Of a DNA stretch of 64,000 nucleotides, positions 1 through 64,000 are shown one piece after another. The number at the start of each line of letters is the position of its first letter. Position 1 is the stretch's first letter. This stretch comes from a virus (Duplodnaviria; Caudoviricetes). The position numbers and the translations under genes were made by a program. Under the pieces are notes generated by a model. That model was not told where the DNA came from. It was given only the letters and a program-made list of their open reading frames with translations, and searched no databases. The DNA lies in the IMG/VR virus record IMGVR_UViG_3300001598_001658, positions 32,001-96,000 of that record, one strand, 5' to 3'.

Positions 1-260
1 TGAATAGAGATACTATTGTATTCCACGAATTGTGTATTTTAGCATTAAGTATTCTTTATGGATTTAATAATATTTCTGAAATGAATATTGGTACTAATAT
101 CACTATTAGAGGCGAAGACGTTACTCTTATTGATGAAACTACAAACTTACAGGAAATTAAGCCTGGATACGATCAGTCAACTGGTGAATATCGTAAACAT
201 TCGATCATGTTTACATTTAAAGGTATCACTTACAAATTTATTGATGTAAGAGGAGACTAA
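1..260 (+). CDS. hypothetical protein, 5'-truncated
   Basis: The frame of ORF 30..260 stays open back to the window edge; no recognisable motif. Confidence 0.6.
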   Translation, partial: NRDTIVFHELCILALSILYGFNNISEMNIGTNITIRGEDVTLIDETTNLQEIKPGYDQSTGEYRKHSIMFTFKGITYKFIDVRGD

Positions 261-265
261 AATAA

Positions 266-1264
266 ATGGTAAATGAAATTATACAAGGAAAGATTTATCA
301 TTTACCTTTTATCGCACCTTATGAATCTAAAGGACCTTATGATGTTGAAGTTACCGCTGTAACAAGAAAAGCTACTCTTGATGTATATGGGGACTTCGAT
401 ATCAGAGGTACATTTTTTGATGAAGTTGGAATTAAAACATATTTAACAATGGTTGATGATGATACCGATATTTTTATCTGTCATCCTATTTCTTCCTATG
501 ATCCGGTAGAAATTGATTTAGGTACTAATATTTTTATACCTAAAAGCATTATTGATTATTCTAATTCTGACGAATACCAGGAAATGACTAGATATCAATT
601 TACGATAGAAGGTGTAAGACGTCATTTTGATAAATCATATGAAGCAAAGAATTTTATAAAAGAGCTTGAAAATACTATCCCGTCTGCGTTAGCTAATGGT
701 ACAATTTTAGCTAATGACGTTTTGTCTATTTCTAACATTCAAGAAGAACTTCTTGTTACAAAAACTGTAATAGATAAAGAAGAAAAAGAACGAGATAGAT
801 ATATAAAAGAGCGTGAAGAACAACTTGCTAATTTGAAAAAACAAGAAATGGAACGCGAAATGGAATATTATCGTCGATTAAAAAATCTTGAACAGCGTGA
901 AAAAATCGTTGCTGAAAAAGAAAAAATAATAGATGATAATGTAAAATTATCAGAAACTAATAAACAGACTAGTAATGCATTCCTTAAAGTTACTAACGAT
1001 ATGGTTGAACGAATTCATGAAGTTTATTTATCTATCGTTAATAACAAAGATGGTACTTTACCTGCATGGAATGAATTATATTCTTATATAGTTTATGGTT
1101 CTGCTCAAGATCAAATATCTTTAACAGAATGGAAAGATGCAGTTACCGAATATACTAAAAAAGGTTTTTGGCCTAACTCATTCTTGGAACTTATTAAAAA
1201 ATTTGATAAGACTCATTGTCCATATTGTGAAAGAGAACTTGATATTCAAATCAATTCAGAATAA
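266..1264 (+). CDS. hypothetical protein with central coiled coil and C-terminal CPYC
   Basis: 332-aa ORF, AGGAG RBS, E/K/R-rich heptad segment. Confidence 0.75.
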   Translation: MVNEIIQGKIYHLPFIAPYESKGPYDVEVTAVTRKATLDVYGDFDIRGTFFDEVGIKTYLTMVDDDTDIFICHPISSYDPVEIDLGTNIFIPKSIIDYSNSDEYQEMTRYQFTIEGVRRHFDKSYEAKNFIKELENTIPSALANGTILANDVLSISNIQEELLVTKTVIDKEEKERDRYIKEREEQLANLKKQEMEREMEYYRRLKNLEQREKIVAEKEKIIDDNVKLSETNKQTSNAFLKVTNDMVERIHEVYLSIVNNKDGTLPAWNELYSYIVYGSAQDQISLTEWKDAVTEYTKKGFWPNSFLELIKKFDKTHCPYCERELDIQINSE

Positions 1265-1270
1265 TAAAAA

Positions 1271-1296
1271 CTACCTACTCCATATGGAGTAGGTAG
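1271..1296. terminator. bidirectional intrinsic terminator
   Basis: Palindrome CTACCTACTCCATATGGAGTAGGTAG between convergent genes, with A/T tracts on both sides. Confidence 0.75.
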
Positions 1297-1340
1297 AAAT
1301 TTTCATTTTTTATTTCCAACAAAAAGGAAAGGAAAGAAAA

Positions 1341-1814
1341 CTATTTGTTGGCAATTTTTCCATCTTCTACATTGATAATTGAAACATTCATGTTTTTCAA
1401 TGTATCAATTGCTTCGTCATTTGATTCTTCTTTGATTTCATCAAGTAAGAAATCCAATGATGGACCAGCTGCTTCTTCGATTTCCTTAGCAATTGAATCC
1501 AATTCGAGCATTTTATCGCAGAAACATTTGTACTTTGTACGATCTGTTTCTTTGATAATTTCAAGTTCAGCAGTAAGACGTGGATTTGGAAAGAGATCAT
1601 CAAGACGTGTTGATTCTTCTTTTTCATCGATACGTTTTTTATCTGCATCACTGAGATCGATAGCTGCAATAGCTGCACTTGCATCTTCAAAACCAAGAAG
1701 GTTATTTGAAGGATCTGAAGCGAGTTTCTTTACAGCTCCTTTAGACATAAGTCCAGGTACATTCTGAATGAGGTTAAGAATTACCTTTGATTTTGTTGCA
1801 ACAGTAAGTTCCAT
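1341..1814 (-). CDS. hypothetical acidic protein
   Basis: Start reassigned to ATG 1814 (MELTV) behind GGAGGT; AACA-N6-TA motif upstream at 1848-1859. Confidence 0.75.
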   Translation of the reverse strand: MELTVATKSKVILNLIQNVPGLMSKGAVKKLASDPSNNLLGFEDASAAIAAIDLSDADKKRIDEKEESTRLDDLFPNPRLTAELEIIKETDRTKYKCFCDKMLELDSIAKEIEEAAGPSLDFLLDEIKEESNDEAIDTLKNMNVSIINVEDGKIANK

Positions 1815-1920
1815 TATACTTACCTCCATATAAAATATTAGTACTAATACAATTATGTTTTTAAAAAACGTATTAAAAATTAAATACGAATGTACATTAT
1901 AATGGGATAGATGATACAAT

Positions 1921-2172
1921 CAATGGCCGAACATTAATTGATTGTTCATCACGCGCTGCCGGCTTCGGTACGCAGAAACTATACTTAGTTATCTGTGGTG
2001 TGACCGCAATTATTATTGTCCGTTGAGATTCCGACCTGCTGCTATAAGCGGCCATTGCCGGATGTTGGGCGTCTTATACCGACGGCGTTTAAGGAGATTC
2101 GTCTAGATAGTTGATGAGTAGAGTATATAGATACTTGTTGATCCTGAGACTATTTAAGCGAATGTTCGGCCA
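1921..2172 (+). ncRNA. putative ~250-nt structured ncRNA, family unknown
   Basis: GC-enriched with no credible ORF; 12-bp closing stem 1924-1935/2161-2172; internal helices contain G-U pairs, which favours the + strand. Confidence 0.6.
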
Positions 2173-2186
2173 CCTATTTGTTTTAT

Positions 2187-2251
2187 GTGAACCTGTGGAA
2201 CCCTATAAAAGGATTTTCCCCTCCCACCCGTCCTTTTATCCACAGGTTCAC
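2187..2251 (+). ncRNA. long hairpin with C-rich loop (putative sRNA)
   Basis: Stems GTGAACCTGTGGA/TCCACAGGTTCAC and ATAAAAGGA/TCCTTTTAT; loop TTTTCCCCTCCCACCCG. Confidence 0.45.
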
Positions 2252-2274
2252 TTTATATATTTTTTGGATATAAT

Positions 2275-2354
2275 AGATACTGTACAAAACGCCATGTGAT
2301 TGTCAATCACTCCATTGTTAAAGAAATAGAAAACTCTAAATTTGTACAGTATCT
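2275..2354 (+). ncRNA. 14-bp-stem-closed element (putative sRNA or processing stem)
   Basis: Perfect inverted repeat AGATACTGTACAAA/TTTGTACAGTATCT. Confidence 0.4.
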
Positions 2355-2365
2355 TTTTTATATAA

Positions 2366-2438
2366 GACTCTTTAGCTCAGTCGGTAGAGCAACGGACTGT
2401 TAATCCGTGTGTCGTTGGTTCAAACCCAACAAGGGTCG
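2366..2438 (+). tRNA. tRNA-Asn (GTT)
   Basis: Cloverleaf: acceptor GACTCTT/AAGGGTC, anticodon arm ACGGA-CTGTTAA-TCCGT, T arm GTTGG-TTCAAAC-CCAAC; no encoded CCA. Confidence 0.95.
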
Positions 2439-2657
2439 ATACTTTCCTCATTTAGTGGGGCACTGCTATTTGAGGGACGTGGGGTTACGCCGATTGTTAC
2501 CACGTACAAATACAAACAATTATGAGCTGTGACTCTCACTCAATTTTGATCATTTGGGGGTTAGAAGAGTCCGATCAAACTCATGACGCTGATACACGAT
2601 AGGTATTATATTTCTATATATTTTTTAGTATATAGAAATATCGGCACCACTTTATGT

Positions 2658-2730
2658 GGGCTTTTAGCTCAGTCGGTAGAGCAACGCCCTTTTAAGGCGT
2701 GGGTCAACAGTTCAAATCTGTTAAAGCTCA
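2658..2730 (+). tRNA. tRNA-Lys (TTT)
   Basis: Cloverleaf: acceptor GGGCTTT/AAAGCTC, anticodon arm ACGCC-CTTTTAA-GGCGT, T arm AACAG-TTCAAAT-CTGTT; no encoded CCA. Confidence 0.95.
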
Positions 2731-2777
2731 TAACTCTAGAATTACCTTCCCTTTTATTTTAGAGTGTCAAAGAACCT

Positions 2778-2815
2778 GTGCTCCTCTTTTTACAGAGGAG
2801 CACTTTTATTTTTTT
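2778..2815 (+). terminator. intrinsic terminator of the tRNA/ncRNA cluster
   Basis: Stem GTGCTCCTCT/AGAGGAGCAC followed by a T tract. Confidence 0.8.
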
Positions 2816-2835
2816 ATTAACTTTTTAACTTATCT

Positions 2836-2844
2836 ATATATTAT
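2836..2844 (+). promoter_or_regulatory. putative early phage promoter ATATATTAT (other copies at 6345, 18140, 25468, 28438, 33570, 37089, 38281, minus strand 44564-44572; variants at 23077, 27516)
   Basis: The same 9-mer recurs in intergenic gaps shortly upstream of RBS/start codons; it resembles early promoters of phiKZ-like phages. Confidence 0.65.
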
Positions 2845-2877
2845 ATATAGAAGAAAAATTATATAAAGGAGTTATAT

Positions 2878-3156
2878 ATGAATAAAAAATTATTTACACT
2901 TTTATTAATCGGAATACTTGCAATTGTATCTGTTTCTGCATCAAGATCTTTGTGTTATTCTAGAAAATGTGACAAATGCGAATATAATGTTGCTCAAAGA
3001 GTTAATGGTGCTACAAGAACAATTGCATGGCGTGTATTTGAAATACCTCATAAAAAAATTGATGGTAAAATATATACAACTTATAGATGCGATCATGGTC
3101 ATGAATATCTTGTTAATATTGAAACAGGTGAACCTAGATTTCTGGAGAATAAATAA
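2878..3156 (+). CDS. small exported Cys/His-rich protein
   Basis: Signal peptide MNKKLFTLLLIGILAIVSVSA; CxxC and CxxxH motifs; AAGGAG RBS. Confidence 0.7.
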   Translation: MNKKLFTLLLIGILAIVSVSASRSLCYSRKCDKCEYNVAQRVNGATRTIAWRVFEIPHKKIDGKIYTTYRCDHGHEYLVNIETGEPRFLENK

Positions 3157-3353
3157 TGGAAGTAAAAATTAAGTTATTCAATAAAGAAGAAAAGATATAT
3201 AAAAATATCTGGGAAATTCAAAATTCACATGATGTTATCATCATCAAGAAACATTCGCATGAATGTGAACGATTTAACAAAGAAGATATTGAATATATCT
3301 TAATTGAAAGTGGGATTGTAAATAAATTATCTCATAAATCAGGAAAATTTTAA
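3156..3353 (+). CDS. hypothetical protein
   Basis: Overlapping TAATG coupling to the upstream gene. Confidence 0.6.
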   Translation: MEVKIKLFNKEEKIYKNIWEIQNSHDVIIIKKHSHECERFNKEDIEYILIESGIVNKLSHKSGKF

Positions 3354-3362
3354 GGAATAGAA

Positions 3363-3563
3363 ATGACACTCACAGAAGCACTTATGGATGTTGATATGAA
3401 TACTCATATTACAGTTATAGATACTGAACGCAAAAACTCAAAACGTGTAGTATCTATATTTGAATATATACAACCAGAATATAGTGACAATCATGAAGTT
3501 ATAGAAACTGAAAAAGGAATTCTTGAAATCAAATTTAGGGTTAGGAGCATTAAAAATGATTGA
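3363..3563 (+). CDS. hypothetical protein
   Basis: AAGGA RBS; fills the operon gap. Confidence 0.6.
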   Translation: MTLTEALMDVDMNTHITVIDTERKNSKRVVSIFEYIQPEYSDNHEVIETEKGILEIKFRVRSIKND

Positions 3564-5538
3564 AGATGAACTCGTCACTGATATGTGGAAACGAAGAATG
3601 AAAGAAACTCTTCAAATGGTGTATCATGGCGGATTAAAAGAAGATGTTTTGGATAAACTTCTCGATGCAGAAGTTCAGAAATCTTTAAATGAGGGAACTC
3701 GATATGCATATATGAGAGATATCTATAGAGATCGAGTTATTAAATTAGACCTCAATGAAATCATGAAATGGGTGTATGAAAAGAGACTCATTGTTGGAGC
3801 TAATGGAGCATATACATTTGCTCATGACGATGTGCTTGGAGATACATCAATTATGGTTATGGGAGACCTTGAAGCTCGTGCTAAAGAAAAAGCATTAGCA
3901 AAGGAATATGAAAAGAATAATCAATTGAAAGAAGCTACTCTTCATGATAACCTTCAGACAAAATATAAACAGGATACAAATAGTACTTATGGTATTGCTT
4001 GTATGCCTGGTTCTTTCTTATTCTCACCAGACTCAGCTACATTTATTACAACACAAGCTAGACAGCTCATTGCTGAAATGATGTGGTCGTTTGAAAGATT
4101 CTTAGTAAACAATCTTCAACTTCAGAATTATGGAGAAGCTCTTCTCTATATAAACAACTGTTTAAAAGAAGAAAGACATTGGGATCAATATAAAGAATGG
4201 ATTACTTATATACCTACAAAAGAAGATATAGGAAAATATCTTCTCTCTAAATTCACAGATATCGAAAATTTCAATATTAAGACAAAAGAAATTTCAAGAT
4301 CATTGTTTATTTTTATTGAAAGATTAAGTGAAGAAGAAAGAGTTTATTTGTATTATAAATTTAATTTCATTAATTTTATTGAGAAGAATCCTAAAGTGAT
4401 GGATCTTTTTAGACAGATTGCTGATGGTGAAGAAGCATTCCTGAATCCAAATAAAGTACCTGAAATTTACAAACCTATTTGTGATAAGCTTATCGAAGTA
4501 TCAAAAGAATTTTGTTATGGTGAATTCATGGTTACACATAGAGTTGATAAATATTTTGATTGTGAAAGAAAAGCAATTCTTCTTTCTGACACAGACTCTG
4601 TATTTATCATTCTTGGTAAAATCATGGATGTTATTTATGATAAGATTGGTTTGATTTATAAGTATCGAGATAATGATTTTAAACTTGTAAATGCACTTTG
4701 TACATTATGTACAAATTATATTGGAATGAGACACAATAAGTTTGTCGAAGCTTGTAATATTAAATATAAGTTTCCACAGTATAAACTTGATGCGAAAAAC
4801 GAATTCTACTATAAACGTGTTATTCTTTATACAGGTATTAAGAAAAATTATTCTGGTCTTAAGTTACTTCGTGAAGGAAATCTTGTTCCTCCAAAGAAAC
4901 AGATTTCTCACACAGGTATTAAACTTACAGGTTCAAGAATCCCAAAACAAGTTAGTGATTTCCAAACAAAAATTATAGAAGATAATATTTTAAGATCTAC
5001 GGTGGTTGATCCAGTTAAAATTATGTCTGATATAAATGCTGAAAGAGAAATCATTAAAGAAATTATCAAATCTGGTGATAAATCTATGGGTATTCCACAG
5101 AGATTCTCAGGTTATGATAAATACAAAGTTTTTGAATCGGCCCAGATTTGTAGACTTGTTGAAATTTGGAATCGAATTTATCCGGAACAGAAAATTGGTA
5201 ATGGTGAATATTTGATGACATTTGAAACTAAAGTTTATAATGAATCACAATTATATCTTATTCAAGATGTAGAAATGAGGGAGAAGATTCGAAAGGCTGT
5301 ATTTAGTGACAGATGGGATGGAGAAGATAACTTCTTGAAATCTCATGGACTTACAACAGTTGGTATTCCTAGAGATGGAGCAGTGACAGAGATTCCACAA
5401 TGGATGATTGATATTATCGATTATGATCTTATGGCGCGTAAACATCTTCAAGCAATCACCGATTTATTGCCATCATTGAATATGAATAAAGTTAAAACAA
5501 AAGACTTTAGTACATATTCATCATTATTAAGGATTTAA
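3556..5538 (+). CDS. family B DNA polymerase, catalytic subunit of a split jumbo-phage polymerase
   Basis: Motif B KQDTNSTYG, motif C LSDTDSVF, and KNE...KKNY; no exonuclease motifs seen; start ATG 3556 after AGGAG. Confidence 0.85.
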   Translation: MIEDELVTDMWKRRMKETLQMVYHGGLKEDVLDKLLDAEVQKSLNEGTRYAYMRDIYRDRVIKLDLNEIMKWVYEKRLIVGANGAYTFAHDDVLGDTSIMVMGDLEARAKEKALAKEYEKNNQLKEATLHDNLQTKYKQDTNSTYGIACMPGSFLFSPDSATFITTQARQLIAEMMWSFERFLVNNLQLQNYGEALLYINNCLKEERHWDQYKEWITYIPTKEDIGKYLLSKFTDIENFNIKTKEISRSLFIFIERLSEEERVYLYYKFNFINFIEKNPKVMDLFRQIADGEEAFLNPNKVPEIYKPICDKLIEVSKEFCYGEFMVTHRVDKYFDCERKAILLSDTDSVFIILGKIMDVIYDKIGLIYKYRDNDFKLVNALCTLCTNYIGMRHNKFVEACNIKYKFPQYKLDAKNEFYYKRVILYTGIKKNYSGLKLLREGNLVPPKKQISHTGIKLTGSRIPKQVSDFQTKIIEDNILRSTVVDPVKIMSDINAEREIIKEIIKSGDKSMGIPQRFSGYDKYKVFESAQICRLVEIWNRIYPEQKIGNGEYLMTFETKVYNESQLYLIQDVEMREKIRKAVFSDRWDGEDNFLKSHGLTTVGIPRDGAVTEIPQWMIDIIDYDLMARKHLQAITDLLPSLNMNKVKTKDFSTYSSLLRI

Positions 5539-5539
5539 T

Positions 5540-5782
5540 GTGGAAACATATGAATTTATAATGAATGATGAAGAAAAAGAATTTGTTGAACGAATGAATA
5601 GAAATCGATTAGATTCATATGCAATCGGAATGCGAAAATATAGAAGATCTAAGGAAATCGATGCCTCTCTAGACAATGATAAAAATCTTTTTCAAAGATT
5701 AAAACATGCTAGAGAGGAACGGTTTTTGGAATGTTTAAAATTTATAGAAACTATAGGAGATAAAAATGACAATTATAGATAA
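5540..5782 (+). CDS. hypothetical protein
   Basis: 80-aa ORF directly after the polymerase stop. Confidence 0.55.
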   Translation: METYEFIMNDEEKEFVERMNRNRLDSYAIGMRKYRRSKEIDASLDNDKNLFQRLKHAREERFLECLKFIETIGDKNDNYR

Positions 5783-5851
5783 ATTTTTAAGTAAAAGCTT
5801 GTTATAGGTTTTATAACTAATTATATTGAAAAATCTTTCGGAAATAGAATA

Positions 5852-6337
5852 ATGCAAGATGAAAATGATCCGCGTAAACTTTACGTTGAAATTTATTTGA
5901 CACATAAAGATTGTAAAAGGTTTCTGAGAATAAAAAATCTTAAATTCTTTAAAGAATTTATTATAAAATATTTTCCGCCATTATCGTTAGAATGTGGTGG
6001 ACCTATTTATAAAGTAAAGTCTAGCTCTGTATTTTCTGATGAATCAAAAAATTATTTTAAACTTATTGTAGAATATTATAATCCATATATAAAAATTGAA
6101 ACTGCTAATGACACAAAAATAAAATATCTTGAAATGTGTAAAACATTTGAAAATATGAAAAATGCTATTTTTAATCCAATTGCTATTGAAGTCGATGAAG
6201 AACCTGATATAAACAAAAAAGTAATTGAAGCTTTGGAAACATTGTCAAATTATTTTGAATATTATAAGAAAATTAATAATATTGAAATTGAAGGCGATGA
6301 ATCTAAATCGAATGAGGAATCGATTTCAAAAGAATAA
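5852..6337 (+). CDS. hypothetical protein
   Basis: 161-aa ORF. Confidence 0.6.
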   Translation: MQDENDPRKLYVEIYLTHKDCKRFLRIKNLKFFKEFIIKYFPPLSLECGGPIYKVKSSSVFSDESKNYFKLIVEYYNPYIKIETANDTKIKYLEMCKTFENMKNAIFNPIAIEVDEEPDINKKVIEALETLSNYFEYYKKINNIEIEGDESKSNEESISKE

Positions 6338-6373
6338 TAAATAAATATATTATAATACGAAGAGGAAACTATA

Positions 6374-7534
6374 ATGCTACTAAACCCGTATTTATTTCAA
6401 GATACAAATGATAATAAATTTGTATCAGATGAAAGTTTTAAAAAGGCAGGAATAGTATATCATAAAAGAAAAATTTATATACTTAAAAAGTATTCTCAAA
6501 AATGCTTTGGTGAAAACAGTATATTTAATTCGTACGTTATGAATACTGTTATTTTGGTAAATATTTCTAGAACCAAAATTAAAAAAGATGTTTATCGTAA
6601 TATAAAATCGACTTATTCATTTTCATTTACATCAACTACTAATGATATAATATCGGAATTTAATAATGCAAGATTACGTTTGAATTATTGTATAACTAGT
6701 GGTTATGATTGCGATGCACTTTATAAAGAAGGTGAATTTGTAGACTCTTTATATTATGATGATCTTGGTTTTACTTTTGGATATGATGAGCATGATGATC
6801 CAGTAGAAGTCAATATAAATGATATGTTTCATTGTAACGAAAGCGAAGATATTGATAAAAAATCTGTGCTTAAAATACCGAATCCGACTTATTATACTAC
6901 TAGACAGTATAAAATCAACAACGGTGTACCACAGGGACACGTTATGCTTGAATCTAGATATTATGATGCAAGAGATCTTATTGATTCAAATACTGACATT
7001 TATCTTGTTGATGAAAAAGAAAGTACAGAATTAAATAGAACAGTGTGTTCAGATTCAGATAATGCCATCGTTCCTGCAAATAATAACTTTCTCGAATCTT
7101 GGGAACGTATCAAGGATGCAGAAGAAATTCCATTTGATATGTTTATTCTTAATTCACTAGCTTGTTTCAGTTCGTATAAATTCATCTATGATACAAAAGA
7201 AGGATTTAATATCAAAGATATCAATACAGATAAAACGATTATAAAAAGTCGAAATACTGATTATATCGAAATGATAGCAAAACGAATGAAAAAGTATTGT
7301 GATAATCTTTCAAAGATTTATGGAAATATAAGAATTCATTATTATTCTTGTGATATTAGCGATAAGATTGAAATAATCTTTGAAGATAAAAAGTTTCATA
7401 AAGTAACATCGACTTATGATCGCAACAGTATGTTTGAACGATTAATGGTTTTTGTTACAGACAAATATGAACCGGTTCTTAATAGAGGACCAATAAATTA
7501 TGATATAATGGATGATTACTATTCATTAACATAA
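6374..7534 (+). CDS. hypothetical protein (putative early gene)
   Basis: 386-aa ORF, GAGG RBS, ATATATTAT motif upstream. Confidence 0.75.
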   Translation: MLLNPYLFQDTNDNKFVSDESFKKAGIVYHKRKIYILKKYSQKCFGENSIFNSYVMNTVILVNISRTKIKKDVYRNIKSTYSFSFTSTTNDIISEFNNARLRLNYCITSGYDCDALYKEGEFVDSLYYDDLGFTFGYDEHDDPVEVNINDMFHCNESEDIDKKSVLKIPNPTYYTTRQYKINNGVPQGHVMLESRYYDARDLIDSNTDIYLVDEKESTELNRTVCSDSDNAIVPANNNFLESWERIKDAEEIPFDMFILNSLACFSSYKFIYDTKEGFNIKDINTDKTIIKSRNTDYIEMIAKRMKKYCDNLSKIYGNIRIHYYSCDISDKIEIIFEDKKFHKVTSTYDRNSMFERLMVFVTDKYEPVLNRGPINYDIMDDYYSLT

Positions 7535-7552
7535 ACCAAAAGGAGGCCATAT

Positions 7553-8377
7553 ATGGCAGAACAGGAATTAGCAAAAGCTAATGGTGGAGCACCAGCTGGT
7601 GCAAAAGGTGATTTTTCGAATTACAACCCACTCGAAATTAACCTTGGGGTATTTTGGACAGCAAAAAGTCTTGGCGATAAGACTACACTGTCTCTTAATT
7701 ATGTAAGAGATTATGTAAAGCTTAACTTCAGCATGACAACAGACGATGGAAAGAAAGAACAGGTGTTTAAAAAGTTCAAACTTTCTGAAGCATTTGTAAT
7801 TGCAAATGCACTTCGTACAATTATTGCCGATCGTCTTGCAACCCTTAACAATTTTATTGAAAGTGGAGCAGAAGGAGCTCCAAATTATTCAGAACTTCCT
7901 GAAGACGGTTTTACATTCCATACTCATTACTTCGATAAACAGAAGGGTGAAGATGTAACAAATGGAAAAATTACAATTTCGACAATTCCTGTAAATGGAA
8001 TTAATCGTATTGTAATCAAAGGATATTCTGAAACAGAAATGCAGCAGATCCGCGTTGTTTTCTATGATGACGTAAATGACAGACTCCGTAAAGTTTCGCA
8101 GGCATCAATTATTGATGGCGGAGATCTTGATCTTTATCGACTCGGTATGGAAATCGAACAGGCATTAAAGAAGACATTCGAATATGCTTGTGCTGATAAG
8201 ATTTATCAGGCGGTTATTGCAGGCAAAAGTTATTCAAACAGCAATAACAATTTCCAGCAGAAAAAATCATTTGGTTTCTTCAATAAGAATACACAGAGAC
8301 AGGTAAGTGTTAACGACAGCTCAGCCGGAAGCAATGAAAGTGGTGTGGATCTTTTTGATCAAGATGTTGATTACTAA
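7553..8377 (+). CDS. hypothetical protein, possibly ssDNA-binding
   Basis: Strong AGGAGG RBS; N/Q/S-rich linker and acidic-aromatic tail DLFDQDVDY. Confidence 0.45.
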   Translation: MAEQELAKANGGAPAGAKGDFSNYNPLEINLGVFWTAKSLGDKTTLSLNYVRDYVKLNFSMTTDDGKKEQVFKKFKLSEAFVIANALRTIIADRLATLNNFIESGAEGAPNYSELPEDGFTFHTHYFDKQKGEDVTNGKITISTIPVNGINRIVIKGYSETEMQQIRVVFYDDVNDRLRKVSQASIIDGGDLDLYRLGMEIEQALKKTFEYACADKIYQAVIAGKSYSNSNNNFQQKKSFGFFNKNTQRQVSVNDSSAGSNESGVDLFDQDVDY

Positions 8378-8390
8378 TTTAAAATAAAAA

Positions 8391-8426
8391 AGAAACCTAG
8401 CTCGTATTGAGCTAGGTCTCTTTTTT
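8391..8426 (+). terminator. intrinsic terminator
   Basis: Stem ACCTAGCTC/GAGCTAGGT plus T tract. Confidence 0.75.
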
Positions 8427-8445
8427 GTAATATTAATATAGAAAA

Positions 8446-8457
8446 AACATTTTATTA
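8446..8457 (+). promoter_or_regulatory. putative late promoter AACA-N6-TA (other copies + 14904, + 44600; minus strand 1848-1859, 36564-36575, 40805-40816, 43585-43596, 63781-63792; GACA variants 27461-27472, 54240-54251)
   Basis: Exact spacing is conserved upstream of most virion/late operons; matches the AR9 late promoter consensus. Confidence 0.6.
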
Positions 8458-8473
8458 TTAATAGGAGAATATC

Positions 8474-9325
8474 ATGAATAAAAAGGAAAGTGATGGTGTT
8501 CTTTATGATCAAAAATTTGATATTAATCATATTATAGACGAAAAGTTGAAAGATCCGAATTTAAAATTAAAATTTGGAAATAATGAATTTTCTTTAGCTG
8601 AGATCAATAATCTTATCCCTTCTAAAGAGAAAAAGATTGATATGTTTATCGAATGGGATAATATGTGTCAATATTCTATTTTTGGAATAGTTTCTGTTAT
8701 AAATAGTCTTATTAAAGAAGATAGAAAATTTAATTTTCACGATTTCGTCAGAAGAGATAAATATCCAAACTCAATTGATTATGTTAAGAAAATAATTTAT
8801 CCTGATATAAAACCTGAATTAATAGATAAAACTATTAAGAAGTATTATGCTGAAATTATGTCAAAATCTCCAGTTACAAGTTTTTTTACTAAATTAAATC
8901 TTATGAAATTTATGTTGAATTCTGTAACTTTCATGTTTAGATATGAAGTGGATGGTCTTGATAAATTAATATCGGAGATATCAGAGGATAAATTTAATAA
9001 TGAAGTCACCTGCAAATATTCTGTTTATCCTTCAGAAGAATATGAAATAGAAGCAATAAAGAAATTGCCATTAAAAGAATTATACGTTGTTCCTGATATG
9101 GGTTTATATTATCAAACTATGATGGAGAACGATAAAGAATATTCTACTATATTATCATATAGAGATCATAATGGAATGAATCCTATTATTCTTGCATATT
9201 ATTTTGAAGAATTTATTAATAATGGACTTGATGGTCCAAATAATATAAGTCTTGATTTTCTGAGGGAATATAATCCGACGGAAGAAGATATTAAAAAAGA
9301 GGAACAAAAAAATGACAGATGTTGA
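8474..9325 (+). CDS. hypothetical protein
   Basis: 283-aa ORF, AGGAG RBS, overlaps the RNAP gene start. Confidence 0.75.
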   Translation: MNKKESDGVLYDQKFDINHIIDEKLKDPNLKLKFGNNEFSLAEINNLIPSKEKKIDMFIEWDNMCQYSIFGIVSVINSLIKEDRKFNFHDFVRRDKYPNSIDYVKKIIYPDIKPELIDKTIKKYYAEIMSKSPVTSFFTKLNLMKFMLNSVTFMFRYEVDGLDKLISEISEDKFNNEVTCKYSVYPSEEYEIEAIKKLPLKELYVVPDMGLYYQTMMENDKEYSTILSYRDHNGMNPIILAYYFEEFINNGLDGPNNISLDFLREYNPTEEDIKKEEQKNDRC

Positions 9326-10958
9326 TATACTTTTTTGTGATAAATGGGCTATTGATAATCATATCCCAGAAGTAAAAAATGGAATTATGTTTACACAAAA
9401 ATCCTCTGAACCTGATCCTGATGGTTTGATTTCATATCAGATTTTTGGAGCACCAGGTACAATGGAAAGAAAAAGAAGCTGGGGTTATATTGATTTAGTT
9501 AATAAATTTGTTCATCCTCATGTTCTTTATGAGTTATGTAGATACCAAGCTAATTATAAAATTCTTATAAATGGTAATGAAGATTTCTTTGTAAGTCCAG
9601 TTACTGGAAAAATGACAATGGTTACACAAAAAGATCCTGTTCCAAATGGCACTATGCATGGAACTGGTGTAAGATTTTTATATAAAGTGTGGGATAAAAT
9701 TAATTTTGATACAACAGGAATTACATCAAACTCAACAGTAATGCGTTTGAAGTTTTTATCTTCTTTAAAGAAAGAAGAAGTTTTCATGAGCAAACTTCCA
9801 GTTATTCCTGCATTCTATAGAGATATGAGTTCTAATAATGAACGTGTATCTGAAATTAACACTATGTATCGTAAAGTATTAGGTAATGCTGCGGCACTTA
9901 AATCGTCTTCAGGTATGCTTGAAATCTTTGGAACCACATCATCTGATAGAAAGATTCAAGATGCATTAACAGAAATTTATCAATATTTTATTGATATTAT
10001 TGGTGGAACAAAAGGATTTATTCATAGAAACGTAATGGGTAAAGCAACAGATTATTCTGCTCGTGCTGTTATTTCTATGCCTAAATATGATAGTAATACA
10101 TTTGAAGCTGCCGAAGTTGATTTTAAAACATCAGCTATGCCTCTTTGTACAATTTGTAAATGTTTTGCACCATTCATCAAATACGGTCTCAGACAACTTG
10201 TAAATAAAATCATTGCTGGAAATAACTTTATCTATGCTATTGATCAAAAAACTAAAGAAGTAATGCGATTGGAATTAGCTATAGATTATATGGATGATTT
10301 CGATTCAGATCACATTGACGATTTGATTCAGCTTTATGATACATCGTACGAATATCGACTCGAACCGTTATATGTGCGTGTAAAAGATAAAACTATTGAA
10401 AAAGTACCATTGATGTTTTTTACCCCCGACAATGAACAAGCTGTTATGACAGAAGCCAGTGATGAAATGAAAGTTAATTCAAAGTATACTATTAGACCAA
10501 TGTCTGTAACAGAAGCATTATATATTGCGGCTTATAAAACTTGTTATAATAAATGTATGTATATTACTCGATATCCTATCGAAGATCAACATAATATTTA
10601 TCCAACAATGTTTAATATTATACCATGTACTAACACTGAAAAGAGAATCGTGTTGGGAGATGAATATCCAAGATGGCCAATTCTTTCAGATGATAGAGAA
10701 CATGCACATGATCTTAACTATTTATTTGTCGATACTGTACGTGTTTTCCCTACATTCTTAAAAGCTCTTGGTGGAGACTTTGATGGTGATCAGATTTCCA
10801 CACAGGGTGTATTTACAGAAGAAGCAAATGAAGCTTGTAGAAAATATATTACAAGTAAAATGAATATCGTCAATGTGTCTGGTGGTACAATGCGTGAATT
10901 TGCAGAGATCTCTCAAGTTGGTCTCTTTAATTTAACTTTTAGATATGAAAACAAATAA
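9312..10958 (+). CDS. rpoC: RNA polymerase beta' subunit, N-terminal/catalytic part (probably virion RNAP)
   Basis: Motifs PDGLISYQIFG...GYIDL, PVIPAFYRD, GKATDYSARAVIS, RYP and catalytic GGDFDGD. Confidence 0.9.
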   Translation: MTDVDILFCDKWAIDNHIPEVKNGIMFTQKSSEPDPDGLISYQIFGAPGTMERKRSWGYIDLVNKFVHPHVLYELCRYQANYKILINGNEDFFVSPVTGKMTMVTQKDPVPNGTMHGTGVRFLYKVWDKINFDTTGITSNSTVMRLKFLSSLKKEEVFMSKLPVIPAFYRDMSSNNERVSEINTMYRKVLGNAAALKSSSGMLEIFGTTSSDRKIQDALTEIYQYFIDIIGGTKGFIHRNVMGKATDYSARAVISMPKYDSNTFEAAEVDFKTSAMPLCTICKCFAPFIKYGLRQLVNKIIAGNNFIYAIDQKTKEVMRLELAIDYMDDFDSDHIDDLIQLYDTSYEYRLEPLYVRVKDKTIEKVPLMFFTPDNEQAVMTEASDEMKVNSKYTIRPMSVTEALYIAAYKTCYNKCMYITRYPIEDQHNIYPTMFNIIPCTNTEKRIVLGDEYPRWPILSDDREHAHDLNYLFVDTVRVFPTFLKALGGDFDGDQISTQGVFTEEANEACRKYITSKMNIVNVSGGTMREFAEISQVGLFNLTFRYENK

Positions 10959-10969
10959 AGGAGAATAAA

Positions 10970-13900
10970 ATGTCATATACACCTGAAAATAAGGCGGATA
11001 TAAATGTTTCGGATCTTAAGCTTCAAGCTGATGGTTTGATTGCTGCGGACTCGTATAACTTAATACCGACTTTTTTTGAAAAATATAAAGATAAACTTAA
11101 AGAAATCTCTGATTCTGTTAATAATATAGTAAAATCATATGGATTTAATAATAAAGCGAATGCTGATATTATTAATCCATTAAAAAACTATAATAGGGTC
11201 CTTTTAAATACTATTGATACTAGATCTATTCAAAGTGGTGTCATGGATGTACAACCTTCCAATCTTGATTCTGGTATTAGATCAATTGTAAACGAAGATA
11301 CTGGAACAAATGTAGAAGAAGGAATTATTGGATCTTTCCAAAAAATTACATCTGAATCATTTGCTCTTATGGATGAATATCGTATTTCATGCGAATTAAT
11401 TCCTGAATTAAAACGTGTTATTAAATTAATCGTTCGCGATATAATTAATGCTAATGAAATTACAAAACGTAGTATTCATGATGTTTATTCTATCCCTGAC
11501 GACGATACCGATGAAACTGATGACGATGTTTCTAAAATTAATAAACTTATTGATACAGAAATTACTGCAAAATATCATATTGAAGAAAAGCTTGAAACTT
11601 GGTTATATGAGGCTTTAACAACTGGTGCTAAACCATTATTAGTTTTACCTTATAAAGATATCATTAAACAAGCTCTCGCACTTTCTGGATGTCAGAATAA
11701 AGATGGTGCATTTGTAACAAAGAGTAATCATACACAAACTGGTACAAATGTAGCTATGTCTATGGAAGATTTGGATAATATGTCTTTTGAAACATTTGAA
11801 GAATTCGGTATTGAAAATATCGATCCTTTTAAAGTTGAAAAAGAATTGAAATCTGAAAAAGTATATAAACAAAATGGAATTAAACGTAGATCAAAATATA
11901 AATATCAATCTCAAGAAGATTTTGAAGATTATGAAAAATCTGTAGAAAATTTTGTAGGTGATATTATTGATGATAATATGATTGATACATTCTACGAATC
12001 TGGTCTTGAAGAATTATATTCTCGATATGCTATCGAAAAAAAGAAAGCAGATGATGAATGTGTACTGAGACATACACATGGTGTTGAAAGTAATGAAGAA
12101 GAAATTTATAAAAAATCTAACAATATTAAAGACTTTATTGATAAATTAAATAAATCAAATGAAGAAAAAGAAAAAACTAATGAAGAAAAAGAAGAAGAAG
12201 CTGAAAAAATAGACGAAGAACACATTAAAACAAGTATCCGTCATCAGCTTTCGGAATTTGTTTGTAAAATCGATAAAAATATAAATATTGTCAATGATGA
12301 CTATTCTGCTCTTTCTCTTGGTAAATCAAATTTAAATAAACGTATTACTAAGAAAAAGTTAGAAAAGAACTTTATTGATGGTATTTATGTAAAAGATGTA
12401 GAAGATTTAAAAAGTATTTCTGATGATTTTGATGGCGAAGTTCTTATTAGTGAACTTAATCCAGAATATGTAATTCCAGTTTCAATCGGTTCTCAGCATA
12501 TTCAGTATTATATTTATGAAGCAGAATCATATCAAGGTGCTACAGCTTCGTCTAGTAGAAAATCGACATCATTTGCAAATATCGTAGCTTCTACTGGTTA
12601 TGGTAATGATAAAGCTGTTATTTCAGCATCAAATGGCGTTTCTATTACACCTAACGATCCTGCACTTTCATCAGTATTTAATCCTGCAAATTTTGGTAAT
12701 ATCAATATGCCAATTCAAGGAAATGATATGATGGAAAATAATTCAAGAGTAGATATTATGAAACAGATTGTTTATCGTACTCTTGCTAAACGTATGGCGG
12801 ATCCATCATTATCTGAAAATAAATCATTTACAGATGCAATTATGAATCTTATGAGACAAGGGTATATTATAAATAGAGAAATCAAATTTACATGTGTACC
12901 TGCAACAAATGTCGTATATCTTGCTCACGATATTGATGATAAAGGTTTACCGCATTCTATTCTTGATGGTACTTTACTTCAGATCTATATGTATCTTGCT
13001 GGCATTGTATCGATGACAATGAATATTGTAAACAAATCTTCTGATAAAGAAAAACTCGAAGTTAATATGGGTATGAGTCATCAAATTGGTATGACACTTA
13101 TGGAAATCCAGAAACAGCTTTCTACTCGTAATATTCATGTAAAATCATTCTTTAATAATATCGGATCTGTATTGAGAAACGTAGCGACATATTCACGATA
13201 CTCTATTCCTGTTGTTGATGGTGAAAAATTATATGATATTAATACAGTAGAAAAGAATAGCGATTCTCCTATTGATACAGATTTTATTGAAAAACGATTA
13301 TCAAGTGTTCTCTCCTCATTACCTGCTCCTCCAGCAATTCTTAATATGATGCAAGAAGCAGAATTTTCAAGATCTATTGTAAATCAGAACTTAGAGTATA
13401 GAAATTCTATTAATGAAAAAGAATTTACATTTGGTAAACAGTTGACAAAACTTTATCGATTGATTGCATTATACACTCATTTGGCAAGACCTGTTTCTCC
13501 TGAAGATAAAGAACTTCAATCAGAAACAGCAGATGAAGAAAAAAATAGCGAATTACGAAGAGTTAATATTAAGAATATGAGTGTTCGATTTGTAAGTCCT
13601 ACATATCTTAATATGACAAATATTGCGGAAACATTTACTAATATGGAACCTGTAATCGAATCATTTGCTAAATATTTATTTGATGAAGATGCAGATACAA
13701 AACTCGAAAAAGATTTAATCCAGAGATTTAAAAAGGAATGTGTTAAACATTTTGCTGGTAATATTGATTTCGATTATTTTGAACGAATTGCTGAACAGAT
13801 TAAAGCTAATCCTGTTGAAGATATAGCTGAAAAAGCTAAAGAAAAGGTAATGGCTAAAAATCTCGAAGATATGTTAAATGGTGAAATTACAAGTGATTCT

Positions 13901-13975
13901 TCTTCAGGTGGAAGTGATAACTTTGGTGGCGGTGAAAGTTCAGCCGATGATGAAGAAGACGATTTTAATTTTTAA
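10970..13975 (+). CDS. probable portal protein
   Basis: About 1000 aa in a late operon; helical segment YRISCELIPELKRVIKLIVRDII and PHSILDG/EFSRSI motifs resemble jumbo-phage portals; acidic insert with S/G-x-E sites. Confidence 0.55.
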   Translation: MSYTPENKADINVSDLKLQADGLIAADSYNLIPTFFEKYKDKLKEISDSVNNIVKSYGFNNKANADIINPLKNYNRVLLNTIDTRSIQSGVMDVQPSNLDSGIRSIVNEDTGTNVEEGIIGSFQKITSESFALMDEYRISCELIPELKRVIKLIVRDIINANEITKRSIHDVYSIPDDDTDETDDDVSKINKLIDTEITAKYHIEEKLETWLYEALTTGAKPLLVLPYKDIIKQALALSGCQNKDGAFVTKSNHTQTGTNVAMSMEDLDNMSFETFEEFGIENIDPFKVEKELKSEKVYKQNGIKRRSKYKYQSQEDFEDYEKSVENFVGDIIDDNMIDTFYESGLEELYSRYAIEKKKADDECVLRHTHGVESNEEEIYKKSNNIKDFIDKLNKSNEEKEKTNEEKEEEAEKIDEEHIKTSIRHQLSEFVCKIDKNINIVNDDYSALSLGKSNLNKRITKKKLEKNFIDGIYVKDVEDLKSISDDFDGEVLISELNPEYVIPVSIGSQHIQYYIYEAESYQGATASSSRKSTSFANIVASTGYGNDKAVISASNGVSITPNDPALSSVFNPANFGNINMPIQGNDMMENNSRVDIMKQIVYRTLAKRMADPSLSENKSFTDAIMNLMRQGYIINREIKFTCVPATNVVYLAHDIDDKGLPHSILDGTLLQIYMYLAGIVSMTMNIVNKSSDKEKLEVNMGMSHQIGMTLMEIQKQLSTRNIHVKSFFNNIGSVLRNVATYSRYSIPVVDGEKLYDINTVEKNSDSPIDTDFIEKRLSSVLSSLPAPPAILNMMQEAEFSRSIVNQNLEYRNSINEKEFTFGKQLTKLYRLIALYTHLARPVSPEDKELQSETADEEKNSELRRVNIKNMSVRFVSPTYLNMTNIAETFTNMEPVIESFAKYLFDEDADTKLEKDLIQRFKKECVKHFAGNIDFDYFERIAEQIKANPVEDIAEKAKEKVMAKNLEDMLNGEITSDSSSGGSDNFGGGESSADDEEDDFNF

Positions 13976-13988
13976 TTAACTATTATGT

Positions 13989-14017
13989 TGGTACCCGATT
14001 ATTCGGGTACCATTTTT
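13989..14017 (+). terminator. intrinsic terminator
   Basis: Stem TGGTACCCGA/TCGGGTACCA plus T tract. Confidence 0.7.
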
Positions 14018-14047
14018 GAACGTTTTAATATAATAGGAGAAAATTAT

Positions 14048-14809
14048 ATGAAAAAAAATATTTTTTTATTTATATGCATTTTATTCACATTTAATCTTTT
14101 TGCTGAAATGCTCTCTATCGATTTAGACGATTCAGAATTACCAATTGCAACAAAAGAAGAATATAGAGAACTTATTGTGCATGATTATTATACTTTATCG
14201 TATAGAGAATTTTATGAACAAGCAGAGTGGGTAATGTATGTTATGCAACCAAGTGGATACGCTAAAAGATCCGATGATTTTAGATCCGATCCTATGGTTT
14301 CAACACTATCGGCTACACCTAATGATTATAAAAATTCAGGATATGATAAAGGTCATTTAGCACCGGCAGCAGATTTTAATTTTGGTGATGATGCTATTAG
14401 TCAAACATTTTTTATGAGTAATATGAGTCCACAACATCCTAGATTAAATAGAGGTTCATGGAAAAATTTAGAAGAATATTTTAGATTTTTATCAGAAAAA
14501 TTTGATAAGGTATATGTAATTACTGGACCAATATTAGGTAATGATGATGAGAGAGAAAATTTTGGTAGTATTGGACGAAATGATGTAGCTATACCTAATT
14601 TGTATTATAAATGTGGTTTATTTATAAAAGATGATCAATATTATATGATTGGATTTATTATACCTAATGAAGAAAAACTTAGACCATATCAGCATTATCA
14701 GGAAAAAATAGATACTATAGAATATTTAACAAATTTAGATTTATTTTCTTTTTTACTTGATGATATAGAAGAAGAATTAGAATCTAGTAATCCTGACTTA
14801 ATTTATTAA
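14048..14809 (+). CDS. exported DNA/RNA non-specific endonuclease (NucA/EndoG, His-Me finger)
   Basis: YDKGHLAP, TFFMSNMSPQ, LNRGSW; signal peptide MKKNIFLFICILFTFNLFA from ATG 14048 after AGGAG. Confidence 0.9.
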   Translation: MKKNIFLFICILFTFNLFAEMLSIDLDDSELPIATKEEYRELIVHDYYTLSYREFYEQAEWVMYVMQPSGYAKRSDDFRSDPMVSTLSATPNDYKNSGYDKGHLAPAADFNFGDDAISQTFFMSNMSPQHPRLNRGSWKNLEEYFRFLSEKFDKVYVITGPILGNDDERENFGSIGRNDVAIPNLYYKCGLFIKDDQYYMIGFIIPNEEKLRPYQHYQEKIDTIEYLTNLDLFSFLLDDIEEELESSNPDLIY

Positions 14810-14955
14810 TTAAAATGCATCTAGCCATTATTTGGCTAGACAGATATTTTTATAATTTATAATGTTAATACTAAATATTTTTTTAAAGAATATGATAAAA
14901 ATAAACATTATAATAGCTAACGGTTATAAGATAAAATATATAGGAGAATTACTAT

Positions 14956-17571
14956 ATGAAAGTTGTAAAACGTGATGGCAGTATTGAAGAAAATACAGGA
15001 ATAGTTGAGTATAACCTCGGTTTGATTACATCAGCTATTACAAAAGCCAATAATTCGGTTACTCAGAAAAAAAATAAAATGACAAAAGCTAAGATTACAG
15101 AGGTCGCAAAAAGTATTGATTATGTAATCAAAGATACATCACCTGAGGGGATTCCTAAAGTTGAAATTGTCGTTGGATATAAAGATGATGAGAAAAAAAC
15201 CGAAATTAAAGATTACGTTGTTGAGATCGAAGACATTCAGGATTTAGTTGAAAATAAACTTATTGAATTCGGATGTATTGCGGTTGCTAAAAATTACATC
15301 AAATATAGAAATGAAAGAACTCGTATAAGGGAACAGAAAAGTGAACTTTATCGAGAACTCCTTAAAAAAGGCAATGCTGAAGATGTTCAGAATCAAAATG
15401 CTAATGTAGACGAGCACTCCTTTGGAGGTCGTAAAGGTGAAATGGATAATGTTATCATGACTAAATTGGCTCTCGACTGGATGACCGAGGAAGAAAGAGA
15501 TAGCTTTTATAATAATGAAACATATCCTCACGACAAAGACTGGCTTTTCTTAGGTGCTCATAACTGTATGTCAATTACTTTTGATGATCTTATTAATGAT
15601 TACGGATTTAACACACGTCAAACTGACGTTCGTGTATCAAATTCTCTTAATACTGGTTATCAAATGCTTGCAGTTGGATCTCAATTACAATCATTACAGG
15701 AATTTGGCGGGGTGTCTGCAACACATGTTGACTCTACTTTGGCAGTACAATTAAGAAATTCTTTCTACAAACACTATAAGGATGTAAAAAATATTATTCC
15801 ATTTGTGAATAATAAATTAATTATTCCAGGTGAAGCACGAGACGTTCCTATTCTTTCAAAAATTTATAGAGGTGGAATTTTTAATATTTTTAAACGTTAC
15901 ATGTTCTATAAAGCAGTTGAATTAACTATTAGAGAATCTGATCAGGGTGCAGAAGGTCTTTATCACAATTTAAATACTCTTCAATCTAGATCGGGCAATC
16001 AGTTGCCATTTACTTCTATTAACTATGGTCTTGATACTACACCAGAAGGAAGAATTATAACTAATTCTTTACTTAAAGCTTCTATGAAAGGTCTTGGTAA
16101 ATATTATAGAACTTCTATCTTCCCTTGTGGTATTTTCCAGTTAAAGAATGGTGTAAATTTAAAACCAGGTGATCCAAACTATGATTTAAAACTTAAAGCA
16201 TTGGAATCAACTGTAAAAAGATTTTATCCAAATTATGTAAACTGCGATTGGTCAGTTCAAGTTGCAGGAATTAAGAAAGATCGTGAAATTAAACGAAATG
16301 TAATTAATAATCTTCTTACACAGGATGTAAAAGAAAATCTTATCAGTATATTTACCGTACATCCAGAATATGCAAAGAAAATCAATTTGGCTGTTTCTAA
16401 TGGTTCATTGATTGTTACAGATGAAGTTAATCCAATGGAAGAAGCTTCAACTATGGGATGTCGTACATACAATGGATTTGATATTAACTTTGATGAAAAA
16501 TATTTTAAATCACTGTTACTTAAAATCGTTAAAACTGAAAAACTTCCTAAAAATTATTTGTATTCTGGCATGCAGAAAGATGGTAGAGGTAATATTGCTC
16601 CTCACACAATTATTCTTCCTACACTTGCTATGGAAGCAGTAGAAGAAAGTAAAGAAACTGGTGAAGATGTAATAGAAGTATTTATGAGAATTCTTGATAA
16701 AAATATCGATCTCACAAAGAGATTCCTTATTAGAAGATTTAATCATATTGCTTCTCAGAAAATGGAATCAGCTAAATTTATGTACGAAAATGATATCATG
16801 AAAGGATATGTTCCGGAACAGGGTATTAGAAGTGCATTAAAACATGGTACATTAGCTATCGGTCAGCTTGGTCTTGCCGAATGTCTTCAGGCACTCATTG
16901 GATGCGATCATACAAAACCTGAAGGTATGGAATTAGCTAAACGTATTGAGCAACTTTTTAAAGATCGCTGTGATCAGTATAAAGAAGAATATAAGCTTAA
17001 TTTTGGTGTATATTTTACACCTGCTGAAAATCTTTGTTATACCGCATATAAAAAGTTTGTTAAACGTTATGGTCTTATTGAAAACGTATCTGCTTATCGA
17101 GATGAAAATGGTAAACTCGTAGAACGCGGATATTTTACAAATAGTATTCATGTACCAGTTTGGGTTCGTATTGATCCGATTGAAAAGATTGATATTGAAA
17201 CACAGCTTATTCCATATTCATCTGCGGGTAGTATTTTATATATCGAAATTGATAGTAAAATGCAGAATAATATTAAAGGCATTGAAGATATTTTGGATTA
17301 CGCTATATCTAAGGATGCTTCTTATATTGCTTTTAATGTACCAGCAGATCAGTGTCTTGATTGTGGTTTTATTGGTGATTTTAGTGCAGAATGCAAATGT
17401 ACAAAATGTGGATCGACAAATATTCTTATGCCAGCTAAGGTTACAGGATATCTTACAGGAGACTGGAGATATTCATTTAATCACGGAAAACAGGATGAGA
17501 AACGAGATAGATTCAAACATAGTACAATTGCAAACACTTTAGCTATGAAACATATTTTGGGGATTGCATGA
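14956..17571 (+). CDS. nrdD: anaerobic (class III) ribonucleoside-triphosphate reductase
   Basis: ATP cone MKVVKRDG, MGCRT, TPAENL, CxxC...CxxC, glycyl-radical KVTGYL. Confidence 0.95.
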   Translation: MKVVKRDGSIEENTGIVEYNLGLITSAITKANNSVTQKKNKMTKAKITEVAKSIDYVIKDTSPEGIPKVEIVVGYKDDEKKTEIKDYVVEIEDIQDLVENKLIEFGCIAVAKNYIKYRNERTRIREQKSELYRELLKKGNAEDVQNQNANVDEHSFGGRKGEMDNVIMTKLALDWMTEEERDSFYNNETYPHDKDWLFLGAHNCMSITFDDLINDYGFNTRQTDVRVSNSLNTGYQMLAVGSQLQSLQEFGGVSATHVDSTLAVQLRNSFYKHYKDVKNIIPFVNNKLIIPGEARDVPILSKIYRGGIFNIFKRYMFYKAVELTIRESDQGAEGLYHNLNTLQSRSGNQLPFTSINYGLDTTPEGRIITNSLLKASMKGLGKYYRTSIFPCGIFQLKNGVNLKPGDPNYDLKLKALESTVKRFYPNYVNCDWSVQVAGIKKDREIKRNVINNLLTQDVKENLISIFTVHPEYAKKINLAVSNGSLIVTDEVNPMEEASTMGCRTYNGFDINFDEKYFKSLLLKIVKTEKLPKNYLYSGMQKDGRGNIAPHTIILPTLAMEAVEESKETGEDVIEVFMRILDKNIDLTKRFLIRRFNHIASQKMESAKFMYENDIMKGYVPEQGIRSALKHGTLAIGQLGLAECLQALIGCDHTKPEGMELAKRIEQLFKDRCDQYKEEYKLNFGVYFTPAENLCYTAYKKFVKRYGLIENVSAYRDENGKLVERGYFTNSIHVPVWVRIDPIEKIDIETQLIPYSSAGSILYIEIDSKMQNNIKGIEDILDYAISKDASYIAFNVPADQCLDCGFIGDFSAECKCTKCGSTNILMPAKVTGYLTGDWRYSFNHGKQDEKRDRFKHSTIANTLAMKHILGIA

Positions 17572-18137
17572 AATTAGCCGCTATTAATCCTACAGACTTT
17601 GGTAATTCAATCGATGGTGTAACAATCAGCGTATGGGTCCAAGGTTGTCCTCATCATTGTCCTGGTTGTCATAATAAAGATAATTGGGATTTTGATGATC
17701 CAAATTACCCTGAAATAAAAGATGAAGATCGAATTATTCATCGTATAGTTGACATGATGAGTGAAGAGGGAATTGAAAAAAATCTCTCTATTTTGGGCGG
17801 AGAACCGTTAGCACCGCAAAATGAAAATTTTGTCTTACGCCTTATTCAACATGCAAGAAAAGAAAAACCAGATTCATCTATTTATTTATGGACTGGTTAT
17901 TCTATGTCTGAATTAAATGTAAAATATTTTAAAGACAAAGAAAAATTCGATTCATTGTTAATGGTCGACTATCTTATTACAGATAGATTCATCTTAAGTA
18001 GACGAAATCTTTCTTTGAGTCTCCGAGGATCAGACAATCAACATATATGGCAACCTATCAAGAAGTTTAAGTTTTTCGGAAAATATCAATTTGTTGATAT
18101 AACCGACAAGATAGATTGTAATATGAATAAAAAATAA
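17568..18137 (+). CDS. nrdG: anaerobic RNR activating radical-SAM enzyme
   Basis: QGCPHHCPGCHN, LGGEP, LRGSDNQ; ATGA overlap with nrdD. Confidence 0.95.
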   Translation: MKLAAINPTDFGNSIDGVTISVWVQGCPHHCPGCHNKDNWDFDDPNYPEIKDEDRIIHRIVDMMSEEGIEKNLSILGGEPLAPQNENFVLRLIQHARKEKPDSSIYLWTGYSMSELNVKYFKDKEKFDSLLMVDYLITDRFILSRRNLSLSLRGSDNQHIWQPIKKFKFFGKYQFVDITDKIDCNMNKK

Positions 18138-18177
18138 ATATATATTATTTATTAGATCAAAAGTTAAAAAGGGGAAA

Positions 18178-18441
18178 ATGATGGACGATTTTAAATTAAT
18201 TAATCGATTCTCAGTATTATCTGAACAGCTTGTCGATAATAAAATTGACAAAGAAACATTCAAAAAAGAAGTTGATTTGCTCGCAAATCTCGCAGCTCTT
18301 CCTATCATAGGGGAGAAACTACGAGTTATGGGTCAAAATACAATTGCCGATTTTGAATATCATAGAAATAAGAGATATTTGTACAACGGAAATATGATAA
18401 ATATTTCTGATTCTATAGTTTCAGAAGAATTCTGCGATTAA
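18178..18441 (+). CDS. hypothetical protein (putative early gene)
   Basis: AGGGG RBS, ATATATTAT upstream, terminator downstream. Confidence 0.7.
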   Translation: MMDDFKLINRFSVLSEQLVDNKIDKETFKKEVDLLANLAALPIIGEKLRVMGQNTIADFEYHRNKRYLYNGNMINISDSIVSEEFCD

Positions 18442-18457
18442 TAAAAATGTTCATATA

Positions 18458-18494
18458 AATAAACCTGGAGCATTTGCTCCAGGTTTATTTTTTT
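18458..18494 (+). terminator. intrinsic terminator
   Basis: Stem AATAAACCTGGAGCA/TGCTCCAGGTTTATT plus T tract. Confidence 0.8.
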
Positions 18495-18549
18495 ATACTT
18501 TCTTTAACTATACAATATAAATTATTATCTTTAATGGAGGATAAATAAT

Positions 18550-20376
18550 ATGAGTGATGAAAATAACAACGTTATTGAAGATTCAAACACAGAGACTCAG
18601 ATTGATTTCAGCGATTTTGATTCAGAATTCGCAAATGCAAATAAAACTGAAAAAGAAAAAATTATTGCAGAAGTCGAAAGGGAAAAAGAAACAAAATCTG
18701 AACCTGTAGTAGAAAATTCAACAGCTTCTTCTAAACTCGAAGAAGCTATTTCTGAAGAATCAGAAAAGAAACCTATTGTTGAAGAAAAAGTTCCGGAAAA
18801 GAAAGTTTCTAAAAAGAAAGAAACTTCGGTTACACCTGTGTCGGAAGTTGTAAAAGAAGAAAAAACTGAAACTTCTAAAAAGAAATCAGATTTAATCTTA
18901 GATGAGGATGAAATTAAAGAAAGATCTAAGATTGAAATTACTTCAGATGATGTTGAAAATGAAGCTGAAGATGATGAAATTAGATCTATCATCAATTCGC
19001 AGGAACCAAATGCAAGACAGCATCGTGTTGTAGATGATGAATCTGAATCGAAAGAAGATTTTATTATTGATACAGATGAAACCGAAACAATCATTGAAAA
19101 AGAAGAAAAGAAAGAAACTGTTGAAGATATCGAAGAAAAAAGAAAGAAGGTTGATGAATACTTTGAAAAACGCACAGGATTCAAAGTATATGGTGGAGAA
19201 GGCGGAACTGCGTGTATCTTTGCATCAGATAACCCTAATATCAAAGCTCTCAGAGAATTTGATATTCCATCTGATAAAATTAAACCAATTTCAAATTCAA
19301 ACGATTCTCTCAGACAGTCATTCCTTGATCAGTATATCACTTTAAAGAATGCAAAAGATTCTACCGTTGTTGATCATCGAATCACACGTTTCCCGCTGCT
19401 TCTTTCTGGTTATTATGCAGAAATGACAGATTATTCAATGGGCGATCTTACAAAAGTTATTCGTACATTGCGTAATCCTGATTTATCATTTGTTCGTAAA
19501 TTCCAACAGGAATTACTTTCACTTTATGAACACATTTCATGGACAAACCTTAAGCCTGAAGGCGAAAAACTTACATTCGAAGAATGGCTTTCAAGTACAA
19601 AGTATCAAGATCTTGGAATGTTCTATTTTGGAGCATATGATGCTACATATCCTGGTGAAAGTAAATATGATATTACTTGTGGTAACTGTCATCAGTCTTT
19701 TACTGTTTCAAAGAAGAACAGAGCTCTTTCTTATCTGTTACAGAATGGAAAAGATCCAATTCTTACTGACAGATTTATTTATGATGTAATGCATGAAAAG
19801 ATTCCGGCTTCTGAATTCAAAAAGACAATTATTTATTCAAAAGCAAATACTCCTTTTGATGAAAAAGTTCTTTTGCCGCACAATATTAAAGTATCATACA
19901 ACTGTCCTTCACTTCTCGATATTCTTGAATATCTTTCTATTTTTGAAGATGAACTCAGTGAAGATTTCGAAGATCTTGAAGCACTTATCGATGATACAAT
20001 GGATGGACACAATGTACTTGTAATGTACACTATGATCCAGAGCCTTATTCTTCCGGTTAATAAAGGTAAGAATGCTGAAGGTAAAAACGTTATTTCATTC
20101 TATGAACTTTCAACAAAAGTTGAAGATCCAAACGAAAGAATGGAAAATCGTCGACATATCGTAAGTATTTTGAAAACACTTCCAACTGATGAATTTGCTC
20201 AGTTATTTAAAGGTAAAGAAATTGCTGAACGTAAACGTCTTGTTGGTATTACAAATATCTTACACAATATTACTTGTACTGAATGTGGAAGTAATATTTC
20301 ACGTATTCCAATCGATATGCGTGTCAATTTTTTTACACGCGCAGCCACCGCGGTGGATCAGATCGATCAGTATTAG
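18550..20376 (+). CDS. probable tail/baseplate assembly chaperone with two CxxC pairs
   Basis: Long acidic N-terminus; ITCGNC and ITCTECG; ends ...NFFTR over a slippery T7 run. Confidence 0.5.
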   Translation: MSDENNNVIEDSNTETQIDFSDFDSEFANANKTEKEKIIAEVEREKETKSEPVVENSTASSKLEEAISEESEKKPIVEEKVPEKKVSKKKETSVTPVSEVVKEEKTETSKKKSDLILDEDEIKERSKIEITSDDVENEAEDDEIRSIINSQEPNARQHRVVDDESESKEDFIIDTDETETIIEKEEKKETVEDIEEKRKKVDEYFEKRTGFKVYGGEGGTACIFASDNPNIKALREFDIPSDKIKPISNSNDSLRQSFLDQYITLKNAKDSTVVDHRITRFPLLLSGYYAEMTDYSMGDLTKVIRTLRNPDLSFVRKFQQELLSLYEHISWTNLKPEGEKLTFEEWLSSTKYQDLGMFYFGAYDATYPGESKYDITCGNCHQSFTVSKKNRALSYLLQNGKDPILTDRFIYDVMHEKIPASEFKKTIIYSKANTPFDEKVLLPHNIKVSYNCPSLLDILEYLSIFEDELSEDFEDLEALIDDTMDGHNVLVMYTMIQSLILPVNKGKNAEGKNVISFYELSTKVEDPNERMENRRHIVSILKTLPTDEFAQLFKGKEIAERKRLVGITNILHNITCTECGSNISRIPIDMRVNFFTRAATAVDQIDQY

Positions 20377-20714
20377 AAAAAGAGTGGTATGATAGTGTAG
20401 GCGATACTAAAACAGACTTAGATCAAAATATAGCAAAAGCGGTAGACCAAATTGCTAAATTATTAGATTTAAAAGCTGAAGACGTTTACAAATATCCAAT
20501 ACCACTTCTTAATTCTATGGTGGCTGCAAGAACATCGAATCTTAAAGAATCTAGATATCGAGCCGAAAAAGATGGTCAGATCGATGTTTATACAAAAGAA
20601 GAATACTATGGTATGCAAGGTATTGTTCAAATTATTAACTCAATGTTTAGCGGCACTGGTGACAAAACTGATAAACCGAAAGGTGCTCAGAATATGTCAG
20701 CCATGGGTCGTTAG
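20328..20714 (+). CDS. -1 frameshift extension of the 18550 gene (gpGT/E'-like)
   Basis: The frame is open from the T7 run at 20328-20334 to TAG 20714, with no ATG/GTG/TTG until 20517. Confidence 0.6.
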   Translation, partial: FFYTRSHRGGSDRSVLEKEWYDSVGDTKTDLDQNIAKAVDQIAKLLDLKAEDVYKYPIPLLNSMVAARTSNLKESRYRAEKDGQIDVYTKEEYYGMQGIVQIINSMFSGTGDKTDKPKGAQNMSAMGR

Positions 20715-20733
20715 TTAAAATAGGTGGAAGAAT

Positions 20734-21096
20734 ATGGAAAAGCAAAACGCTGAAAAGAAAACCTCTGGACTTAGTGGATTTATTTCTACATTAGGTTCTA
20801 ATATGGGTGTTACTCTTTCTACTCCTAAAAAGAAAGAGAAATTCAATCCGTACTCTGCCGAAAATCAGAAACAGATTCAGGAAGTATATGATGTAATGAG
20901 TTCTTATCAAAATAAAACATCAGAGCAAAATATTATTGTTCCAAAAACTGCGAGTGTATCTAAAAATGGAAAGAACGCTCAGTTTGAATTTGATACAGAA
21001 CTGAAGGCAGAAGTATTTGATGAAATTGTTGAAAACAAAGGATTGAAAAATATATCTTTGGATCAAACATCAAAAGTAATTGAAATTACTAAATAA
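20734..21096 (+). CDS. hypothetical protein
   Basis: 120-aa ORF in the operon. Confidence 0.7.
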   Translation: MEKQNAEKKTSGLSGFISTLGSNMGVTLSTPKKKEKFNPYSAENQKQIQEVYDVMSSYQNKTSEQNIIVPKTASVSKNGKNAQFEFDTELKAEVFDEIVENKGLKNISLDQTSKVIEITK

Positions 21097-21106
21097 GGAG
21101 ACATAA

Positions 21107-23005
21107 ATGATTTCGAATCAGATTGGAACAGGAAATATTAACCTTGTTGATCATGAAACGCTTAAACGAATCATCGAAGATGTACTCGGTGACATCGGAA
21201 GTGTAAAATCTACACTTGGACCAGGTGGTAAAGCAAATCTTATTCATGATGCAGGAACTACATCTTTATATCAGTCGAAAGATGGTTATCGAATTGTAAT
21301 GGATATGCATTACAATGATTATTTCTATGATGCTGTAAGTAAACTTATTAAAGATGCTTCTGCTCATAATAATGCAATCATCGGCGATGGAACTACATCT
21401 GCAGTTGTAATTCTCGAAGCATTCTACAAAAAACTTGAAAAAGTTGTTTCTTCACATGCAGAAGGTTTTGAACACATTTCACTTACTGGTGTAGTAAATA
21501 TTCTTGAAGCTCTTAAAGTTGTACTTAAAGAAGAGCTTATTTCAAACGGTTATATCAACTTCCTTAATAAATTTGATGTTGATGTACAAAAGAAAATTAT
21601 CGTGAAAGTTGCAACTATTGCAGCAAACAACGATAGAACAATTGGTGAATATTGTGCTAAACTCTTTGATAAAATTATTGAAGAACAGAGCGGAGAGCAG
21701 TTATTTGTTGAAATTACACCTAACTATGCAAATGACACTAGTGAAAACAACGAAGTTGGTTTCCATATGCCACATTCATATTATGAACGTATTTTCACAA
21801 CAGAACCTGATCGCTCAACTGCAAAATATACTGAACCGAGATTTCTTATGATTGAAGGTGCAATTACAGATGCAGAAGAATCTGTTATTATGCCAGTAAT
21901 CGATTATGTGTGTGGTATGCAGGAACAGCCTCTCGTAATTGTAGCTTCTGATTATTCTTCAAAGATTCAGGAACTTTTATATAAGCTTCGACTTGGTGGA
22001 ACAATTTTTGAAGGAACCGACAAACAAGGTCGTCCTATGCAGTTTGCAAGACCCGAATACAAGATTTTGCCAATCATTATGAGTGTTGGTGATGATGAAA
22101 GTCATGAACGTTATGGTGATCTTGAAGCAACAATCGGTGGCCATGCAATTCCTGCCGTTACACAGACATGGGATTCAATCGGATCTACTCCTACAGAATG
22201 GGAACGTGTTCTCGGACGTTCTGAAAGAATTATTTGTGTTGAACATGAAACAAGTATTATTGGCGGATATGGTGATCCTGATGTTATCAAAGCTCGCGCA
22301 AAACAGCTTGAGGATGAACTTAAACATATGCAGTTTATAACTGATATGGGTGCTTCTGAACTGCGAAAAGCAAGATACCAGGACCGTCTCGGTATGCTTA
22401 AATCTAACATGGTTGCTATCCGTGTCGGTGGCGACACATTTAAGGAAAGACAGTATAACTGTTTGGTTTACGAAGATGCAATTTATGCCGTAAACTCTAC
22501 AATCAGAAACGGTTTTACTCTTGCCGGTCAGACATCATTGCGACATCTTGTTACTCATAGAGCCGACGAGATTACAGATAAAGTAATTGAAAAACTTCAC
22601 GCTGAAGGTCGTAATGTTACATTCGGTATTCATCGCGATGATGCTCTTAAATCTGCAATTCATAGAATTCTTGAAGTTATCGCAGAAACAATCAATACTG
22701 CTTATGAACAGGCACTTGCAAATGCTATTTTCGACAAAGATGAAATTGAAGAAATTAAGAAAAAGATTTATGATTCTGAACTTAAAAAACCAATTTCATA
22801 TAATCTGATGACTGCTGATACAGAAGAATTGGATTTAAATGAAGAATGCAATATGCTCGTTGCTGGTAACACTGATTACGAAACTTTCTCAGCAATTGTT
22901 GGTATTACAAGTATTTTCTTGAATACTGACAATCTTGAAACATTATACATTCCTGTACGTGCTACACCGGAAGAAATCGCAATTCAGGGTAGAAATAAAG
23001 CATAA
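21107..23005 (+). CDS. groEL: GroEL-like phage chaperonin
   Basis: STLGPGG, SKDG, IGDGTTSA, IAANND, IRVGG...EDAIYA. Confidence 0.9.
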   Translation: MISNQIGTGNINLVDHETLKRIIEDVLGDIGSVKSTLGPGGKANLIHDAGTTSLYQSKDGYRIVMDMHYNDYFYDAVSKLIKDASAHNNAIIGDGTTSAVVILEAFYKKLEKVVSSHAEGFEHISLTGVVNILEALKVVLKEELISNGYINFLNKFDVDVQKKIIVKVATIAANNDRTIGEYCAKLFDKIIEEQSGEQLFVEITPNYANDTSENNEVGFHMPHSYYERIFTTEPDRSTAKYTEPRFLMIEGAITDAEESVIMPVIDYVCGMQEQPLVIVASDYSSKIQELLYKLRLGGTIFEGTDKQGRPMQFARPEYKILPIIMSVGDDESHERYGDLEATIGGHAIPAVTQTWDSIGSTPTEWERVLGRSERIICVEHETSIIGGYGDPDVIKARAKQLEDELKHMQFITDMGASELRKARYQDRLGMLKSNMVAIRVGGDTFKERQYNCLVYEDAIYAVNSTIRNGFTLAGQTSLRHLVTHRADEITDKVIEKLHAEGRNVTFGIHRDDALKSAIHRILEVIAETINTAYEQALANAIFDKDEIEEIKKKIYDSELKKPISYNLMTADTEELDLNEECNMLVAGNTDYETFSAIVGITSIFLNTDNLETLYIPVRATPEEIAIQGRNKA

Positions 23006-23019
23006 ATAAAATTCCATAT

Positions 23020-23053
23020 AAAGAACCACCTAATTTTTAGGTGGTTCTTTTTT
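23020..23053 (+). terminator. intrinsic terminator
   Basis: Stem AAGAACCACCTAA/TTAGGTGGTTCTT plus T tract. Confidence 0.8.
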
Positions 23054-23134
23054 CGTAATAATCATATATTTTATTCACATATTATATTGTGAATCATATA
23101 TATAGATTCATAAAAATAATTTAGGGGGACAACT

Positions 23135-23437
23135 ATGGATAAAGTTGTTATGGGTGGTGTTAAAATCGCAGCAAAAGATGTACTAAATGTACTCGTACCA
23201 AAAATGTGTACAAGAGAAGCTAAACTAGTTATATTTAGAGGTATCTTCACACGTTTAAACAAAGGTCTGATAAAGGCCGATACAGTTTTCGATGAGAAAT
23301 TCATCAGAAGCTGTTATAATACAGACGCATTTTATGTGTCTGACGGTACAGGCTGTATGACGTTAGATAAAAACGGTGAACTCGATAATACAATCGGGTT
23401 CATTTATAAACTTAGAGATGTAAAAGCACAACTCTAA
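23135..23437 (+). CDS. hypothetical protein
   Basis: AGGGG RBS; flanked by a promoter variant and a terminator. Confidence 0.65.
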   Translation: MDKVVMGGVKIAAKDVLNVLVPKMCTREAKLVIFRGIFTRLNKGLIKADTVFDEKFIRSCYNTDAFYVSDGTGCMTLDKNGELDNTIGFIYKLRDVKAQL

Positions 23438-23447
23438 GTACAACCCC

Positions 23448-23487
23448 AAAAAAGAACAGGAGAAATCCTGTTCTTTTTTTATTTTTT
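23448..23487 (+). terminator. intrinsic terminator
   Basis: Stem AAAAGAACAGG/CCTGTTCTTTT plus T tract. Confidence 0.75.
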
Positions 23488-23522
23488 ATCTTACATTTAA
23501 ATATAATTAAAGGAGGTTCCAA

Positions 23523-24047
23523 ATGGGAATTCATAGAGAATTGGAATTATTAAATCCAGAACTTAAAGCAGCAGTTTTAAGAACTTTTAAAACTTTAGAT
23601 TCTGTAAATTTTAAATATCTTGTAAGTGAAACGCTTAGAGATAAAGAAGTACAGGAAGCATATTTTGCTCAAGGTAGAAAGAGTTTAGAAGAAGTAAATG
23701 CTCTTCGTAAGAAAGTCGGATTGTATCTTCTTAAAGAAGCTGAAAATTTAAAAACAGTTACAAATTGTGATGGAGTTAAACATCTTTCAAATCATCAATG
23801 TAGAGATGGAAGTGGACTCGGATCAGCAATTGATATTGTACCTGCATATGAAGACAATCAGGGAAGATTAAACTTCTGGTGGGCTGCTCCTCAGTCTGTA
23901 TGGGAATATCTCGGTCATATTGCTGAAAGCTGTGGTCTCGATTGGTGTTATGGTGGAAAAGGTGAACATTGGGGTTGGGATTCTCCTCACTTTGAATTAT
24001 TAAAAGATTTTGTTGTTGAAGAACCAAAGAAAATGGAAGGTTGTTGA
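23523..24047 (+). CDS. endolysin, M15 (L-Ala-D-Glu peptidase type) zinc peptidase
   Basis: ETLR...Q..YFAQGR, SNH, AID, WDSPHFE. Confidence 0.85.
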   Translation: MGIHRELELLNPELKAAVLRTFKTLDSVNFKYLVSETLRDKEVQEAYFAQGRKSLEEVNALRKKVGLYLLKEAENLKTVTNCDGVKHLSNHQCRDGSGLGSAIDIVPAYEDNQGRLNFWWAAPQSVWEYLGHIAESCGLDWCYGGKGEHWGWDSPHFELLKDFVVEEPKKMEGC

Positions 24048-24049
24048 CT

Positions 24050-24940
24050 ATGGAATCTTATAAAAATCTTGTTAAAGAAATTCTTGAAAAAGGAAAATTA
24101 AAACACAATAGAACCGGAATCGATACATTATCTATTTCTGGGTATATGTTTACTCATGATATGAGCGAAGGTTTTCCTTTACTTACATCTAAGAAAATGC
24201 CTTATAAATGTATTTTTTCAGAGCTTGAATTTTTCTTAAAAGGTAAACATGATAAAAAATGGCTTCAGGAAAACAAGAATCATATTTGGGATGATTGGTG
24301 TTGTCCACGATTGGTTCCTTATAGTAATGATGCCGTTACAAAAGAAAAAATGAAAAATGAATCCGAACTCGGGCCTATTTATGGTGTTCAATGGAGAAAT
24401 TTTGACACTTGGATCGATTGGGGTTTAGATAAAGCAGAAAAAATGACGATTCAAAATACAGGCAAAGATCAACTTAAATATGTAGTAGATTTGATTAAAT
24501 CTAATCCGGAATCTAGAAGAATAATTTGTAGCGCTTGGAATCCAAATCAACTTCAAGATATGGCTCTCCCCCCATGTCATGTAATGTGGCAAGTTCTTAT
24601 CAATACAGAAGATAATACTATGGATCTTATTTGGTATCAGCGTTCAGTGGATACTATGTTAGGATTGCCATTTAACATTGCATCTTATGCTGCTCTTCTT
24701 GAATTATTGTGTCTCGAATCGGGCAAATATAAACCAGGTAAATTGATTGGTATGCTCGCAGATGTTCATATTTATACAAATCATATTGAAGGTGCAAAAG
24801 TACAACTCGAACGGCCAACTCATAAATTACCTACATTTAAAGTTGAAAATTTTAGTAGTATCTTTGATTTTGATTATAAAAATGTAAAAATTGAAGGTTA
24901 TGAATCTGAAGAAAAAATAAATTTTGAAATAGCGGTGTAA
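24050..24940 (+). CDS. thyA: thymidylate synthase
   Basis: NRTGIDT, FPLLT, LGPIYGVQWR, SRR, LPPCH, YQRSVD, GLPFNIASY, DVHIYTNH. Confidence 0.97.
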   Translation: MESYKNLVKEILEKGKLKHNRTGIDTLSISGYMFTHDMSEGFPLLTSKKMPYKCIFSELEFFLKGKHDKKWLQENKNHIWDDWCCPRLVPYSNDAVTKEKMKNESELGPIYGVQWRNFDTWIDWGLDKAEKMTIQNTGKDQLKYVVDLIKSNPESRRIICSAWNPNQLQDMALPPCHVMWQVLINTEDNTMDLIWYQRSVDTMLGLPFNIASYAALLELLCLESGKYKPGKLIGMLADVHIYTNHIEGAKVQLERPTHKLPTFKVENFSSIFDFDYKNVKIEGYESEEKINFEIAV

Positions 24941-24943
24941 ACT

Positions 24944-25459
24944 ATGGGATTTGTTAAAACTATAATTATAGGCGCAATGTCTATAAATGAAGTTATTGGT
25001 AAAAATAATGATTTGCCTTGGAAAGATAGGAAAGATTTAAAATGGGATATGGAACACTTTAAACGAACCACATCGAATCATATTGTAGTTATGGGTTATA
25101 ATACATTTCAGTCATTAGGATCGAAACCACTTCCTAATAGAATAAATTATGTTATTACTCATGGACCTAAAGCATCTGCATTCGATAATCTTATATTTAT
25201 AGATTCTATAGAAGAAGCTATAAATCATATACAACGGTACAATCAGGGTGAAAATGAAGTATATATAATTGGAGGCGAAAAGCTTTATACTGAGGCTTTG
25301 GAAAAAGATATCGTTGATGAAATTATTATTACTGTAATTAAAGACCAATGCGATGGAGATAAATATTTCCCTGTTAAATTAGCAAAAGATTTTCATATTT
25401 ATAATAAAATAGAAAAAGCTGAAGGATTTATTTTATATCTTAAACGAAATAATGATTAA
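24944..25459 (+). CDS. folA: dihydrofolate reductase
   Basis: VIGKNNDLPW, DMEHFK, VVMG, PLPNRIN, IIGG, GDKYFP. Confidence 0.95.
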   Translation: MGFVKTIIIGAMSINEVIGKNNDLPWKDRKDLKWDMEHFKRTTSNHIVVMGYNTFQSLGSKPLPNRINYVITHGPKASAFDNLIFIDSIEEAINHIQRYNQGENEVYIIGGEKLYTEALEKDIVDEIIITVIKDQCDGDKYFPVKLAKDFHIYNKIEKAEGFILYLKRNND

Positions 25460-25522
25460 TTATTAATATATATTATCTTTTGAATATAAAAAATAAAAAT
25501 TTTATTATCCAGGAGGTATTAT

Positions 25523-25714
25523 ATGGATAGAACAGAAAATGCAAAGGAAGGTCTCGAGAATTTTCTTGAGACTTTTAGGGAGAAAAATAAAGATGTCACA
25601 CGATACGGTAGTGAAAGAGCTGTAGAAGCAGTGACTGGCGGAGATAAAAACGAGAAAAAATTTAGTCAGACTAAAATCTCTGATAGAGAAATTACATCTG
25701 ACGGAATCAAATAA
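25523..25714 (+). CDS. small hypothetical protein (putative early gene)
   Basis: AGGAGG RBS, ATATATTAT upstream. Confidence 0.65.
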   Translation: MDRTENAKEGLENFLETFREKNKDVTRYGSERAVEAVTGGDKNEKKFSQTKISDREITSDGIK

Positions 25715-25715
25715 A

Positions 25716-25940
25716 ATGAAGGTTAAAATTTCTATCCCAGCGACTATGAACACTTTGTGGATAGGAAAACCAACATATACATCTACTTCTGACGATAATA
25801 TGTCGGAAGAAGATTATAATGAAGCAAAAGGAAATCAAGAAAATCATGATTATGATGAATATCCCGATACATTTTATGACGAAGAACTAGGTAGAGATGT
25901 AGAATACTACAAAGGTCTAAGATCTTTATTGGAAATTTAA
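25716..25940 (+). CDS. small acidic hypothetical protein
   Basis: Coupled to the upstream ORF; followed by hairpin 25946-25975. Confidence 0.55.
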   Translation: MKVKISIPATMNTLWIGKPTYTSTSDDNMSEEDYNEAKGNQENHDYDEYPDTFYDEELGRDVEYYKGLRSLLEI

Positions 25941-25993
25941 ATAACATAGACATGAGGATATGCCCTCATGTCTATTATTTTTTGGAGGAAAGT

Positions 25994-26680
25994 ATGATAG
26001 TCGATGTAGATGAAGAAAAATATAAATATTTAAAAATTGGTTTATGCGATTATTCTTTATTAAGACAAATAATAAAAAAACAATATGATCATTGTAAAGA
26101 ATATCCATCTGATATTAAAATGATTAGAAAATTTTTTACAAATTATCCACAATCCGGTTTTGGATCTCCTGAGGTTGAAAGATTTATACAATATGTGCAG
26201 ATGTTTATCAACGCATTTGTTCCAAATCCAGTTACACAAAGAAATTCAACAAATATATTTAATGCTATATATTCATATGGAAATGATTCACACGATAATA
26301 TATATTTTAATATGCTTAAAGAAAGATTTGATTCAACAAACTCAGAAATTATAAAATCTTTAAATCAATATTTTGATTTTGAAACAGATAAAGTTAAGTT
26401 GTCAACATTTTATAAAATTCCTGAATATTTTGAATATCATATAAAACGAGCATTAAATTTAACTAGATTCGATAGAGAAAATTTTATGAAATCAGCATTT
26501 TATAAAACCTATATATCTGGATCTTATATCAATCCTACATCTGTAGATTTTGATTCATACGATATTAAAATGAATCAAAAATATTGGGATAAATATACTT
26601 TGGAAGGCGTAGCTGAATTAATAAACGAAACACCCATGACATCGTTAGCTGGAGTAGAAAAATTCACAAGAGGCATTTAA
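25994..26680 (+). CDS. hypothetical protein
   Basis: Start moved to ATG 25994 behind GGAGGA; the upstream ATG lies inside a terminator-like hairpin. Confidence 0.7.
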   Translation: MIVDVDEEKYKYLKIGLCDYSLLRQIIKKQYDHCKEYPSDIKMIRKFFTNYPQSGFGSPEVERFIQYVQMFINAFVPNPVTQRNSTNIFNAIYSYGNDSHDNIYFNMLKERFDSTNSEIIKSLNQYFDFETDKVKLSTFYKIPEYFEYHIKRALNLTRFDRENFMKSAFYKTYISGSYINPTSVDFDSYDIKMNQKYWDKYTLEGVAELINETPMTSLAGVEKFTRGI

Positions 26681-26687
26681 AAATAAA

Positions 26688-26713
26688 ACTCTACCCCATA
26701 TATAGGGTAGAGT
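26688..26713. terminator. bidirectional terminator
   Basis: Stem ACTCTACCC/GGGTAGAGT between convergent genes. Confidence 0.7.
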
Positions 26714-26721
26714 ATATTTTA

Positions 26722-27435
26722 TTATTCTTTTCGTTTTGGAGTTAAGACACGACTTTTTAAACATGCACCCTGCATGAATGTTCGAACAGTTTCCAATGAT
26801 TGAGAATCATTTAAATTAACATTACAATCACTATAATTAACCATTCCATGCTGTTCAATTTGATTCAACATTTTCATTTTACCAGGCATGTTATCTGCAC
26901 GAATAGTAAGCATCTCTTTTAATGTCTCAGTTTGATTGGTTGTAACGAGAGATGATGTTTGCATATCACCAATAGATGCAGCTTTACTATCACCTGTTAC
27001 CTGACCAGTTAATGGGTTACTGTGTTCTGTTGTACCGGCTGAGAAGTTTTTATGTTGTAAGAACTGTTGCATCTTACGAATATAAATAACTACTACAGGA
27101 ACAGGTGTAGCTGTAACAACAGGATGTTCTGGATCATCAGGATTAAGATGTGGAAAAGCAACATATTCTCTTAATTTAACATTATATTTTTTAGCAACTT
27201 TTTCAATATGTGAAATATCTACTACTTTATCGGTAGCTGTACTTGATTGATCGAGATCAACTGAAATATGAGTTTTAGCTGGATCTTCGTACATATTTCT
27301 CATAAAGATATCGAAGTCTTTATCAGACATTGTTGAAAATCTATATTTCCAAGGTTCAATATTTACCCCACTAGGATCGAGATCTTTAATCAATTGTAAT
27401 ATCTGTGCTTCGGCTTTCTTTCTTTTATCATTCAT
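26722..27435 (-). CDS. rpoB: RNA polymerase beta subunit C-terminal fragment (small subunit, probably virion RNAP)
   Basis: YIRKMQQ, NPLTGQVTG, IGDMQ and LKEMLTIRAD correspond to the RpoB C-terminal motifs (GEME, LQEMLTVKSD). Confidence 0.75.
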   Translation of the reverse strand: MNDKRKKAEAQILQLIKDLDPSGVNIEPWKYRFSTMSDKDFDIFMRNMYEDPAKTHISVDLDQSSTATDKVVDISHIEKVAKKYNVKLREYVAFPHLNPDDPEHPVVTATPVPVVVIYIRKMQQFLQHKNFSAGTTEHSNPLTGQVTGDSKAASIGDMQTSSLVTTNQTETLKEMLTIRADNMPGKMKMLNQIEQHGMVNYSDCNVNLNDSQSLETVRTFMQGACLKSRVLTPKRKE

Positions 27436-27529
27436 ATTATAGCCTCTCAATATTTATCTATATTTAATTGTCGTTTGTATTTTTATAAAATCTGTATCAA
27501 ACACCTAATATAAATTTATATTATTATTT

Positions 27530-28390
27530 GAAACAGATAATTGATTTCTGTTAATCCTTGATGTGAGTAAAATCACACATGGTCCTATGAACCTGATAGG
27601 TATGAGTACCGTCAGTAAAAATCATAGGAAAATATCTTCTGAGGAGAACTCAGGGTATTAGTGAAGTAGAAAGGTTTGTCTGCGTGAGAATCCGCACGTA
27701 TCTAGTAGTTTACTTTTGAAACACTTTATCCTTCATATCCAAAAGAGATTTCGCCCGATGTCTTAGACCAAAAGTGTCAAGACTAGGTACAAAAGAGTGG
27801 AATAACGGTGAGCGTATGTCCACAGTGTGATCCCGAAAGGGAATATGAATTATTAGCCCGAAAGGGTAGGATTAAAACGCTAGAAACGTCAATGCTGGTA
27901 GATGGGGTGTTGGCGCTAAAAACCTAGAAGCTCGATAAAAAGAGTGTTTATAGGTGACTGATGTAACGGAGGGTAGCTCGAGATTTCCTAAGTGATGTTT
28001 CTGTTTGATCGTTGATCGGATAGTTTAGATTTGCTATTTTGCGACATATTTCGCTAATAGTGAATCGCATTATATAGGAATTTAAAAATTCGGGTACAAG
28101 CGAACCGGCGCAGAGAGTCCATCACAAGAAAAGCAGAGTATGATCACGTGTCGTCGGAAATGCCGAGTATATTCGAACCTGGCTTGGCTATGCAAAAGCC
28201 TCCCAGGAGCCATGTTAATGTTTCCCTGAGGACGAGTGTTAGGGGTTGCGAAATCTTAGCTATAAGAAAGTAGTGTAAAGTGTGAAGAATAGTTGGATGC
28301 ATAATCCATCGATTTCATCAACCAGATGAATAGAGAAATGTCATATCAGCCGAGCACAGAGCCAAATCCGGAGGGCTCTGTGTTTGGTAT
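27530..28390 (+). ncRNA. large ornate structured ncRNA (~850 nt; GOLLD/ROOL size class, family unassigned)
   Basis: No ORF of 60 aa or more, raised GC, many nested helices, two CCC-GAAA-GGG GNRA hairpins, upstream promoter variant and downstream terminator. Confidence 0.8.
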
Positions 28391-28420
28391 TGGATATGTT
28401 TTATTTTTTTTATATTTTTT
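28350..28420 (+). terminator. terminator closing the large ncRNA
   Basis: Stem CCGAGCACAGAGCC/GGCTCTGTGTTTGG followed by long T tracts. Confidence 0.65.
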
Positions 28421-28582
28421 GAATCTTTATTATTCAAATATATTATATATAGAATGCGTTATTTAAGGAGTTTAAAATGGATAAAAATATAGAATCGTTT
28501 TATAATTTAAAATTTTATATTTTATAAAACTTAATATTATACAACATATAAAGAAAATAAATAAACAATATAGGAGAAAATA

Positions 28583-30658
28583 ATGAATGAAGCAAAAATA
28601 ACAAAACCCGTTGTTATGGAAATCAATACTGCTGATTTCACTAGAAAAGACAAATTAAAAGGTGAAGTTCAAACGTATGGACAAAAAGCTTATTCGAAAC
28701 TTTATGATTCTTTATGGAATTATATTTTCTTAGATTATAAAAGAAAAGATAATTTAATAAAAGTTGTGAGTATAAACGAAGCGAATGAACCAGTGTATGC
28801 GCATATGACTGCTGCAGAACTTTTGATTCATCTTATCTTTTGGAAACCATATGTAATTTACTCAAAATGTCTTAAGAGGAAAGTCGTTATCAAATCTGAT
28901 ACATTCTATAATCTTGAGAATTTTGATAAAAAGAAAATTACAAAAATTCTTAAAGATTTAGTGAAAGAGTTTTTACCAGATGCTGAAAATCGTCCAAATG
29001 GTATTAATGAACTTTCATATAATGTATCTTTAACAATTGATGATTTCTGTGAACTTATGAATTCTTATTGTGCAATTGCATCAAATACAATTTCACTTTA
29101 TGATATTCATCAGTTGGAAAAAAGAAGCCCTGAATTTGCTGATTGTTTGAATACACAGCTCGATGAATCTTTACCAACAAAGACAATTGAACAACAGTTG
29201 AAAAAAGGTGAAAGAAAAACAATTAAAGCTATTCTTGATGATAACAAATCATCTTTGGTAAATTATATTAAAGGTGGTCGTTTGACATCAGATCAGTTTA
29301 CACAAATGTTTTATGCAGTAGGTCCTCGTACTGATGTAGATAAAACAATTCTTCCGAAATTGATTAAAGGAAACTTCTTGAAAGGATATCAGTGTCCATC
29401 AGACGCATATATGGATGCTATTACAGGACGCGATGCTCAGATTCTTAAACACATTACGGTTCGCGATTCTGGTTATCTTTCGAGAAAAATTAATCTTTCT
29501 AATCTTAATACAAAGATCAATTATGCAATTGATGACTGTCACACACAACATACAGTTGCATATTATGTAGAAACAGAAGATCATCTTCAGTCTATTGATC
29601 TTAAATACATTGTAAAAGATAATGGAAAATTGTATCTTGTGCATGCAAGCAAAGATAAGGATCTTATTGGAAAAGTAGTACAACTGAGATCTCATATCGT
29701 ATGTGCGCTTCCTGAAGGCGAAGTGTGTATGACCTGTTTTGGAGAAAAAGCAAAACGATTAGCCGGAACAAACATCGGTGGACTCCCTGCTATCAAATTC
29801 GCAAACCCTATTTCCAAACGTTTGATGCGCGCTAAGCACTTTACTACTACTAACTCTGTTGATGTAAAATCTGAATACATGAGCAAATACTTTAATATTG
29901 AATCTAGTAAACTTTATTTCAAACCTGAAATGAAGAATAAAGAAGTCTTTGTTTGTGTTGATCGTGATATTATCGAAGATATTATGTCTGGAGCTACAGA
30001 TACAGAAGATGAATCGGTCGACTCTTCAACACCAATTGAATCAATTACAATTATGGATGGTGAAGAAAGATATACTATTGAATGTGAAGGTTTGTTCTTA
30101 GTTTTAACAAGTGAAATTTTGAATGAATCGAGCAAGTTTATTATGGAATATGATTCTGAAGAGGCATTAATTCCTGTAACTAAATTTGATAACGATACGC
30201 CTTTCTTCAATATGATTATTGTATCAGAAGCGGTTCAGCTTTATTTGAAACAAATCAAACGTATTATTGACTCATCTAAAACAAAAACATATTCAACTCC
30301 ATCTGCATTTATGAAAGATATTTCTGATGTTTTGATTGATATGGGTATTGCTGGTACATCTATTATTAACATCGAAACACTTATCTATCAGTTGGTGAGA
30401 AAACCGGATAAATTGTATGAAAGACCTGATTTCACAAAGCCAGATCCTGAAATCACAATTCTCCCTATTTCATCATCGATTCAGAATTCTGATATTTATA
30501 CAGCATTCGGATTTGAAAAACTTAAGCAACAGGTAACAAATGTTGATTCATTTATGAAGAAAGGAACTGGAATCTATGATCCTTTATTTAAAGTAAATAA
30601 ACCAAAGCATCTTATTCCTGTTGATAAAGAAACAATTGCTAAGGCTTTAGAAAAATAA
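28583..30658 (+). CDS. rpoC: RNA polymerase beta' subunit C-terminal part (probably non-virion RNAP)
   Basis: Bridge helix GRDAQ...DSGYLSRK; zinc site DC...RSHIVC...VCMTCFG; trigger loop NIG...PISKRLMRAKH; early-type promoter upstream. Confidence 0.88.
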   Translation: MNEAKITKPVVMEINTADFTRKDKLKGEVQTYGQKAYSKLYDSLWNYIFLDYKRKDNLIKVVSINEANEPVYAHMTAAELLIHLIFWKPYVIYSKCLKRKVVIKSDTFYNLENFDKKKITKILKDLVKEFLPDAENRPNGINELSYNVSLTIDDFCELMNSYCAIASNTISLYDIHQLEKRSPEFADCLNTQLDESLPTKTIEQQLKKGERKTIKAILDDNKSSLVNYIKGGRLTSDQFTQMFYAVGPRTDVDKTILPKLIKGNFLKGYQCPSDAYMDAITGRDAQILKHITVRDSGYLSRKINLSNLNTKINYAIDDCHTQHTVAYYVETEDHLQSIDLKYIVKDNGKLYLVHASKDKDLIGKVVQLRSHIVCALPEGEVCMTCFGEKAKRLAGTNIGGLPAIKFANPISKRLMRAKHFTTTNSVDVKSEYMSKYFNIESSKLYFKPEMKNKEVFVCVDRDIIEDIMSGATDTEDESVDSSTPIESITIMDGEERYTIECEGLFLVLTSEILNESSKFIMEYDSEEALIPVTKFDNDTPFFNMIIVSEAVQLYLKQIKRIIDSSKTKTYSTPSAFMKDISDVLIDMGIAGTSIINIETLIYQLVRKPDKLYERPDFTKPDPEITILPISSSIQNSDIYTAFGFEKLKQQVTNVDSFMKKGTGIYDPLFKVNKPKHLIPVDKETIAKALEK

Positions 30659-30674
30659 AAAATGAGGTATTAAA

Positions 30675-32156
30675 TTGGAACGAAAATTATATGTATATAA
30701 AAGTAGAATCGATTTAGTACCTTATTCTTTAGGAGAATCTTTAACATTAGAAAAAAAATTATCTTTGTATGACTATATTAATCATCAGATGAGTATGGTA
30801 TTATACAAATATGATCCTGATTCAAAAACTTTAAGTATTCCAAAAGGTTTTTCTGTAAATGAGATTTTAAATAATCTTGCAACAGATACAATTGTCGAAA
30901 TTAAAGTTGTTGATAAAACATCAGAAACAATAAAAGGTAGAGATATTAAAATTGATATGAAACCTGGAATTGGGGCTCGAGATGAACATCAAGTAAATTC
31001 TATTTCATTCTTGATTGATAAAAAGGATGATAATCAGAAATTTCTTAATATAGATACTGGATATGGAAAAACATTCTGTTCTACAAAAGCCATATCTGTA
31101 TTAGGAAAAGCAACGATGATTGTTATGGCTAACAGTAATCTGATGAAACAATGGACGGAAGCTCTTAAAGAATATACTAAAATAAAACCTGAAGAAATCT
31201 GTTATATTTCAGGAAGGGATACTGTTGAAAAAGCTATAAAAGCTAAAGAAAAAGCATTAGTATACATTTGTTCAACACAAACAATGTCTATTCTTTCAAC
31301 CGAAAATAAACTTCAAGAGTTTGTAGAAGAATGTGGAATAGGAATTAAAATAATTGATGAAGCTCATGAAATGATGAGTGCAGTTGCGTTAATTGATTGT
31401 GGTTGTAATGTGTATTATAACTTTTATTTGACAGCGACACCTGAAAGATCGGATACTCGCGAAGCAATACTTTATAATAGAATTACAAGAACGTTTAGTA
31501 AATTTGGTGGTTACACTGCAAACTTAGTACAATATGTACATGTAAAAAATGTATTTATTAATACTTATCCTACACCATGGCACAAACGTATTTGTAATAC
31601 TAAACAAGGATTCTCAGCAGTTTTATATGAAAAATACATTTTCAAAAATGATAGAAAAAAGACATTTATGTATTTAATTTGCAAATACGTGTGTTCAAAA
31701 ATTCTTAATAGTGACCCTGATGCAAAAATCTTAATTGTATTTAGTATAAGGGAAAATATAAATGAAATTGCTAGATTGTTTGAATATAATGATGGTATTG
31801 ATTGTGGTATCTTTACAAATGATACTAAAGCTGAATTGAAAAAGAAAGAACTTAATAAAAATATCATCCTCAGTACTCTTAAAAGTTCCGGGGCCGGTAT
31901 GGATATTAAAGGTCTTCGGTGTATTATAAACTTTGTTCCATTCAAGAGTACTGTTTTGTTACATCAGCTTATAGGTCGTTTAAGATATATGCCAGGCAAA
32001 GCATTATTCTATTTCAACATAGTTGATGAAGGATATGAAAATATTGTTAGACAAAACATTAAACGTCAACAATTTTTCTATGGAAAAGCTGCAGATATTA
32101 AAAATATGAGATTAGATATGAACGTATTATTATCTATGATGTATAAACAAAGATAA
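30675..32156 (+). CDS. superfamily 2 DEAH helicase
   Basis: TGYGKT, IIDEAH, LTATP, GMDI, QLIGRLR. Confidence 0.92.
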   Translation: MERKLYVYKSRIDLVPYSLGESLTLEKKLSLYDYINHQMSMVLYKYDPDSKTLSIPKGFSVNEILNNLATDTIVEIKVVDKTSETIKGRDIKIDMKPGIGARDEHQVNSISFLIDKKDDNQKFLNIDTGYGKTFCSTKAISVLGKATMIVMANSNLMKQWTEALKEYTKIKPEEICYISGRDTVEKAIKAKEKALVYICSTQTMSILSTENKLQEFVEECGIGIKIIDEAHEMMSAVALIDCGCNVYYNFYLTATPERSDTREAILYNRITRTFSKFGGYTANLVQYVHVKNVFINTYPTPWHKRICNTKQGFSAVLYEKYIFKNDRKKTFMYLICKYVCSKILNSDPDAKILIVFSIRENINEIARLFEYNDGIDCGIFTNDTKAELKKKELNKNIILSTLKSSGAGMDIKGLRCIINFVPFKSTVLLHQLIGRLRYMPGKALFYFNIVDEGYENIVRQNIKRQQFFYGKAADIKNMRLDMNVLLSMMYKQR

Positions 32157-32174
32157 AATGAAAGGGAGGAATAA

Positions 32175-32855
32175 ATGCAGGACATCAATAAGATAAATAA
32201 ATTCACAAAAACGTTTTATAAATCTAATGATTTTGTTGCTAAGCATGTTGTTTCTTTAATGAATTATGCAACAGATAATAAGGGAAAGGAAGTATCTAGA
32301 TCTCCATTATACTGCTATGACGTTAATGATAAACGTGTTCATGAAATTAAGAAAGCTTTGAGTATAACAACATCGGATATGATAGTATTGTCAAATAATA
32401 ATACTGAATCATATTCTATTAATGGAGCTGCATCAAAAGAATCTACAAAAGGTTTAAAAGGTGGAGGTTTCGTTTTTGTTACACCAAGAGATTTTGATAA
32501 ATTGTTGGATTCACTAAATACGTGTGTTTCGTGGTTATGTGATGATGAATATGCAAAATTATTCACCATCGATGCCAATGGAAATACAGTTGGTGTTTCC
32601 GACAATAATGAAGTTGCAATATCAAGATTTAAAACAGGATGGATCATGTTTAAACCCGCTGTTATCTTTGATCAAAAAGATACAGGATATCAAGGAATTT
32701 ACATCAAATGTGATAGAGGCGTTTTAGCTTCTCTCACTGGTACAGAATTTAAAGAATTCTATAATTATATGAAAGAATTGATGACAAACTTCTATTCATG
32801 TAGTTTGGCATTATATAATGCTGGTTTGATGTCTATGATATTACATAAGGAGTAA
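32175..32855 (+). CDS. hypothetical protein
   Basis: 226-aa ORF, GGGAGG RBS. Confidence 0.75.
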   Translation: MQDINKINKFTKTFYKSNDFVAKHVVSLMNYATDNKGKEVSRSPLYCYDVNDKRVHEIKKALSITTSDMIVLSNNNTESYSINGAASKESTKGLKGGGFVFVTPRDFDKLLDSLNTCVSWLCDDEYAKLFTIDANGNTVGVSDNNEVAISRFKTGWIMFKPAVIFDQKDTGYQGIYIKCDRGVLASLTGTEFKEFYNYMKELMTNFYSCSLALYNAGLMSMILHKE

Positions 32856-32857
32856 AT

Positions 32858-33532
32858 ATGGGAAAAACTCTTACGAATGCAGAGGAAATAGAAGCATTTT
32901 ATACGTATTATAATAACAATATTGATACGGATGAACGCTTATTAATACAGAATGGTGATGAAACAAAGTTATACGTATTCGATAAAGGAGATTATGTAAA
33001 ATTTGATAATCACTACTGTGTTTATCTCGGGTTTGTCAACAACCCGTTAGAAGAGATCGAGAAGGAAAGTTATGCTTTATATAGAGTTGGACGTAGATTA
33101 CATTATCATCATCCGCCTATTAAAACTAACATTGAAATCAAATCTCTTAAAAAGAGAAATGTTGATAACAGTGAATTCCTCGATGTTACTGTAAAAGAGA
33201 CAGATAACGAATTGATGCAGGTGGTAAAATTCTTACTTAAAGGTATGCGTGTCAATACATTTAAATCATTATTTACTGATGTAAGTGATTTTAATAATAT
33301 TAGACGCGAAATAACCAATGGTAATGGACAGCTTACATGGAATAGATTTACTCTTATTTTGGATTTGTTAGGGTTTGATCATATATTGGCCGCAATCAAA
33401 AAAGATGGCGAAGTCATCGGTGATCAAAGTAATAAAGAAAAGATTAGACAGTATTATCTTAAAGAAGCCGGTAAAGCTCCATTGCTTGAAGTACAAGAAG
33501 AAAATGCTGAAGAAGATCCAGATCTTTGTTAA
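32858..33532 (+). CDS. hypothetical protein, possible C-terminal helical DNA-binding domain
   Basis: 224-aa ORF; segment DFNNIRREI...LTWNRFTLILDLLG. Confidence 0.6.
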   Translation: MGKTLTNAEEIEAFYTYYNNNIDTDERLLIQNGDETKLYVFDKGDYVKFDNHYCVYLGFVNNPLEEIEKESYALYRVGRRLHYHHPPIKTNIEIKSLKKRNVDNSEFLDVTVKETDNELMQVVKFLLKGMRVNTFKSLFTDVSDFNNIRREITNGNGQLTWNRFTLILDLLGFDHILAAIKKDGEVIGDQSNKEKIRQYYLKEAGKAPLLEVQEENAEEDPDLC

Positions 33533-33536
33533 ATAT

Positions 33537-33562
33537 TTCTCCCCTAATTATTTAGGGGAGAA
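33537..33562 (+). terminator. terminator-like hairpin
   Basis: Stem TTCTCCCCTAA/TTAGGGGAGAA. Confidence 0.7.
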
Positions 33563-33602
33563 TTTATTTATATATTATTAAATAGAAAGGAGGCTTATAA
33601 AA

Positions 33603-34463
33603 ATGAGCAGTATAAAAGACAAAACTACATATCCTACATTTGAAAGATTAAATGAAAGACATGAAAATCTTAAATTTCATACGTTAGATATGCCTATTAC
33701 GGAAATGAACATAACATTTAATTCGATAATCGAAAGACTAATTGGTTTTTATAAAACTTATTCTGATCATATTCGATATATCGAAACTAGAATAAATGAT
33801 CGCATTATTGATCAGAAATTAATTCAGGATATTGGTTCGATATTACTCGATGTGCAAGATTTCTGGGATATTGTAGCAAATCAATGTGTTGGTATGAGAT
33901 CAATTTGTTCACCAAATTTTTCATCAAAATATTCTGAATTCACAAAAACTTTTAATGATGAAATTATGATAAATACACTGCCTTTACAAAATGAAGACTG
34001 TGTGTTAACATACAAAGAAACTTTGAGTGAAGTATTGATATCACTTTGTACATTGAAACGCGAATATGACAAATTTAATATTCTTAAAAATCAGATAAAG
34101 GATGAAGAAAAGATGAATGATATCTGGTGGTCGTTTTATCAACAGATGAAAGAAACTCTTTCGGATTCTATTAAAAACTACAAAAGTTTTGAAGAAAATG
34201 ATGTTACTCCGAATTTGGATAATCTTTATATCTTCAAAATCATCAAGAATATTGATGACTATTTTGATGTAATATCTGATGATAAAGTGTCAAAAGAAAG
34301 TGTGTTCAATACAACAACTATTGGTGAGTTTATTCTTATTCATATCAATTATTTATTATATGTATATAAAAATAAACTTCTTACAAAATTGACAGATGTA
34401 TATAATCAAATTGATGAACTTAAGGAATCAAAAAGATATATAGATCTAACAAATCAAGAATAA
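33603..34463 (+). CDS. hypothetical helical protein
   Basis: AGGAGG RBS, ATATATTAT upstream. Confidence 0.75.
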   Translation: MSSIKDKTTYPTFERLNERHENLKFHTLDMPITEMNITFNSIIERLIGFYKTYSDHIRYIETRINDRIIDQKLIQDIGSILLDVQDFWDIVANQCVGMRSICSPNFSSKYSEFTKTFNDEIMINTLPLQNEDCVLTYKETLSEVLISLCTLKREYDKFNILKNQIKDEEKMNDIWWSFYQQMKETLSDSIKNYKSFEENDVTPNLDNLYIFKIIKNIDDYFDVISDDKVSKESVFNTTTIGEFILIHINYLLYVYKNKLLTKLTDVYNQIDELKESKRYIDLTNQE

Positions 34464-34473
34464 CCGAAAAAGT

Positions 34474-34508
34474 AAAGTAAGGAGTCATAAGCCTCCTTAC
34501 TTTTTTTT
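34474..34508. terminator. bidirectional terminator
   Basis: Stem AAAGTAAGGAG/CTCCTTACTTT between convergent genes. Confidence 0.75.
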
Positions 34509-36540
34509 ATTTCATGTGTCTCATCACATTCATAATTTTTTCACGATGTTCCATAATTTCCTGTTTTCTTTCTGAATATTTCTCTTTTTTCTCAATTTCT
34601 TTTTCACCAACTGTTTTTCTATTTTCAAGATCTTTTTCATCTTGAGAATATTCTTTATGAGATTTGAGTTTATCAGCTTTATGACCAGTATTATATGTTC
34701 CATCTCTATGCATTGTTTCTACATGTAACAATGAAGTTAAACAAACTTTACATAAATTATCAATGCGAGTCATCATTACGAAATATGACTGAATTAAATC
34801 GGAAACATAAGATTTTGTCTTTACACAATAATCATATGCGCGTTCCATAGCAGTCCAACATCCTTTGAATTGTCTTATCATATCGCGTCTTTCTTTTTTA
34901 TAATCTTTAGAGTTTTCTTTCAAATCTCTAAGTTTTAATTCAAGCTTTTCTTTTGATTCTTTTTTATTAATTTTTAATTGATTATATGATTCTCTTTGTA
35001 TACCCTTTGTAAGAATATCTGAACAAATAACAGATACTTCAAAAATAGGTTCTTTTTCATTTTTAGCAATCAATTTAAAAGAATCTACATCTTTAATTAC
35101 ATCTGAAACTTTTTGTTCAAAAGGTTTTTCATCTGGTCTATCTACGAATAATGAAACAATTGCATGATTACTTGGCGGAAGCTTTTTATTTTCTGCTATA
35201 GATTGTGCAGTATAACCATAGATTTTATTATGTTTGGTTATAAGTTCACCTATCTTAAATCTCATAGATGTTAAAAATGATTCGGGAATAGATGCTGATT
35301 TCTGTACATCACCCATATATAAACCGCCAAATGATTTTAACATAGCAAACATTTGTTTTGGATCGCCAGATGATGCAAACTTTTTAGAAAGATCAATTAA
35401 TGAATTTTGAATATCTACAAATTCATTAGAAACCCCAGAAATATATTCATGTGCTTCTTCTTTTAAAGTTTGTACAGGATCGCCTTTCATACCATTTTCT
35501 AATACAGAAGCTTCGTCAGCATATCTTTCAAATAATCCTTCAATTCGTCCCATATATTTCATATAAAAAGCATTATTCTTTGCTCTCATTCGATACATCT
35601 TAAACTGTTTTCTAATTTTATTAATTTTACCAGGAAATTCTTTAAAGAATTTAGCACTTACTTCTAATGGTTTTTTATTTGATTTTGCAAAATCTCCATC
35701 TTCATTACCATATATATATTCATCTTCATCGTAATCGATATCATCCATTTCATCTAATTCATTTAAAATAGAATTGATTTTTTCATCAACATCTGTATTT
35801 ATGAATTCGTTTATTTTGTTATCAGGTTCAATGAGATCTAAAAAAGAATTCCAGAATATCTTTGTATTTATAATATTTTTTATGATAATTTTATATAATT
35901 CAAATATATTAAATAATATTTCTTTTTTAAGTTCTATCAACTTTTCATTTTCATCATCTTCTGAGTTTGTTGGATTATTTTCACCAATATTATCTGTTAA
36001 TCTATCGAACTCTAGATTTAATAAATCTTTTGGAAATTCAGATATCCATTCTATTAATGAATTGTACATAAGTGAATCTGATATAGATATAACATTTTCA
36101 AAAGATGAAAGAGATTCAAAAGTATCAAATGACTTATTATATACATTTCCATTTTTAAAATCTATTAACTTATTTTTAAAAATATTTAATATATCGATAA
36201 TATCTTCATATGATTCATCGGAATCTAAATTATAAATATCTTTTGTATATTCTCTTAAACTCAAAATAAGTTTGTTTAATTCGATAGAATTAGAATATTG
36301 ATATATTATATCCTTTGAAAAATCTGTAAAATCATATGGGATTTTAAGAGACATATAATTTTTAATTATATCTTTATCAAGATTTTTTATTTCATCGATA
36401 TATTCATAATTTGAATTTTTTATAGATTCGATGAGTTCTGATGTTTTTTCTATAAAATTTTCATTTCTAATTGTATTTTTTTCGATATAGTTATCAGCTT
36501 CATAAGGTTCACATAAAATGTGTGTATTTGTATTTTCCAT
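34507..36540 (-). CDS. probable virion internal (head) protein
   Basis: Acidic N-half ending YGNE, then a basic C-half; late-type promoter. Confidence 0.5.
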   Translation of the reverse strand: MENTNTHILCEPYEADNYIEKNTIRNENFIEKTSELIESIKNSNYEYIDEIKNLDKDIIKNYMSLKIPYDFTDFSKDIIYQYSNSIELNKLILSLREYTKDIYNLDSDESYEDIIDILNIFKNKLIDFKNGNVYNKSFDTFESLSSFENVISISDSLMYNSLIEWISEFPKDLLNLEFDRLTDNIGENNPTNSEDDENEKLIELKKEILFNIFELYKIIIKNIINTKIFWNSFLDLIEPDNKINEFINTDVDEKINSILNELDEMDDIDYDEDEYIYGNEDGDFAKSNKKPLEVSAKFFKEFPGKINKIRKQFKMYRMRAKNNAFYMKYMGRIEGLFERYADEASVLENGMKGDPVQTLKEEAHEYISGVSNEFVDIQNSLIDLSKKFASSGDPKQMFAMLKSFGGLYMGDVQKSASIPESFLTSMRFKIGELITKHNKIYGYTAQSIAENKKLPPSNHAIVSLFVDRPDEKPFEQKVSDVIKDVDSFKLIAKNEKEPIFEVSVICSDILTKGIQRESYNQLKINKKESKEKLELKLRDLKENSKDYKKERRDMIRQFKGCWTAMERAYDYCVKTKSYVSDLIQSYFVMMTRIDNLCKVCLTSLLHVETMHRDGTYNTGHKADKLKSHKEYSQDEKDLENRKTVGEKEIEKKEKYSERKQEIMEHREKIMNVMRHMK

Positions 36541-36613
36541 TTTTTCTTCCTCATATTAGTATATAAAACAATGTTTTGAGCATTTTATAAAACATTATAT
36601 TGTGGAGGATTTT

Positions 36614-37045
36614 ATGTTTTCTAAAATCATTGTCATATTTTTACTATTCATATGGCAATTGCCTCAAGAAATATTAGGCTTTATCGTTTTTCTAATTGCA
36701 AATGAAGACAAACGACGTAAAATTACAGCTTCTGCTTCTTGTTATATGTATTTCACACATAAAAGGAATTGGGGTGTTTCTTTAGGCGATTTCGTTATGA
36801 TATGTGAAAAGGATACTATCTATGATTTAATGCACGAAAGTGGACATAAAAAACAATCACGAATACTAGGATGGTTTTATCTATTAGTAATTGGTGTACC
36901 TTCATTTATTTGCGCATGTATAAATAAACTCATATTAGTAAGGATATGGGATGAAAATAAACGCGTCAAATGGTATTATAATTTACCATGGGAAAAATGG
37001 GCAAATGAATTAGAAGGTTTAGATAAGTATCTACATTTTGACTAA
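36614..37045 (+). CDS. membrane protein with HExGH zincin-like motif
   Basis: WQLPQEILG, GVSLG, MHESGHKKQS, two hydrophobic segments, WEKWA; GGAGG RBS before ATG 36614. Confidence 0.7.
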   Translation: MFSKIIVIFLLFIWQLPQEILGFIVFLIANEDKRRKITASASCYMYFTHKRNWGVSLGDFVMICEKDTIYDLMHESGHKKQSRILGWFYLLVIGVPSFICACINKLILVRIWDENKRVKWYYNLPWEKWANELEGLDKYLHFD

Positions 37046-37055
37046 TCCAACATTT

Positions 37056-37083
37056 AATGACACCTTCATTTGAAGGTGTCATT
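37056..37083 (+). terminator. terminator-like hairpin
   Basis: Stem AATGACACCTTCA/TGAAGGTGTCATT. Confidence 0.7.
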
Positions 37084-37116
37084 TATTTATATATTATTTA
37101 TAGAAGGAGTTAAAAT

Positions 37117-38279
37117 ATGACAAATAAACTTTTAACAAAATTATCCAAATATCAACGGAGAGATAGATATTATATTAAATCTATTTCATATCGCGATAAG
37201 ATTAAAAAATCTAAACTTCCAAATCGATTTTTACATGAAGTTAAAGAGATTTTTGATAACGAATTTGTAAATTCATTTAATCGTATGAATTCTTTTTATG
37301 CCGACGATTTATCGGACATTAAACGATCTTTTAATATTAAAAAGGTTGTAGGTGTTTTATTTTCCGGAGGTGTAGACTCTACAGAATTAGTATTAGATAA
37401 TATTAAACGGGAAATTATGTAGTACCAATATTAAATTTATTTAATATAGATTCATATAGCGAAAGATTGAAATATGCATTAGCATGTTATTCTTTAGAAA
37501 AAATAAAAGAAAAATATCCTGAAAATATTTCTGAACCTGTCGGATGTATAAAAATTCAATTTTGTTCATTAAATGACTTTTCATACACACAACAATCTTT
37601 TAATACATTTTCATTATTTACATTGAATAAAATATTGAAATATATTGATGAAATACAAATTGGAACTGTTATGGAAGATCAAGGAGTTTCATATATTAAT
37701 GATATGAAAAATTCTTACAAAGCCGGATTGCGTTTTATACCAGATTTTGATTCTCAATATGATGTACGAAACTTTTCATTTCCAAAATTAACATTTCCTA
37801 TTTATAAATATCCAAAAGGATATGTTCGTTCTAGACTTCATAATTTGATATCAGAAATGAAATTAGACATTCCGATAATTTCATGTGAAAATCCACAATT
37901 ATTTCATTCAATTGTTATAAAAGATAAATGGCCATATATAAAAACAATTATTTTACCATGCATCGATGAAAAAACGAAACTCTTTGATCCAATTCAAAGT
38001 TCTACAAAATGTAATTCATGTATGCATGATGAATATAATGATTTTGGTCGATATTTTATTTATACAAAAATAGATAATAGTTCTATGTATGAATTAATAA
38101 AATTTGTTGAAGAAAAATACAATGAGGATAAAATGATATCGATTTGTAAACAACAAAAAGAATTTGGTGATCATTATGATAAGATTTTAAAAAATGATAT
38201 ATTATTACTTAAAGCATTGAGAAATATATTTTATAAAAATATGGATGGATCAAAAAGTGTAATAACACGTAAAAAATAA
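37117..38279 (+). pseudogene. QueC/ExsB-like PP-loop protein broken by a one-base frameshift near 37407-37419
   Basis: LFSGGVDST in the first ORF; the -1 frame continues GNYVVPI into ORF 37467, which ends with SC...PC...CNSC. Confidence 0.65.
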
Positions 38280-38391
38280 TATATATTATTCAATGATATA
38301 GAGTAATAATAAAAGATGCAAATACTATTCGTCGAACAAATGTATCTTAAAAATCAAAACCAAACTCTATCTATATTTGTGAGGTTTCAAT

Positions 38392-38757
38392 ATGGAAATT
38401 AAAATTGAAGCAGAAGTACTTGTGAAAGCGATCGGTGAATTTACAGCAAAACAGGTAAAAGAATTTGAGATGACAATGAAGTGTCTCGGTGCCATCAGCA
38501 AGACATTGGACAAAGTCGTAGATGTTGGCCTAAAACTTGCAGAGGCTGAAGCAAGACGTTCTGAAATCAGATTCCAGCAGCAGATTGAACAGCATGCAGT
38601 TGAGATGCGGGAAGCTCAAGATCGTAAACGTGAACGCGATTTAGATGCAGCAGAACGTGCAGCAGAACGTGCAGTCTGTGCTAAAGAACGCGAGATTCGA
38701 AACGCCGTACTTGATGATAAATTAGCGTCTATCTCAAAAACAGCTAAAGCTGAATAA
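38392..38757 (+). CDS. coiled-coil hypothetical protein (putative early gene)
   Basis: GAGG RBS, ATATATTAT upstream, A/E/R-rich. Confidence 0.75.
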   Translation: MEIKIEAEVLVKAIGEFTAKQVKEFEMTMKCLGAISKTLDKVVDVGLKLAEAEARRSEIRFQQQIEQHAVEMREAQDRKRERDLDAAERAAERAVCAKEREIRNAVLDDKLASISKTAKAE

Positions 38758-38771
38758 AACCTCTGATCCGT

Positions 38772-38810
38772 TGTCGGGAACCGCACAGTAAAATGTGTGG
38801 TTCATCACTA
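38772..38810 (+). repeat. 39-nt hairpin leader element, copy 1
   Basis: 37/39 identical to the reverse complement of 44222-44260. Confidence 0.85.
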
Positions 38811-38844
38811 TTAACAATAAAAATAATTTTAAAGGAGGCTCAAA

Positions 38845-39348
38845 ATGAGCAAATGGATGGATGATAAGTTTATCGCATCAAAATCAAAAGCTGTTCGCGA
38901 CTGTATCGGAACAGAATTAAAAAATTTGGGGGCAGAATACCAGAAAATCAAAAAGATTTCTGAACTTCCAGCTTTTATTAAGAAGGTCTATGACTTCGTT
39001 CCATCGGCAAACAAAGCTGAACTTTGTTTAATCAATCTTTTGGATCCGATAATTTCCTACACTGCATCTATGTCTATAACAGATGCAAATGCTGAAAAGG
39101 AATATTTTGATCGTATCAAATTATTCTGTAGTGTTCCAGACGATTGTGAATATGTACTTCCATTCTATTTGACACTTTCAAAGCCAAAATGCATAACATC
39201 TTTCAAAGCCGGAAATGATGCATATGATGATGAAATCGTTGAAGAAGATGATGCCGGTGAAGAAAAGAAAGAAAAAGAAACGGCGGATGTAAAAAAAGAA
39301 AATGATACAGCAACACCGGAGCAGCCTTCAAAAGAAGAATTCAATTAA
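38845..39348 (+). CDS. hypothetical protein with acidic tail
   Basis: AAGGAGG RBS. Confidence 0.75.
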   Translation: MSKWMDDKFIASKSKAVRDCIGTELKNLGAEYQKIKKISELPAFIKKVYDFVPSANKAELCLINLLDPIISYTASMSITDANAEKEYFDRIKLFCSVPDDCEYVLPFYLTLSKPKCITSFKAGNDAYDDEIVEEDDAGEEKKEKETADVKKENDTATPEQPSKEEFN

Positions 39349-39367
39349 TTCTTTTTAAAACAAAAAT

Positions 39368-39403
39368 AAATAACCACCCACTTTTAAAGTGGGTGGTTAT
39401 TTT
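39368..39403. terminator. bidirectional terminator
   Basis: Stem AAATAACCACCCACTTT/AAAGTGGGTGGTTATTT. Confidence 0.8.
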
Positions 39404-39429
39404 TTATTAAATTATTTTTTTTAATTTAA

Positions 39430-40695
39430 TTATGAATTGATTGCCTGGCGAGCTGTAGCAACTCTTGCCTTCTGTGTTCCTTTCTTAGGAGCGTTTTTAC
39501 CAGTTGTAACAGCTTTAGCGAGAGCTTTAACTGCAGCAGCTGTATAAGAACGAACTTTAAGATAGTTAGCAAAAAGAGCATAAAGAATACCAGCCAAAAG
39601 AGAACCCAAACGGTTGTTTAAGTTAATCTTCTGAATAGCAGCTCTCTGAGCTTTAACAGCTTTGTTAAGAGATTTGTCTGTTCCAGACATTTTCTTTGTA
39701 GATCCAGAAACTTTCATAGAAGAAGCAAGTTTATCTGCAGTCTTAAGTGTTTCGTTAAGAACTTTGATAAGAGCCTTTCCATCTTTAACGAGATCATTTG
39801 CAGCCTTAAGATCGTCTTTAGAAAGAAGAACCTGCCATTTTCCTACTTTATTGAGATAAGAAAGAGCAGATACTGGAACTTTCTTTGGCTTTTCAACACC
39901 AAAAACAAGAAGGTTAGCCAACTTTGATGCAGTACCAATTTTAACAACATCAAGTTTTTTGCCATAATAAGCCTGAACTTCCATAGCTTTAAAACCTTTT
40001 GTTTCAGATTTAAGTTCATCGCGCTGAATACCTTTATCCTGAAGTTCGATTGCTGCAAGAGCAGATTTATTCATAGCGGCGATCTGCTGACCTCCAGATA
40101 TAATTCCTTTATTCATACCTTCAATAAGAGCTGAACCAGAAGGAATTGCAGCAGGTGGAATAACTGCATTAATCTGTACAGTTGAATCTGTGAATTTTGT
40201 ATTCTTGTATTTATCAACAAGTTTCTGCTGTCCCTTAGCAAACTGTGAACCAACCCAGTTCATAACCTGACGGATCCAGTTAGTAATTGACTGAATAACT
40301 TTTTTGATTGCTGATACAACTGCTGTAAAAGCATTTTTCATTGTATCTGCGAAACCTTCAACACCATATGCGAAAGCATCAAAGCCTTCAACACCATAGT
40401 TCTTCTTAATTTCTGCAGCGATAGCAAAACGATTGTTTGCTGACTGAATCTGCTGTGTAGCATACTGTTCGAGCTGTTTAGCTTCACCAAGAAGTTCATA
40501 TGCTTCATGGCCAAATGTTACTACATCAGTATCATTTCTGTCCTTTAAAGCGCCGAATAATCCAAGCTGATTTGAAAGAGCAAAATCTTTCAAAGAATCA
40601 GTATTGTGATTCATTGCAGCACCGCTCTGGAAATCTTCAATTCCAAAGTCATTTGAGAGAACAGAAGAAATAGTATTTTTATTTAAAGTACCCAT
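39430..40695 (-). CDS. probable abundant internal head protein
   Basis: Propeptide with GIE, GHE, GVE, GVE, then amphipathic helix FTAVVSAIKKVIQSITNWIRQV and a K/A-rich body; ATG 40695 after AGGAG. Confidence 0.65.
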   Translation of the reverse strand: MGTLNKNTISSVLSNDFGIEDFQSGAAMNHNTDSLKDFALSNQLGLFGALKDRNDTDVVTFGHEAYELLGEAKQLEQYATQQIQSANNRFAIAAEIKKNYGVEGFDAFAYGVEGFADTMKNAFTAVVSAIKKVIQSITNWIRQVMNWVGSQFAKGQQKLVDKYKNTKFTDSTVQINAVIPPAAIPSGSALIEGMNKGIISGGQQIAAMNKSALAAIELQDKGIQRDELKSETKGFKAMEVQAYYGKKLDVVKIGTASKLANLLVFGVEKPKKVPVSALSYLNKVGKWQVLLSKDDLKAANDLVKDGKALIKVLNETLKTADKLASSMKVSGSTKKMSGTDKSLNKAVKAQRAAIQKINLNNRLGSLLAGILYALFANYLKVRSYTAAAVKALAKAVTTGKNAPKKGTQKARVATARQAINS

Positions 40696-40864
40696 ATTCT
40701 TTTTCTCCTTGATCAAGGTTTGATTAGTAAACCTAATCAATAATCGATTAATTTTATCCAAATACTTGCAGTCGTGGTCATTCTTTTACAAATAAATGAA
40801 TTTATAAATATATGTTATATAGAAAAATATATAAATTTATCGTTTAAAAATTTATACAAATAAA

Positions 40865-40891
40865 GTTACTCCATCAAATCGATGGAGTAAC
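40865..40891 (-). terminator. terminator-like hairpin
   Basis: Stem GTTACTCCATC/GATGGAGTAAC. Confidence 0.7.
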
Positions 40892-40900
40892 ATAATAATT

Positions 40901-42151
40901 TTAAATCAAAATATCGTAACCACCGTCATCAGATGAAGATGTTTCGATATCTTTTTCATCAGTTTTGTCTTCATCATCAATAGTATATGTAACTTCATAT
41001 GAAACCTGTTCACTTTCATCAACAGCATCTTGACATTTAGAAGCAAACTTATCAACGAATTTTTGTTGTTTATCAATAATCGATTGAATACGTTTTCTTT
41101 CTTTAGGATCTGTTTCGGAATCAAGTTTTTCTTTAAGTAATTCGATGTTCATTGATACAGTAATTACATCAACTTTAATATAATTATTGATATCAGTTTT
41201 CAAAGTTCCACAAATATAAATCGCACGTCTAATACCTGCAATGAGAGCAAAGAGACCAACGATACTTACAACTACAATTGCTGCAACTACAATAGCATCC
41301 TCTGATCCTTTAATATTTGAAGAATCGTCACACAAATAAGATTCGTTACTGATTTCATAATATGCTTTTTGAATTACAGAAAGATCATGCGATTCTTTTG
41401 CTTTAGCAATTTTATCATTTGATTCTTTCTGAGTTTTTATAGCTTTTTTAATTTCATCAGATGGATTTTTCATCGCTTCAAAATTCTTAGCACATTCAAG
41501 AGCAATAAATCCGATATCAGAAATGATACAATGATAAATATTCTGAGATTCTTCTAAGAAATTTACAAAGTCTTTATTAAGTTCATTTTTATTTATATTC
41601 AAAGATTTTGTTTGATTATATGAACTTATAACAGAATGATTGATTGTACCCATACAAAAGTAAAGATATGAAGTCATGATCTGATGACACATAATGAAAA
41701 TATTACAAATATTTCCATTAATATTTGTCTTTGATTTCTCATATTCATCATAAGCAACTTTGAATGCATTGATATATTTTGAATTTGTAAGTATATCTGA
41801 AACATCCATGAAAATTTTGATATATGAATTTTCGCATATATCTTTCGATGATTTGCATCCAGATAAAATTTCATTCAAATATTTTGTATGCATTTTTAAA
41901 GAATCATTAAATTCTTTAAATTTTGTAATATCACCTTTTGTACCAAAAGTAAGTTTCTTTAAATATTCAATATTTGAAGTTGAATTTTTATTGCGTACAA
42001 AATAATCATTCCATGAAGAGATAGCTCTTTGATATTTTTTTTCAGTAGCTTTATCGAAAAAACCACCACCGATATCATTATGATTTGAATTTTTAATAGC
42101 AGAATTAATTTTCAAATATTCTTTTTGAATATCTTTATATGTAGCTTTCAT
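40901..42151 (-). CDS. probable virion protein with one transmembrane helix
   Basis: AKE, SNE and GSE motifs immediately before AIVVAAIVVVSIVGLFALIAGI. Confidence 0.55.
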   Translation of the reverse strand: MKATYKDIQKEYLKINSAIKNSNHNDIGGGFFDKATEKKYQRAISSWNDYFVRNKNSTSNIEYLKKLTFGTKGDITKFKEFNDSLKMHTKYLNEILSGCKSSKDICENSYIKIFMDVSDILTNSKYINAFKVAYDEYEKSKTNINGNICNIFIMCHQIMTSYLYFCMGTINHSVISSYNQTKSLNINKNELNKDFVNFLEESQNIYHCIISDIGFIALECAKNFEAMKNPSDEIKKAIKTQKESNDKIAKAKESHDLSVIQKAYYEISNESYLCDDSSNIKGSEDAIVVAAIVVVSIVGLFALIAGIRRAIYICGTLKTDINNYIKVDVITVSMNIELLKEKLDSETDPKERKRIQSIIDKQQKFVDKFASKCQDAVDESEQVSYEVTYTIDDEDKTDEKDIETSSSDDGGYDILI

Positions 42152-42152
42152 A

Positions 42153-43550
42153 TTACATTACTCCTCTCTTCATCATCATTGTCATGAGATCTACCATTTT
42201 TTCGTTAGGATCTTTGCTTCCTTTAGACATATCTTTAGTTCTAATTAATAATGGTTTTTTAAATCCATTAAAATAGAAAGTCATGATATCATTTTCGGAA
42301 TCTAACACACCGATACAAAGAAGACCAAGATGCTGAAGAATATCCCACATAATTTTTTCATTTTTCAATAAGAATCCATATTTCATTTTAGATGATCTTT
42401 CGAGTTCATCTACTGTCATAATAATAGAAGCTGTAGGTAAATAATTTGATGTAGCAGATACAATATCTTTACCTTTATTTGAAAGTGCAGATGCAATGAT
42501 ACCAATACGTTTAGCTCTATTTTTTTCTTTTCTAGCCATAAATTGCTGATACCACGGATGCTGACCAAAAGTTTCATAAAGTTTCTGATCGCGTTTAATT
42601 CTATCCATATTAAACATAAAATCTTTAAAGAATGAAATTTCTCCACTAGTAAGTTTAACTATACGAGTTAAAAGACGACGATCTTCAACAGCAGAATCAA
42701 ATAAAGCAGCCAAATCGCTAGATTTTAAGAAATGAGGCGATGCTTTCAAAGCAATAGGTACAGTGAATGTACTATCATATCCTTTGATTTTAAGATTTAA
42801 TGTAATCATAGTTGGGGCAGCATTACCTAATTTTTTTTCAAGATTTTCAAGCTTACTATCGAGTTTCATATCTTTATCGTTAAGATAGATAGTTTCGTCT
42901 GTTTGATCATATGGATTAGCCACTACATCATATTTCTTTTCTCTATCTTCATTCAGTTTTCTCAAACTAGAATTTATATCATCAAATCGTCTATTATTTT
43001 TATTTTGTGATTTTAATATTTCTTCATTTTGATCACTTAAAATCTGCTGATTATTCATGATATCAGCATGATCATTCTCAAGAGTATCGAGACGTTTATT
43101 TATATTATTATTATTTCCACCTTTTGCTTCCATCGAATATTTGTATTCCTCAAAGAAATCTTTATTTTCTTCGCTAAACATGTCATACCAAGATTTAACA
43201 TCATTTGGGTTAACAGTTTTAAATGAAAGAGAAACTGAATCAACAGATTCTGCAGAAATACTATTAAGATATTGAGCAATATCTCCGTTTTCAACAGAAG
43301 GATTTAAACCTACCGTCATGAGTGTAAAGATACCGTATTGTAATTCAAGAAATTTTGAAATATTAAAATCAGTATCGAGATCAGCCATTCCGCTAGAAAA
43401 AAGAACAGGATATACAAAGATTGATTTTCTGGCACGTTCTGTAATTGATTTTGTATTATTCAGAGCTCGTGCCATACTAGTAACGTCAGCATTATCTGCT
43501 ACTTTACCTGCAACGGAAATGGCGTCCATAATTGCGCTAAATGGGCCCAT
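42153..43550 (-). CDS. probable virion structural protein
   Basis: Late-type promoter, SAE/SME motifs, short coiled-coil insert, GEISFFKDF segment. Confidence 0.5.
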   Translation of the reverse strand: MGPFSAIMDAISVAGKVADNADVTSMARALNNTKSITERARKSIFVYPVLFSSGMADLDTDFNISKFLELQYGIFTLMTVGLNPSVENGDIAQYLNSISAESVDSVSLSFKTVNPNDVKSWYDMFSEENKDFFEEYKYSMEAKGGNNNNINKRLDTLENDHADIMNNQQILSDQNEEILKSQNKNNRRFDDINSSLRKLNEDREKKYDVVANPYDQTDETIYLNDKDMKLDSKLENLEKKLGNAAPTMITLNLKIKGYDSTFTVPIALKASPHFLKSSDLAALFDSAVEDRRLLTRIVKLTSGEISFFKDFMFNMDRIKRDQKLYETFGQHPWYQQFMARKEKNRAKRIGIIASALSNKGKDIVSATSNYLPTASIIMTVDELERSSKMKYGFLLKNEKIMWDILQHLGLLCIGVLDSENDIMTFYFNGFKKPLLIRTKDMSKGSKDPNEKMVDLMTMMMKRGVM

Positions 43551-43617
43551 ATATATCTCCTTTTAAAAATATTTTAAGTTATTATATATAATTGTTTTAT
43601 AGAATAAAATAAACAAT

Positions 43618-43880
43618 AAACAGTAGGAATTTATAGTGGAAAATATGAGGGACAAAACTGGAAATCACAAAGAAGTGATGATAAAAATGATGTATTTGCA
43701 GAAGCTTTTGGAACGATAAAATCGTAATTTTGTTTTTTGATGAATTAGTACAGAAAACAGTAGGAATTTACAGTGGAAAATAAGGGGTATAAGGCTAAAA
43801 ATCATCAAAGAATGATGAAAAAATAAGCTACCCCTTTTTTTGCCGTGGAAATTACTGTGGGGTCTAAATAAGGGGGTAGG
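43618..43880. repeat. non-coding imperfect direct repeat (~65 bp x2, 137-bp period)
   Basis: AAACAGTAGGAATTTA(T/C)AGTGGAAAATA at 43618 and 43755. Confidence 0.75.
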
Positions 43881-43906
43881 GATTACTATTAAAAATTAAT
43901 CAGGTA

Positions 43907-44182
43907 TTAACATAGATGTAGAGTGATTTTATAGCCGGGTAATTCTAGACAATCGAAGTCTGTTTTATCCGGCGTTATTAGTTGAAATGATCCAATGAAA
44001 AGCTTGTCTTCGTTTGTTAAATTTGTTGTTGCGAAAATCGTTTCAACAAATTTGATCATCGATTTTTTATCCGAAACTTCGACACCAGAGAAAATCTTTG
44101 AAATTGAAGGAGAAATTTTATCTCCTATTTTCATTTTTTCTTCAATTACATATTTCACGTAATTTGAATCCCAACAAGCCAT
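43907..44182 (-). CDS. hypothetical protein
   Basis: Start ATG 44182 (MACWD) after AAGGAGG. Confidence 0.7.
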   Translation of the reverse strand: MACWDSNYVKYVIEEKMKIGDKISPSISKIFSGVEVSDKKSMIKFVETIFATTNLTNEDKLFIGSFQLITPDKTDFDCLELPGYKITLHLC

Positions 44183-44221
44183 TTTTGGCCTCCTTATAAT
44201 ATTAAAATTATTTTTAGTCAG

Positions 44222-44260
44222 TAGTGATGAACCACACATTTTACTGTACGGTTCCCAACA
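44222..44260 (-). repeat. 39-nt hairpin leader element, copy 2
   Basis: Reverse complement matches 38772-38810 at 37/39 positions. Confidence 0.85.
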
Positions 44261-44269
44261 GAATAGAAA

Positions 44270-44304
44270 AAATAAAGCTAGGATGTAAAATCCTAGCTTT
44301 ATTT
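44270..44304 (-). terminator. intrinsic terminator
   Basis: Stem AAATAAAGCTAGGAT/ATCCTAGCTTTATTT. Confidence 0.75.
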
Positions 44305-44305
44305 A

Positions 44306-44524
44306 TTATTTGCGTTTAGAAAAATAACTTTTATTTCTACGTGGTGCACACACAAGAGTAGAGATTTCCTTTCTAACACTAGGTTCCGGTTTTTTATCTC
44401 TATCACTTATCACCTGATCCAATCGACGTTCAAATGAATCCTGAAGTACATCCATTGCATATTCATCGACAGGTTTGCGACCACCAAAAGGTTTACTGGG
44501 TCCATTTTCATAATCATCTAGCAT
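44306..44524 (-). CDS. small hypothetical protein (putative early gene)
   Basis: AAGGAG RBS, ATATATTAT upstream. Confidence 0.65.
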   Translation of the reverse strand: MLDDYENGPSKPFGGRKPVDEYAMDVLQDSFERRLDQVISDRDKKPEPSVRKEISTLVCAPRRNKSYFSKRK

Positions 44525-44620
44525 ATATAATTAATCTCCTTTTATATTAATTTCTTCTATTAAATAATATATTTATAATTTCATTTTTTAATATGTAAAA
44601 ACAACTCTATATAACATATA

Positions 44621-46123
44621 ATGAAAAAAATAATGGAGTTTGATATGTCTAAAGATTTACCAGATCCATATGGAGATAATTATAATAGTGATAAATATAC
44701 TATTCCCGCATCAGATGATCAATATGAACTTTATGCAAATAAAGAGAATAGTTTTGAAGATCCATTTGGTCCTTTACAAAAAGGAGATTTGGGTGGAGGT
44801 CCAGAAACTTTAGTTGAATCTGACGATAATTATTATAAAGAAGTTTATTCTTTGTATTCAAATGTTTTGGATGCAAATGGTATGAACTTATTAGATCCAT
44901 ATATGGGCTACATGACGCATTTTAATAAAATGCAAAGATTAAACATTGATCCTCCATATGGAGGAAAGACTTATATTTTTATAACTCGTCCAGATTTAAA
45001 TTTCTGGAGAAATCCAACCGGTGTTCATAATGTCGAAACTGTTGATTTATTTTCATATTTTTCAAGAATGAATATTGGCATTTCTACAATGCCTTGGTTG
45101 ATGTTTCCTCACGATATGGAACTTGAATTTGTAAAAGGTGGCGAGAAAGAAAGAACAATTCGAAATCGAATTGGACCTATTCAGTTATTTGAATTTAAAA
45201 ATGGTATTGAATCGGATAACTCATTTAAAAACAATGCGTTTACTCCATTCATTCCTATTTTAAGTAATACTTGTACATCCTCCAGTGGCGGTCAGGATCT
45301 TTCATTAGAAACTGAAGAAACAGAAGGAGACTTACATGGAAATAAATTGCAATATGCAAAAGGAGCAGAATCTTCATTTGCACCTGGCGAAATTACTTTA
45401 GAATTTAATGATGTTTGGGGATCACCAGTAATGCATTTGATGAACTTGTGGGTTCATTATATTCATTACTTAACAAAAGGTCATGTAATTACTTGGGAAA
45501 AATATATTCAATATCGTATCTTGGATTATACTTGTAGTATTTATATTTTTGAAACAGATAGAGATAATTCTACTATTTTAAGATGGGCTAAATATACAGG
45601 TTGTTTTCCAAAATCAGTTCCTTTAGGAAATATTCAACACAATATGGAAACTGATGTAGAGCATTTAAGAAAATTATCTATACCATTTGCATATAATAGA
45701 TATGAACCTATGAAACCAGCAGCTTTGATGGATTTTAATTTCTTGATGAATAAATTTATTTTTGATTCAAAAGAAAGTAATAGAAAACGAGTTCTGGATT
45801 TAGGAGCTGCTCCTAGCAAACTTATCTTACCACACGATGGTTATGATATTTCAAATGTATTGAATTTAGATCCTAATGTAAGCAAACCATATCATTATGC
45901 ATATGCTTCGAATCAAGATAAACGTACAGATGATAAAATATTTCTTCCAAATGATACAAATTATTATGATAATAAATTCTGGGGTTCTATTCCATATATT
46001 CTTAATCATAAACTTGTATGGATTGATCCTAAAGTTATGTATGAAAATTATAATGCGATGAAGAAAAGAAGCGATTATATTGATTCTAAAGTCGAAAGTG
46101 AATTTAGAAATATTCCTACTTAA
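44621..46123 (+). CDS. probable baseplate/tail-tube-fold structural protein
   Basis: YIFITRPDLN, ITLEFND, DYTCSIYIF...WAKYTGCFP pattern; late promoter. Confidence 0.6.
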   Translation: MKKIMEFDMSKDLPDPYGDNYNSDKYTIPASDDQYELYANKENSFEDPFGPLQKGDLGGGPETLVESDDNYYKEVYSLYSNVLDANGMNLLDPYMGYMTHFNKMQRLNIDPPYGGKTYIFITRPDLNFWRNPTGVHNVETVDLFSYFSRMNIGISTMPWLMFPHDMELEFVKGGEKERTIRNRIGPIQLFEFKNGIESDNSFKNNAFTPFIPILSNTCTSSSGGQDLSLETEETEGDLHGNKLQYAKGAESSFAPGEITLEFNDVWGSPVMHLMNLWVHYIHYLTKGHVITWEKYIQYRILDYTCSIYIFETDRDNSTILRWAKYTGCFPKSVPLGNIQHNMETDVEHLRKLSIPFAYNRYEPMKPAALMDFNFLMNKFIFDSKESNRKRVLDLGAAPSKLILPHDGYDISNVLNLDPNVSKPYHYAYASNQDKRTDDKIFLPNDTNYYDNKFWGSIPYILNHKLVWIDPKVMYENYNAMKKRSDYIDSKVESEFRNIPT

Positions 46124-46153
46124 TATAAATAAAATGATTTAAGGAGTTAAAGA

Positions 46154-49100
46154 ATGTCATCCGAAAGAGAAACTAATGAAGAAGAGGCATTGAAAAAATT
46201 AGGTGCGGTAAAAAGTAATTATGCACTTATTGATTTAGCCGCTTCGCAAATAGAAAATCGATTATTGACTGATGACGAAGTGATGAACGATAACCCTGCA
46301 AGTTTTACTAATATTTTCTTAGAAAATTTTGGTAGATTAACTTCTCAATCGTTTTATGAACAGATGATGTATAAAAATGAAATGACTGCATCGACAGCTA
46401 TTAAAATGCGTTCGCTCGTAAATAAATTAAAAGCTGAAGATATTGCTAATATTTATGCTTACCCTGCTCATATGACATTTGTTTTAGGATATAATTATGA
46501 TAGACTCGTAGAATTAGCCAAAGCAAATGGAAATCAAATCGTTATCAATAAAAATTGTAAATTTAGTATGGATGGTCAAGAAGCATTTACACTTGATCAC
46601 AATATTAAAATTATATTAGTGAATCCTGGAACTAAAAATCAGAATGTTTATGCTATATATGACACCGCTGGTTATGACACTTCTAGAGATTCAAAATTAA
46701 CAGAAGTGAATAATAAATATATTACATCACAAATATTTCAATATAATGGTGTAAAAGTATTTGGTATGTTTGTTAATGCAAGACAACTTGTAAGAACAGA
46801 GAATGTGATAAATATAACAAGCGAAAATCCGGATTTTCAAATTACATTTGAAGATCAATTATATGGATTTGAACTTTATTATAAGTCAAATAGTTCATCA
46901 AAATACGTATACAAAGAAGGAAAGTTTGATGGTAATTTTATAAATAATGGATATAATTTTGAAATTGATAATGAAGAAAAAACTATCAGTTTTACATTTA
47001 ATAGAATTCCTAATACTTGGTCGCCTGTAATTGGTGATGAAATTAAATTGGTCGTATTTACCACTAAAGGTAAATCTGCTAATTTTACAATTCCTAATGT
47101 ATATGAATTATATGATCAAATTGTTTTTGAATATGAACAAGATCGCGATGATCCTAAACAAGATTGTTTAGTATTTACAGATCCATATATCTCATTAAAA
47201 GATAATGGTGCAACTGGGGGAAGAGACGCTCTTTCATTTAATGAAATTAGATCTCTTGTTATACAAAGAGGAGCAAATTCTTCTATATTAACTCCTGGCG
47301 ATCTTGAACGTAAAGCAAATGAATTAGGTTTTGCCGTAAATAAAATTCGCAGTGATGTAAGATGTTTGGAATATAGAGCTTCTGGAATTCTTGAATCTTT
47401 ACCGGATATTGTTTCTTCACGCGATTCTACGATATCATTCAATTTCTTAGATATACCTCTCAATCCTGAAGTATCAAACAGATTGATAACTCCAAAGATG
47501 GTATTTGAAATGAATAAAAATAATTCTCATTGTGAATACGTTAAAGATGCAGAGGATTATGAAACTTATTTTGATGAATTTAGAGATAATATTAAAAATC
47601 AGTATATGTTTCCATATCATATTAGATTCTTGGCTACAAATGAAGTTAAAGCTAGTATATTCAATATGAATAGAAATAATGATATTTATAATTTAAATTT
47701 CTTATATTATAATACAAATACAAATTTTGAATCTAGTATTTTAAATTTATATGTAAATAGAAATACTATTATCGAAAATATAAATGATATTCCTAAAAAG
47801 ATTACTTCTAAATCTGTAGGCTATTATGATTTATCCTTCCAAGTTACAACGTCAAATGTTGTTATTAGTAATTTGTTGGACGAAGAGTCTACTGATATTG
47901 TAAAATACAGATTAACAATTAAAGATGATGGAAGAGAATTCTTAGTTGAATCGGAAATTAAACCTGAAGAAATAGATGTAGATAATAATACTCTTATTAT
48001 TCATGCATATATTAGAACCGATGACGCGATTTCAAATTCAAATAAGTTATTATCTAGAGATTATTCATTACAACCAGTTCCTTTTGTAACTAATCCTATT
48101 GAATATTATGGTATTTCGGATAAAGTTTCTGTAAAAATTTATGTTATTGAAAAAACATCAACTACAGATATCATATCTTCTGAATACGAAAGTATTCTTA
48201 AAGATGAAGAAAAAACAAATGGATATTTTGTTTCAACCGTTTACGGAATTGATGAAATTGTATTATTTGAAGATTATACAGATTACTTCTCTTTACCTTC
48301 AGATATTTCTGTTTCACAAAAAGAATATTCTAGATATGAATCGGATGTATATAAAGTATATGAATCTGATGAATATGTAACAAATGAAAATGGAGAAATT
48401 GTTACAGAACTCGTAAAAATAAAAATTGGTGATACTTATATCACTACACCTGTATCTAAAATTCTTCATGAAAAAGGTTCATATGTTTATAAATCAAATG
48501 TAGAAATGAGTATATCTACACTTAAAGAAATTGCTTCTATTATTTATGATGATAATGAATACGAAACTTATTCTTTAGATACACTCGCTTCCCTTATTAA
48601 ACTTGACATTGGTGAAATGAATGATGAAACTTTAGTTTTATATTTAAAGAAATTCCTTGATTTAAATTATACTATCGTAGATGATGATACTAATGCATCA
48701 TATAAAGTATTGAAAAATACCGATAATAATGAATTTATTTCGGAAGAAGTTAAAAAAGAACTTCAGAATAAATTAAATGAATATAGAACAAAAATCATCG
48801 TACATCATGCTGGTGATATAAATACAGATGGTGCATTATTAAAGAATGAATCATATAGTGCAATTATTAAGAAAGTTCCTTTGTATAATCGTATTTATGC
48901 ATTAGGAAATGGACACGAAATGATTTTGGAATCTTATGAAAATTTGATTTCAAACATTAAAAGTCTTCAAACGCTTGCTCCTGATGGTGCTAGTATCAGT
49001 CTTGGTATTAAAAATACATCTGGTTCTGGGGACTATGAAGTATTTAATATGAATACTTCATCATGGCAAAAAATTGATGATATTTCATTATCATTTGAAA

Positions 49101-49444
49101 TCGGTGTTAAATATATCGATTCAGCATCAAACGATACTGAAGCAGATAGTCAAATTATTGTCGAAGCGATCAGAGATTACATCAATACATTTGATGATAT
49201 TTCTTTTGGTATAAATACTATATTCGAAACAGTGAAAGATAAACTTCCATCGATCGAGTATATGATTTTATATAAAATCAATCAATATTCGCCTGCAGAA
49301 GTGCAATCTATCAGAAAAGCAAATGGTAATTCTATCGTATCTGATAAGTTGTGTGTAAAACAAGTTGTTGATATTGATAATACAGACCTTAAAAATGGTA
49401 TTGTATCATTCAAACCGGATATTACAATCCGAACTATATTATAA
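46154..49444 (+). CDS. probable baseplate wedge protein (T4 gp6/gpJ-like)
   Basis: Order TTKG..AN...ATGGRD...EIR...TPGDL is typical of wedge proteins; genomic context. Confidence 0.6.
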   Translation: MSSERETNEEEALKKLGAVKSNYALIDLAASQIENRLLTDDEVMNDNPASFTNIFLENFGRLTSQSFYEQMMYKNEMTASTAIKMRSLVNKLKAEDIANIYAYPAHMTFVLGYNYDRLVELAKANGNQIVINKNCKFSMDGQEAFTLDHNIKIILVNPGTKNQNVYAIYDTAGYDTSRDSKLTEVNNKYITSQIFQYNGVKVFGMFVNARQLVRTENVINITSENPDFQITFEDQLYGFELYYKSNSSSKYVYKEGKFDGNFINNGYNFEIDNEEKTISFTFNRIPNTWSPVIGDEIKLVVFTTKGKSANFTIPNVYELYDQIVFEYEQDRDDPKQDCLVFTDPYISLKDNGATGGRDALSFNEIRSLVIQRGANSSILTPGDLERKANELGFAVNKIRSDVRCLEYRASGILESLPDIVSSRDSTISFNFLDIPLNPEVSNRLITPKMVFEMNKNNSHCEYVKDAEDYETYFDEFRDNIKNQYMFPYHIRFLATNEVKASIFNMNRNNDIYNLNFLYYNTNTNFESSILNLYVNRNTIIENINDIPKKITSKSVGYYDLSFQVTTSNVVISNLLDEESTDIVKYRLTIKDDGREFLVESEIKPEEIDVDNNTLIIHAYIRTDDAISNSNKLLSRDYSLQPVPFVTNPIEYYGISDKVSVKIYVIEKTSTTDIISSEYESILKDEEKTNGYFVSTVYGIDEIVLFEDYTDYFSLPSDISVSQKEYSRYESDVYKVYESDEYVTNENGEIVTELVKIKIGDTYITTPVSKILHEKGSYVYKSNVEMSISTLKEIASIIYDDNEYETYSLDTLASLIKLDIGEMNDETLVLYLKKFLDLNYTIVDDDTNASYKVLKNTDNNEFISEEVKKELQNKLNEYRTKIIVHHAGDINTDGALLKNESYSAIIKKVPLYNRIYALGNGHEMILESYENLISNIKSLQTLAPDGASISLGIKNTSGSGDYEVFNMNTSSWQKIDDISLSFEIGVKYIDSASNDTEADSQIIVEAIRDYINTFDDISFGINTIFETVKDKLPSIEYMILYKINQYSPAEVQSIRKANGNSIVSDKLCVKQVVDIDNTDLKNGIVSFKPDITIRTIL

Positions 49445-49459
49445 GGAGTATAAGTAAAA

Positions 49460-52117
49460 ATGGAACAGTTACTTAATGCTGATGGATCTCCATCATTCAC
49501 TACAATCAGTGATTTAAGAACAAATTTTGAAGAAAGCTTCGCTAAGAAACAACTCGGTGCAGCTATGAAAGATATTGTTGTAAAATCAATTGATAATATT
49601 GAAAATAATAATGTCGAAGGCGTATTAGCTGATGAAAAAATTAGAAATATTGTAACTAATGGAATCGGTGAAATTGCAGATAAAGCATATACAAATGATG
49701 AACTTAATGGAAGTTCATATCTTGGTGGGCTTAAAGGAATCGTTAAAGAATTTGCAGGTATGGAAGCAAATTACCGTGAAGACCTTGCAAATGCTATTCT
49801 TTCCGTTGAATCAAACAAAGCTATTGCTGGTGGAAAAATTCAGGAACTTTTCTCAGTTGAAAATCTGAAGTTTACATCTCCTGAACTCAATAAACGTTTT
49901 ATCGATGAAATCAATTTTAAATTTGGAAACGAAGCAGATGAAATTGTAACAGAAATCGGTAAAGATGTAGGTGCTGCAATTGCTGAAGCTGAAGAAAAGA
50001 ATGTAATTATCAATGAAACAAGTAAAGTTATTCAGGATCAGAAAGATGAAATTCGTGAAGAACTTTCAACAACTGAAGAAGATGAAGATGAAGAAAATAA
50101 AAACGAATCAGAAAACGATGAAGAATTTGATGATTCGGAAGATAATGGTGAAGAACCTGAAAACAATGATGAAAATGAAACTTCTGAAGAAGGATATGAA
50201 ATGGGAACTGAACGATTAATCGGGTTAAATTCGGATGAACGTGCAGATGCTCTTAAATTCTTAGATTCTCAAAAAGGAAAAATTGAAAAGTCATTTAAAG
50301 ATTTTTATGCTAAACTTTCAAAGGAATATGATAAACTTCTTAATAATAAAGATGAAAAATATCATTTTAAACCTTATTTTGAGAATGAAAAAGATTTCAG
50401 TGAAGAATTTAATGAACGATTAGATAAAATTTATAATGGTATTCATAATAAAAAAGGTTTATTTGGAAATAGTAGAAATTCATTCAAAATGAAACTTTGT
50501 AATATTCGCGGAATTAGTAATTCTAAATATATCATTTCTTGTCTTTTGGCATGTATTCCATACATCGGATGGATCGGAACATATGCAATTGTTCTTTCCG
50601 ATGAAGATGAAAAGAAAGCAAATAAAGTTGTTAAGGAAACAGTTAATGCAGCATCATCTGTTATGGAAACAAAAATTTATATTCGTCAAGGTTTAAACGA
50701 CGGTGAACATGTAACTTATGATTTATTCCTTAAAATAAAAATAAATCTCAAAAAATTCTGGCAAAAAGGTGGACTCGAAGATTATGATTCTGAAGTGCTC
50801 GATATCGAGAATAAACTCAACGATTCTCTTCAGACCGATATTGAAAACGGAAAAGTTATGATTGGAGAACCAGATATCAATCCGGACACCGGTGAGATTA
50901 TCAATGTATCAGATCATACAGAGGAAGAAATTGTTGGTCACGAAGAACCTGATGCTGTACCGGATCAGATTACATCATCGAATCTCGATGAAACTCCTGA
51001 TGCTATTGTTGACGATACTATTCAGACAGAAACTGATGTAGGAACTGAATCTAAAGAATATTTATCATATCTCTATGGTAATAATAATATTGCTAAAGTT
51101 GTTGTTCCACTTTCACCAACACGTCTTGATACTCTCGAAATTCCACAGGCAAAATCGCTCGCATCTATTTTTGCAAAAGGACATGAATCACTTGATTCGC
51201 TCGAATCTGTTGTAACTGCACGTTTTGATATTCTTGAAGATATTGTAAAACGTGAAAATGATGAAGAACTTACACAAAAGTTCAATACATATAAAGCAAC
51301 AGCAACTGAAGCTTTTGAAAATGCTGCTCGCATTCAAAGTGCCTTTGGAGCCGTTGGTCTTACAGCAAAAGGACCAATTGATGCAGATTCTGCTTCAATC
51401 TATATTGCATCAAAAACTTACAAATATTTTGATGGTAATTTAAAGGTTAAAAACATTACTCCAAAGAAATCATTTGAATCTCTTACTGATGCAATCGATG
51501 CGGCTTTTGATATTGCTGTAGTAAAAGACACTGCACGTAAAGCAAAAAATAATGATGATCTTATTGCTCTCGCAAAAGATTTATCTGGTCGTGAAGATCT
51601 TTTCTGGAACAATGTTCTTGATCTTACAGAAAGCGCTGATAAGGATAAGATTAAAAATATCCCTCAGCTTGCTGATCTTGACATTGATACAAAAGCTCTT
51701 ATTGAAGACACATATCTTGAAAATTTGAAGATTGCAATTGATACAGTAAAAGTTACACCACCTGGAAAAACTGAATCTGAAATCAATGAAGAAATCTACA
51801 GAAAATCAAAAGAAAAGATCGAGTCATTCCTCGGTAAAGACATCAATATAGAACAGGATGAAATCATTCGTGCTATTATTGATGGACGTGATACAAGTGA
51901 CTTCGCTCCTACACCATTTGAAAAATTTGTTATCAAATTCGGAACAGATAAAGTTCTTGAAAAAGATGGCGGAAAAGATTTTGAAATTGGTCAGGAATCT
52001 GCAAATGAAGTTAAAAATATGGCAATTGTATCTTGTGTTCTTAATCAGTTTGTAGATAAACTCAATCCAATGAATGAAACAGATACAAAAGAATTTAAAA
52101 AATATATTGGTGCATAA
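49460..52117 (+). CDS. probable internal head protein / polyprotein
   Basis: Acidic, with more than ten S/A/G-x-E motifs and an internal basic/hydrophobic block. Confidence 0.5.
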   Translation: MEQLLNADGSPSFTTISDLRTNFEESFAKKQLGAAMKDIVVKSIDNIENNNVEGVLADEKIRNIVTNGIGEIADKAYTNDELNGSSYLGGLKGIVKEFAGMEANYREDLANAILSVESNKAIAGGKIQELFSVENLKFTSPELNKRFIDEINFKFGNEADEIVTEIGKDVGAAIAEAEEKNVIINETSKVIQDQKDEIREELSTTEEDEDEENKNESENDEEFDDSEDNGEEPENNDENETSEEGYEMGTERLIGLNSDERADALKFLDSQKGKIEKSFKDFYAKLSKEYDKLLNNKDEKYHFKPYFENEKDFSEEFNERLDKIYNGIHNKKGLFGNSRNSFKMKLCNIRGISNSKYIISCLLACIPYIGWIGTYAIVLSDEDEKKANKVVKETVNAASSVMETKIYIRQGLNDGEHVTYDLFLKIKINLKKFWQKGGLEDYDSEVLDIENKLNDSLQTDIENGKVMIGEPDINPDTGEIINVSDHTEEEIVGHEEPDAVPDQITSSNLDETPDAIVDDTIQTETDVGTESKEYLSYLYGNNNIAKVVVPLSPTRLDTLEIPQAKSLASIFAKGHESLDSLESVVTARFDILEDIVKRENDEELTQKFNTYKATATEAFENAARIQSAFGAVGLTAKGPIDADSASIYIASKTYKYFDGNLKVKNITPKKSFESLTDAIDAAFDIAVVKDTARKAKNNDDLIALAKDLSGREDLFWNNVLDLTESADKDKIKNIPQLADLDIDTKALIEDTYLENLKIAIDTVKVTPPGKTESEINEEIYRKSKEKIESFLGKDINIEQDEIIRAIIDGRDTSDFAPTPFEKFVIKFGTDKVLEKDGGKDFEIGQESANEVKNMAIVSCVLNQFVDKLNPMNETDTKEFKKYIGA

Positions 52118-52131
52118 TCAATAAAAAAAAT

Positions 52132-52165
52132 AATAAACACTACCCATTATAGGGTAGTGTTTATT
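52132..52165. terminator. bidirectional terminator
   Basis: Stem AATAAACACTACCC/GGGTAGTGTTTATT between convergent genes. Confidence 0.8.
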
Positions 52166-52175
52166 TTTAATGTTT

Positions 52176-54215
52176 TTAAATATAAATATTATCTGTTTTT
52201 ACATGATCAACCGTTACTTTGTTTCTATTCCAAGCAACAAAAGGTTTCATCAATAATGAATTATTAAAATTATAACCGATATTATGTAATGAAAAATTAG
52301 TTTTCATACTATCGCGAATAAGTGCAACGTAGTTATCGAATTTACGAGCCATATCGTATCTATCTGCGATAGATAAGTTACACATAGTAGCAATATATTC
52401 AGATAAACCGCCATTTGCACGTTTATATTTCCAGAATGCACCATTACCCAATGAAAGCATCATAACTGGAGACAAATCTTTTACAGTTACAGATACTTTA
52501 ATAGAACGTGGGAAATTAAATTTAGTTCTATCATTTGCTCCGTCGCCACGAGTTACACTCATAGATTCAATGATACCCATATCGATAGAGAATAATCCTT
52601 TTGAGAATACTTTGATGATAAATGGTGACATATAAGATGAATAACCAGTTTGTAATGGAGCGCTTAATACCATAAGAAGGAGATAAGGAATATAAACGTT
52701 TTCAAAAATAGAAACAGTATCGCCTGTAGGAGACCAGAATTTGAAATCTATAGAATAAGATCTAGAATATGATGAACCAGCCCATACCTCTGGAATAGCC
52801 ATACGACCATCACCATTCATAATAGCACCTAATTCCGATCCATTAGACAATATCTCTTTTCCGACTTTTGCACCAACTTCGGTAACTACTTTATTTATGA
52901 TTTCATCCACACTTTTAGCACCACCATTCATCAATGTATCTTTCATTCCTGAAACCATTGTCATAGATGAGCCAAAACCTTTTTTGTTAGCACTATCTTC
53001 TGACATAGAATTGATTTCTCCGGCTATAGGATGTTCTTTGGTAGAGTTGCTAAATGTTTCTGAAATAGATATATTTGATTGACACAAATAAGGTAAATAA
53101 CTCATACTTTCTATACTAGCGAAATGTGGGCTAAGACCTTTTCCGTTATTAAATGTGCTATGAGGAATCATATCGATAACGTCTAATCTAGGAAATGAAC
53201 CTCTATATGAAGAAGCTAAATTAAGTTTAGCTTCTCTTAATGACGATGTGATAGATTGTAAAACTCTAGAATCTCCAAAATTACTATGAGTTCCATCTTC
53301 GCTCTGTTCAATAGATGCACCATCTCCAAATATTTCATTCTTTTCATTTTCTGGAATATTTTTAAATACTTCTTTTAATTCTTTATCCTTTTTAATTTCG
53401 GTTTTTATTTCATCGGATGTGCTACCTTTAACCAAATCAAAATTTAATCCTTCTATAAAATTTTCTTTAGTTAAATCAAGAAGTCCTAAATTTGCTGCAA
53501 ATTCTCTTAATAAATTATTTGCCATATTTCGATATAAAGGCATTGCATCTTTAAATGTTATAAATTTAGATACATCTCCAAAATTGGCACCGAATAAACC
53601 TAAAACACCTTCTATAGCTCCAAGTGTAACGTTTTTAATACTAACTAATCCAAGAGCTATTTTATTTTCAATACTATTATCTCCACCACTTCTAATATAA
53701 TTATTCAAAACTTTATGATCTGCACCAAGACCTTTTGTGAAAAATGAAAGAATATTTGCATTTAATTTTTCTCTACCAGGTTTAAATGTTAAAATTGGAA
53801 AGTTTGCATAAATGTAAGTTAAATAAACTCTACCCATATGTGGATATGAAGGATTACTCCTTACATCATCTAATTCATTAAATTGCCAAGGTGGATTTAT
53901 AACCGGACTTTCACCTACACGTAAAGAAATATCTTCACACGCTGAGTCTGAATCATTTTCTCGACTCCACATACCAAATGACAATTTATGTGTAATTCCG
54001 TCTCTTTTTGAAGATTCCATAAGATCCTCAACACGTTCGTTGATATCATTTATAGCGTCTAAACCTCCAGATGCTGCATAATTTTCATCTCTAAACGTCT
54101 TAAGAGGAATCGATAAAATATCTTGTTCTTTTATTTCATTTTTTATTTCTCGCGTAATATCGGATGCGAGATTTCTTAAACTCATTTCCTTTGAAATTAT
54201 TGTATTCTTTGGCAT
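52176..54215 (-). CDS. probable baseplate hub / tube-initiator structural protein
   Basis: PEVWAGSSYSRSYSIDFKF...SPF...GIIESMSVTRG...SIKVSVTVKDL tube-like pattern; adjacent to the tape-measure-like gene. Confidence 0.55.
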   Translation of the reverse strand: MPKNTIISKEMSLRNLASDITREIKNEIKEQDILSIPLKTFRDENYAASGGLDAINDINERVEDLMESSKRDGITHKLSFGMWSRENDSDSACEDISLRVGESPVINPPWQFNELDDVRSNPSYPHMGRVYLTYIYANFPILTFKPGREKLNANILSFFTKGLGADHKVLNNYIRSGGDNSIENKIALGLVSIKNVTLGAIEGVLGLFGANFGDVSKFITFKDAMPLYRNMANNLLREFAANLGLLDLTKENFIEGLNFDLVKGSTSDEIKTEIKKDKELKEVFKNIPENEKNEIFGDGASIEQSEDGTHSNFGDSRVLQSITSSLREAKLNLASSYRGSFPRLDVIDMIPHSTFNNGKGLSPHFASIESMSYLPYLCQSNISISETFSNSTKEHPIAGEINSMSEDSANKKGFGSSMTMVSGMKDTLMNGGAKSVDEIINKVVTEVGAKVGKEILSNGSELGAIMNGDGRMAIPEVWAGSSYSRSYSIDFKFWSPTGDTVSIFENVYIPYLLLMVLSAPLQTGYSSYMSPFIIKVFSKGLFSIDMGIIESMSVTRGDGANDRTKFNFPRSIKVSVTVKDLSPVMMLSLGNGAFWKYKRANGGLSEYIATMCNLSIADRYDMARKFDNYVALIRDSMKTNFSLHNIGYNFNNSLLMKPFVAWNRNKVTVDHVKTDNIYI

Positions 54216-54270
54216 AATAATGCTCCTTTATATCTTTTATATATTTATGTCATGTATAAAGAATAAAATA

Positions 54271-54300
54271 AACTAGACTCCTCATATGAGGAGTCTAGTT
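54271..54300 (-). terminator. terminator hairpin
   Basis: Stem AACTAGACTCCTC/GAGGAGTCTAGTT. Confidence 0.75.
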
Positions 54301-54305
54301 ATTAA

Positions 54306-57300
54306 TTATAAACCATTAGCAAGTTTATCAAACATGCCTTTGGTTATACTTGTAGAACTACCAGCTGTAGAGAATCCATTATTGTTACTTGCAATAATAG
54401 CTGCCCCAATACCAGCAATTCCAGCCATTAAATTTTTATAGAAAACCTCTTCGATCTGATTATGACGTTTAGTTTCATTTAATAATTCTCTCATTATTTC
54501 TACACCCTCAGAAGCTATATTATATAACTCATCAAATTTAGCAACAACAAGATTAGATGTAACTACGCCACTCTTTTCGGCAAGAGCATTTCCTTTTTCA
54601 TTTAACTTAGAAACGGTTTCTTTTGCTTTATTCTTAACAGTCTTATAACCATTAAGAACAAGTGGATTAGAAATCTTAGCAGGTAATTTCTTGTAATCTA
54701 TATTTGAAATATACTTACTTGCATTTGAAGCTACATTCTTTAAAGTAGATCTGAAATTAATAGCATCTGCTTGTTGTGTTTGTGCAACTGTAGCAGATCC
54801 ACCTACTGGTGTATTAGGTAATTTGAAATTAGGATCTCCTAATTCAAAATGTGGTTTATCTGGCGTTGACCAGTATCCACCCCAATCGATTCCATATTCC
54901 TTTGCAATTGCACCAAGTTTATCATATCCAATATCTCCTGGTTCCAAGTCAACGGCAGAACCATTGAAATGGTTTGAAGCAAGAGTCCAAGTAATATAAT
55001 CACCTGGTTTTTGGAATGATTTTGGCCAGAAATTAATACCATCTTTAAATCCTGCATATTTCATCAATTTGTCTGTTACCCAAGAAGGAGATCTTCCTTT
55101 TGAATAATAAGCTAACTGAGTAGCAGGTGGTCTGTATGATTCACGAATAGAAACACCATGACCTTGAACTCTAGGATCTTTTAAGAATGCTTCGACTCTT
55201 TCGGCAAATACAGGGGAAAGAACCGATGTACTCTTTTGTTGTCCTAAAGCATTTTTATCAACAATATTTTTCTGGAGAGCAATTACATCATTTACTCCGG
55301 TTTCATCATTGAATTTAGAACTTAATTCGAGTTCCATTTGTTTTCGTCTAGTGACAAATTCACCAATGGCATTAGCAGAACCTTTAATTTTACTAAATAT
55401 ATTAGTGGCTCCAGATGCAACATTTTTTGATGCTCCTACTATTTTACTAGCAAGATTAGCTGCACCTTTAGCAAGCTTTCCACCAACAGCTTTGAGACCC
55501 GCTTTAAATCCTTTTTTCTGAGGTTTAATACCATTTCTTACAGCGGTCAATTTATCAAGAGCATTACTCTTAGATTCGTTTAATTTAGCAAGAGTATTCC
55601 ATCCTGCAAAATATTTAGAATCAGTCATCTTTTTAAAATTAATACCGTCTGCTTGAAGTTCGTTTTCTTTATTAGTATCTTTATTGTCTCCAGTAATAGG
55701 TTTAGCTGTACCTTCAGCATTACTTACCGGATTAGGTTTTTCATTATTAGAGACAGATATTTTAGAAGAACCTGAAATATCAGTATTAATTTCATTATCC
55801 ATTTTAGCATCCGGAAGATCAGGTTTAACAACAGTTTCTTCACTCTTAAGGTTTATTCCTTCTTTAGATAATTCCGCTGTACCTTCAGCATTTTCTTTTG
55901 CTAAATTATTTTCATCTGTTTCTTTTTCTACAACAGCTGTTTCTTCATCATGTTTTTTGATTTCATCTTCTTCAGATTTACCTTTGCCTAAAGGACCAAG
56001 ACCAGAGAGTTTATTTTTAGCCATATATGCTTTCGCAGCTTTCAAATATTCTTCTCTGAATTTAGCCTGATTATCTAATGCAGCTACATCATCAGGATTG
56101 ATTTTCTTGTCAACTTTACCACCATTAGCTTTAATCATTTCTTTATACATATCATCCAAAGGTTTATATACTTTCTCAAACCATGTTTTGAAACGTTCTA
56201 TTGCACCTTTATCCTTTTTATCTTTCATAAAGCCAAGTATTGTAGCTCGTTTCTTATCTTGACCAAATACAATTTCAGTCCATGTCATAGTTTCGAATTC
56301 AACAAGTCTTCCATACTCAACTTCCATAATACTTGCACGTTGTTTATCGAACTCTTCAGCTGATTTCATCTGTTCTTTAGTAGCTTTAGAACCAATGATT
56401 CCAAATACTAAATTAGCAATTGCATCAGGTGGAATTAATCCTAATGTTAAATTACCAGATATAGCTTTAGCTAAACCGGCAGTTATTCTCATAGGCCATG
56501 TAGGTTTCATTCCTTTACCCATTTTAAAGTATCTAGGAGCTTCCGCCATACCTGTACCGATATCATAAACTAACTGTGCAACCATTACAGCCCAACCTAC
56601 CCCGTTAGATATTTTAGCACAGAATGCTGTAATCTTACTAGATATTTTAGCTATTAATTTTGCTCCACCTTTAGTTAAGGATTTTTCCATCGATTTGATA
56701 AATGCTTTACTTACAGAATCTGCAGCTGCTTTACCACCAATTTTTGCGACAAGCTTAGGATCTTTAAATAGTTTAGCAACTAAACCTGAGAATTTAGTAA
56801 ATATTGCAGGAAGTTTACTTACACCCTTAGCAAATGTAGCAACATGTACTGCTTGATTTAATCCAAATCCTTTTCCAGCTTTTATATTTTTATCTGTGAT
56901 TTCATTACCATTGTTATCATAATTACCAGAGCCTCCGGCACCAAATAAACCAGAAACTTTTTCTCCAACAGAAGAATTTTTCCAATCTAATTTTGTAGTT
57001 TTAAATTTATTAACAACTTGTTTTCCAAGCATAGCTGCACCTGCGGCAGCTGCACCAATAGTTGCAACGCCACCAGCGGTTTGTATCCCGGCTGCTATTT
57101 TACCACCAGCCGTTCCGAGTTTACTCCACTTAGATAAACTATTACCACCACCATCACCTTTTCCAACAGGCTTATTTTTTATATCCTCAAGTAATTCACC
57201 TTGTTTTTCAGAATTTTGATAATTAGCCATTAACAAACTACCAATATCCGGATTTGGCATAGCTGTTTCTTTTGCAGCAGCAGCTATAGTTTGAGGTGTA

Positions 57301-60300
57301 CCTATTACAGCAGCAATGGAAGCAATATTATGTGCTAAATTATGTCTATCTTCTTTTTCTTCTTTAGTTTCTTTATCATTTTTCTGATCCTGATATGATC
57401 CTTCACTAGGAGCAGGTAATGCCAAAGTTCTATTATCCACATTAAGATTTTCTAATGTTCCGGAGAGTCTATCACCTATAGATTTTTTATCCCCAGCAGC
57501 AGCTTTTAAAGTTGCTTTTGGTGTTTTAGATACTTTAGATTTACTTTTATTTTCTTTACTCTTTATTTTTGTTACATCGGTTATTTTACCATTTTCATTT
57601 ATTTCTTGTTCAATGGCTTTTAATTCTTTGTAAGAATAAATCTCAAGAATATCATCTTCTGACATATTGAGCCGTGTAGTTAAATCACATCTATTAATTA
57701 TATCTAATCCTTGTTTCTTATGGCGTCGTTTTACTCCACTTAAAGATCTTTTATTATCTTTTGAAGATTTTTTATTATCGACTTTCTCAATTTTGATTCC
57801 GCCAATTTCATATACAGCATCTCGTACTTCTTCAATTTTTTCAATAATTTTTTTAACTGATTTAGAAGATATTTTTCCACCAGTTATTAAATTACCTGTA
57901 GATTTTATAACACCTTTTCCGAAATCGAGCGCATGAGATACTAAACCTTTGGTTTTATCTTTTATATCAAGTCCTTTTTCTTTAGCTAAATTAAGTAATT
58001 CTTCTCTAGATAAATTTTCTATTTTTTCTCTAGGTATTTCTAATTTTTTACTTATTTCATCTTTTAAAGTTTCTAAATCAGCTTTCTTACCAAACAAGAT
58101 ATCTTTACTTTTTGAAATAACTTTGCCTGTAAGAGTAGTAGCTGTTTTATCCCCCAAACCAATTGCGTCAAGTGCACTATTTACAAGACCATTGGTTTTA
58201 TTTGTTGTTTCGATACCATTCTCTTTAGCTAAATTAATCAAATCATCATGAGATAATTGTTTTAATTTTTTCAAACTAATTTTTGTTTTATCATGTATCT
58301 TTTCTATCAGTGTATCGTCATCGATATCAGTCGTTTTACCAAATAAGAATTCATTGCCTTTAGTTAAAATATTTCCTGTTAATCCACTTACGCCTTTTAA
58401 GCCTTTTTCAGCAAAATCTTTGACGTGTGTTAAAATTCCTTTTTCACGATCATTAACATCAATACCATTTTCTTTAGCCAATTTAATTAAATCATCATAC
58501 GACATTTCGTTCAATTCGCTTTTACTAATTTTCAATTTTTTACTTAATTGTTCAACGATTGGTTTGGTATCAACTATTTTCTTTTTACCAAACAAAATAT
58601 CTTTTCCTTTTCCAATAGTTCCAGATATAAGATTTTTACCTTTAGTAATTAAAGATTTTTCTTTTCTAATATCTTTAATCATCTTGATTATTTGTTCTTT
58701 ACTATATTTTTTACGAATATTTTCAATAGACATTCCAAGTCTTTCTTCAAGACCATATTTGATGATAAGATTCTCAACACTTTCTTTAGTCAAATCAAAT
58801 TTATCCTTAATAAAATCAACACCTTTTTTGCCAGCATTGAGTGTACCTTTGCCTATATTTTTAGCTAAATCCAAACCTTTATCGAGAGTTGTAGCTGCAA
58901 ATCCAAATACTTTTCCTGCCATATCTTTAGCTGTAGATCCTATTTTTCCAAAAAGACCAGATCCAACTACTCCAGGAATACCAATACCAAAACCTATTTT
59001 TTCAGTATTATCAGCAATTCGATTTGTATTATTGTATATAGCCATTAAGATATCTTTATTAGTTTTAAATTCAACGTTTGCTTTTCTAGAATCTGTTTTA
59101 TTTTCATCTTTTTTATGATTAAATAATTTATCAATTATAGATTCAAAGAAGTTATTAGAATCTTTACCATTGAAGAATTCATATTCGCGATCAACTCTTT
59201 CTTTTAATTTATTGAAGTTTTTAGGCAATTTAACTTCACCAGATGCAACGCTTCCAGCAGGATCGCTTTGGAAGAATGAGAGAGGCTTGCCTGTTATAAC
59301 TTCTTTATATTCATTATTTGTAGTATATGTACCATCTTCATTTTTAACAGCATTATCATATTTATGATCAAAATAATAAGATTTTTCATCACTGAGAGTT
59401 TTAACTTTATGTGATTTCATAAAATCTTTCTTTTCCTGTTCTATTTGACCAAGTAACGATTCGTCTGTTATTTTTTTATTTTCATTCCATCTTTCATCAA
59501 ATTCAAAATGTGGTTGGTCATTTTTACCAGCCCATTTAATACCATATTTAGCAGCAATAGAAGCAATTTTTCCATATTTCATGTTTCCGTTAATAAGATC
59601 AATAGCCCTACCAGTCATATGATTTGAAGAAAGTGTTCTGGCAACAATACCATTTTCTCCCATTGCATTTTTAATGCTTTCAGGGAAATATGTATCGTAA
59701 TCGAGACCAGCATAAAACATCAGCTGTTTTGTTATCTTTGGATCTACGCGACCTTTAGAATATAAAGCAAACTGACGCAATGGAGAACGAATAGAATCTT
59801 TAATTTGAATATTAGCGCCTTGTAATGCAGGATCAGCTAACATTTTATCTAAACGCAATTTAAATTCAGGATCAAGATGTTCCAAATGATCTTGACGATC
59901 TTTGAATTTATATCCTTCATGTGTGCTACTCTTAATTTTATTTGCAAATTCAAAAATAGCACTTTCATCACCAGAACTTAATAAAGCATCTATTTCATCT
60001 TTTGTTTTAGGTTCTTTAATAAAAAGATTACCCGCCGATTTAGGACTATTAATAGCTGCTAAATTTTTATATTTTAAAATTCCGGTATTTCTTGAATTAT
60101 CTTTTGTTTCTTTATTAAAAGATTTTAATTCCGATTTAGATTTATTTAAATTATCTAATAATTCTTTATGTACTTTAGCAATTTCATTTTCTTCATCTGA
60201 TCTTTCATCTTTATTATCTGAAAATAAACGTTTTCCATCTTCAGTATATTTATCAGAATTATCTTTATAAAATTGCTTTAATTTTTCTTCATTCTCTTTT

Positions 60301-63300
60301 ACATTATTATTAAGCTCTTCTCTCTTATCACTAATCTCTTTATTTATTCTTTTATATTCTTTTTTATTTTGACGCGAAATTGATCCATTTTTTGTATCAT
60401 TATCCATTTCATTAAATGAATATTCTTCGTTAACATCAAATGCATGTTTAGTTTTTTCTGTATAATATTCATCTCGATCATTTATATTTTCAATTTCACT
60501 ATTTATTTTAATCCGATTATTATGAAATCTACTATTGTTATCTCTTGCAAGACGATTATTTGATTTTAAATAAGTAGATACTTCATTTATATTTTTATAT
60601 TTTCCATCAATTACTTTAATACCTATATCTTTTATTAATTTTTTATCATCTGAATCCAAATTACCAATTTTACCATAATAAATATCGGTTTCTTCATCTA
60701 ATGAATCGACAATCATACCACCATTTTTAATAATATCTCGAGTTATTAAAAGCTTTGTTTTATCATCTAATGGTTCAAACCATACAGGATCAAGATATAC
60801 ATAAGCTCGTCCGTCGCCGCTTATATTGTTTAAAGTAGTACCTATTTTACTATATAAATCGCTACCCATAATCTGTTGTAAATATGTACCATTCTTTTTT
60901 ATCGATTCTTGTTTATCATATTTTTTCTTAATTTCTTTTTCTCGTTTTTTAGAAACAACAACATCTAATTTTTTAGATCCTTTTTCTGATATATCCTGTA
61001 TACTTTCTACGAGACTAGAAATAGACGATTGTTTTTCTTTTGATTTATTTTTCTTTTTACCAGAAATGGCGTTTTCAACATCTTTAAGCGTATCAACTCT
61101 AAGTGCTTTTCGTTTTTTAGCCTCTTCTAATGCTTCTTTTGTAATATCTTTAGAAACTCCACCATTATTTAAATAATCCTCAGTAGCTTCTTTACCTATA
61201 ATGCCATTCATTAACGATTCAAATGGATTCATTATTGCATTTGCAACATTATCAAATCCGATAAGATATCTCATTTTACCCATCATCGAATCGTCATCTG
61301 CTCCCATAAAATTATAAGAACGTCTGCGTTTTTCATCTTCTTCGGCTATAAGTCTAGAATTTTCAGAATTGCTTTTTCTGAGTTCTATTATATCATTTTC
61401 TTTTTTCTTTTTTTCTTCTTCAGTTTTATCTTTATATTTTTTATAATCCAAAGAAGTAACGCCAAGTTCATTGATTCTTCTATTATAATCTTTTAAATTT
61501 GTCTCAGGTGTTATAGGATAAACCTTTATACCATTTAATAGAAGATCATATATATTGTCAATACTACTTTTGACATTATCAGAAATTGAACCTACACTCG
61601 AATTTATATTTTGTGGTAATAAATCAACTTTTCCTACACGTTCACCATACATCGATTGTTCTGCAAGCAATTTATTTCGTCTAGCTGTCATTTTATTATA
61701 TTCATTTTTACCGGCTAAATCTTCATTATATTTAGATGAATATTGTAAATCGTAATCAATTTTTTCCCACTTTTCTTTTTCTTGCATTTCGGAAATAACA
61801 CTTTTATTTCCGAATTTAACCATAGATTCTTTAAATTGTTTAGATGTACTTTCGATTTCAGATGCAACTTTTAATATACTATTATTGATATCTCTTAAGT
61901 CACCAGGGGATAATGAAGAAATAGATTCTGCGATTAAATCTTTTATAGATTCTGTTTGTTCTCTATCTTCACCAATAGCTTCAAAACCTCTAAACATCTT
62001 ATCTCTATATTCTTTATTTTTAAATAATTCTATAGGATTAAGTTCTATTTTGGATTGGATTAAATTTTCTTTAAATTTATCCATCGCTTTCTGTATTTGT
62101 CTTTCATCAATATCAAAATTAGAATATTTATTATCATTTATTAATTTTCCACCAGTACCTTCTATAATAGACATACCTTTAGAAAATTTAACATTTCCAT
62201 TAATTACATTTTCGCGTATCTGATCATATTTTTCACTAATGCTTTTTTGTGTTTCGAATCTATGTGAATCATAATTATAATATTGAATTTCGCTTCCATT
62301 TAATGCATTTAAAATTTGAGCCAAATATCCAGGTATCGTTTCGGTAATGGTTTCTTTTGTTTTGCCGTCAAAAACTGTTTGTTGATCTAAGTCTGTCGTT
62401 GTAAGATCTATATTTTTATCGATAGCAGTATCCTGACCTAATAAATTTCCCATAAAACTTAAGAAACTATTATCACTATCTTTAAGTCTATTCATTTTAC
62501 TTACAATAGTGCCACCGATATTTCCATATAAATCATTTAATCGGCCTAATTTATTTTTAGTTTCGCTACCCAATAAATTATTGAATACAAAACTTTTAGC
62601 CATACTTCTTCCAATATCTAATGGATTTAATTTAAGTCCAGAATCTTTACCGATCATACCGGCCATACCAGACATCATATCATATGTCTGACCTAACTGC
62701 GTATTGGAAAACATATTCATTGCATTTTCTTTAATTTGTTTAGCATATTTATCCATACTAAATGAACCAATTCCACCAAACAAATTTAAATCTTCATTTT
62801 CTTCTAATTCAGCAAGTTCTTCTTCCGATTTAATACCTATTGCTCTATTATTAGCAGCTAAGATATCTTTTAATAAAGCACGCTGATCTGTTAAAAATGC
62901 TAAAGATTTGCTATCGTATTCGAGTTGAGCATTGATATTAGTTTTTCCATAATGCTCTAAGAAATCAGATAATCCATATATATTATTTGATATATTTGAT
63001 AAGATAGCAATAATATCTTTGAAATTAGAATTATCAATGTGTGTTTTTGTCTCAAAAAGTTTTTTATTATTTGAATTGATAGATGCTGTAGATGTTTCTT
63101 GTAATGCAGCATTTGCAGCTATATCACTTTCATCATTTGATTGATTCACTATGATAAGATTATTTTTGCGTCTAGGTCTTTTATAATTAAAAGACGTAGT
63201 CATTGATCCACTTGTATCTTCTTCTGTGGACTCTCCGACGTTCTCTTCATCATCATCATCCAAAAAAGCATCCATATCAATTTTAATATCTCTATTTGAG

Positions 63301-63734
63301 GTATAAAATTTACCACTTTTGATATTATTTTTTATTTCACCGAAAGCATTTTTAAAAGCACCTTTTGATTCTTCGGCACTTTCTTTGTTTGCTTTGTTAG
63401 ATAAATTGCTTTTAAATGAGCTAAGTCCTTCAAAAACTTTATCTTTCTTTTCAAGAAAAACGTCTTTGGAATCGCCTATAGCAGATTTAATGTCGTCTCC
63501 AAGACTAACAGCTTCTGGTAAAAATTCATCAACGAAATCTACACCAATACCTTTGATTGATTTCATTGTATTTACAAAGAAACCTTTGGCACCGCCAGGA
63601 CCATCTTCATTAGGATCGAATTTGAATCCTGCAAGATCGTCGTCATCATCATAGACAGAATCATCCAGAGGAAACATCTCATCATCGAATTCAAAGTCAT
63701 CATTATCTATATTCATATTACCTTTTTTAGCCAT
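54306..63734 (-). CDS. giant tape-measure-like virion protein with two M15 peptidase domains
   Basis: 3142 aa; G/A/K-rich helical repeats; FDGKTKETITETIPGYLAQI; two R...Q..YSKGR...SNH..G.A.D...PHFE domains. Confidence 0.7.
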   Translation of the reverse strand: MAKKGNMNIDNDDFEFDDEMFPLDDSVYDDDDDLAGFKFDPNEDGPGGAKGFFVNTMKSIKGIGVDFVDEFLPEAVSLGDDIKSAIGDSKDVFLEKKDKVFEGLSSFKSNLSNKANKESAEESKGAFKNAFGEIKNNIKSGKFYTSNRDIKIDMDAFLDDDDEENVGESTEEDTSGSMTTSFNYKRPRRKNNLIIVNQSNDESDIAANAALQETSTASINSNNKKLFETKTHIDNSNFKDIIAILSNISNNIYGLSDFLEHYGKTNINAQLEYDSKSLAFLTDQRALLKDILAANNRAIGIKSEEELAELEENEDLNLFGGIGSFSMDKYAKQIKENAMNMFSNTQLGQTYDMMSGMAGMIGKDSGLKLNPLDIGRSMAKSFVFNNLLGSETKNKLGRLNDLYGNIGGTIVSKMNRLKDSDNSFLSFMGNLLGQDTAIDKNIDLTTTDLDQQTVFDGKTKETITETIPGYLAQILNALNGSEIQYYNYDSHRFETQKSISEKYDQIRENVINGNVKFSKGMSIIEGTGGKLINDNKYSNFDIDERQIQKAMDKFKENLIQSKIELNPIELFKNKEYRDKMFRGFEAIGEDREQTESIKDLIAESISSLSPGDLRDINNSILKVASEIESTSKQFKESMVKFGNKSVISEMQEKEKWEKIDYDLQYSSKYNEDLAGKNEYNKMTARRNKLLAEQSMYGERVGKVDLLPQNINSSVGSISDNVKSSIDNIYDLLLNGIKVYPITPETNLKDYNRRINELGVTSLDYKKYKDKTEEEKKKKENDIIELRKSNSENSRLIAEEDEKRRRSYNFMGADDDSMMGKMRYLIGFDNVANAIMNPFESLMNGIIGKEATEDYLNNGGVSKDITKEALEEAKKRKALRVDTLKDVENAISGKKKNKSKEKQSSISSLVESIQDISEKGSKKLDVVVSKKREKEIKKKYDKQESIKKNGTYLQQIMGSDLYSKIGTTLNNISGDGRAYVYLDPVWFEPLDDKTKLLITRDIIKNGGMIVDSLDEETDIYYGKIGNLDSDDKKLIKDIGIKVIDGKYKNINEVSTYLKSNNRLARDNNSRFHNNRIKINSEIENINDRDEYYTEKTKHAFDVNEEYSFNEMDNDTKNGSISRQNKKEYKRINKEISDKREELNNNVKENEEKLKQFYKDNSDKYTEDGKRLFSDNKDERSDEENEIAKVHKELLDNLNKSKSELKSFNKETKDNSRNTGILKYKNLAAINSPKSAGNLFIKEPKTKDEIDALLSSGDESAIFEFANKIKSSTHEGYKFKDRQDHLEHLDPEFKLRLDKMLADPALQGANIQIKDSIRSPLRQFALYSKGRVDPKITKQLMFYAGLDYDTYFPESIKNAMGENGIVARTLSSNHMTGRAIDLINGNMKYGKIASIAAKYGIKWAGKNDQPHFEFDERWNENKKITDESLLGQIEQEKKDFMKSHKVKTLSDEKSYYFDHKYDNAVKNEDGTYTTNNEYKEVITGKPLSFFQSDPAGSVASGEVKLPKNFNKLKERVDREYEFFNGKDSNNFFESIIDKLFNHKKDENKTDSRKANVEFKTNKDILMAIYNNTNRIADNTEKIGFGIGIPGVVGSGLFGKIGSTAKDMAGKVFGFAATTLDKGLDLAKNIGKGTLNAGKKGVDFIKDKFDLTKESVENLIIKYGLEERLGMSIENIRKKYSKEQIIKMIKDIRKEKSLITKGKNLISGTIGKGKDILFGKKKIVDTKPIVEQLSKKLKISKSELNEMSYDDLIKLAKENGIDVNDREKGILTHVKDFAEKGLKGVSGLTGNILTKGNEFLFGKTTDIDDDTLIEKIHDKTKISLKKLKQLSHDDLINLAKENGIETTNKTNGLVNSALDAIGLGDKTATTLTGKVISKSKDILFGKKADLETLKDEISKKLEIPREKIENLSREELLNLAKEKGLDIKDKTKGLVSHALDFGKGVIKSTGNLITGGKISSKSVKKIIEKIEEVRDAVYEIGGIKIEKVDNKKSSKDNKRSLSGVKRRHKKQGLDIINRCDLTTRLNMSEDDILEIYSYKELKAIEQEINENGKITDVTKIKSKENKSKSKVSKTPKATLKAAAGDKKSIGDRLSGTLENLNVDNRTLALPAPSEGSYQDQKNDKETKEEKEDRHNLAHNIASIAAVIGTPQTIAAAAKETAMPNPDIGSLLMANYQNSEKQGELLEDIKNKPVGKGDGGGNSLSKWSKLGTAGGKIAAGIQTAGGVATIGAAAAGAAMLGKQVVNKFKTTKLDWKNSSVGEKVSGLFGAGGSGNYDNNGNEITDKNIKAGKGFGLNQAVHVATFAKGVSKLPAIFTKFSGLVAKLFKDPKLVAKIGGKAAADSVSKAFIKSMEKSLTKGGAKLIAKISSKITAFCAKISNGVGWAVMVAQLVYDIGTGMAEAPRYFKMGKGMKPTWPMRITAGLAKAISGNLTLGLIPPDAIANLVFGIIGSKATKEQMKSAEEFDKQRASIMEVEYGRLVEFETMTWTEIVFGQDKKRATILGFMKDKKDKGAIERFKTWFEKVYKPLDDMYKEMIKANGGKVDKKINPDDVAALDNQAKFREEYLKAAKAYMAKNKLSGLGPLGKGKSEEDEIKKHDEETAVVEKETDENNLAKENAEGTAELSKEGINLKSEETVVKPDLPDAKMDNEINTDISGSSKISVSNNEKPNPVSNAEGTAKPITGDNKDTNKENELQADGINFKKMTDSKYFAGWNTLAKLNESKSNALDKLTAVRNGIKPQKKGFKAGLKAVGGKLAKGAANLASKIVGASKNVASGATNIFSKIKGSANAIGEFVTRRKQMELELSSKFNDETGVNDVIALQKNIVDKNALGQQKSTSVLSPVFAERVEAFLKDPRVQGHGVSIRESYRPPATQLAYYSKGRSPSWVTDKLMKYAGFKDGINFWPKSFQKPGDYITWTLASNHFNGSAVDLEPGDIGYDKLGAIAKEYGIDWGGYWSTPDKPHFELGDPNFKLPNTPVGGSATVAQTQQADAINFRSTLKNVASNASKYISNIDYKKLPAKISNPLVLNGYKTVKNKAKETVSKLNEKGNALAEKSGVVTSNLVVAKFDELYNIASEGVEIMRELLNETKRHNQIEEVFYKNLMAGIAGIGAAIIASNNNGFSTAGSSTSITKGMFDKLANGL

Positions 63735-63819
63735 AATATTCCTCCAATTCTATCTATATAATAGAATCAATATTAGTATATAGAATAATGTTTTTGATAT
63801 ATTACAATATACAAAATAA

Positions 63820-63849
63820 AGATAGAAGGGAAGAAATTCCCTTCTATCT
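63820..63849 (-). terminator. intrinsic terminator
   Basis: Stem AGATAGAAGGGAA/TTCCCTTCTATCT. Confidence 0.75.
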
Positions 63850-63874
63850 ATAATAAACTAAAATTTATTCAAAA

Positions 63875-64000
63875 TTAGTTAGTTGTACCAGCCGCATTAT
63901 CTGTAGCTTCAGCACGTCCATCGATGTTACCTACAGTCTGATTATCGATTACACCCATTTCACCGAATGTACCTGCAGTTGTTCCCTGACGGAAACGAGC
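63875..64000 (-). CDS. C-terminal end of a gene entering from outside the window
   Basis: Open frame ARFRQGTTAGTFGEMG...AAGTTN* followed by a terminator. Confidence 0.6.
   Translation of the reverse strand, partial: ARFRQGTTAGTFGEMGVIDNQTVGNIDGRAEATDNAAGTTN

Follow-up and report, generated by a model that had tools for sequence, protein, structure and literature searches.

The window analyzed here, a stretch of 64,000 nucleotides, corresponds to bases 32001-96000 of a 145-kb IMG/VR virus record (G000) with a GC content of 30% and an estimated completeness of approximately half of the genome. It derives from a giant gut phage which encodes a divergent family B DNA polymerase (gene at 3523-5538), and homologues of this polymerase sharing 44-82% identity are present in gut and other metagenomes. 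No member of the phage clade or relative of the source phage was found in IMG/VR. Relatives were compared through their polymerase loci (L003-L023) and through a second relative genome, a 186-kb relative within MAG G001. Gene order is kept at the sister loci, with a 330-aa gene, a divergent ~155-aa gene, a gap and the polymerase. It is in this slot that a phage-type promoter, a structured RNA, a terminator and two tRNA genes are found in the window (Table 1).

Table 1. Features of the RNA locus and the adjoining tRNA genes (window coordinates).
Feature	Position	Strand	Basis
Promoter of the class [A/T]ACA-N6-T[A/G], with a TATAAT box at 1898-1903	1893-1904	+	Motif enrichment, conserved position
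5' terminal hairpin, 14 bp with one bulge, 12-nt loop at 1925-1936	1910-1950	+	Energy, folding along the transcript
Hub segment with three exclusive perfect partners, includes GCCGAA at 1926-1931	1916-1935	+	Complementarity, shuffles
Two adjacent GC-rich hairpins, 1957-1970 (GCUU loop) and 1971-1997	1957-1997	+	Pair probabilities 0.8-0.99
Central irregular hairpin domain holding the predicted transient partner 2049-2057	2020-2094	+	Ensemble folding
Long 3' hairpin domain, ~26 bp with interruptions	2097-2163	+	MFE and centroid folds
3' strand of the closing helix (2161-2172), then A-C-C tail	2161-2174	+	p 0.96-1.0; sequence read directly
Terminator, 13+9-bp hairpin (2187-2251) with C-rich loop, then U-rich run	2187-2267	+	Fold of 1904-2275; sequence
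Second -10-like box ahead of the tRNA genes	2269-2274	+	Sequence
tRNA-Asn (GTT), downstream in the same island	2366-2438	+	Rfam, ARAGORN
tRNA-Lys (TTT); island ends at terminator 2778-2803	2657-2731	+	Rfam, ARAGORN

A Probable Non-Coding Transcription Unit Ahead of the tRNA Genes

Bases 1901-2199 form a GC island (0.51, where the genome averages 0.30 with sd 0.06). Few GC islands in this genome lie, like this one, outside long ORFs. The short ORFs inside the RNA have GC3 values of 0.38-0.53, compared with 0.10-0.21 in real genes, and are not preceded by ribosome-binding sites, and a protein-coding reading was rejected on these grounds. A replication origin or primer was also considered and rejected, as the cumulative GC skew has no inflection at the locus. 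The core of the RNA spans ~1910-2174 (about 250-270 nt), while the primary transcript is predicted to run from ~1904 to ~2265. In this genome, the promoter class to which the upstream element belongs is 3-6 fold overrepresented at distances of 20-60 nt before start codons, and the element itself occurs at the same position in six sister phages (L008, L009, L016, L020, L021, and L023). The late-promoter variant named in the preliminary description of this DNA is present and positionally conserved, and we infer that transcription starts at ~1904-1911. The related motif AACA-N6-TA is found on the minus strand at 1859-1848 and at many intergenic sites, and is enriched genome-wide 20-60 nt upstream of start codons; it is similar to late promoters of giant phages with a multisubunit RNA polymerase of their own.

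The RNA had been described as heading the tRNA transcript, and this holds in that it opens the tRNA region and follows a phage-type promoter. It does not hold in the stricter sense, given that the terminator and the second -10-like box both separate the RNA from tRNA-Asn, which argues for a separate unit and not simply a tRNA leader. Overall, the region looks, from its sequence, like a separate structured non-coding RNA with its own transcription unit. The terminator hairpin has a 15-nt C-rich loop, unusual in a C-poor genome. The 218-nt spacer between tRNA-Asn and tRNA-Lys (2439-2656) is also GC-rich (0.38-0.44) and non-coding, and matches neither Rfam nor the covariance model R1 of a sister-phage RNA (see the last section). 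A second tRNA cluster (Leu, Met, Gln) lies outside the window on the minus strand of G000 (121990-123900; locus L042) and is followed by ~850 nt of GC-rich non-coding sequence which ends at a terminator; Rfam detects only tRNAs there.

Three Exclusive Pairings of the 5' Segment

A direct check of the sequence established that the reverse complement of 1924-1935 is found without mismatch at 2161-2172, and that of 1921-1929 at 2049-2057. Both of the long-range complementarities initially proposed for the 5' end are thus exact to the base. A third perfect pairing, absent from that proposal, joins 1916-1924 to 1937-1945 and forms the core of the 14-bp 5' hairpin (-14.4 kcal/mol), the 12-nt loop of which is exactly the 5' strand of the long-range closing helix. 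All three perfect pairings converge on one 20-nt segment (1916-1935, hereafter the hub segment) and are mutually exclusive. The sequence of the 5' end accordingly allows competing pairings, with 1937-1945, 2049-2057, and 2161-2172 as the partners.

Pairings of this kind are rare in randomized sequence. An inverted repeat of at least 12 nt was seen in 0 of 2000 shuffles of the RNA, and one segment with two distant 9-mer partners in 0 of 3000, while any 9-mer inverted repeat is found in 9% of shuffles. Inverted repeats of at least 12 nt are present in 34 of the 544 tiles of the genome, mostly in AT-rich sequence or terminators. Other self-closing, GC-containing inverted repeats were found at seven loci in G000 and four in the 186-kb relative, none of which resembles the window RNA.

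Predicted Fold and Co-transcriptional Behavior

All folding states, energies, and probabilities reported here come from nearest-neighbor thermodynamic calculation. The minimum free energy (MFE) of the plus strand is -84.6 kcal/mol, with z = -3.4 relative to shuffled sequences, compared with z = -2.0 for the minus strand. In both the MFE structure and the ensemble, the overall fold is a four-branch junction closed by a terminal helix. The internal helices that had been proposed by eye fared unevenly. The hairpin at 1957-1970 is strongly predicted (p ~0.98), 2020-2025/2080-2085 (p ~0.2) and 2030-2035/2064-2069 (p ~0.35) are minor alternatives, and 1985-1995/2104-2114 has a probability of 0 because both of its arms prefer local hairpins.

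At full length, the state with the closing helix (-85.9 kcal/mol) and the state with the 5' hairpin (-83.4 kcal/mol) are nearly equal in energy, and the 2049-2057 pairing (-78.0 kcal/mol) costs 7.5-8 kcal/mol. The predicted order of events changes as the transcript grows. The 5' hairpin dominates up to a transcript end of ~2015 (p 0.74), the 2049-2057 pairing takes over at ~2060 (p 0.88) and falls below 0.02 afterwards, the 5' hairpin is again dominant for transcript ends at 2100-2170, and the closing helix prevails once 2172 has been transcribed, reaching p 0.96-1.0 at full length. In these calculations the pairing of 1921-1929 with 2049-2057 is a transient co-transcriptional state only. The registers of the three partners on the hub segment are staggered (1916-1924, then 1921-1929, then 1924-1935), so that a newcomer strand can start on bases that its predecessor leaves free, as in toehold strand displacement. 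As an end state, pairing of the 5' hairpin loop with the 3' tail in a pseudoknot is also sterically possible. When drawn as a minihelix, the terminal stem places U1924 at position -1 and G1925 as the first paired base of an 11-bp helix that extends to C2171 and is followed by A2172-C-C. This is the form recognized by RNase P, RNase Z, and CCA-type enzymes, and the stem may thus be a putative mimic of a tRNA end.

Searches for Known Families and Homologues

At gathering thresholds, Rfam identifies only the two tRNAs at the locus. Relaxing the threshold to E ≤ 10, with 1.2 kb of the region or a 286-nt query, gave nothing relevant, with no 6S, tmRNA, RNase P, SRP, Y_RNA, YrlA, riboswitch, or T-box match. 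The Rfam scan proposed at the outset (6S, large SRP, and phage motifs) thus gives no relevant match even at E ≤ 10. ARAGORN found no tmRNA and no extra tRNA at the RNA. The results of both programs fit an unclassified phage ncRNA, as originally assigned, and show no tmRNA, RNase P, SRP, or 6S signature.

Sequence homologues were sought at several levels. A blastn search against INPHARED phages returned only tRNA matches, and megablast of 12 kb returned nothing. Three exact or gapped patterns searched in IMG/VR yielded one chance match, in a high-GC phage. No sequence homologue of the window RNA was detected by blastn in 17 sister loci or by BLAST of the two MAGs that hold relatives, and no paralogue was found within the 145-kb record.

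The one comparative signal comes from L008, a phage with 77% polymerase identity. Here the promoter is present a second time and is followed by an RNA of 125 nt (3913-4047; z = -4.05). This RNA shares with the window RNA the promoter, its own transcription unit, and a leader that is ~65% identical over the first 55 nt. It also has a 5' hairpin that encloses the 5' strand of a closing helix, here 8-11 bp and followed by A-C. However, it is only half as long, its internal domains do not align with those of the window RNA, and the recognizable likeness in sequence is that of the leader. The recurrence of the same design with a different sequence is suggestive, and these two sequences are the sole comparative support for the pairings.

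A Hypervariable Slot in Sister Phages

Among phages with 70-82% polymerase identity, the content of the gap beside the promoter is hypervariable and includes ORFs, Y-like arrays, tRNA-like RNAs, or nothing, and the most distant relatives have no gap. A signal-peptide ORF occupies it in L003 and L005, and other structured RNAs do so in L007, L008, L009, L012, and L019. In L016, L020, L021, and L023 the same promoter is followed by an ncRNA of 290-560 nt and then by a 495-aa DUF2828+vWA protein. The Y-like arrays begin with a conserved 5' hairpin at the same position as that of the window RNA. In L021, the Rfam YrlA model matches 2187-2319 over its full length with 29 bits (E = 3e-4), short of the gathering threshold, and a tRNA-like match of 33.5 bits overlaps this hit.

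A predicted model of the DUF2828+vWA protein (pLDDT 71) was compared with the PDB, and its top 13 matches are all Ro60/TROVE proteins with full-length alignments and E-values of 3e-8 to 2e-4, the best being 9l5y (E = 3e-8). These include Ro60 of Thermus phage phiLo, Rsr of D. radiodurans, and frog and human Ro60. On the evidence of this model, the protein has a Ro60/TROVE ring fold that was previously unrecognized. The combination of a Ro60-fold protein and a YrlA-like match indicates that the slot in L016, L020, L021, and L023 therefore holds a Ro60-like/Y-RNA-like module. In the 145-kb record, which is approximately half of the genome, no TROVE protein, DUF2828-type Ro60, match to profile A5, or RtcB was found, and no DUF2828-type Ro60 gene was found in MAG G001, which holds the 186-kb relative. 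The Ro60-like gene is accessory in this clade.

The DUF2828+vWA genes lie at 2593-4080 in L021, ~2989-4476 in L020, and 778-2268 in L016. The family is very common, with more than 4000 homologues, many of which are labeled Treponema, and the phage copies sit among tRNA genes. A motif, ACAGCRA, is present in 2-5 copies within ~600 nt upstream of DUF2828 genes, including those of unrelated IMG/VR phages, where ~0.05 per locus is expected by chance. Sites were located at 215-745 in L016, 2030-2580 in L021, and 2700-2960 in L020, and upstream of the DUF2828 genes of L026, L029, L030, and L033. The modules are repeated, and in each a short helix closes a loop that starts with the motif and is followed by CUUGU. 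They may represent an uncatalogued RNA partner of the Ro60-like protein.

Comparison With Known RNAs

Bacterial Y RNAs carry a motif near the 5' end, GNCGAAN0-1G (Chen et al. 2014, PMC4201824), and the CGAA motif was used to find the Y-like RNAs of phage phiLo, RNAs that form assemblies with host PNPase (PMC12135203). The animal counterpart of the motif is GGUCCGA, set in a bulged helix. In the window RNA, GCCGAA lies in the 5' strand at 1926-1931; the trailing G and the bulge are absent, and GNCGAA is expected by chance ~0.1 times per 270 nt. Like Y RNA and YrlA (RF02553; phiLo Yrl1/Yrl2), the partners of Ro60/Rsr, the window RNA joins its 5' and 3' ends in a terminal stem, which is a 12-bp perfect helix here, and like the phage Y RNAs it is phage-encoded and lies beside tRNA genes. 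It differs from them in the absence of a Ro60-like gene from the 145-kb record (approximately half of the genome), in the absence of a tRNA-like D/T domain, in its size (~250 nt vs. 80-130 nt), and in a perfect stem without a bulge. Neither RF02553 nor RF00019 matches the window RNA at E ≤ 10, while the positive control, L021, gives YrlA at 29 bits. The ACAGCRA motif has zero copies in 1800-2900 of the window, in contrast to the 2-5 copies upstream of each DUF2828 gene. Human Y1 RNA may share a 13-nt stretch with 1937-1949, to which we give no weight.

In the co-transcriptional rearrangement of E. coli SRP RNA and the 5'-3' fold-back of hok mRNA, an early 5' hairpin that is not part of the native fold gives way to a distal 3' strand, which creates a long-range closing helix. 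The window RNA is alike in this predicted hairpin displacement, but is unrelated in sequence and has neither SRP domain IV nor a toxin reading frame. The stable RNAs species 1 and 2 of phage T4 are small RNAs of unknown function in a tRNA cluster, with tRNA-like processed ends. By description, they can be likened to the window RNA as small phage RNAs encoded with tRNAs.

Possible Function and Alternative Explanations

We favor the view, at a probability of roughly 35%, that the locus encodes a stable trans-acting RNA which folds through a co-transcriptional strand-displacement relay and perhaps serves as a Y-RNA-like or tRNA-end-like protein-binding scaffold. Transcription would proceed from the promoter of phage RNA polymerase type and end at the RNA's own hairpin terminator. 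The 5' segment (1916-1935) would first pair inside the 5' hairpin, then briefly with 2049-2057, and finally with the 3' end at 2161-2172, each new partner initially binding bases left unpaired by the previous one in a toehold-style exchange, as the folding model predicts. The end state would be either an 11-12-bp closing helix or a pseudoknot of hairpin loop and 3' tail; either would hide both termini and close the four-branch junction.

In RNA and tRNA surveillance, the RNA would then play the part of a trans-acting scaffold or decoy that binds protein. The features that point this way are the terminal stem with a GCCGAA that recalls the CGAA-type motif of bacterial and phage Y RNAs, a stem end resembling the minihelix bound by RNase P and the CCA enzyme, and the position of the RNA, which fills the exact slot that holds Y-RNA-like arrays and a Ro60-like gene in sister phages. 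For this phage, either the host or the half of the genome that has not been sequenced would have to supply the partner protein. A Y-RNA or tRNA-end type of protein scaffold thus appears the most likely function, with low confidence, and we do not class the RNA as a Y RNA. A bolder version is improbable, namely that this is a new class of self-locking phage ncRNAs in which a three-step relay brings the 5' end to the 3' tail, and that it acts as a Y-RNA analogue which, having no Ro60 gene of its own, captures the Ro60-like (DUF2828) ring or the tRNA-end enzymes of the host and thereby redirects host RNA decay or blunts tRNA-targeting defenses.

The alternatives differ in what they make of the same features. 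If the element were a cis-acting leader or conformational switch, the 5' pairings would decide read-through of the hairpin at 2187-2251 into the tRNA genes, and the three exclusive pairings, the terminator directly downstream and the tRNA genes next on the same strand would all be in keeping with this. However, no alternative partner overlaps the terminator stem and no antiterminator can consequently be drawn, the terminator is followed, ahead of tRNA-Asn, by a second -10 box, Rfam yields neither a riboswitch nor a T-box, and the closing helix dominates at full length (p > 0.96), all of which make a cis-acting role unlikely. The conformational switch that was initially suggested is not supported in a riboswitch form, given that the alternative pairings do not touch the terminator, and a folding relay fits better. 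The other initial suggestion, a long rod acting as a 6S-like RNA polymerase decoy, is not supported either, since the fold is a junction of several branches that lacks a central bubble, and Rfam gives no match. More broadly, we consider it highly unlikely that the RNA is a 6S-like decoy or a divergent tmRNA, RNase P RNA, or SRP RNA. Its 5'-3' closing helix and its size, roughly that of bacterial 6S or SRP RNA, recall these classes, and the terminal closing stem and broad size range are indeed shared with 6S RNA (RF00013), but the 286-nt query matches no Rfam model at the gathering threshold or at E ≤ 10, ARAGORN reports no tmRNA, the junction is branched where 6S is a bubble-bearing rod, and no T-arm, tag reading frame, P4 motif, or SRP domain IV motif is present.

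The locus could also be a recombination hot spot carrying a cassette that is selfish or in decay. The structure would then be a leftover, for example of a former Y-RNA/Ro60 module, with no present function, a reading that would account for the hypervariability of the slot among phages with 70-82% polymerase identity and for the RNA being a singleton. We regard this as doubtful, since a neutral stretch of 270 nt at 50% GC with three perfect pairings on one segment would be expected to decay fast against a genomic GC of 30%, neither promoter nor terminator is disrupted, and L008 keeps the same design with a different sequence. An antisense RNA or sponge acting in trans, with loops that pair with phage or host RNAs such as mRNAs or tRNA fragments, would suit an independent transcription unit and a stable fold that protects from nucleases, and the C-rich loop of the neighboring hairpin looks anti-Shine-Dalgarno-like. 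Against this, complementarity within the 145-kb record does not exceed chance (best 12-13 nt, E ~0.5-2), and such a role is distinctly unlikely.

Phage ncRNAs are few and mostly unexplained. Whichever function applies, a hub segment with three exclusive partners offers a compact natural system for studying co-transcriptional strand displacement, and in this clade of giant gut phages the locus forms a rapidly evolving island of RNA cassettes. The Y-like arrays and the predicted Ro60-fold protein in the slot of sister phages point to a struggle over the surveillance of RNA and tRNA, with different phages possibly drawing on different RNAs. Should the protein-binding decoy prove true, the Y-RNA concept would be widened; otherwise, the locus is still a well-delimited orphan RNA gene.

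Other Structured RNAs in Related Phages

In eight sister phages (L003 4069-4400, L004 379-745, L005, L016, L017, L020, L021, and L023), tRNA-Asn carries at its 3' end a fused structured RNA of ~300 nt. Compensatory changes are seen in 7 of the 13 pairs of the first two helices of this RNA (model R1, eight sequences). Rfam has no match for it, and it does not occur in the window. Model R1 finds nothing at 1900-2200 with default filters and at most 0.5 bits with filters off, and on this basis an apparent likeness of 1950-1985 (a CUUCGG-type hairpin, then CAGAAA) to the fused RNA was rejected. In L008 (3642-3750) and L009 (4322-4418) there are tRNA-like RNAs with normal acceptor, D, and T arms, in which a long insert replaces the anticodon arm; the one in L009 is annotated by ARAGORN as a tRNA whose anticodon has four bases. 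Finally, in the unrelated IMG/VR phages L029 and L030, a group I intron match of 44.9 bits, just below the gathering threshold, lies at 3025-3210, directly downstream of the DUF2828 gene.

What the first reader, a model, noticed from the sequence alone, without database searches (positions are those of the whole stretch)
27530..28390. An ~850-nt ornate non-coding RNA between two divergent phage RNA polymerase genes
Seen: this ~1.1-kb ORF-free gap is clearly more GC-rich than its flanks and folds by eye into two domains. Domain 1 is closed by TTGA-TTTCTG-TTAATCCT (27541-27558) pairing with AGGATTAA..TAGAAA..TCAA (27868-27892). It contains TCCTATGA/TCATAGGA (27583/27622), CTGAG/CTCAG, GTATCTAGT/ACTAGGTAC (27698/27782), ACACTTT/AAAGTGT and two CCC-GAAA-GGG tetraloop hairpins (27831-27842, 27856-27867). 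Domain 2 is closed by GCTGGTA (27894) with TATCAGC (28344) and contains further helices such as TTCCTA/TAGGAA, CCTGG/CCAGG, a GCGA-capped hairpin near 28238-28260 and TTCATC/GATGAA. A TTATATTAT promoter variant lies at 27516 and a terminator at 28350-28420. G-U pairs favour the + strand. Known: large ornate RNAs of this size class (GOLLD, ROOL) occur in phages and have no established function. Inference: this is a stand-alone, probably early transcript that is either a divergent member of those families or a new class. Its position between RNAP subunit genes raises an untested link to transcription.
Basis: partly seen in the sequence, partly recalled or inferred. Interest (0 to 1): 0.92.

Follow-up and report, generated by a model that had tools for sequence, protein, structure and literature searches.

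The report
Orphan large RNA gene in jumbo phage
An uncultured gut jumbo phage carries, in a slot where its relatives have nothing or a small protein gene, a self-contained gene for an RNA of about 850 bases that makes no protein and matches no catalogued RNA family. Its fold could not be confirmed by comparison with other sequences, and its job is unknown.

Summary
That covers the gene-free GC-rich stretch, every named helix, the two GAAA hairpins, the promoter word and the terminal hairpin.

The stretch is non-coding and is a separate transcription unit. It runs from a phage early-type promoter (TATATTAT-N5-GAA) to a 14-bp hairpin. About 940 bp was inserted into a variable cargo slot between two divergent RNA polymerase genes.
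- Five relatives have an empty slot.
- Four relatives carry protein genes there.

So a link to transcription is not supported.

A variant about 95% identical sits at the same place in gut samples from three studies, including contigs from an RNA library. The RNA has changed less than its protein-coding neighbours, which suggests it is under selection.

Rfam gives no match, so it is not a detectable GOLLD, ROOL, intron or RNase P RNA. I found no more distant homologue anywhere, so covariation could not be tested.
- The variant's changes fit the predicted fold no better than random changes do.
- The folding energy is only moderately unusual for this genome.

My reading is a probable new, orphan, large structured phage RNA carried as accessory cargo (confidence about 0.55). 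This scan has reported other unlisted large jumbo-phage RNAs, none similar in sequence to this one.

The parts
27488..28430 (+). Inserted cassette of about 940 bp (promoter, RNA, terminator). It is absent from the closest relatives, and the boundaries are approximate.
   Evidence: The window's intergenic flanks align with the 156-181-nt gaps of L002, L004, L025, L026 and L027. Contigs of run X4 bridge both junctions in an independent sample (27463-27665 and 28330-28482).
27517..27532 (+). Phage early-type promoter TATATTAT-N5-GAA. The transcript probably starts near 27530.
   Evidence: TATATTAT occurs 71 times in the genome, 36 of them in the 8.8% that is ORF-free. 27 copies have GA[AT] 4-6 nt downstream, including this one and the polymerase gene's own promoter at 28439. 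The predicted phiKZ-group promoter is TATATTAC (PMC7058600 Table 2).
27541..27892 (+). Domain 1.
   Evidence: Fold of this stretch alone gives -95.7 kcal/mol. z is -2.86 with 100 shuffles. 9 of 10 variant substitutions and both indels fit the fold, but P = 0.18.
27831..27867 (+). Two GAAA-tetraloop hairpins 25 nt apart (27831-27842 and 27856-27867).
   Evidence: In the variant, the closing pair of the first hairpin changes C27834-G27839 to U-A, a compensatory double change.
27893..28350 (+). Domain 2, closed by GCUGGUA (27894-27900) with UAUCAGC (28344-28350).
   Evidence: Fold alone gives -130.6 kcal/mol. z is -2.49 on + and -0.96 on -. The inner part around 28150-28250 is not supported by the variant.
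27986..28079 (+). Three-way sub-domain. Its basal helix carries CCUAAG (27987-27992) opposite UAUAGG (28072-28077), one base away from the canonical 11-nt GAAA-tetraloop receptor.
   Evidence: The variant's U27986C and A28076G give exactly CCUAAG...UAUGG with the helix kept in a shifted register (my reading).
28350..28412 (+). Terminal 14-bp hairpin (28350-28363 with 28374-28387, 10-nt loop). A T-run follows from about 28399, so it is a probable terminator that is not canonical.
   Evidence: (inverted repeat I3). The consensus scan did not list it because of its long loop and the distant T-run.
28439..28454 (+). The polymerase gene's own promoter, conserved in relatives that lack the RNA. It marks the RNA as a separate unit.
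   Evidence: The same word with the same flanks (TTATTCAAATATATTATATAT) occurs in L002 and L003.

Best explanation
The stretch is an independent gene for a non-coding RNA of about 830-860 nt on the + strand. It starts near 27530 and ends at the hairpin 28350-28387. The phage's own polymerase most likely transcribes it early, from a TATATTAT-N5-GAA promoter.

It is accessory cargo, a 'moron' made of RNA. A promoter-to-terminator cassette was inserted recently into a variable slot between two divergent RNA polymerase genes.

The RNA most likely acts as a folded molecule. It has two domains, each closed by a long-range helix, and it may be compacted by a GAAA tetraloop docking on the receptor-like motif at 27987/28072. 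I take it to be a scaffold, decoy or RNA-only particle in the infected cell, in the manner of the large phage RNAs ROOL and GOLLD. I do not take it to be an antisense RNA or a leader.

Shown: no coding capacity, the insertion, the promoter type, presence in an RNA library, and sequence conservation.

Inferred: the fold, the early timing and the mode of action.
For: - Non-coding. Stop density is random in all six frames. The longest stop-to-stop peptides match nothing in Pfam or PHROGs, and one of them nothing credible in 1.84 billion proteins.
- Not a remnant of the relatives' slot genes (tblastn best E 0.4).
- Own promoter of the genome's recurrent type, and a 14-bp terminal hairpin. The downstream gene keeps its own conserved promoter.
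- GC is 0.39-0.47 in a 0.30 genome, the usual signature of structured RNA in AT-rich genomes.
- Strand asymmetry of folding.
- Two contigs from a metatranscriptome library, 340 and 430 nt, lie wholly within 27550-28292.
- A variant about 95% identical sits at the same place in runs of three studies.
- The RNA differs at 2.0-3.3% of positions in domain 1 and 5.3-5.6% in domain 2. Most contigs over the flanking genes differ at 4-7%. All eight listed differences in the 242-aa gene fall at third codon positions (my arithmetic). The RNA is therefore changing well below the neutral rate.
- One compensatory pair (27834/27839), and a paired change that creates a canonical tetraloop receptor.
Against: - No homologue beyond the 95% variant was found in any collection I could reach, so there is no covariation test.
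- The variant's 32 listed substitutions fit the predicted fold no better than random ones: P = 0.18, 0.38 and 0.43. Its folding energy is not significantly better than that of random mutants: P = 0.32 and 0.19.
- Eight substitutions break predicted pairs in domain 2.
- Per-domain z-scores of -2.9 and -2.5 are unremarkable against the genome-wide mean of -2.2.
- The RNA-library evidence consists of assembled contigs only. It shows no strand, no ends and no expression level, and DNA can be present in such libraries.
- The terminal hairpin is not a canonical intrinsic terminator.
- Low divergence could also come from a recent exchange of the cassette between the two lineages.
Confidence: 0.55

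Rival explanations
1. It is a transcribed but functionless insert: foreign, GC-richer DNA that recombination between promoter-like AT-rich sequences brought into the cargo slot. It would be read from a captured promoter and have no selected fold.
For: - Found only in one shallow lineage, with five relatives lacking it.
- No homologue anywhere.
- The variant's substitutions are not biased towards fold-compatible changes.
- The z-scores are ordinary for this genome.
Against: - It is less diverged than the neighbouring essential genes, whose listed changes sit at third codon positions.
- It has a complete promoter of the phage's own type with the correct spacing to GAA, and a terminal hairpin.
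- It has tetraloop hairpins and a receptor-like motif.
- There is no trace of decayed coding sequence.
Confidence: 0.2
2. It is a long structured leader or extra upstream promoter for the 691-aa polymerase gene, that is, a cis-regulator of polymerase expression. The terminal hairpin would be a regulated or leaky terminator.
For: It is on the same strand as the polymerase gene and lies directly upstream. The hairpin is not followed at once by a U-run, so read-through is plausible.
Against: - The polymerase gene keeps its own promoter between the hairpin and the start codon. That promoter has the same sequence as in relatives without the RNA.
- Five relatives express the same gene without any such leader.
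- The same slot holds unrelated protein genes with their own terminators in others.
Confidence: 0.08
3. It is a highly diverged member or remnant of a known large RNA class (GOLLD, ROOL, a group I or II intron, or RNase P RNA) that the Rfam models fail to recognise.
For: - The size (about 850 nt), phage origin and gut or rumen-type habitat match GOLLD and ROOL (PMC12286853).
- GAAA tetraloops with a receptor-like motif are typical of introns and RNase P.
Against: - No hit to any of 4227 models, even at E <= 10 with lax filters on 1.2 kb.
- It is not beside tRNA genes; the nearest are 25 kb away.
- It is intergenic and has its own promoter, so it is not an intron.
- No long GNRA-capped hairpin resembling group II domain V, and no RNase P P4 complement, seen by eye.
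Confidence: 0.07
4. It is a DNA-level element such as a replication origin or a packaging site.
For: It is the largest ORF-free gap of the record and lies between divergent genes.
Against: - No iterons, tandem repeats or AT-rich unwinding block lie inside it.
- It is GC-rich rather than AT-rich.
- It is absent from close relatives, which must also replicate and package.
- It is bounded by a promoter and a hairpin.
Confidence: 0.04

Closest known systems
GOLLD and ROOL RNAs, the large 'ornate' RNAs of phages and prophages (Kretsch et al., PMC12286853)
   Same: They are phage-borne, 0.6-0.8 kb or more, non-coding, multi-domain and of unknown function. ROOL was first found in rumen samples. Both are abundant RNAs thought to act without a protein partner.
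   Different: There is no match to either Rfam model. This RNA is not next to tRNA genes. It carries an early-type promoter, whereas GOLLD rises at lysis. No family of homologues, no covariation, no predicted pseudoknots and no loop-loop complementarity were found.
Phage 'morons': independent promoter-to-terminator cassettes inserted between conserved genes (the concept of Hendrix and colleagues, cited from my own knowledge)
   Same: It is a self-contained transcription unit present in one lineage and absent at the same junction in close relatives. The same slot carries other cargo in other relatives.
   Different: Classical morons encode proteins. This one encodes an RNA.
Other unlisted large jumbo-phage RNAs reported earlier in this scan (e1-323081, e1-5655868, e1-5374059) and the second RNA of about 850 nt in this same genome (e1-5821159)
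   Same: They are GC-elevated, ORF-free, promoter-to-terminator units of 0.5-0.9 kb in jumbo phages, with no Rfam match.
   Different: There is no sequence similarity to the second RNA of this genome. There are no look-alikes in the scan's index. According to those notes, the others have families of homologues, and this one has none.
11-nt GAAA tetraloop receptor (CCUAAG...UAUGG) of group I and II introns and RNase P
   Same: CCUAAG lies opposite UAUAGG in a helix. The natural variant has exactly CCUAAG...UAUGG. Two GAAA hairpins are available as partners.
   Different: The window's own copy has one extra base, so it is not canonical. Docking is inferred and has not been tested.

Membership tests
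GOLLD RNA (Rfam) | Match to the family covariance model (conserved 3' domain) | tested here: not met
   No hit at the gathering score on the whole window, nor at E <= 10 on 27400-28600.
GOLLD RNA (Rfam) | Usual context next to tRNA genes in a phage or prophage | tested here: not met
   It is in a phage, but the nearest tRNA genes are at 2366-2730. ARAGORN finds none in 27300-28700.
ROOL RNA (Rfam) | Match to the family covariance model | tested here: not met
   Searches give no hit.
Group I / group II introns | Interrupts a gene on the same strand, and matches the catalytic core models | tested here: not met
   It lies between divergent genes and has its own promoter. There is no Rfam intron hit at E <= 10.
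RNase P RNA, tmRNA, 6S, rRNA fragments | Match to the family models | tested here: not met
Phage moron (independent accessory cassette) | Own promoter and terminator, and absent at the same junction in close relatives | tested here: met
   Promoter. Hairpin. The slot is empty in L002/L003, L004, L025, L026 and L027, and holds other cargo in L005, L006, L009 and L010.
Structured non-coding RNA (general) | Covariation that preserves base pairs among homologues | tested here: inconclusive
   Only one variant about 95% identical is available. It shows one compensatory pair, and overall compatibility is not above chance.
Structured non-coding RNA (general) | Folding energy beyond shuffled controls and beyond the genome background | tested here: inconclusive
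   z is -4.6 for the whole stretch including the terminator, and -2.9 and -2.5 per domain. The genome background mean is -2.2, and terminator-free windows lie between about +0.7 and -1.7.
phiKZ-type early promoter | TATATTA(C/T) word upstream of the start, recurrent in intergenic regions | tested here: met
   That the virion polymerase uses it early is inferred from phiKZ and was not tested.

The most novel reading that the evidence does not exclude
This is the founding member of a new class of large phage RNA. It would be an early-expressed, protein-independent, two-domain RNA held together by tetraloop-receptor docking, possibly assembling into a higher-order RNA-only particle. The phage would have gained it as mobile cargo, and it would help take over the host or blunt a host defence.
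Probability: 0.25. Interest if true: 0.75.

Novelty: new variant of a known kind. Interest (0 to 1): 0.5.

Why it matters
Large, intricately folded RNAs without a protein partner are rare. The two phage-borne classes known, ROOL and GOLLD, turned out to build RNA-only cages whose purpose is still unknown. A third, unrelated RNA of that size would widen that small set if three things hold: that it is expressed early, that it travels as a swappable cassette, and that it is selected. It would also show that phages trade RNA genes the way they trade accessory protein genes.

Without homologues the case rests on composition, gene architecture and shallow conservation. For now it is a lead for experiment, not a result.

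Tried and rejected
Homologue searches that found nothing useful:
- blastn at distant sensitivity against 50,697 phage records.
- Protein-anchored scans of IMG/VR with the flanking polymerase, alone and as an alignment. These found no relatives there.
- Five exact-word scans of IMG/VR and two of JGI metagenomes, using words from the best-conserved parts of the RNA. The five hits were chance 18-20-mers with no extension.
- BLAST of the RNA against the two bacterial bins that carry related phages.
- BLAST against 399 genomes of that class. This gave only 20-50-nt AT-rich chance matches with unrelated flanks.
- BLAST against 106 genomes of the Anaeroplasmataceae family.
- nhmmer and short-word BLAST against the phage's own genome. 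There is no paralogue and no meaningful complementarity.

Search through spurious ORFs:
- I tried to reach Logan and ENA contigs through spurious ORFs called inside the RNA. Thirteen exact look-ups and one exhaustive HMMER search with the 69-aa stop-to-stop frame found nothing.

Other checks:
- Pseudogene of the relatives' slot genes: rejected.
- Hidden coding under another genetic code: rejected.
- Kissing loops: no complementarity of 5 nt or more between predicted loops.
- Transposon-like ends: only AT-rich, promoter-like inverted matches at the borders.
- Run X1 gave no contig over the flanking genes, and its contigs stop at 27550 and 28292. Because these are contigs of a run chosen for holding this stretch, I do not use the missing cover or those ends as evidence of abundance or of RNA ends.

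Full report
**What is there**

The window is part of a 145-kb IMG/VR virus record judged about half complete. Its GC is 0.30. Between a 242-aa gene on the minus strand (26722-27450) and a 691-aa gene on the plus strand (28583-30658) lies a 1132-bp gap, the largest ORF-free stretch of the record. Both genes match PHROG families of jumbo-phage RNA polymerase beta pieces.

Folding each proposed domain alone reproduces both closing helices. GC rises to 0.39-0.47 inside the stretch, against 0.25-0.31 outside, with a positive GC skew.

**It does not code for protein**

- Each of the six frames carries 19-29 stops made up of all three stop codons. This is the density expected of random sequence of this composition, so no stop reassignment helps.
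- None of the short ORFs is in the 15-billion-protein collection.
- The eight longest stop-to-stop peptides match nothing in Pfam or PHROGs.
- The longest (69 aa) has no credible relative among 1.84 billion representatives.
- Proteins that occupy the same slot in relatives show no similarity to the stretch (best E 0.4 on a 1.2-kb target). Those genes are GC-poor, at 0.23.

**It is a separate, inserted transcription unit**

The word TATATTAT occurs 71 times in the genome, and 36 of these lie in the 8.8% that is ORF-free. 27 copies are followed 4-6 nt later by GA[AT]. The copy at 27517 (TATATTAT-TATTT-GAA) fits this pattern and puts the start near 27530. The word is the T-ending version of the predicted phiKZ-group promoter TATATTAC (PMC7058600, Table 2). 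That phiKZ uses this word for early, virion-polymerase transcription is my recollection of the phiKZ literature, so early timing here is an inference.

The unit ends in a 14-bp hairpin (28350-28387). A T-run begins about 12 nt after it. The consensus scan did not count this as an intrinsic terminator.

Downstream, the polymerase gene has its own promoter at 28439. That promoter sits in the same sequence context as in relatives that lack the RNA.

**The slot in relatives**

The 691-aa protein has relatives at 81% identity and below in ENA, Logan and NCBI assemblies. It has none in IMG/VR.

| Slot content | Relatives |
|---|---|
| Empty; the two polymerase genes lie 156-181 nt apart | Five relatives at 72-81% identity (L002/L003, L004, L025, L026, L027) |
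| RCC1-like repeat protein gene(s) | Three relatives at about 61-62% (L005, L006-L008, L010) |
| A 74-aa gene with ribosome-binding site and terminator | L009, on a 186-kb contig binned with an Anaeroplasmataceae genome |

The position is therefore a cargo slot. The RNA is a recent gain of about 940 bp, and the neighbouring polymerase genes say nothing about its function.

**Natural variant and RNA evidence**

Four public runs from three studies hold part of the stretch. Laid on 26700-29300, they show a lineage about 95% identical.
- The same substitutions recur in all four runs.
- DNA-type contigs bridge both insertion borders (27463-27665 and 28330-28482). The cassette is therefore real and sits at the same place in independent samples.
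- In the metatranscriptome library X1, two contigs of 340 and 430 nt lie wholly within 27550-27888 and 27868-28292. This is compatible with an RNA product. However, they are contigs without strand or end information, and DNA can be present in such libraries.

**Conservation**

- The RNA differs at 2.0-3.3% of positions in domain 1 and 5.3-5.6% in domain 2.
- Most contigs over the flanking genes differ at 4-7%, and two contigs of run X3 at about 15%.
- The AT-rich spacer after the hairpin differs at about 6.5%, plus gaps.
- All eight differences listed for the 242-aa gene fall at third codon positions. This is my own arithmetic from the gene's frame.
- A stretch of 117 nt (27653-27769) has no change at all.

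A non-functional insert should drift at least as fast as synonymous sites, and this one is clearly slower. A recent exchange of the cassette between the lineages could mimic that pattern.

**Is the fold supported?**

Only partly.

*Energy*
- The whole stretch folds at -261.7 kcal/mol, with z -4.6 (20 shuffles). The opposite strand gives z -2.3. That stretch includes the terminal hairpin.
- With 100 shuffles, domain 1 gives z -2.86 on + and -2.55 on -. Domain 2 gives -2.49 on + and -0.96 on -.
- Twenty-four random 400-nt windows of the same genome average -2.2.
- The six most extreme windows (z -3.65 and below) each contain a perfect terminator hairpin.
- The 16 windows with z above -2.7 range from +0.7 to -1.7.
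- So the domains are more stable than ordinary coding sequence, but not strikingly so.

*Variant, in favour of the fold*
- The closing pair of the first GAAA hairpin changes C-G to U-A (27834/27839).
- The single-base deletion lies in the linker between the two hairpins.
- The 2-nt insertion lies at a helix junction.
- Five changes in the 27986-28079 sub-domain keep pairs through G-U intermediates.
- U27986C together with A28076G turns CCUAAG/UAUAGG into the canonical GAAA-receptor pair CCUAAG/UAUGG, with the helix preserved in a shifted register.

*Variant, against the fold*
- Eight changes break predicted pairs in domain 2.
- The count of fold-compatible changes is not above what random changes of the same kinds give (P = 0.18, 0.38 and 0.43).
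- The variant's folding energy is not better than that of random mutants (P = 0.32 and 0.19).

The detailed model of 28150-28250 is probably wrong. The fold as a whole remains a prediction.

**What it is not**

- Rfam 15 gives only two tRNAs in the whole window.
- On 27400-28600 at E <= 10 it gives nothing credible. The best hit is a 24-bit match of the terminal hairpin region to an unrelated sRNA model.
- ARAGORN finds no tRNA or tmRNA.
- It is therefore not a detectable GOLLD, ROOL, OLE, HEARO, intron, RNase P or rRNA piece.
- It is not next to tRNA genes, the usual home of GOLLD and ROOL (PMC12286853).
- The same genome has a second ORF-free, tRNA-adjacent stretch of about 850 nt (L022, about 1460-2350, minus strand). 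That stretch also has no Rfam match and is not similar to this one.

**Search for relatives**

None were found beyond the 95% variant. The searches are listed under Tried and rejected. The collections that hold this phage's kin (Logan, ENA) could only be reached through exact protein sequences. An empty result there is therefore weak evidence of absence.

**Verdict**

- The best reading is a stand-alone, probably early, non-coding RNA gene of about 850 nt, carried as swappable cargo and under sequence constraint. It belongs to no catalogued family.
- The ornate fold and any function are unproven.
- The suggested link to transcription is not supported.
- I put 0.55 on a functional structured RNA and 0.2 on a transcribed but functionless insert. 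The rest is spread over a leader, an unrecognised known class, or a DNA element.
- It is one more candidate among the unlisted large jumbo-phage RNAs this scan has reported. It is weaker than those that have families of homologues.

Noticed in passing
L022:1460-2350 (minus strand) = G000:C1 about 121960-122850, outside the window: A second ORF-free stretch of about 850-900 nt (GC 0.36) lies directly after three tRNA genes on the minus strand. It has no Rfam match at E <= 1 and no sequence similarity to the RNA studied here. Its tRNA-adjacent context is the one typical of GOLLD and ROOL.
   Followed up: partly
window 28465-28528: A mini-ORF of 16 codons (ATG at 28478) with a good ribosome-binding site (AAGGAG at 28465) lies between the polymerase gene's promoter and its start codon. 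The roughly 55 nt that carry it are absent from the closest relative L002.
   Followed up: no
window 28214-28217 and 28248-28251: In the 95% variant, two different predicted hairpin loops (GUUA and the GNRA loop GCGA) have both become AUGA. This could be coincidence, or a sign that the two loops share a partner.
   Followed up: no
L005:2752-3867, L010:1127-2242, L006:2985-3850: In more distant relatives the same slot holds an RCC1 / WD40_RLD-like repeat protein gene with its own promoter and terminator. In L006 it is split into 77-aa and 201-aa genes.
   Followed up: partly
whole genome; examples in the window at 2837, 6346, 25469, 28439, 33571, 37090: A recurrent promoter word TATATTAT-N4-6-GA[AT] appears 27 times in the record, mostly before + strand genes. 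It would allow an early-gene map of this phage.
   Followed up: partly
window 20377-20733, and 1920-2365 beside the tRNA genes: There are further ORF-free gaps with raised GC: 0.35 for the first, and 0.38 for the whole gap 1920-2877 that holds the two tRNA genes. I did not examine them.
   Followed up: no
L009 (contig JBOFSX010000157.1, 186 kb): A related jumbo phage (72% identity in the polymerase piece) is binned with an Anaeroplasmataceae genome, and another relative with a 'Bacilli bacterium'. This is a hint at the host group, but it rests on binning only.
   Followed up: no
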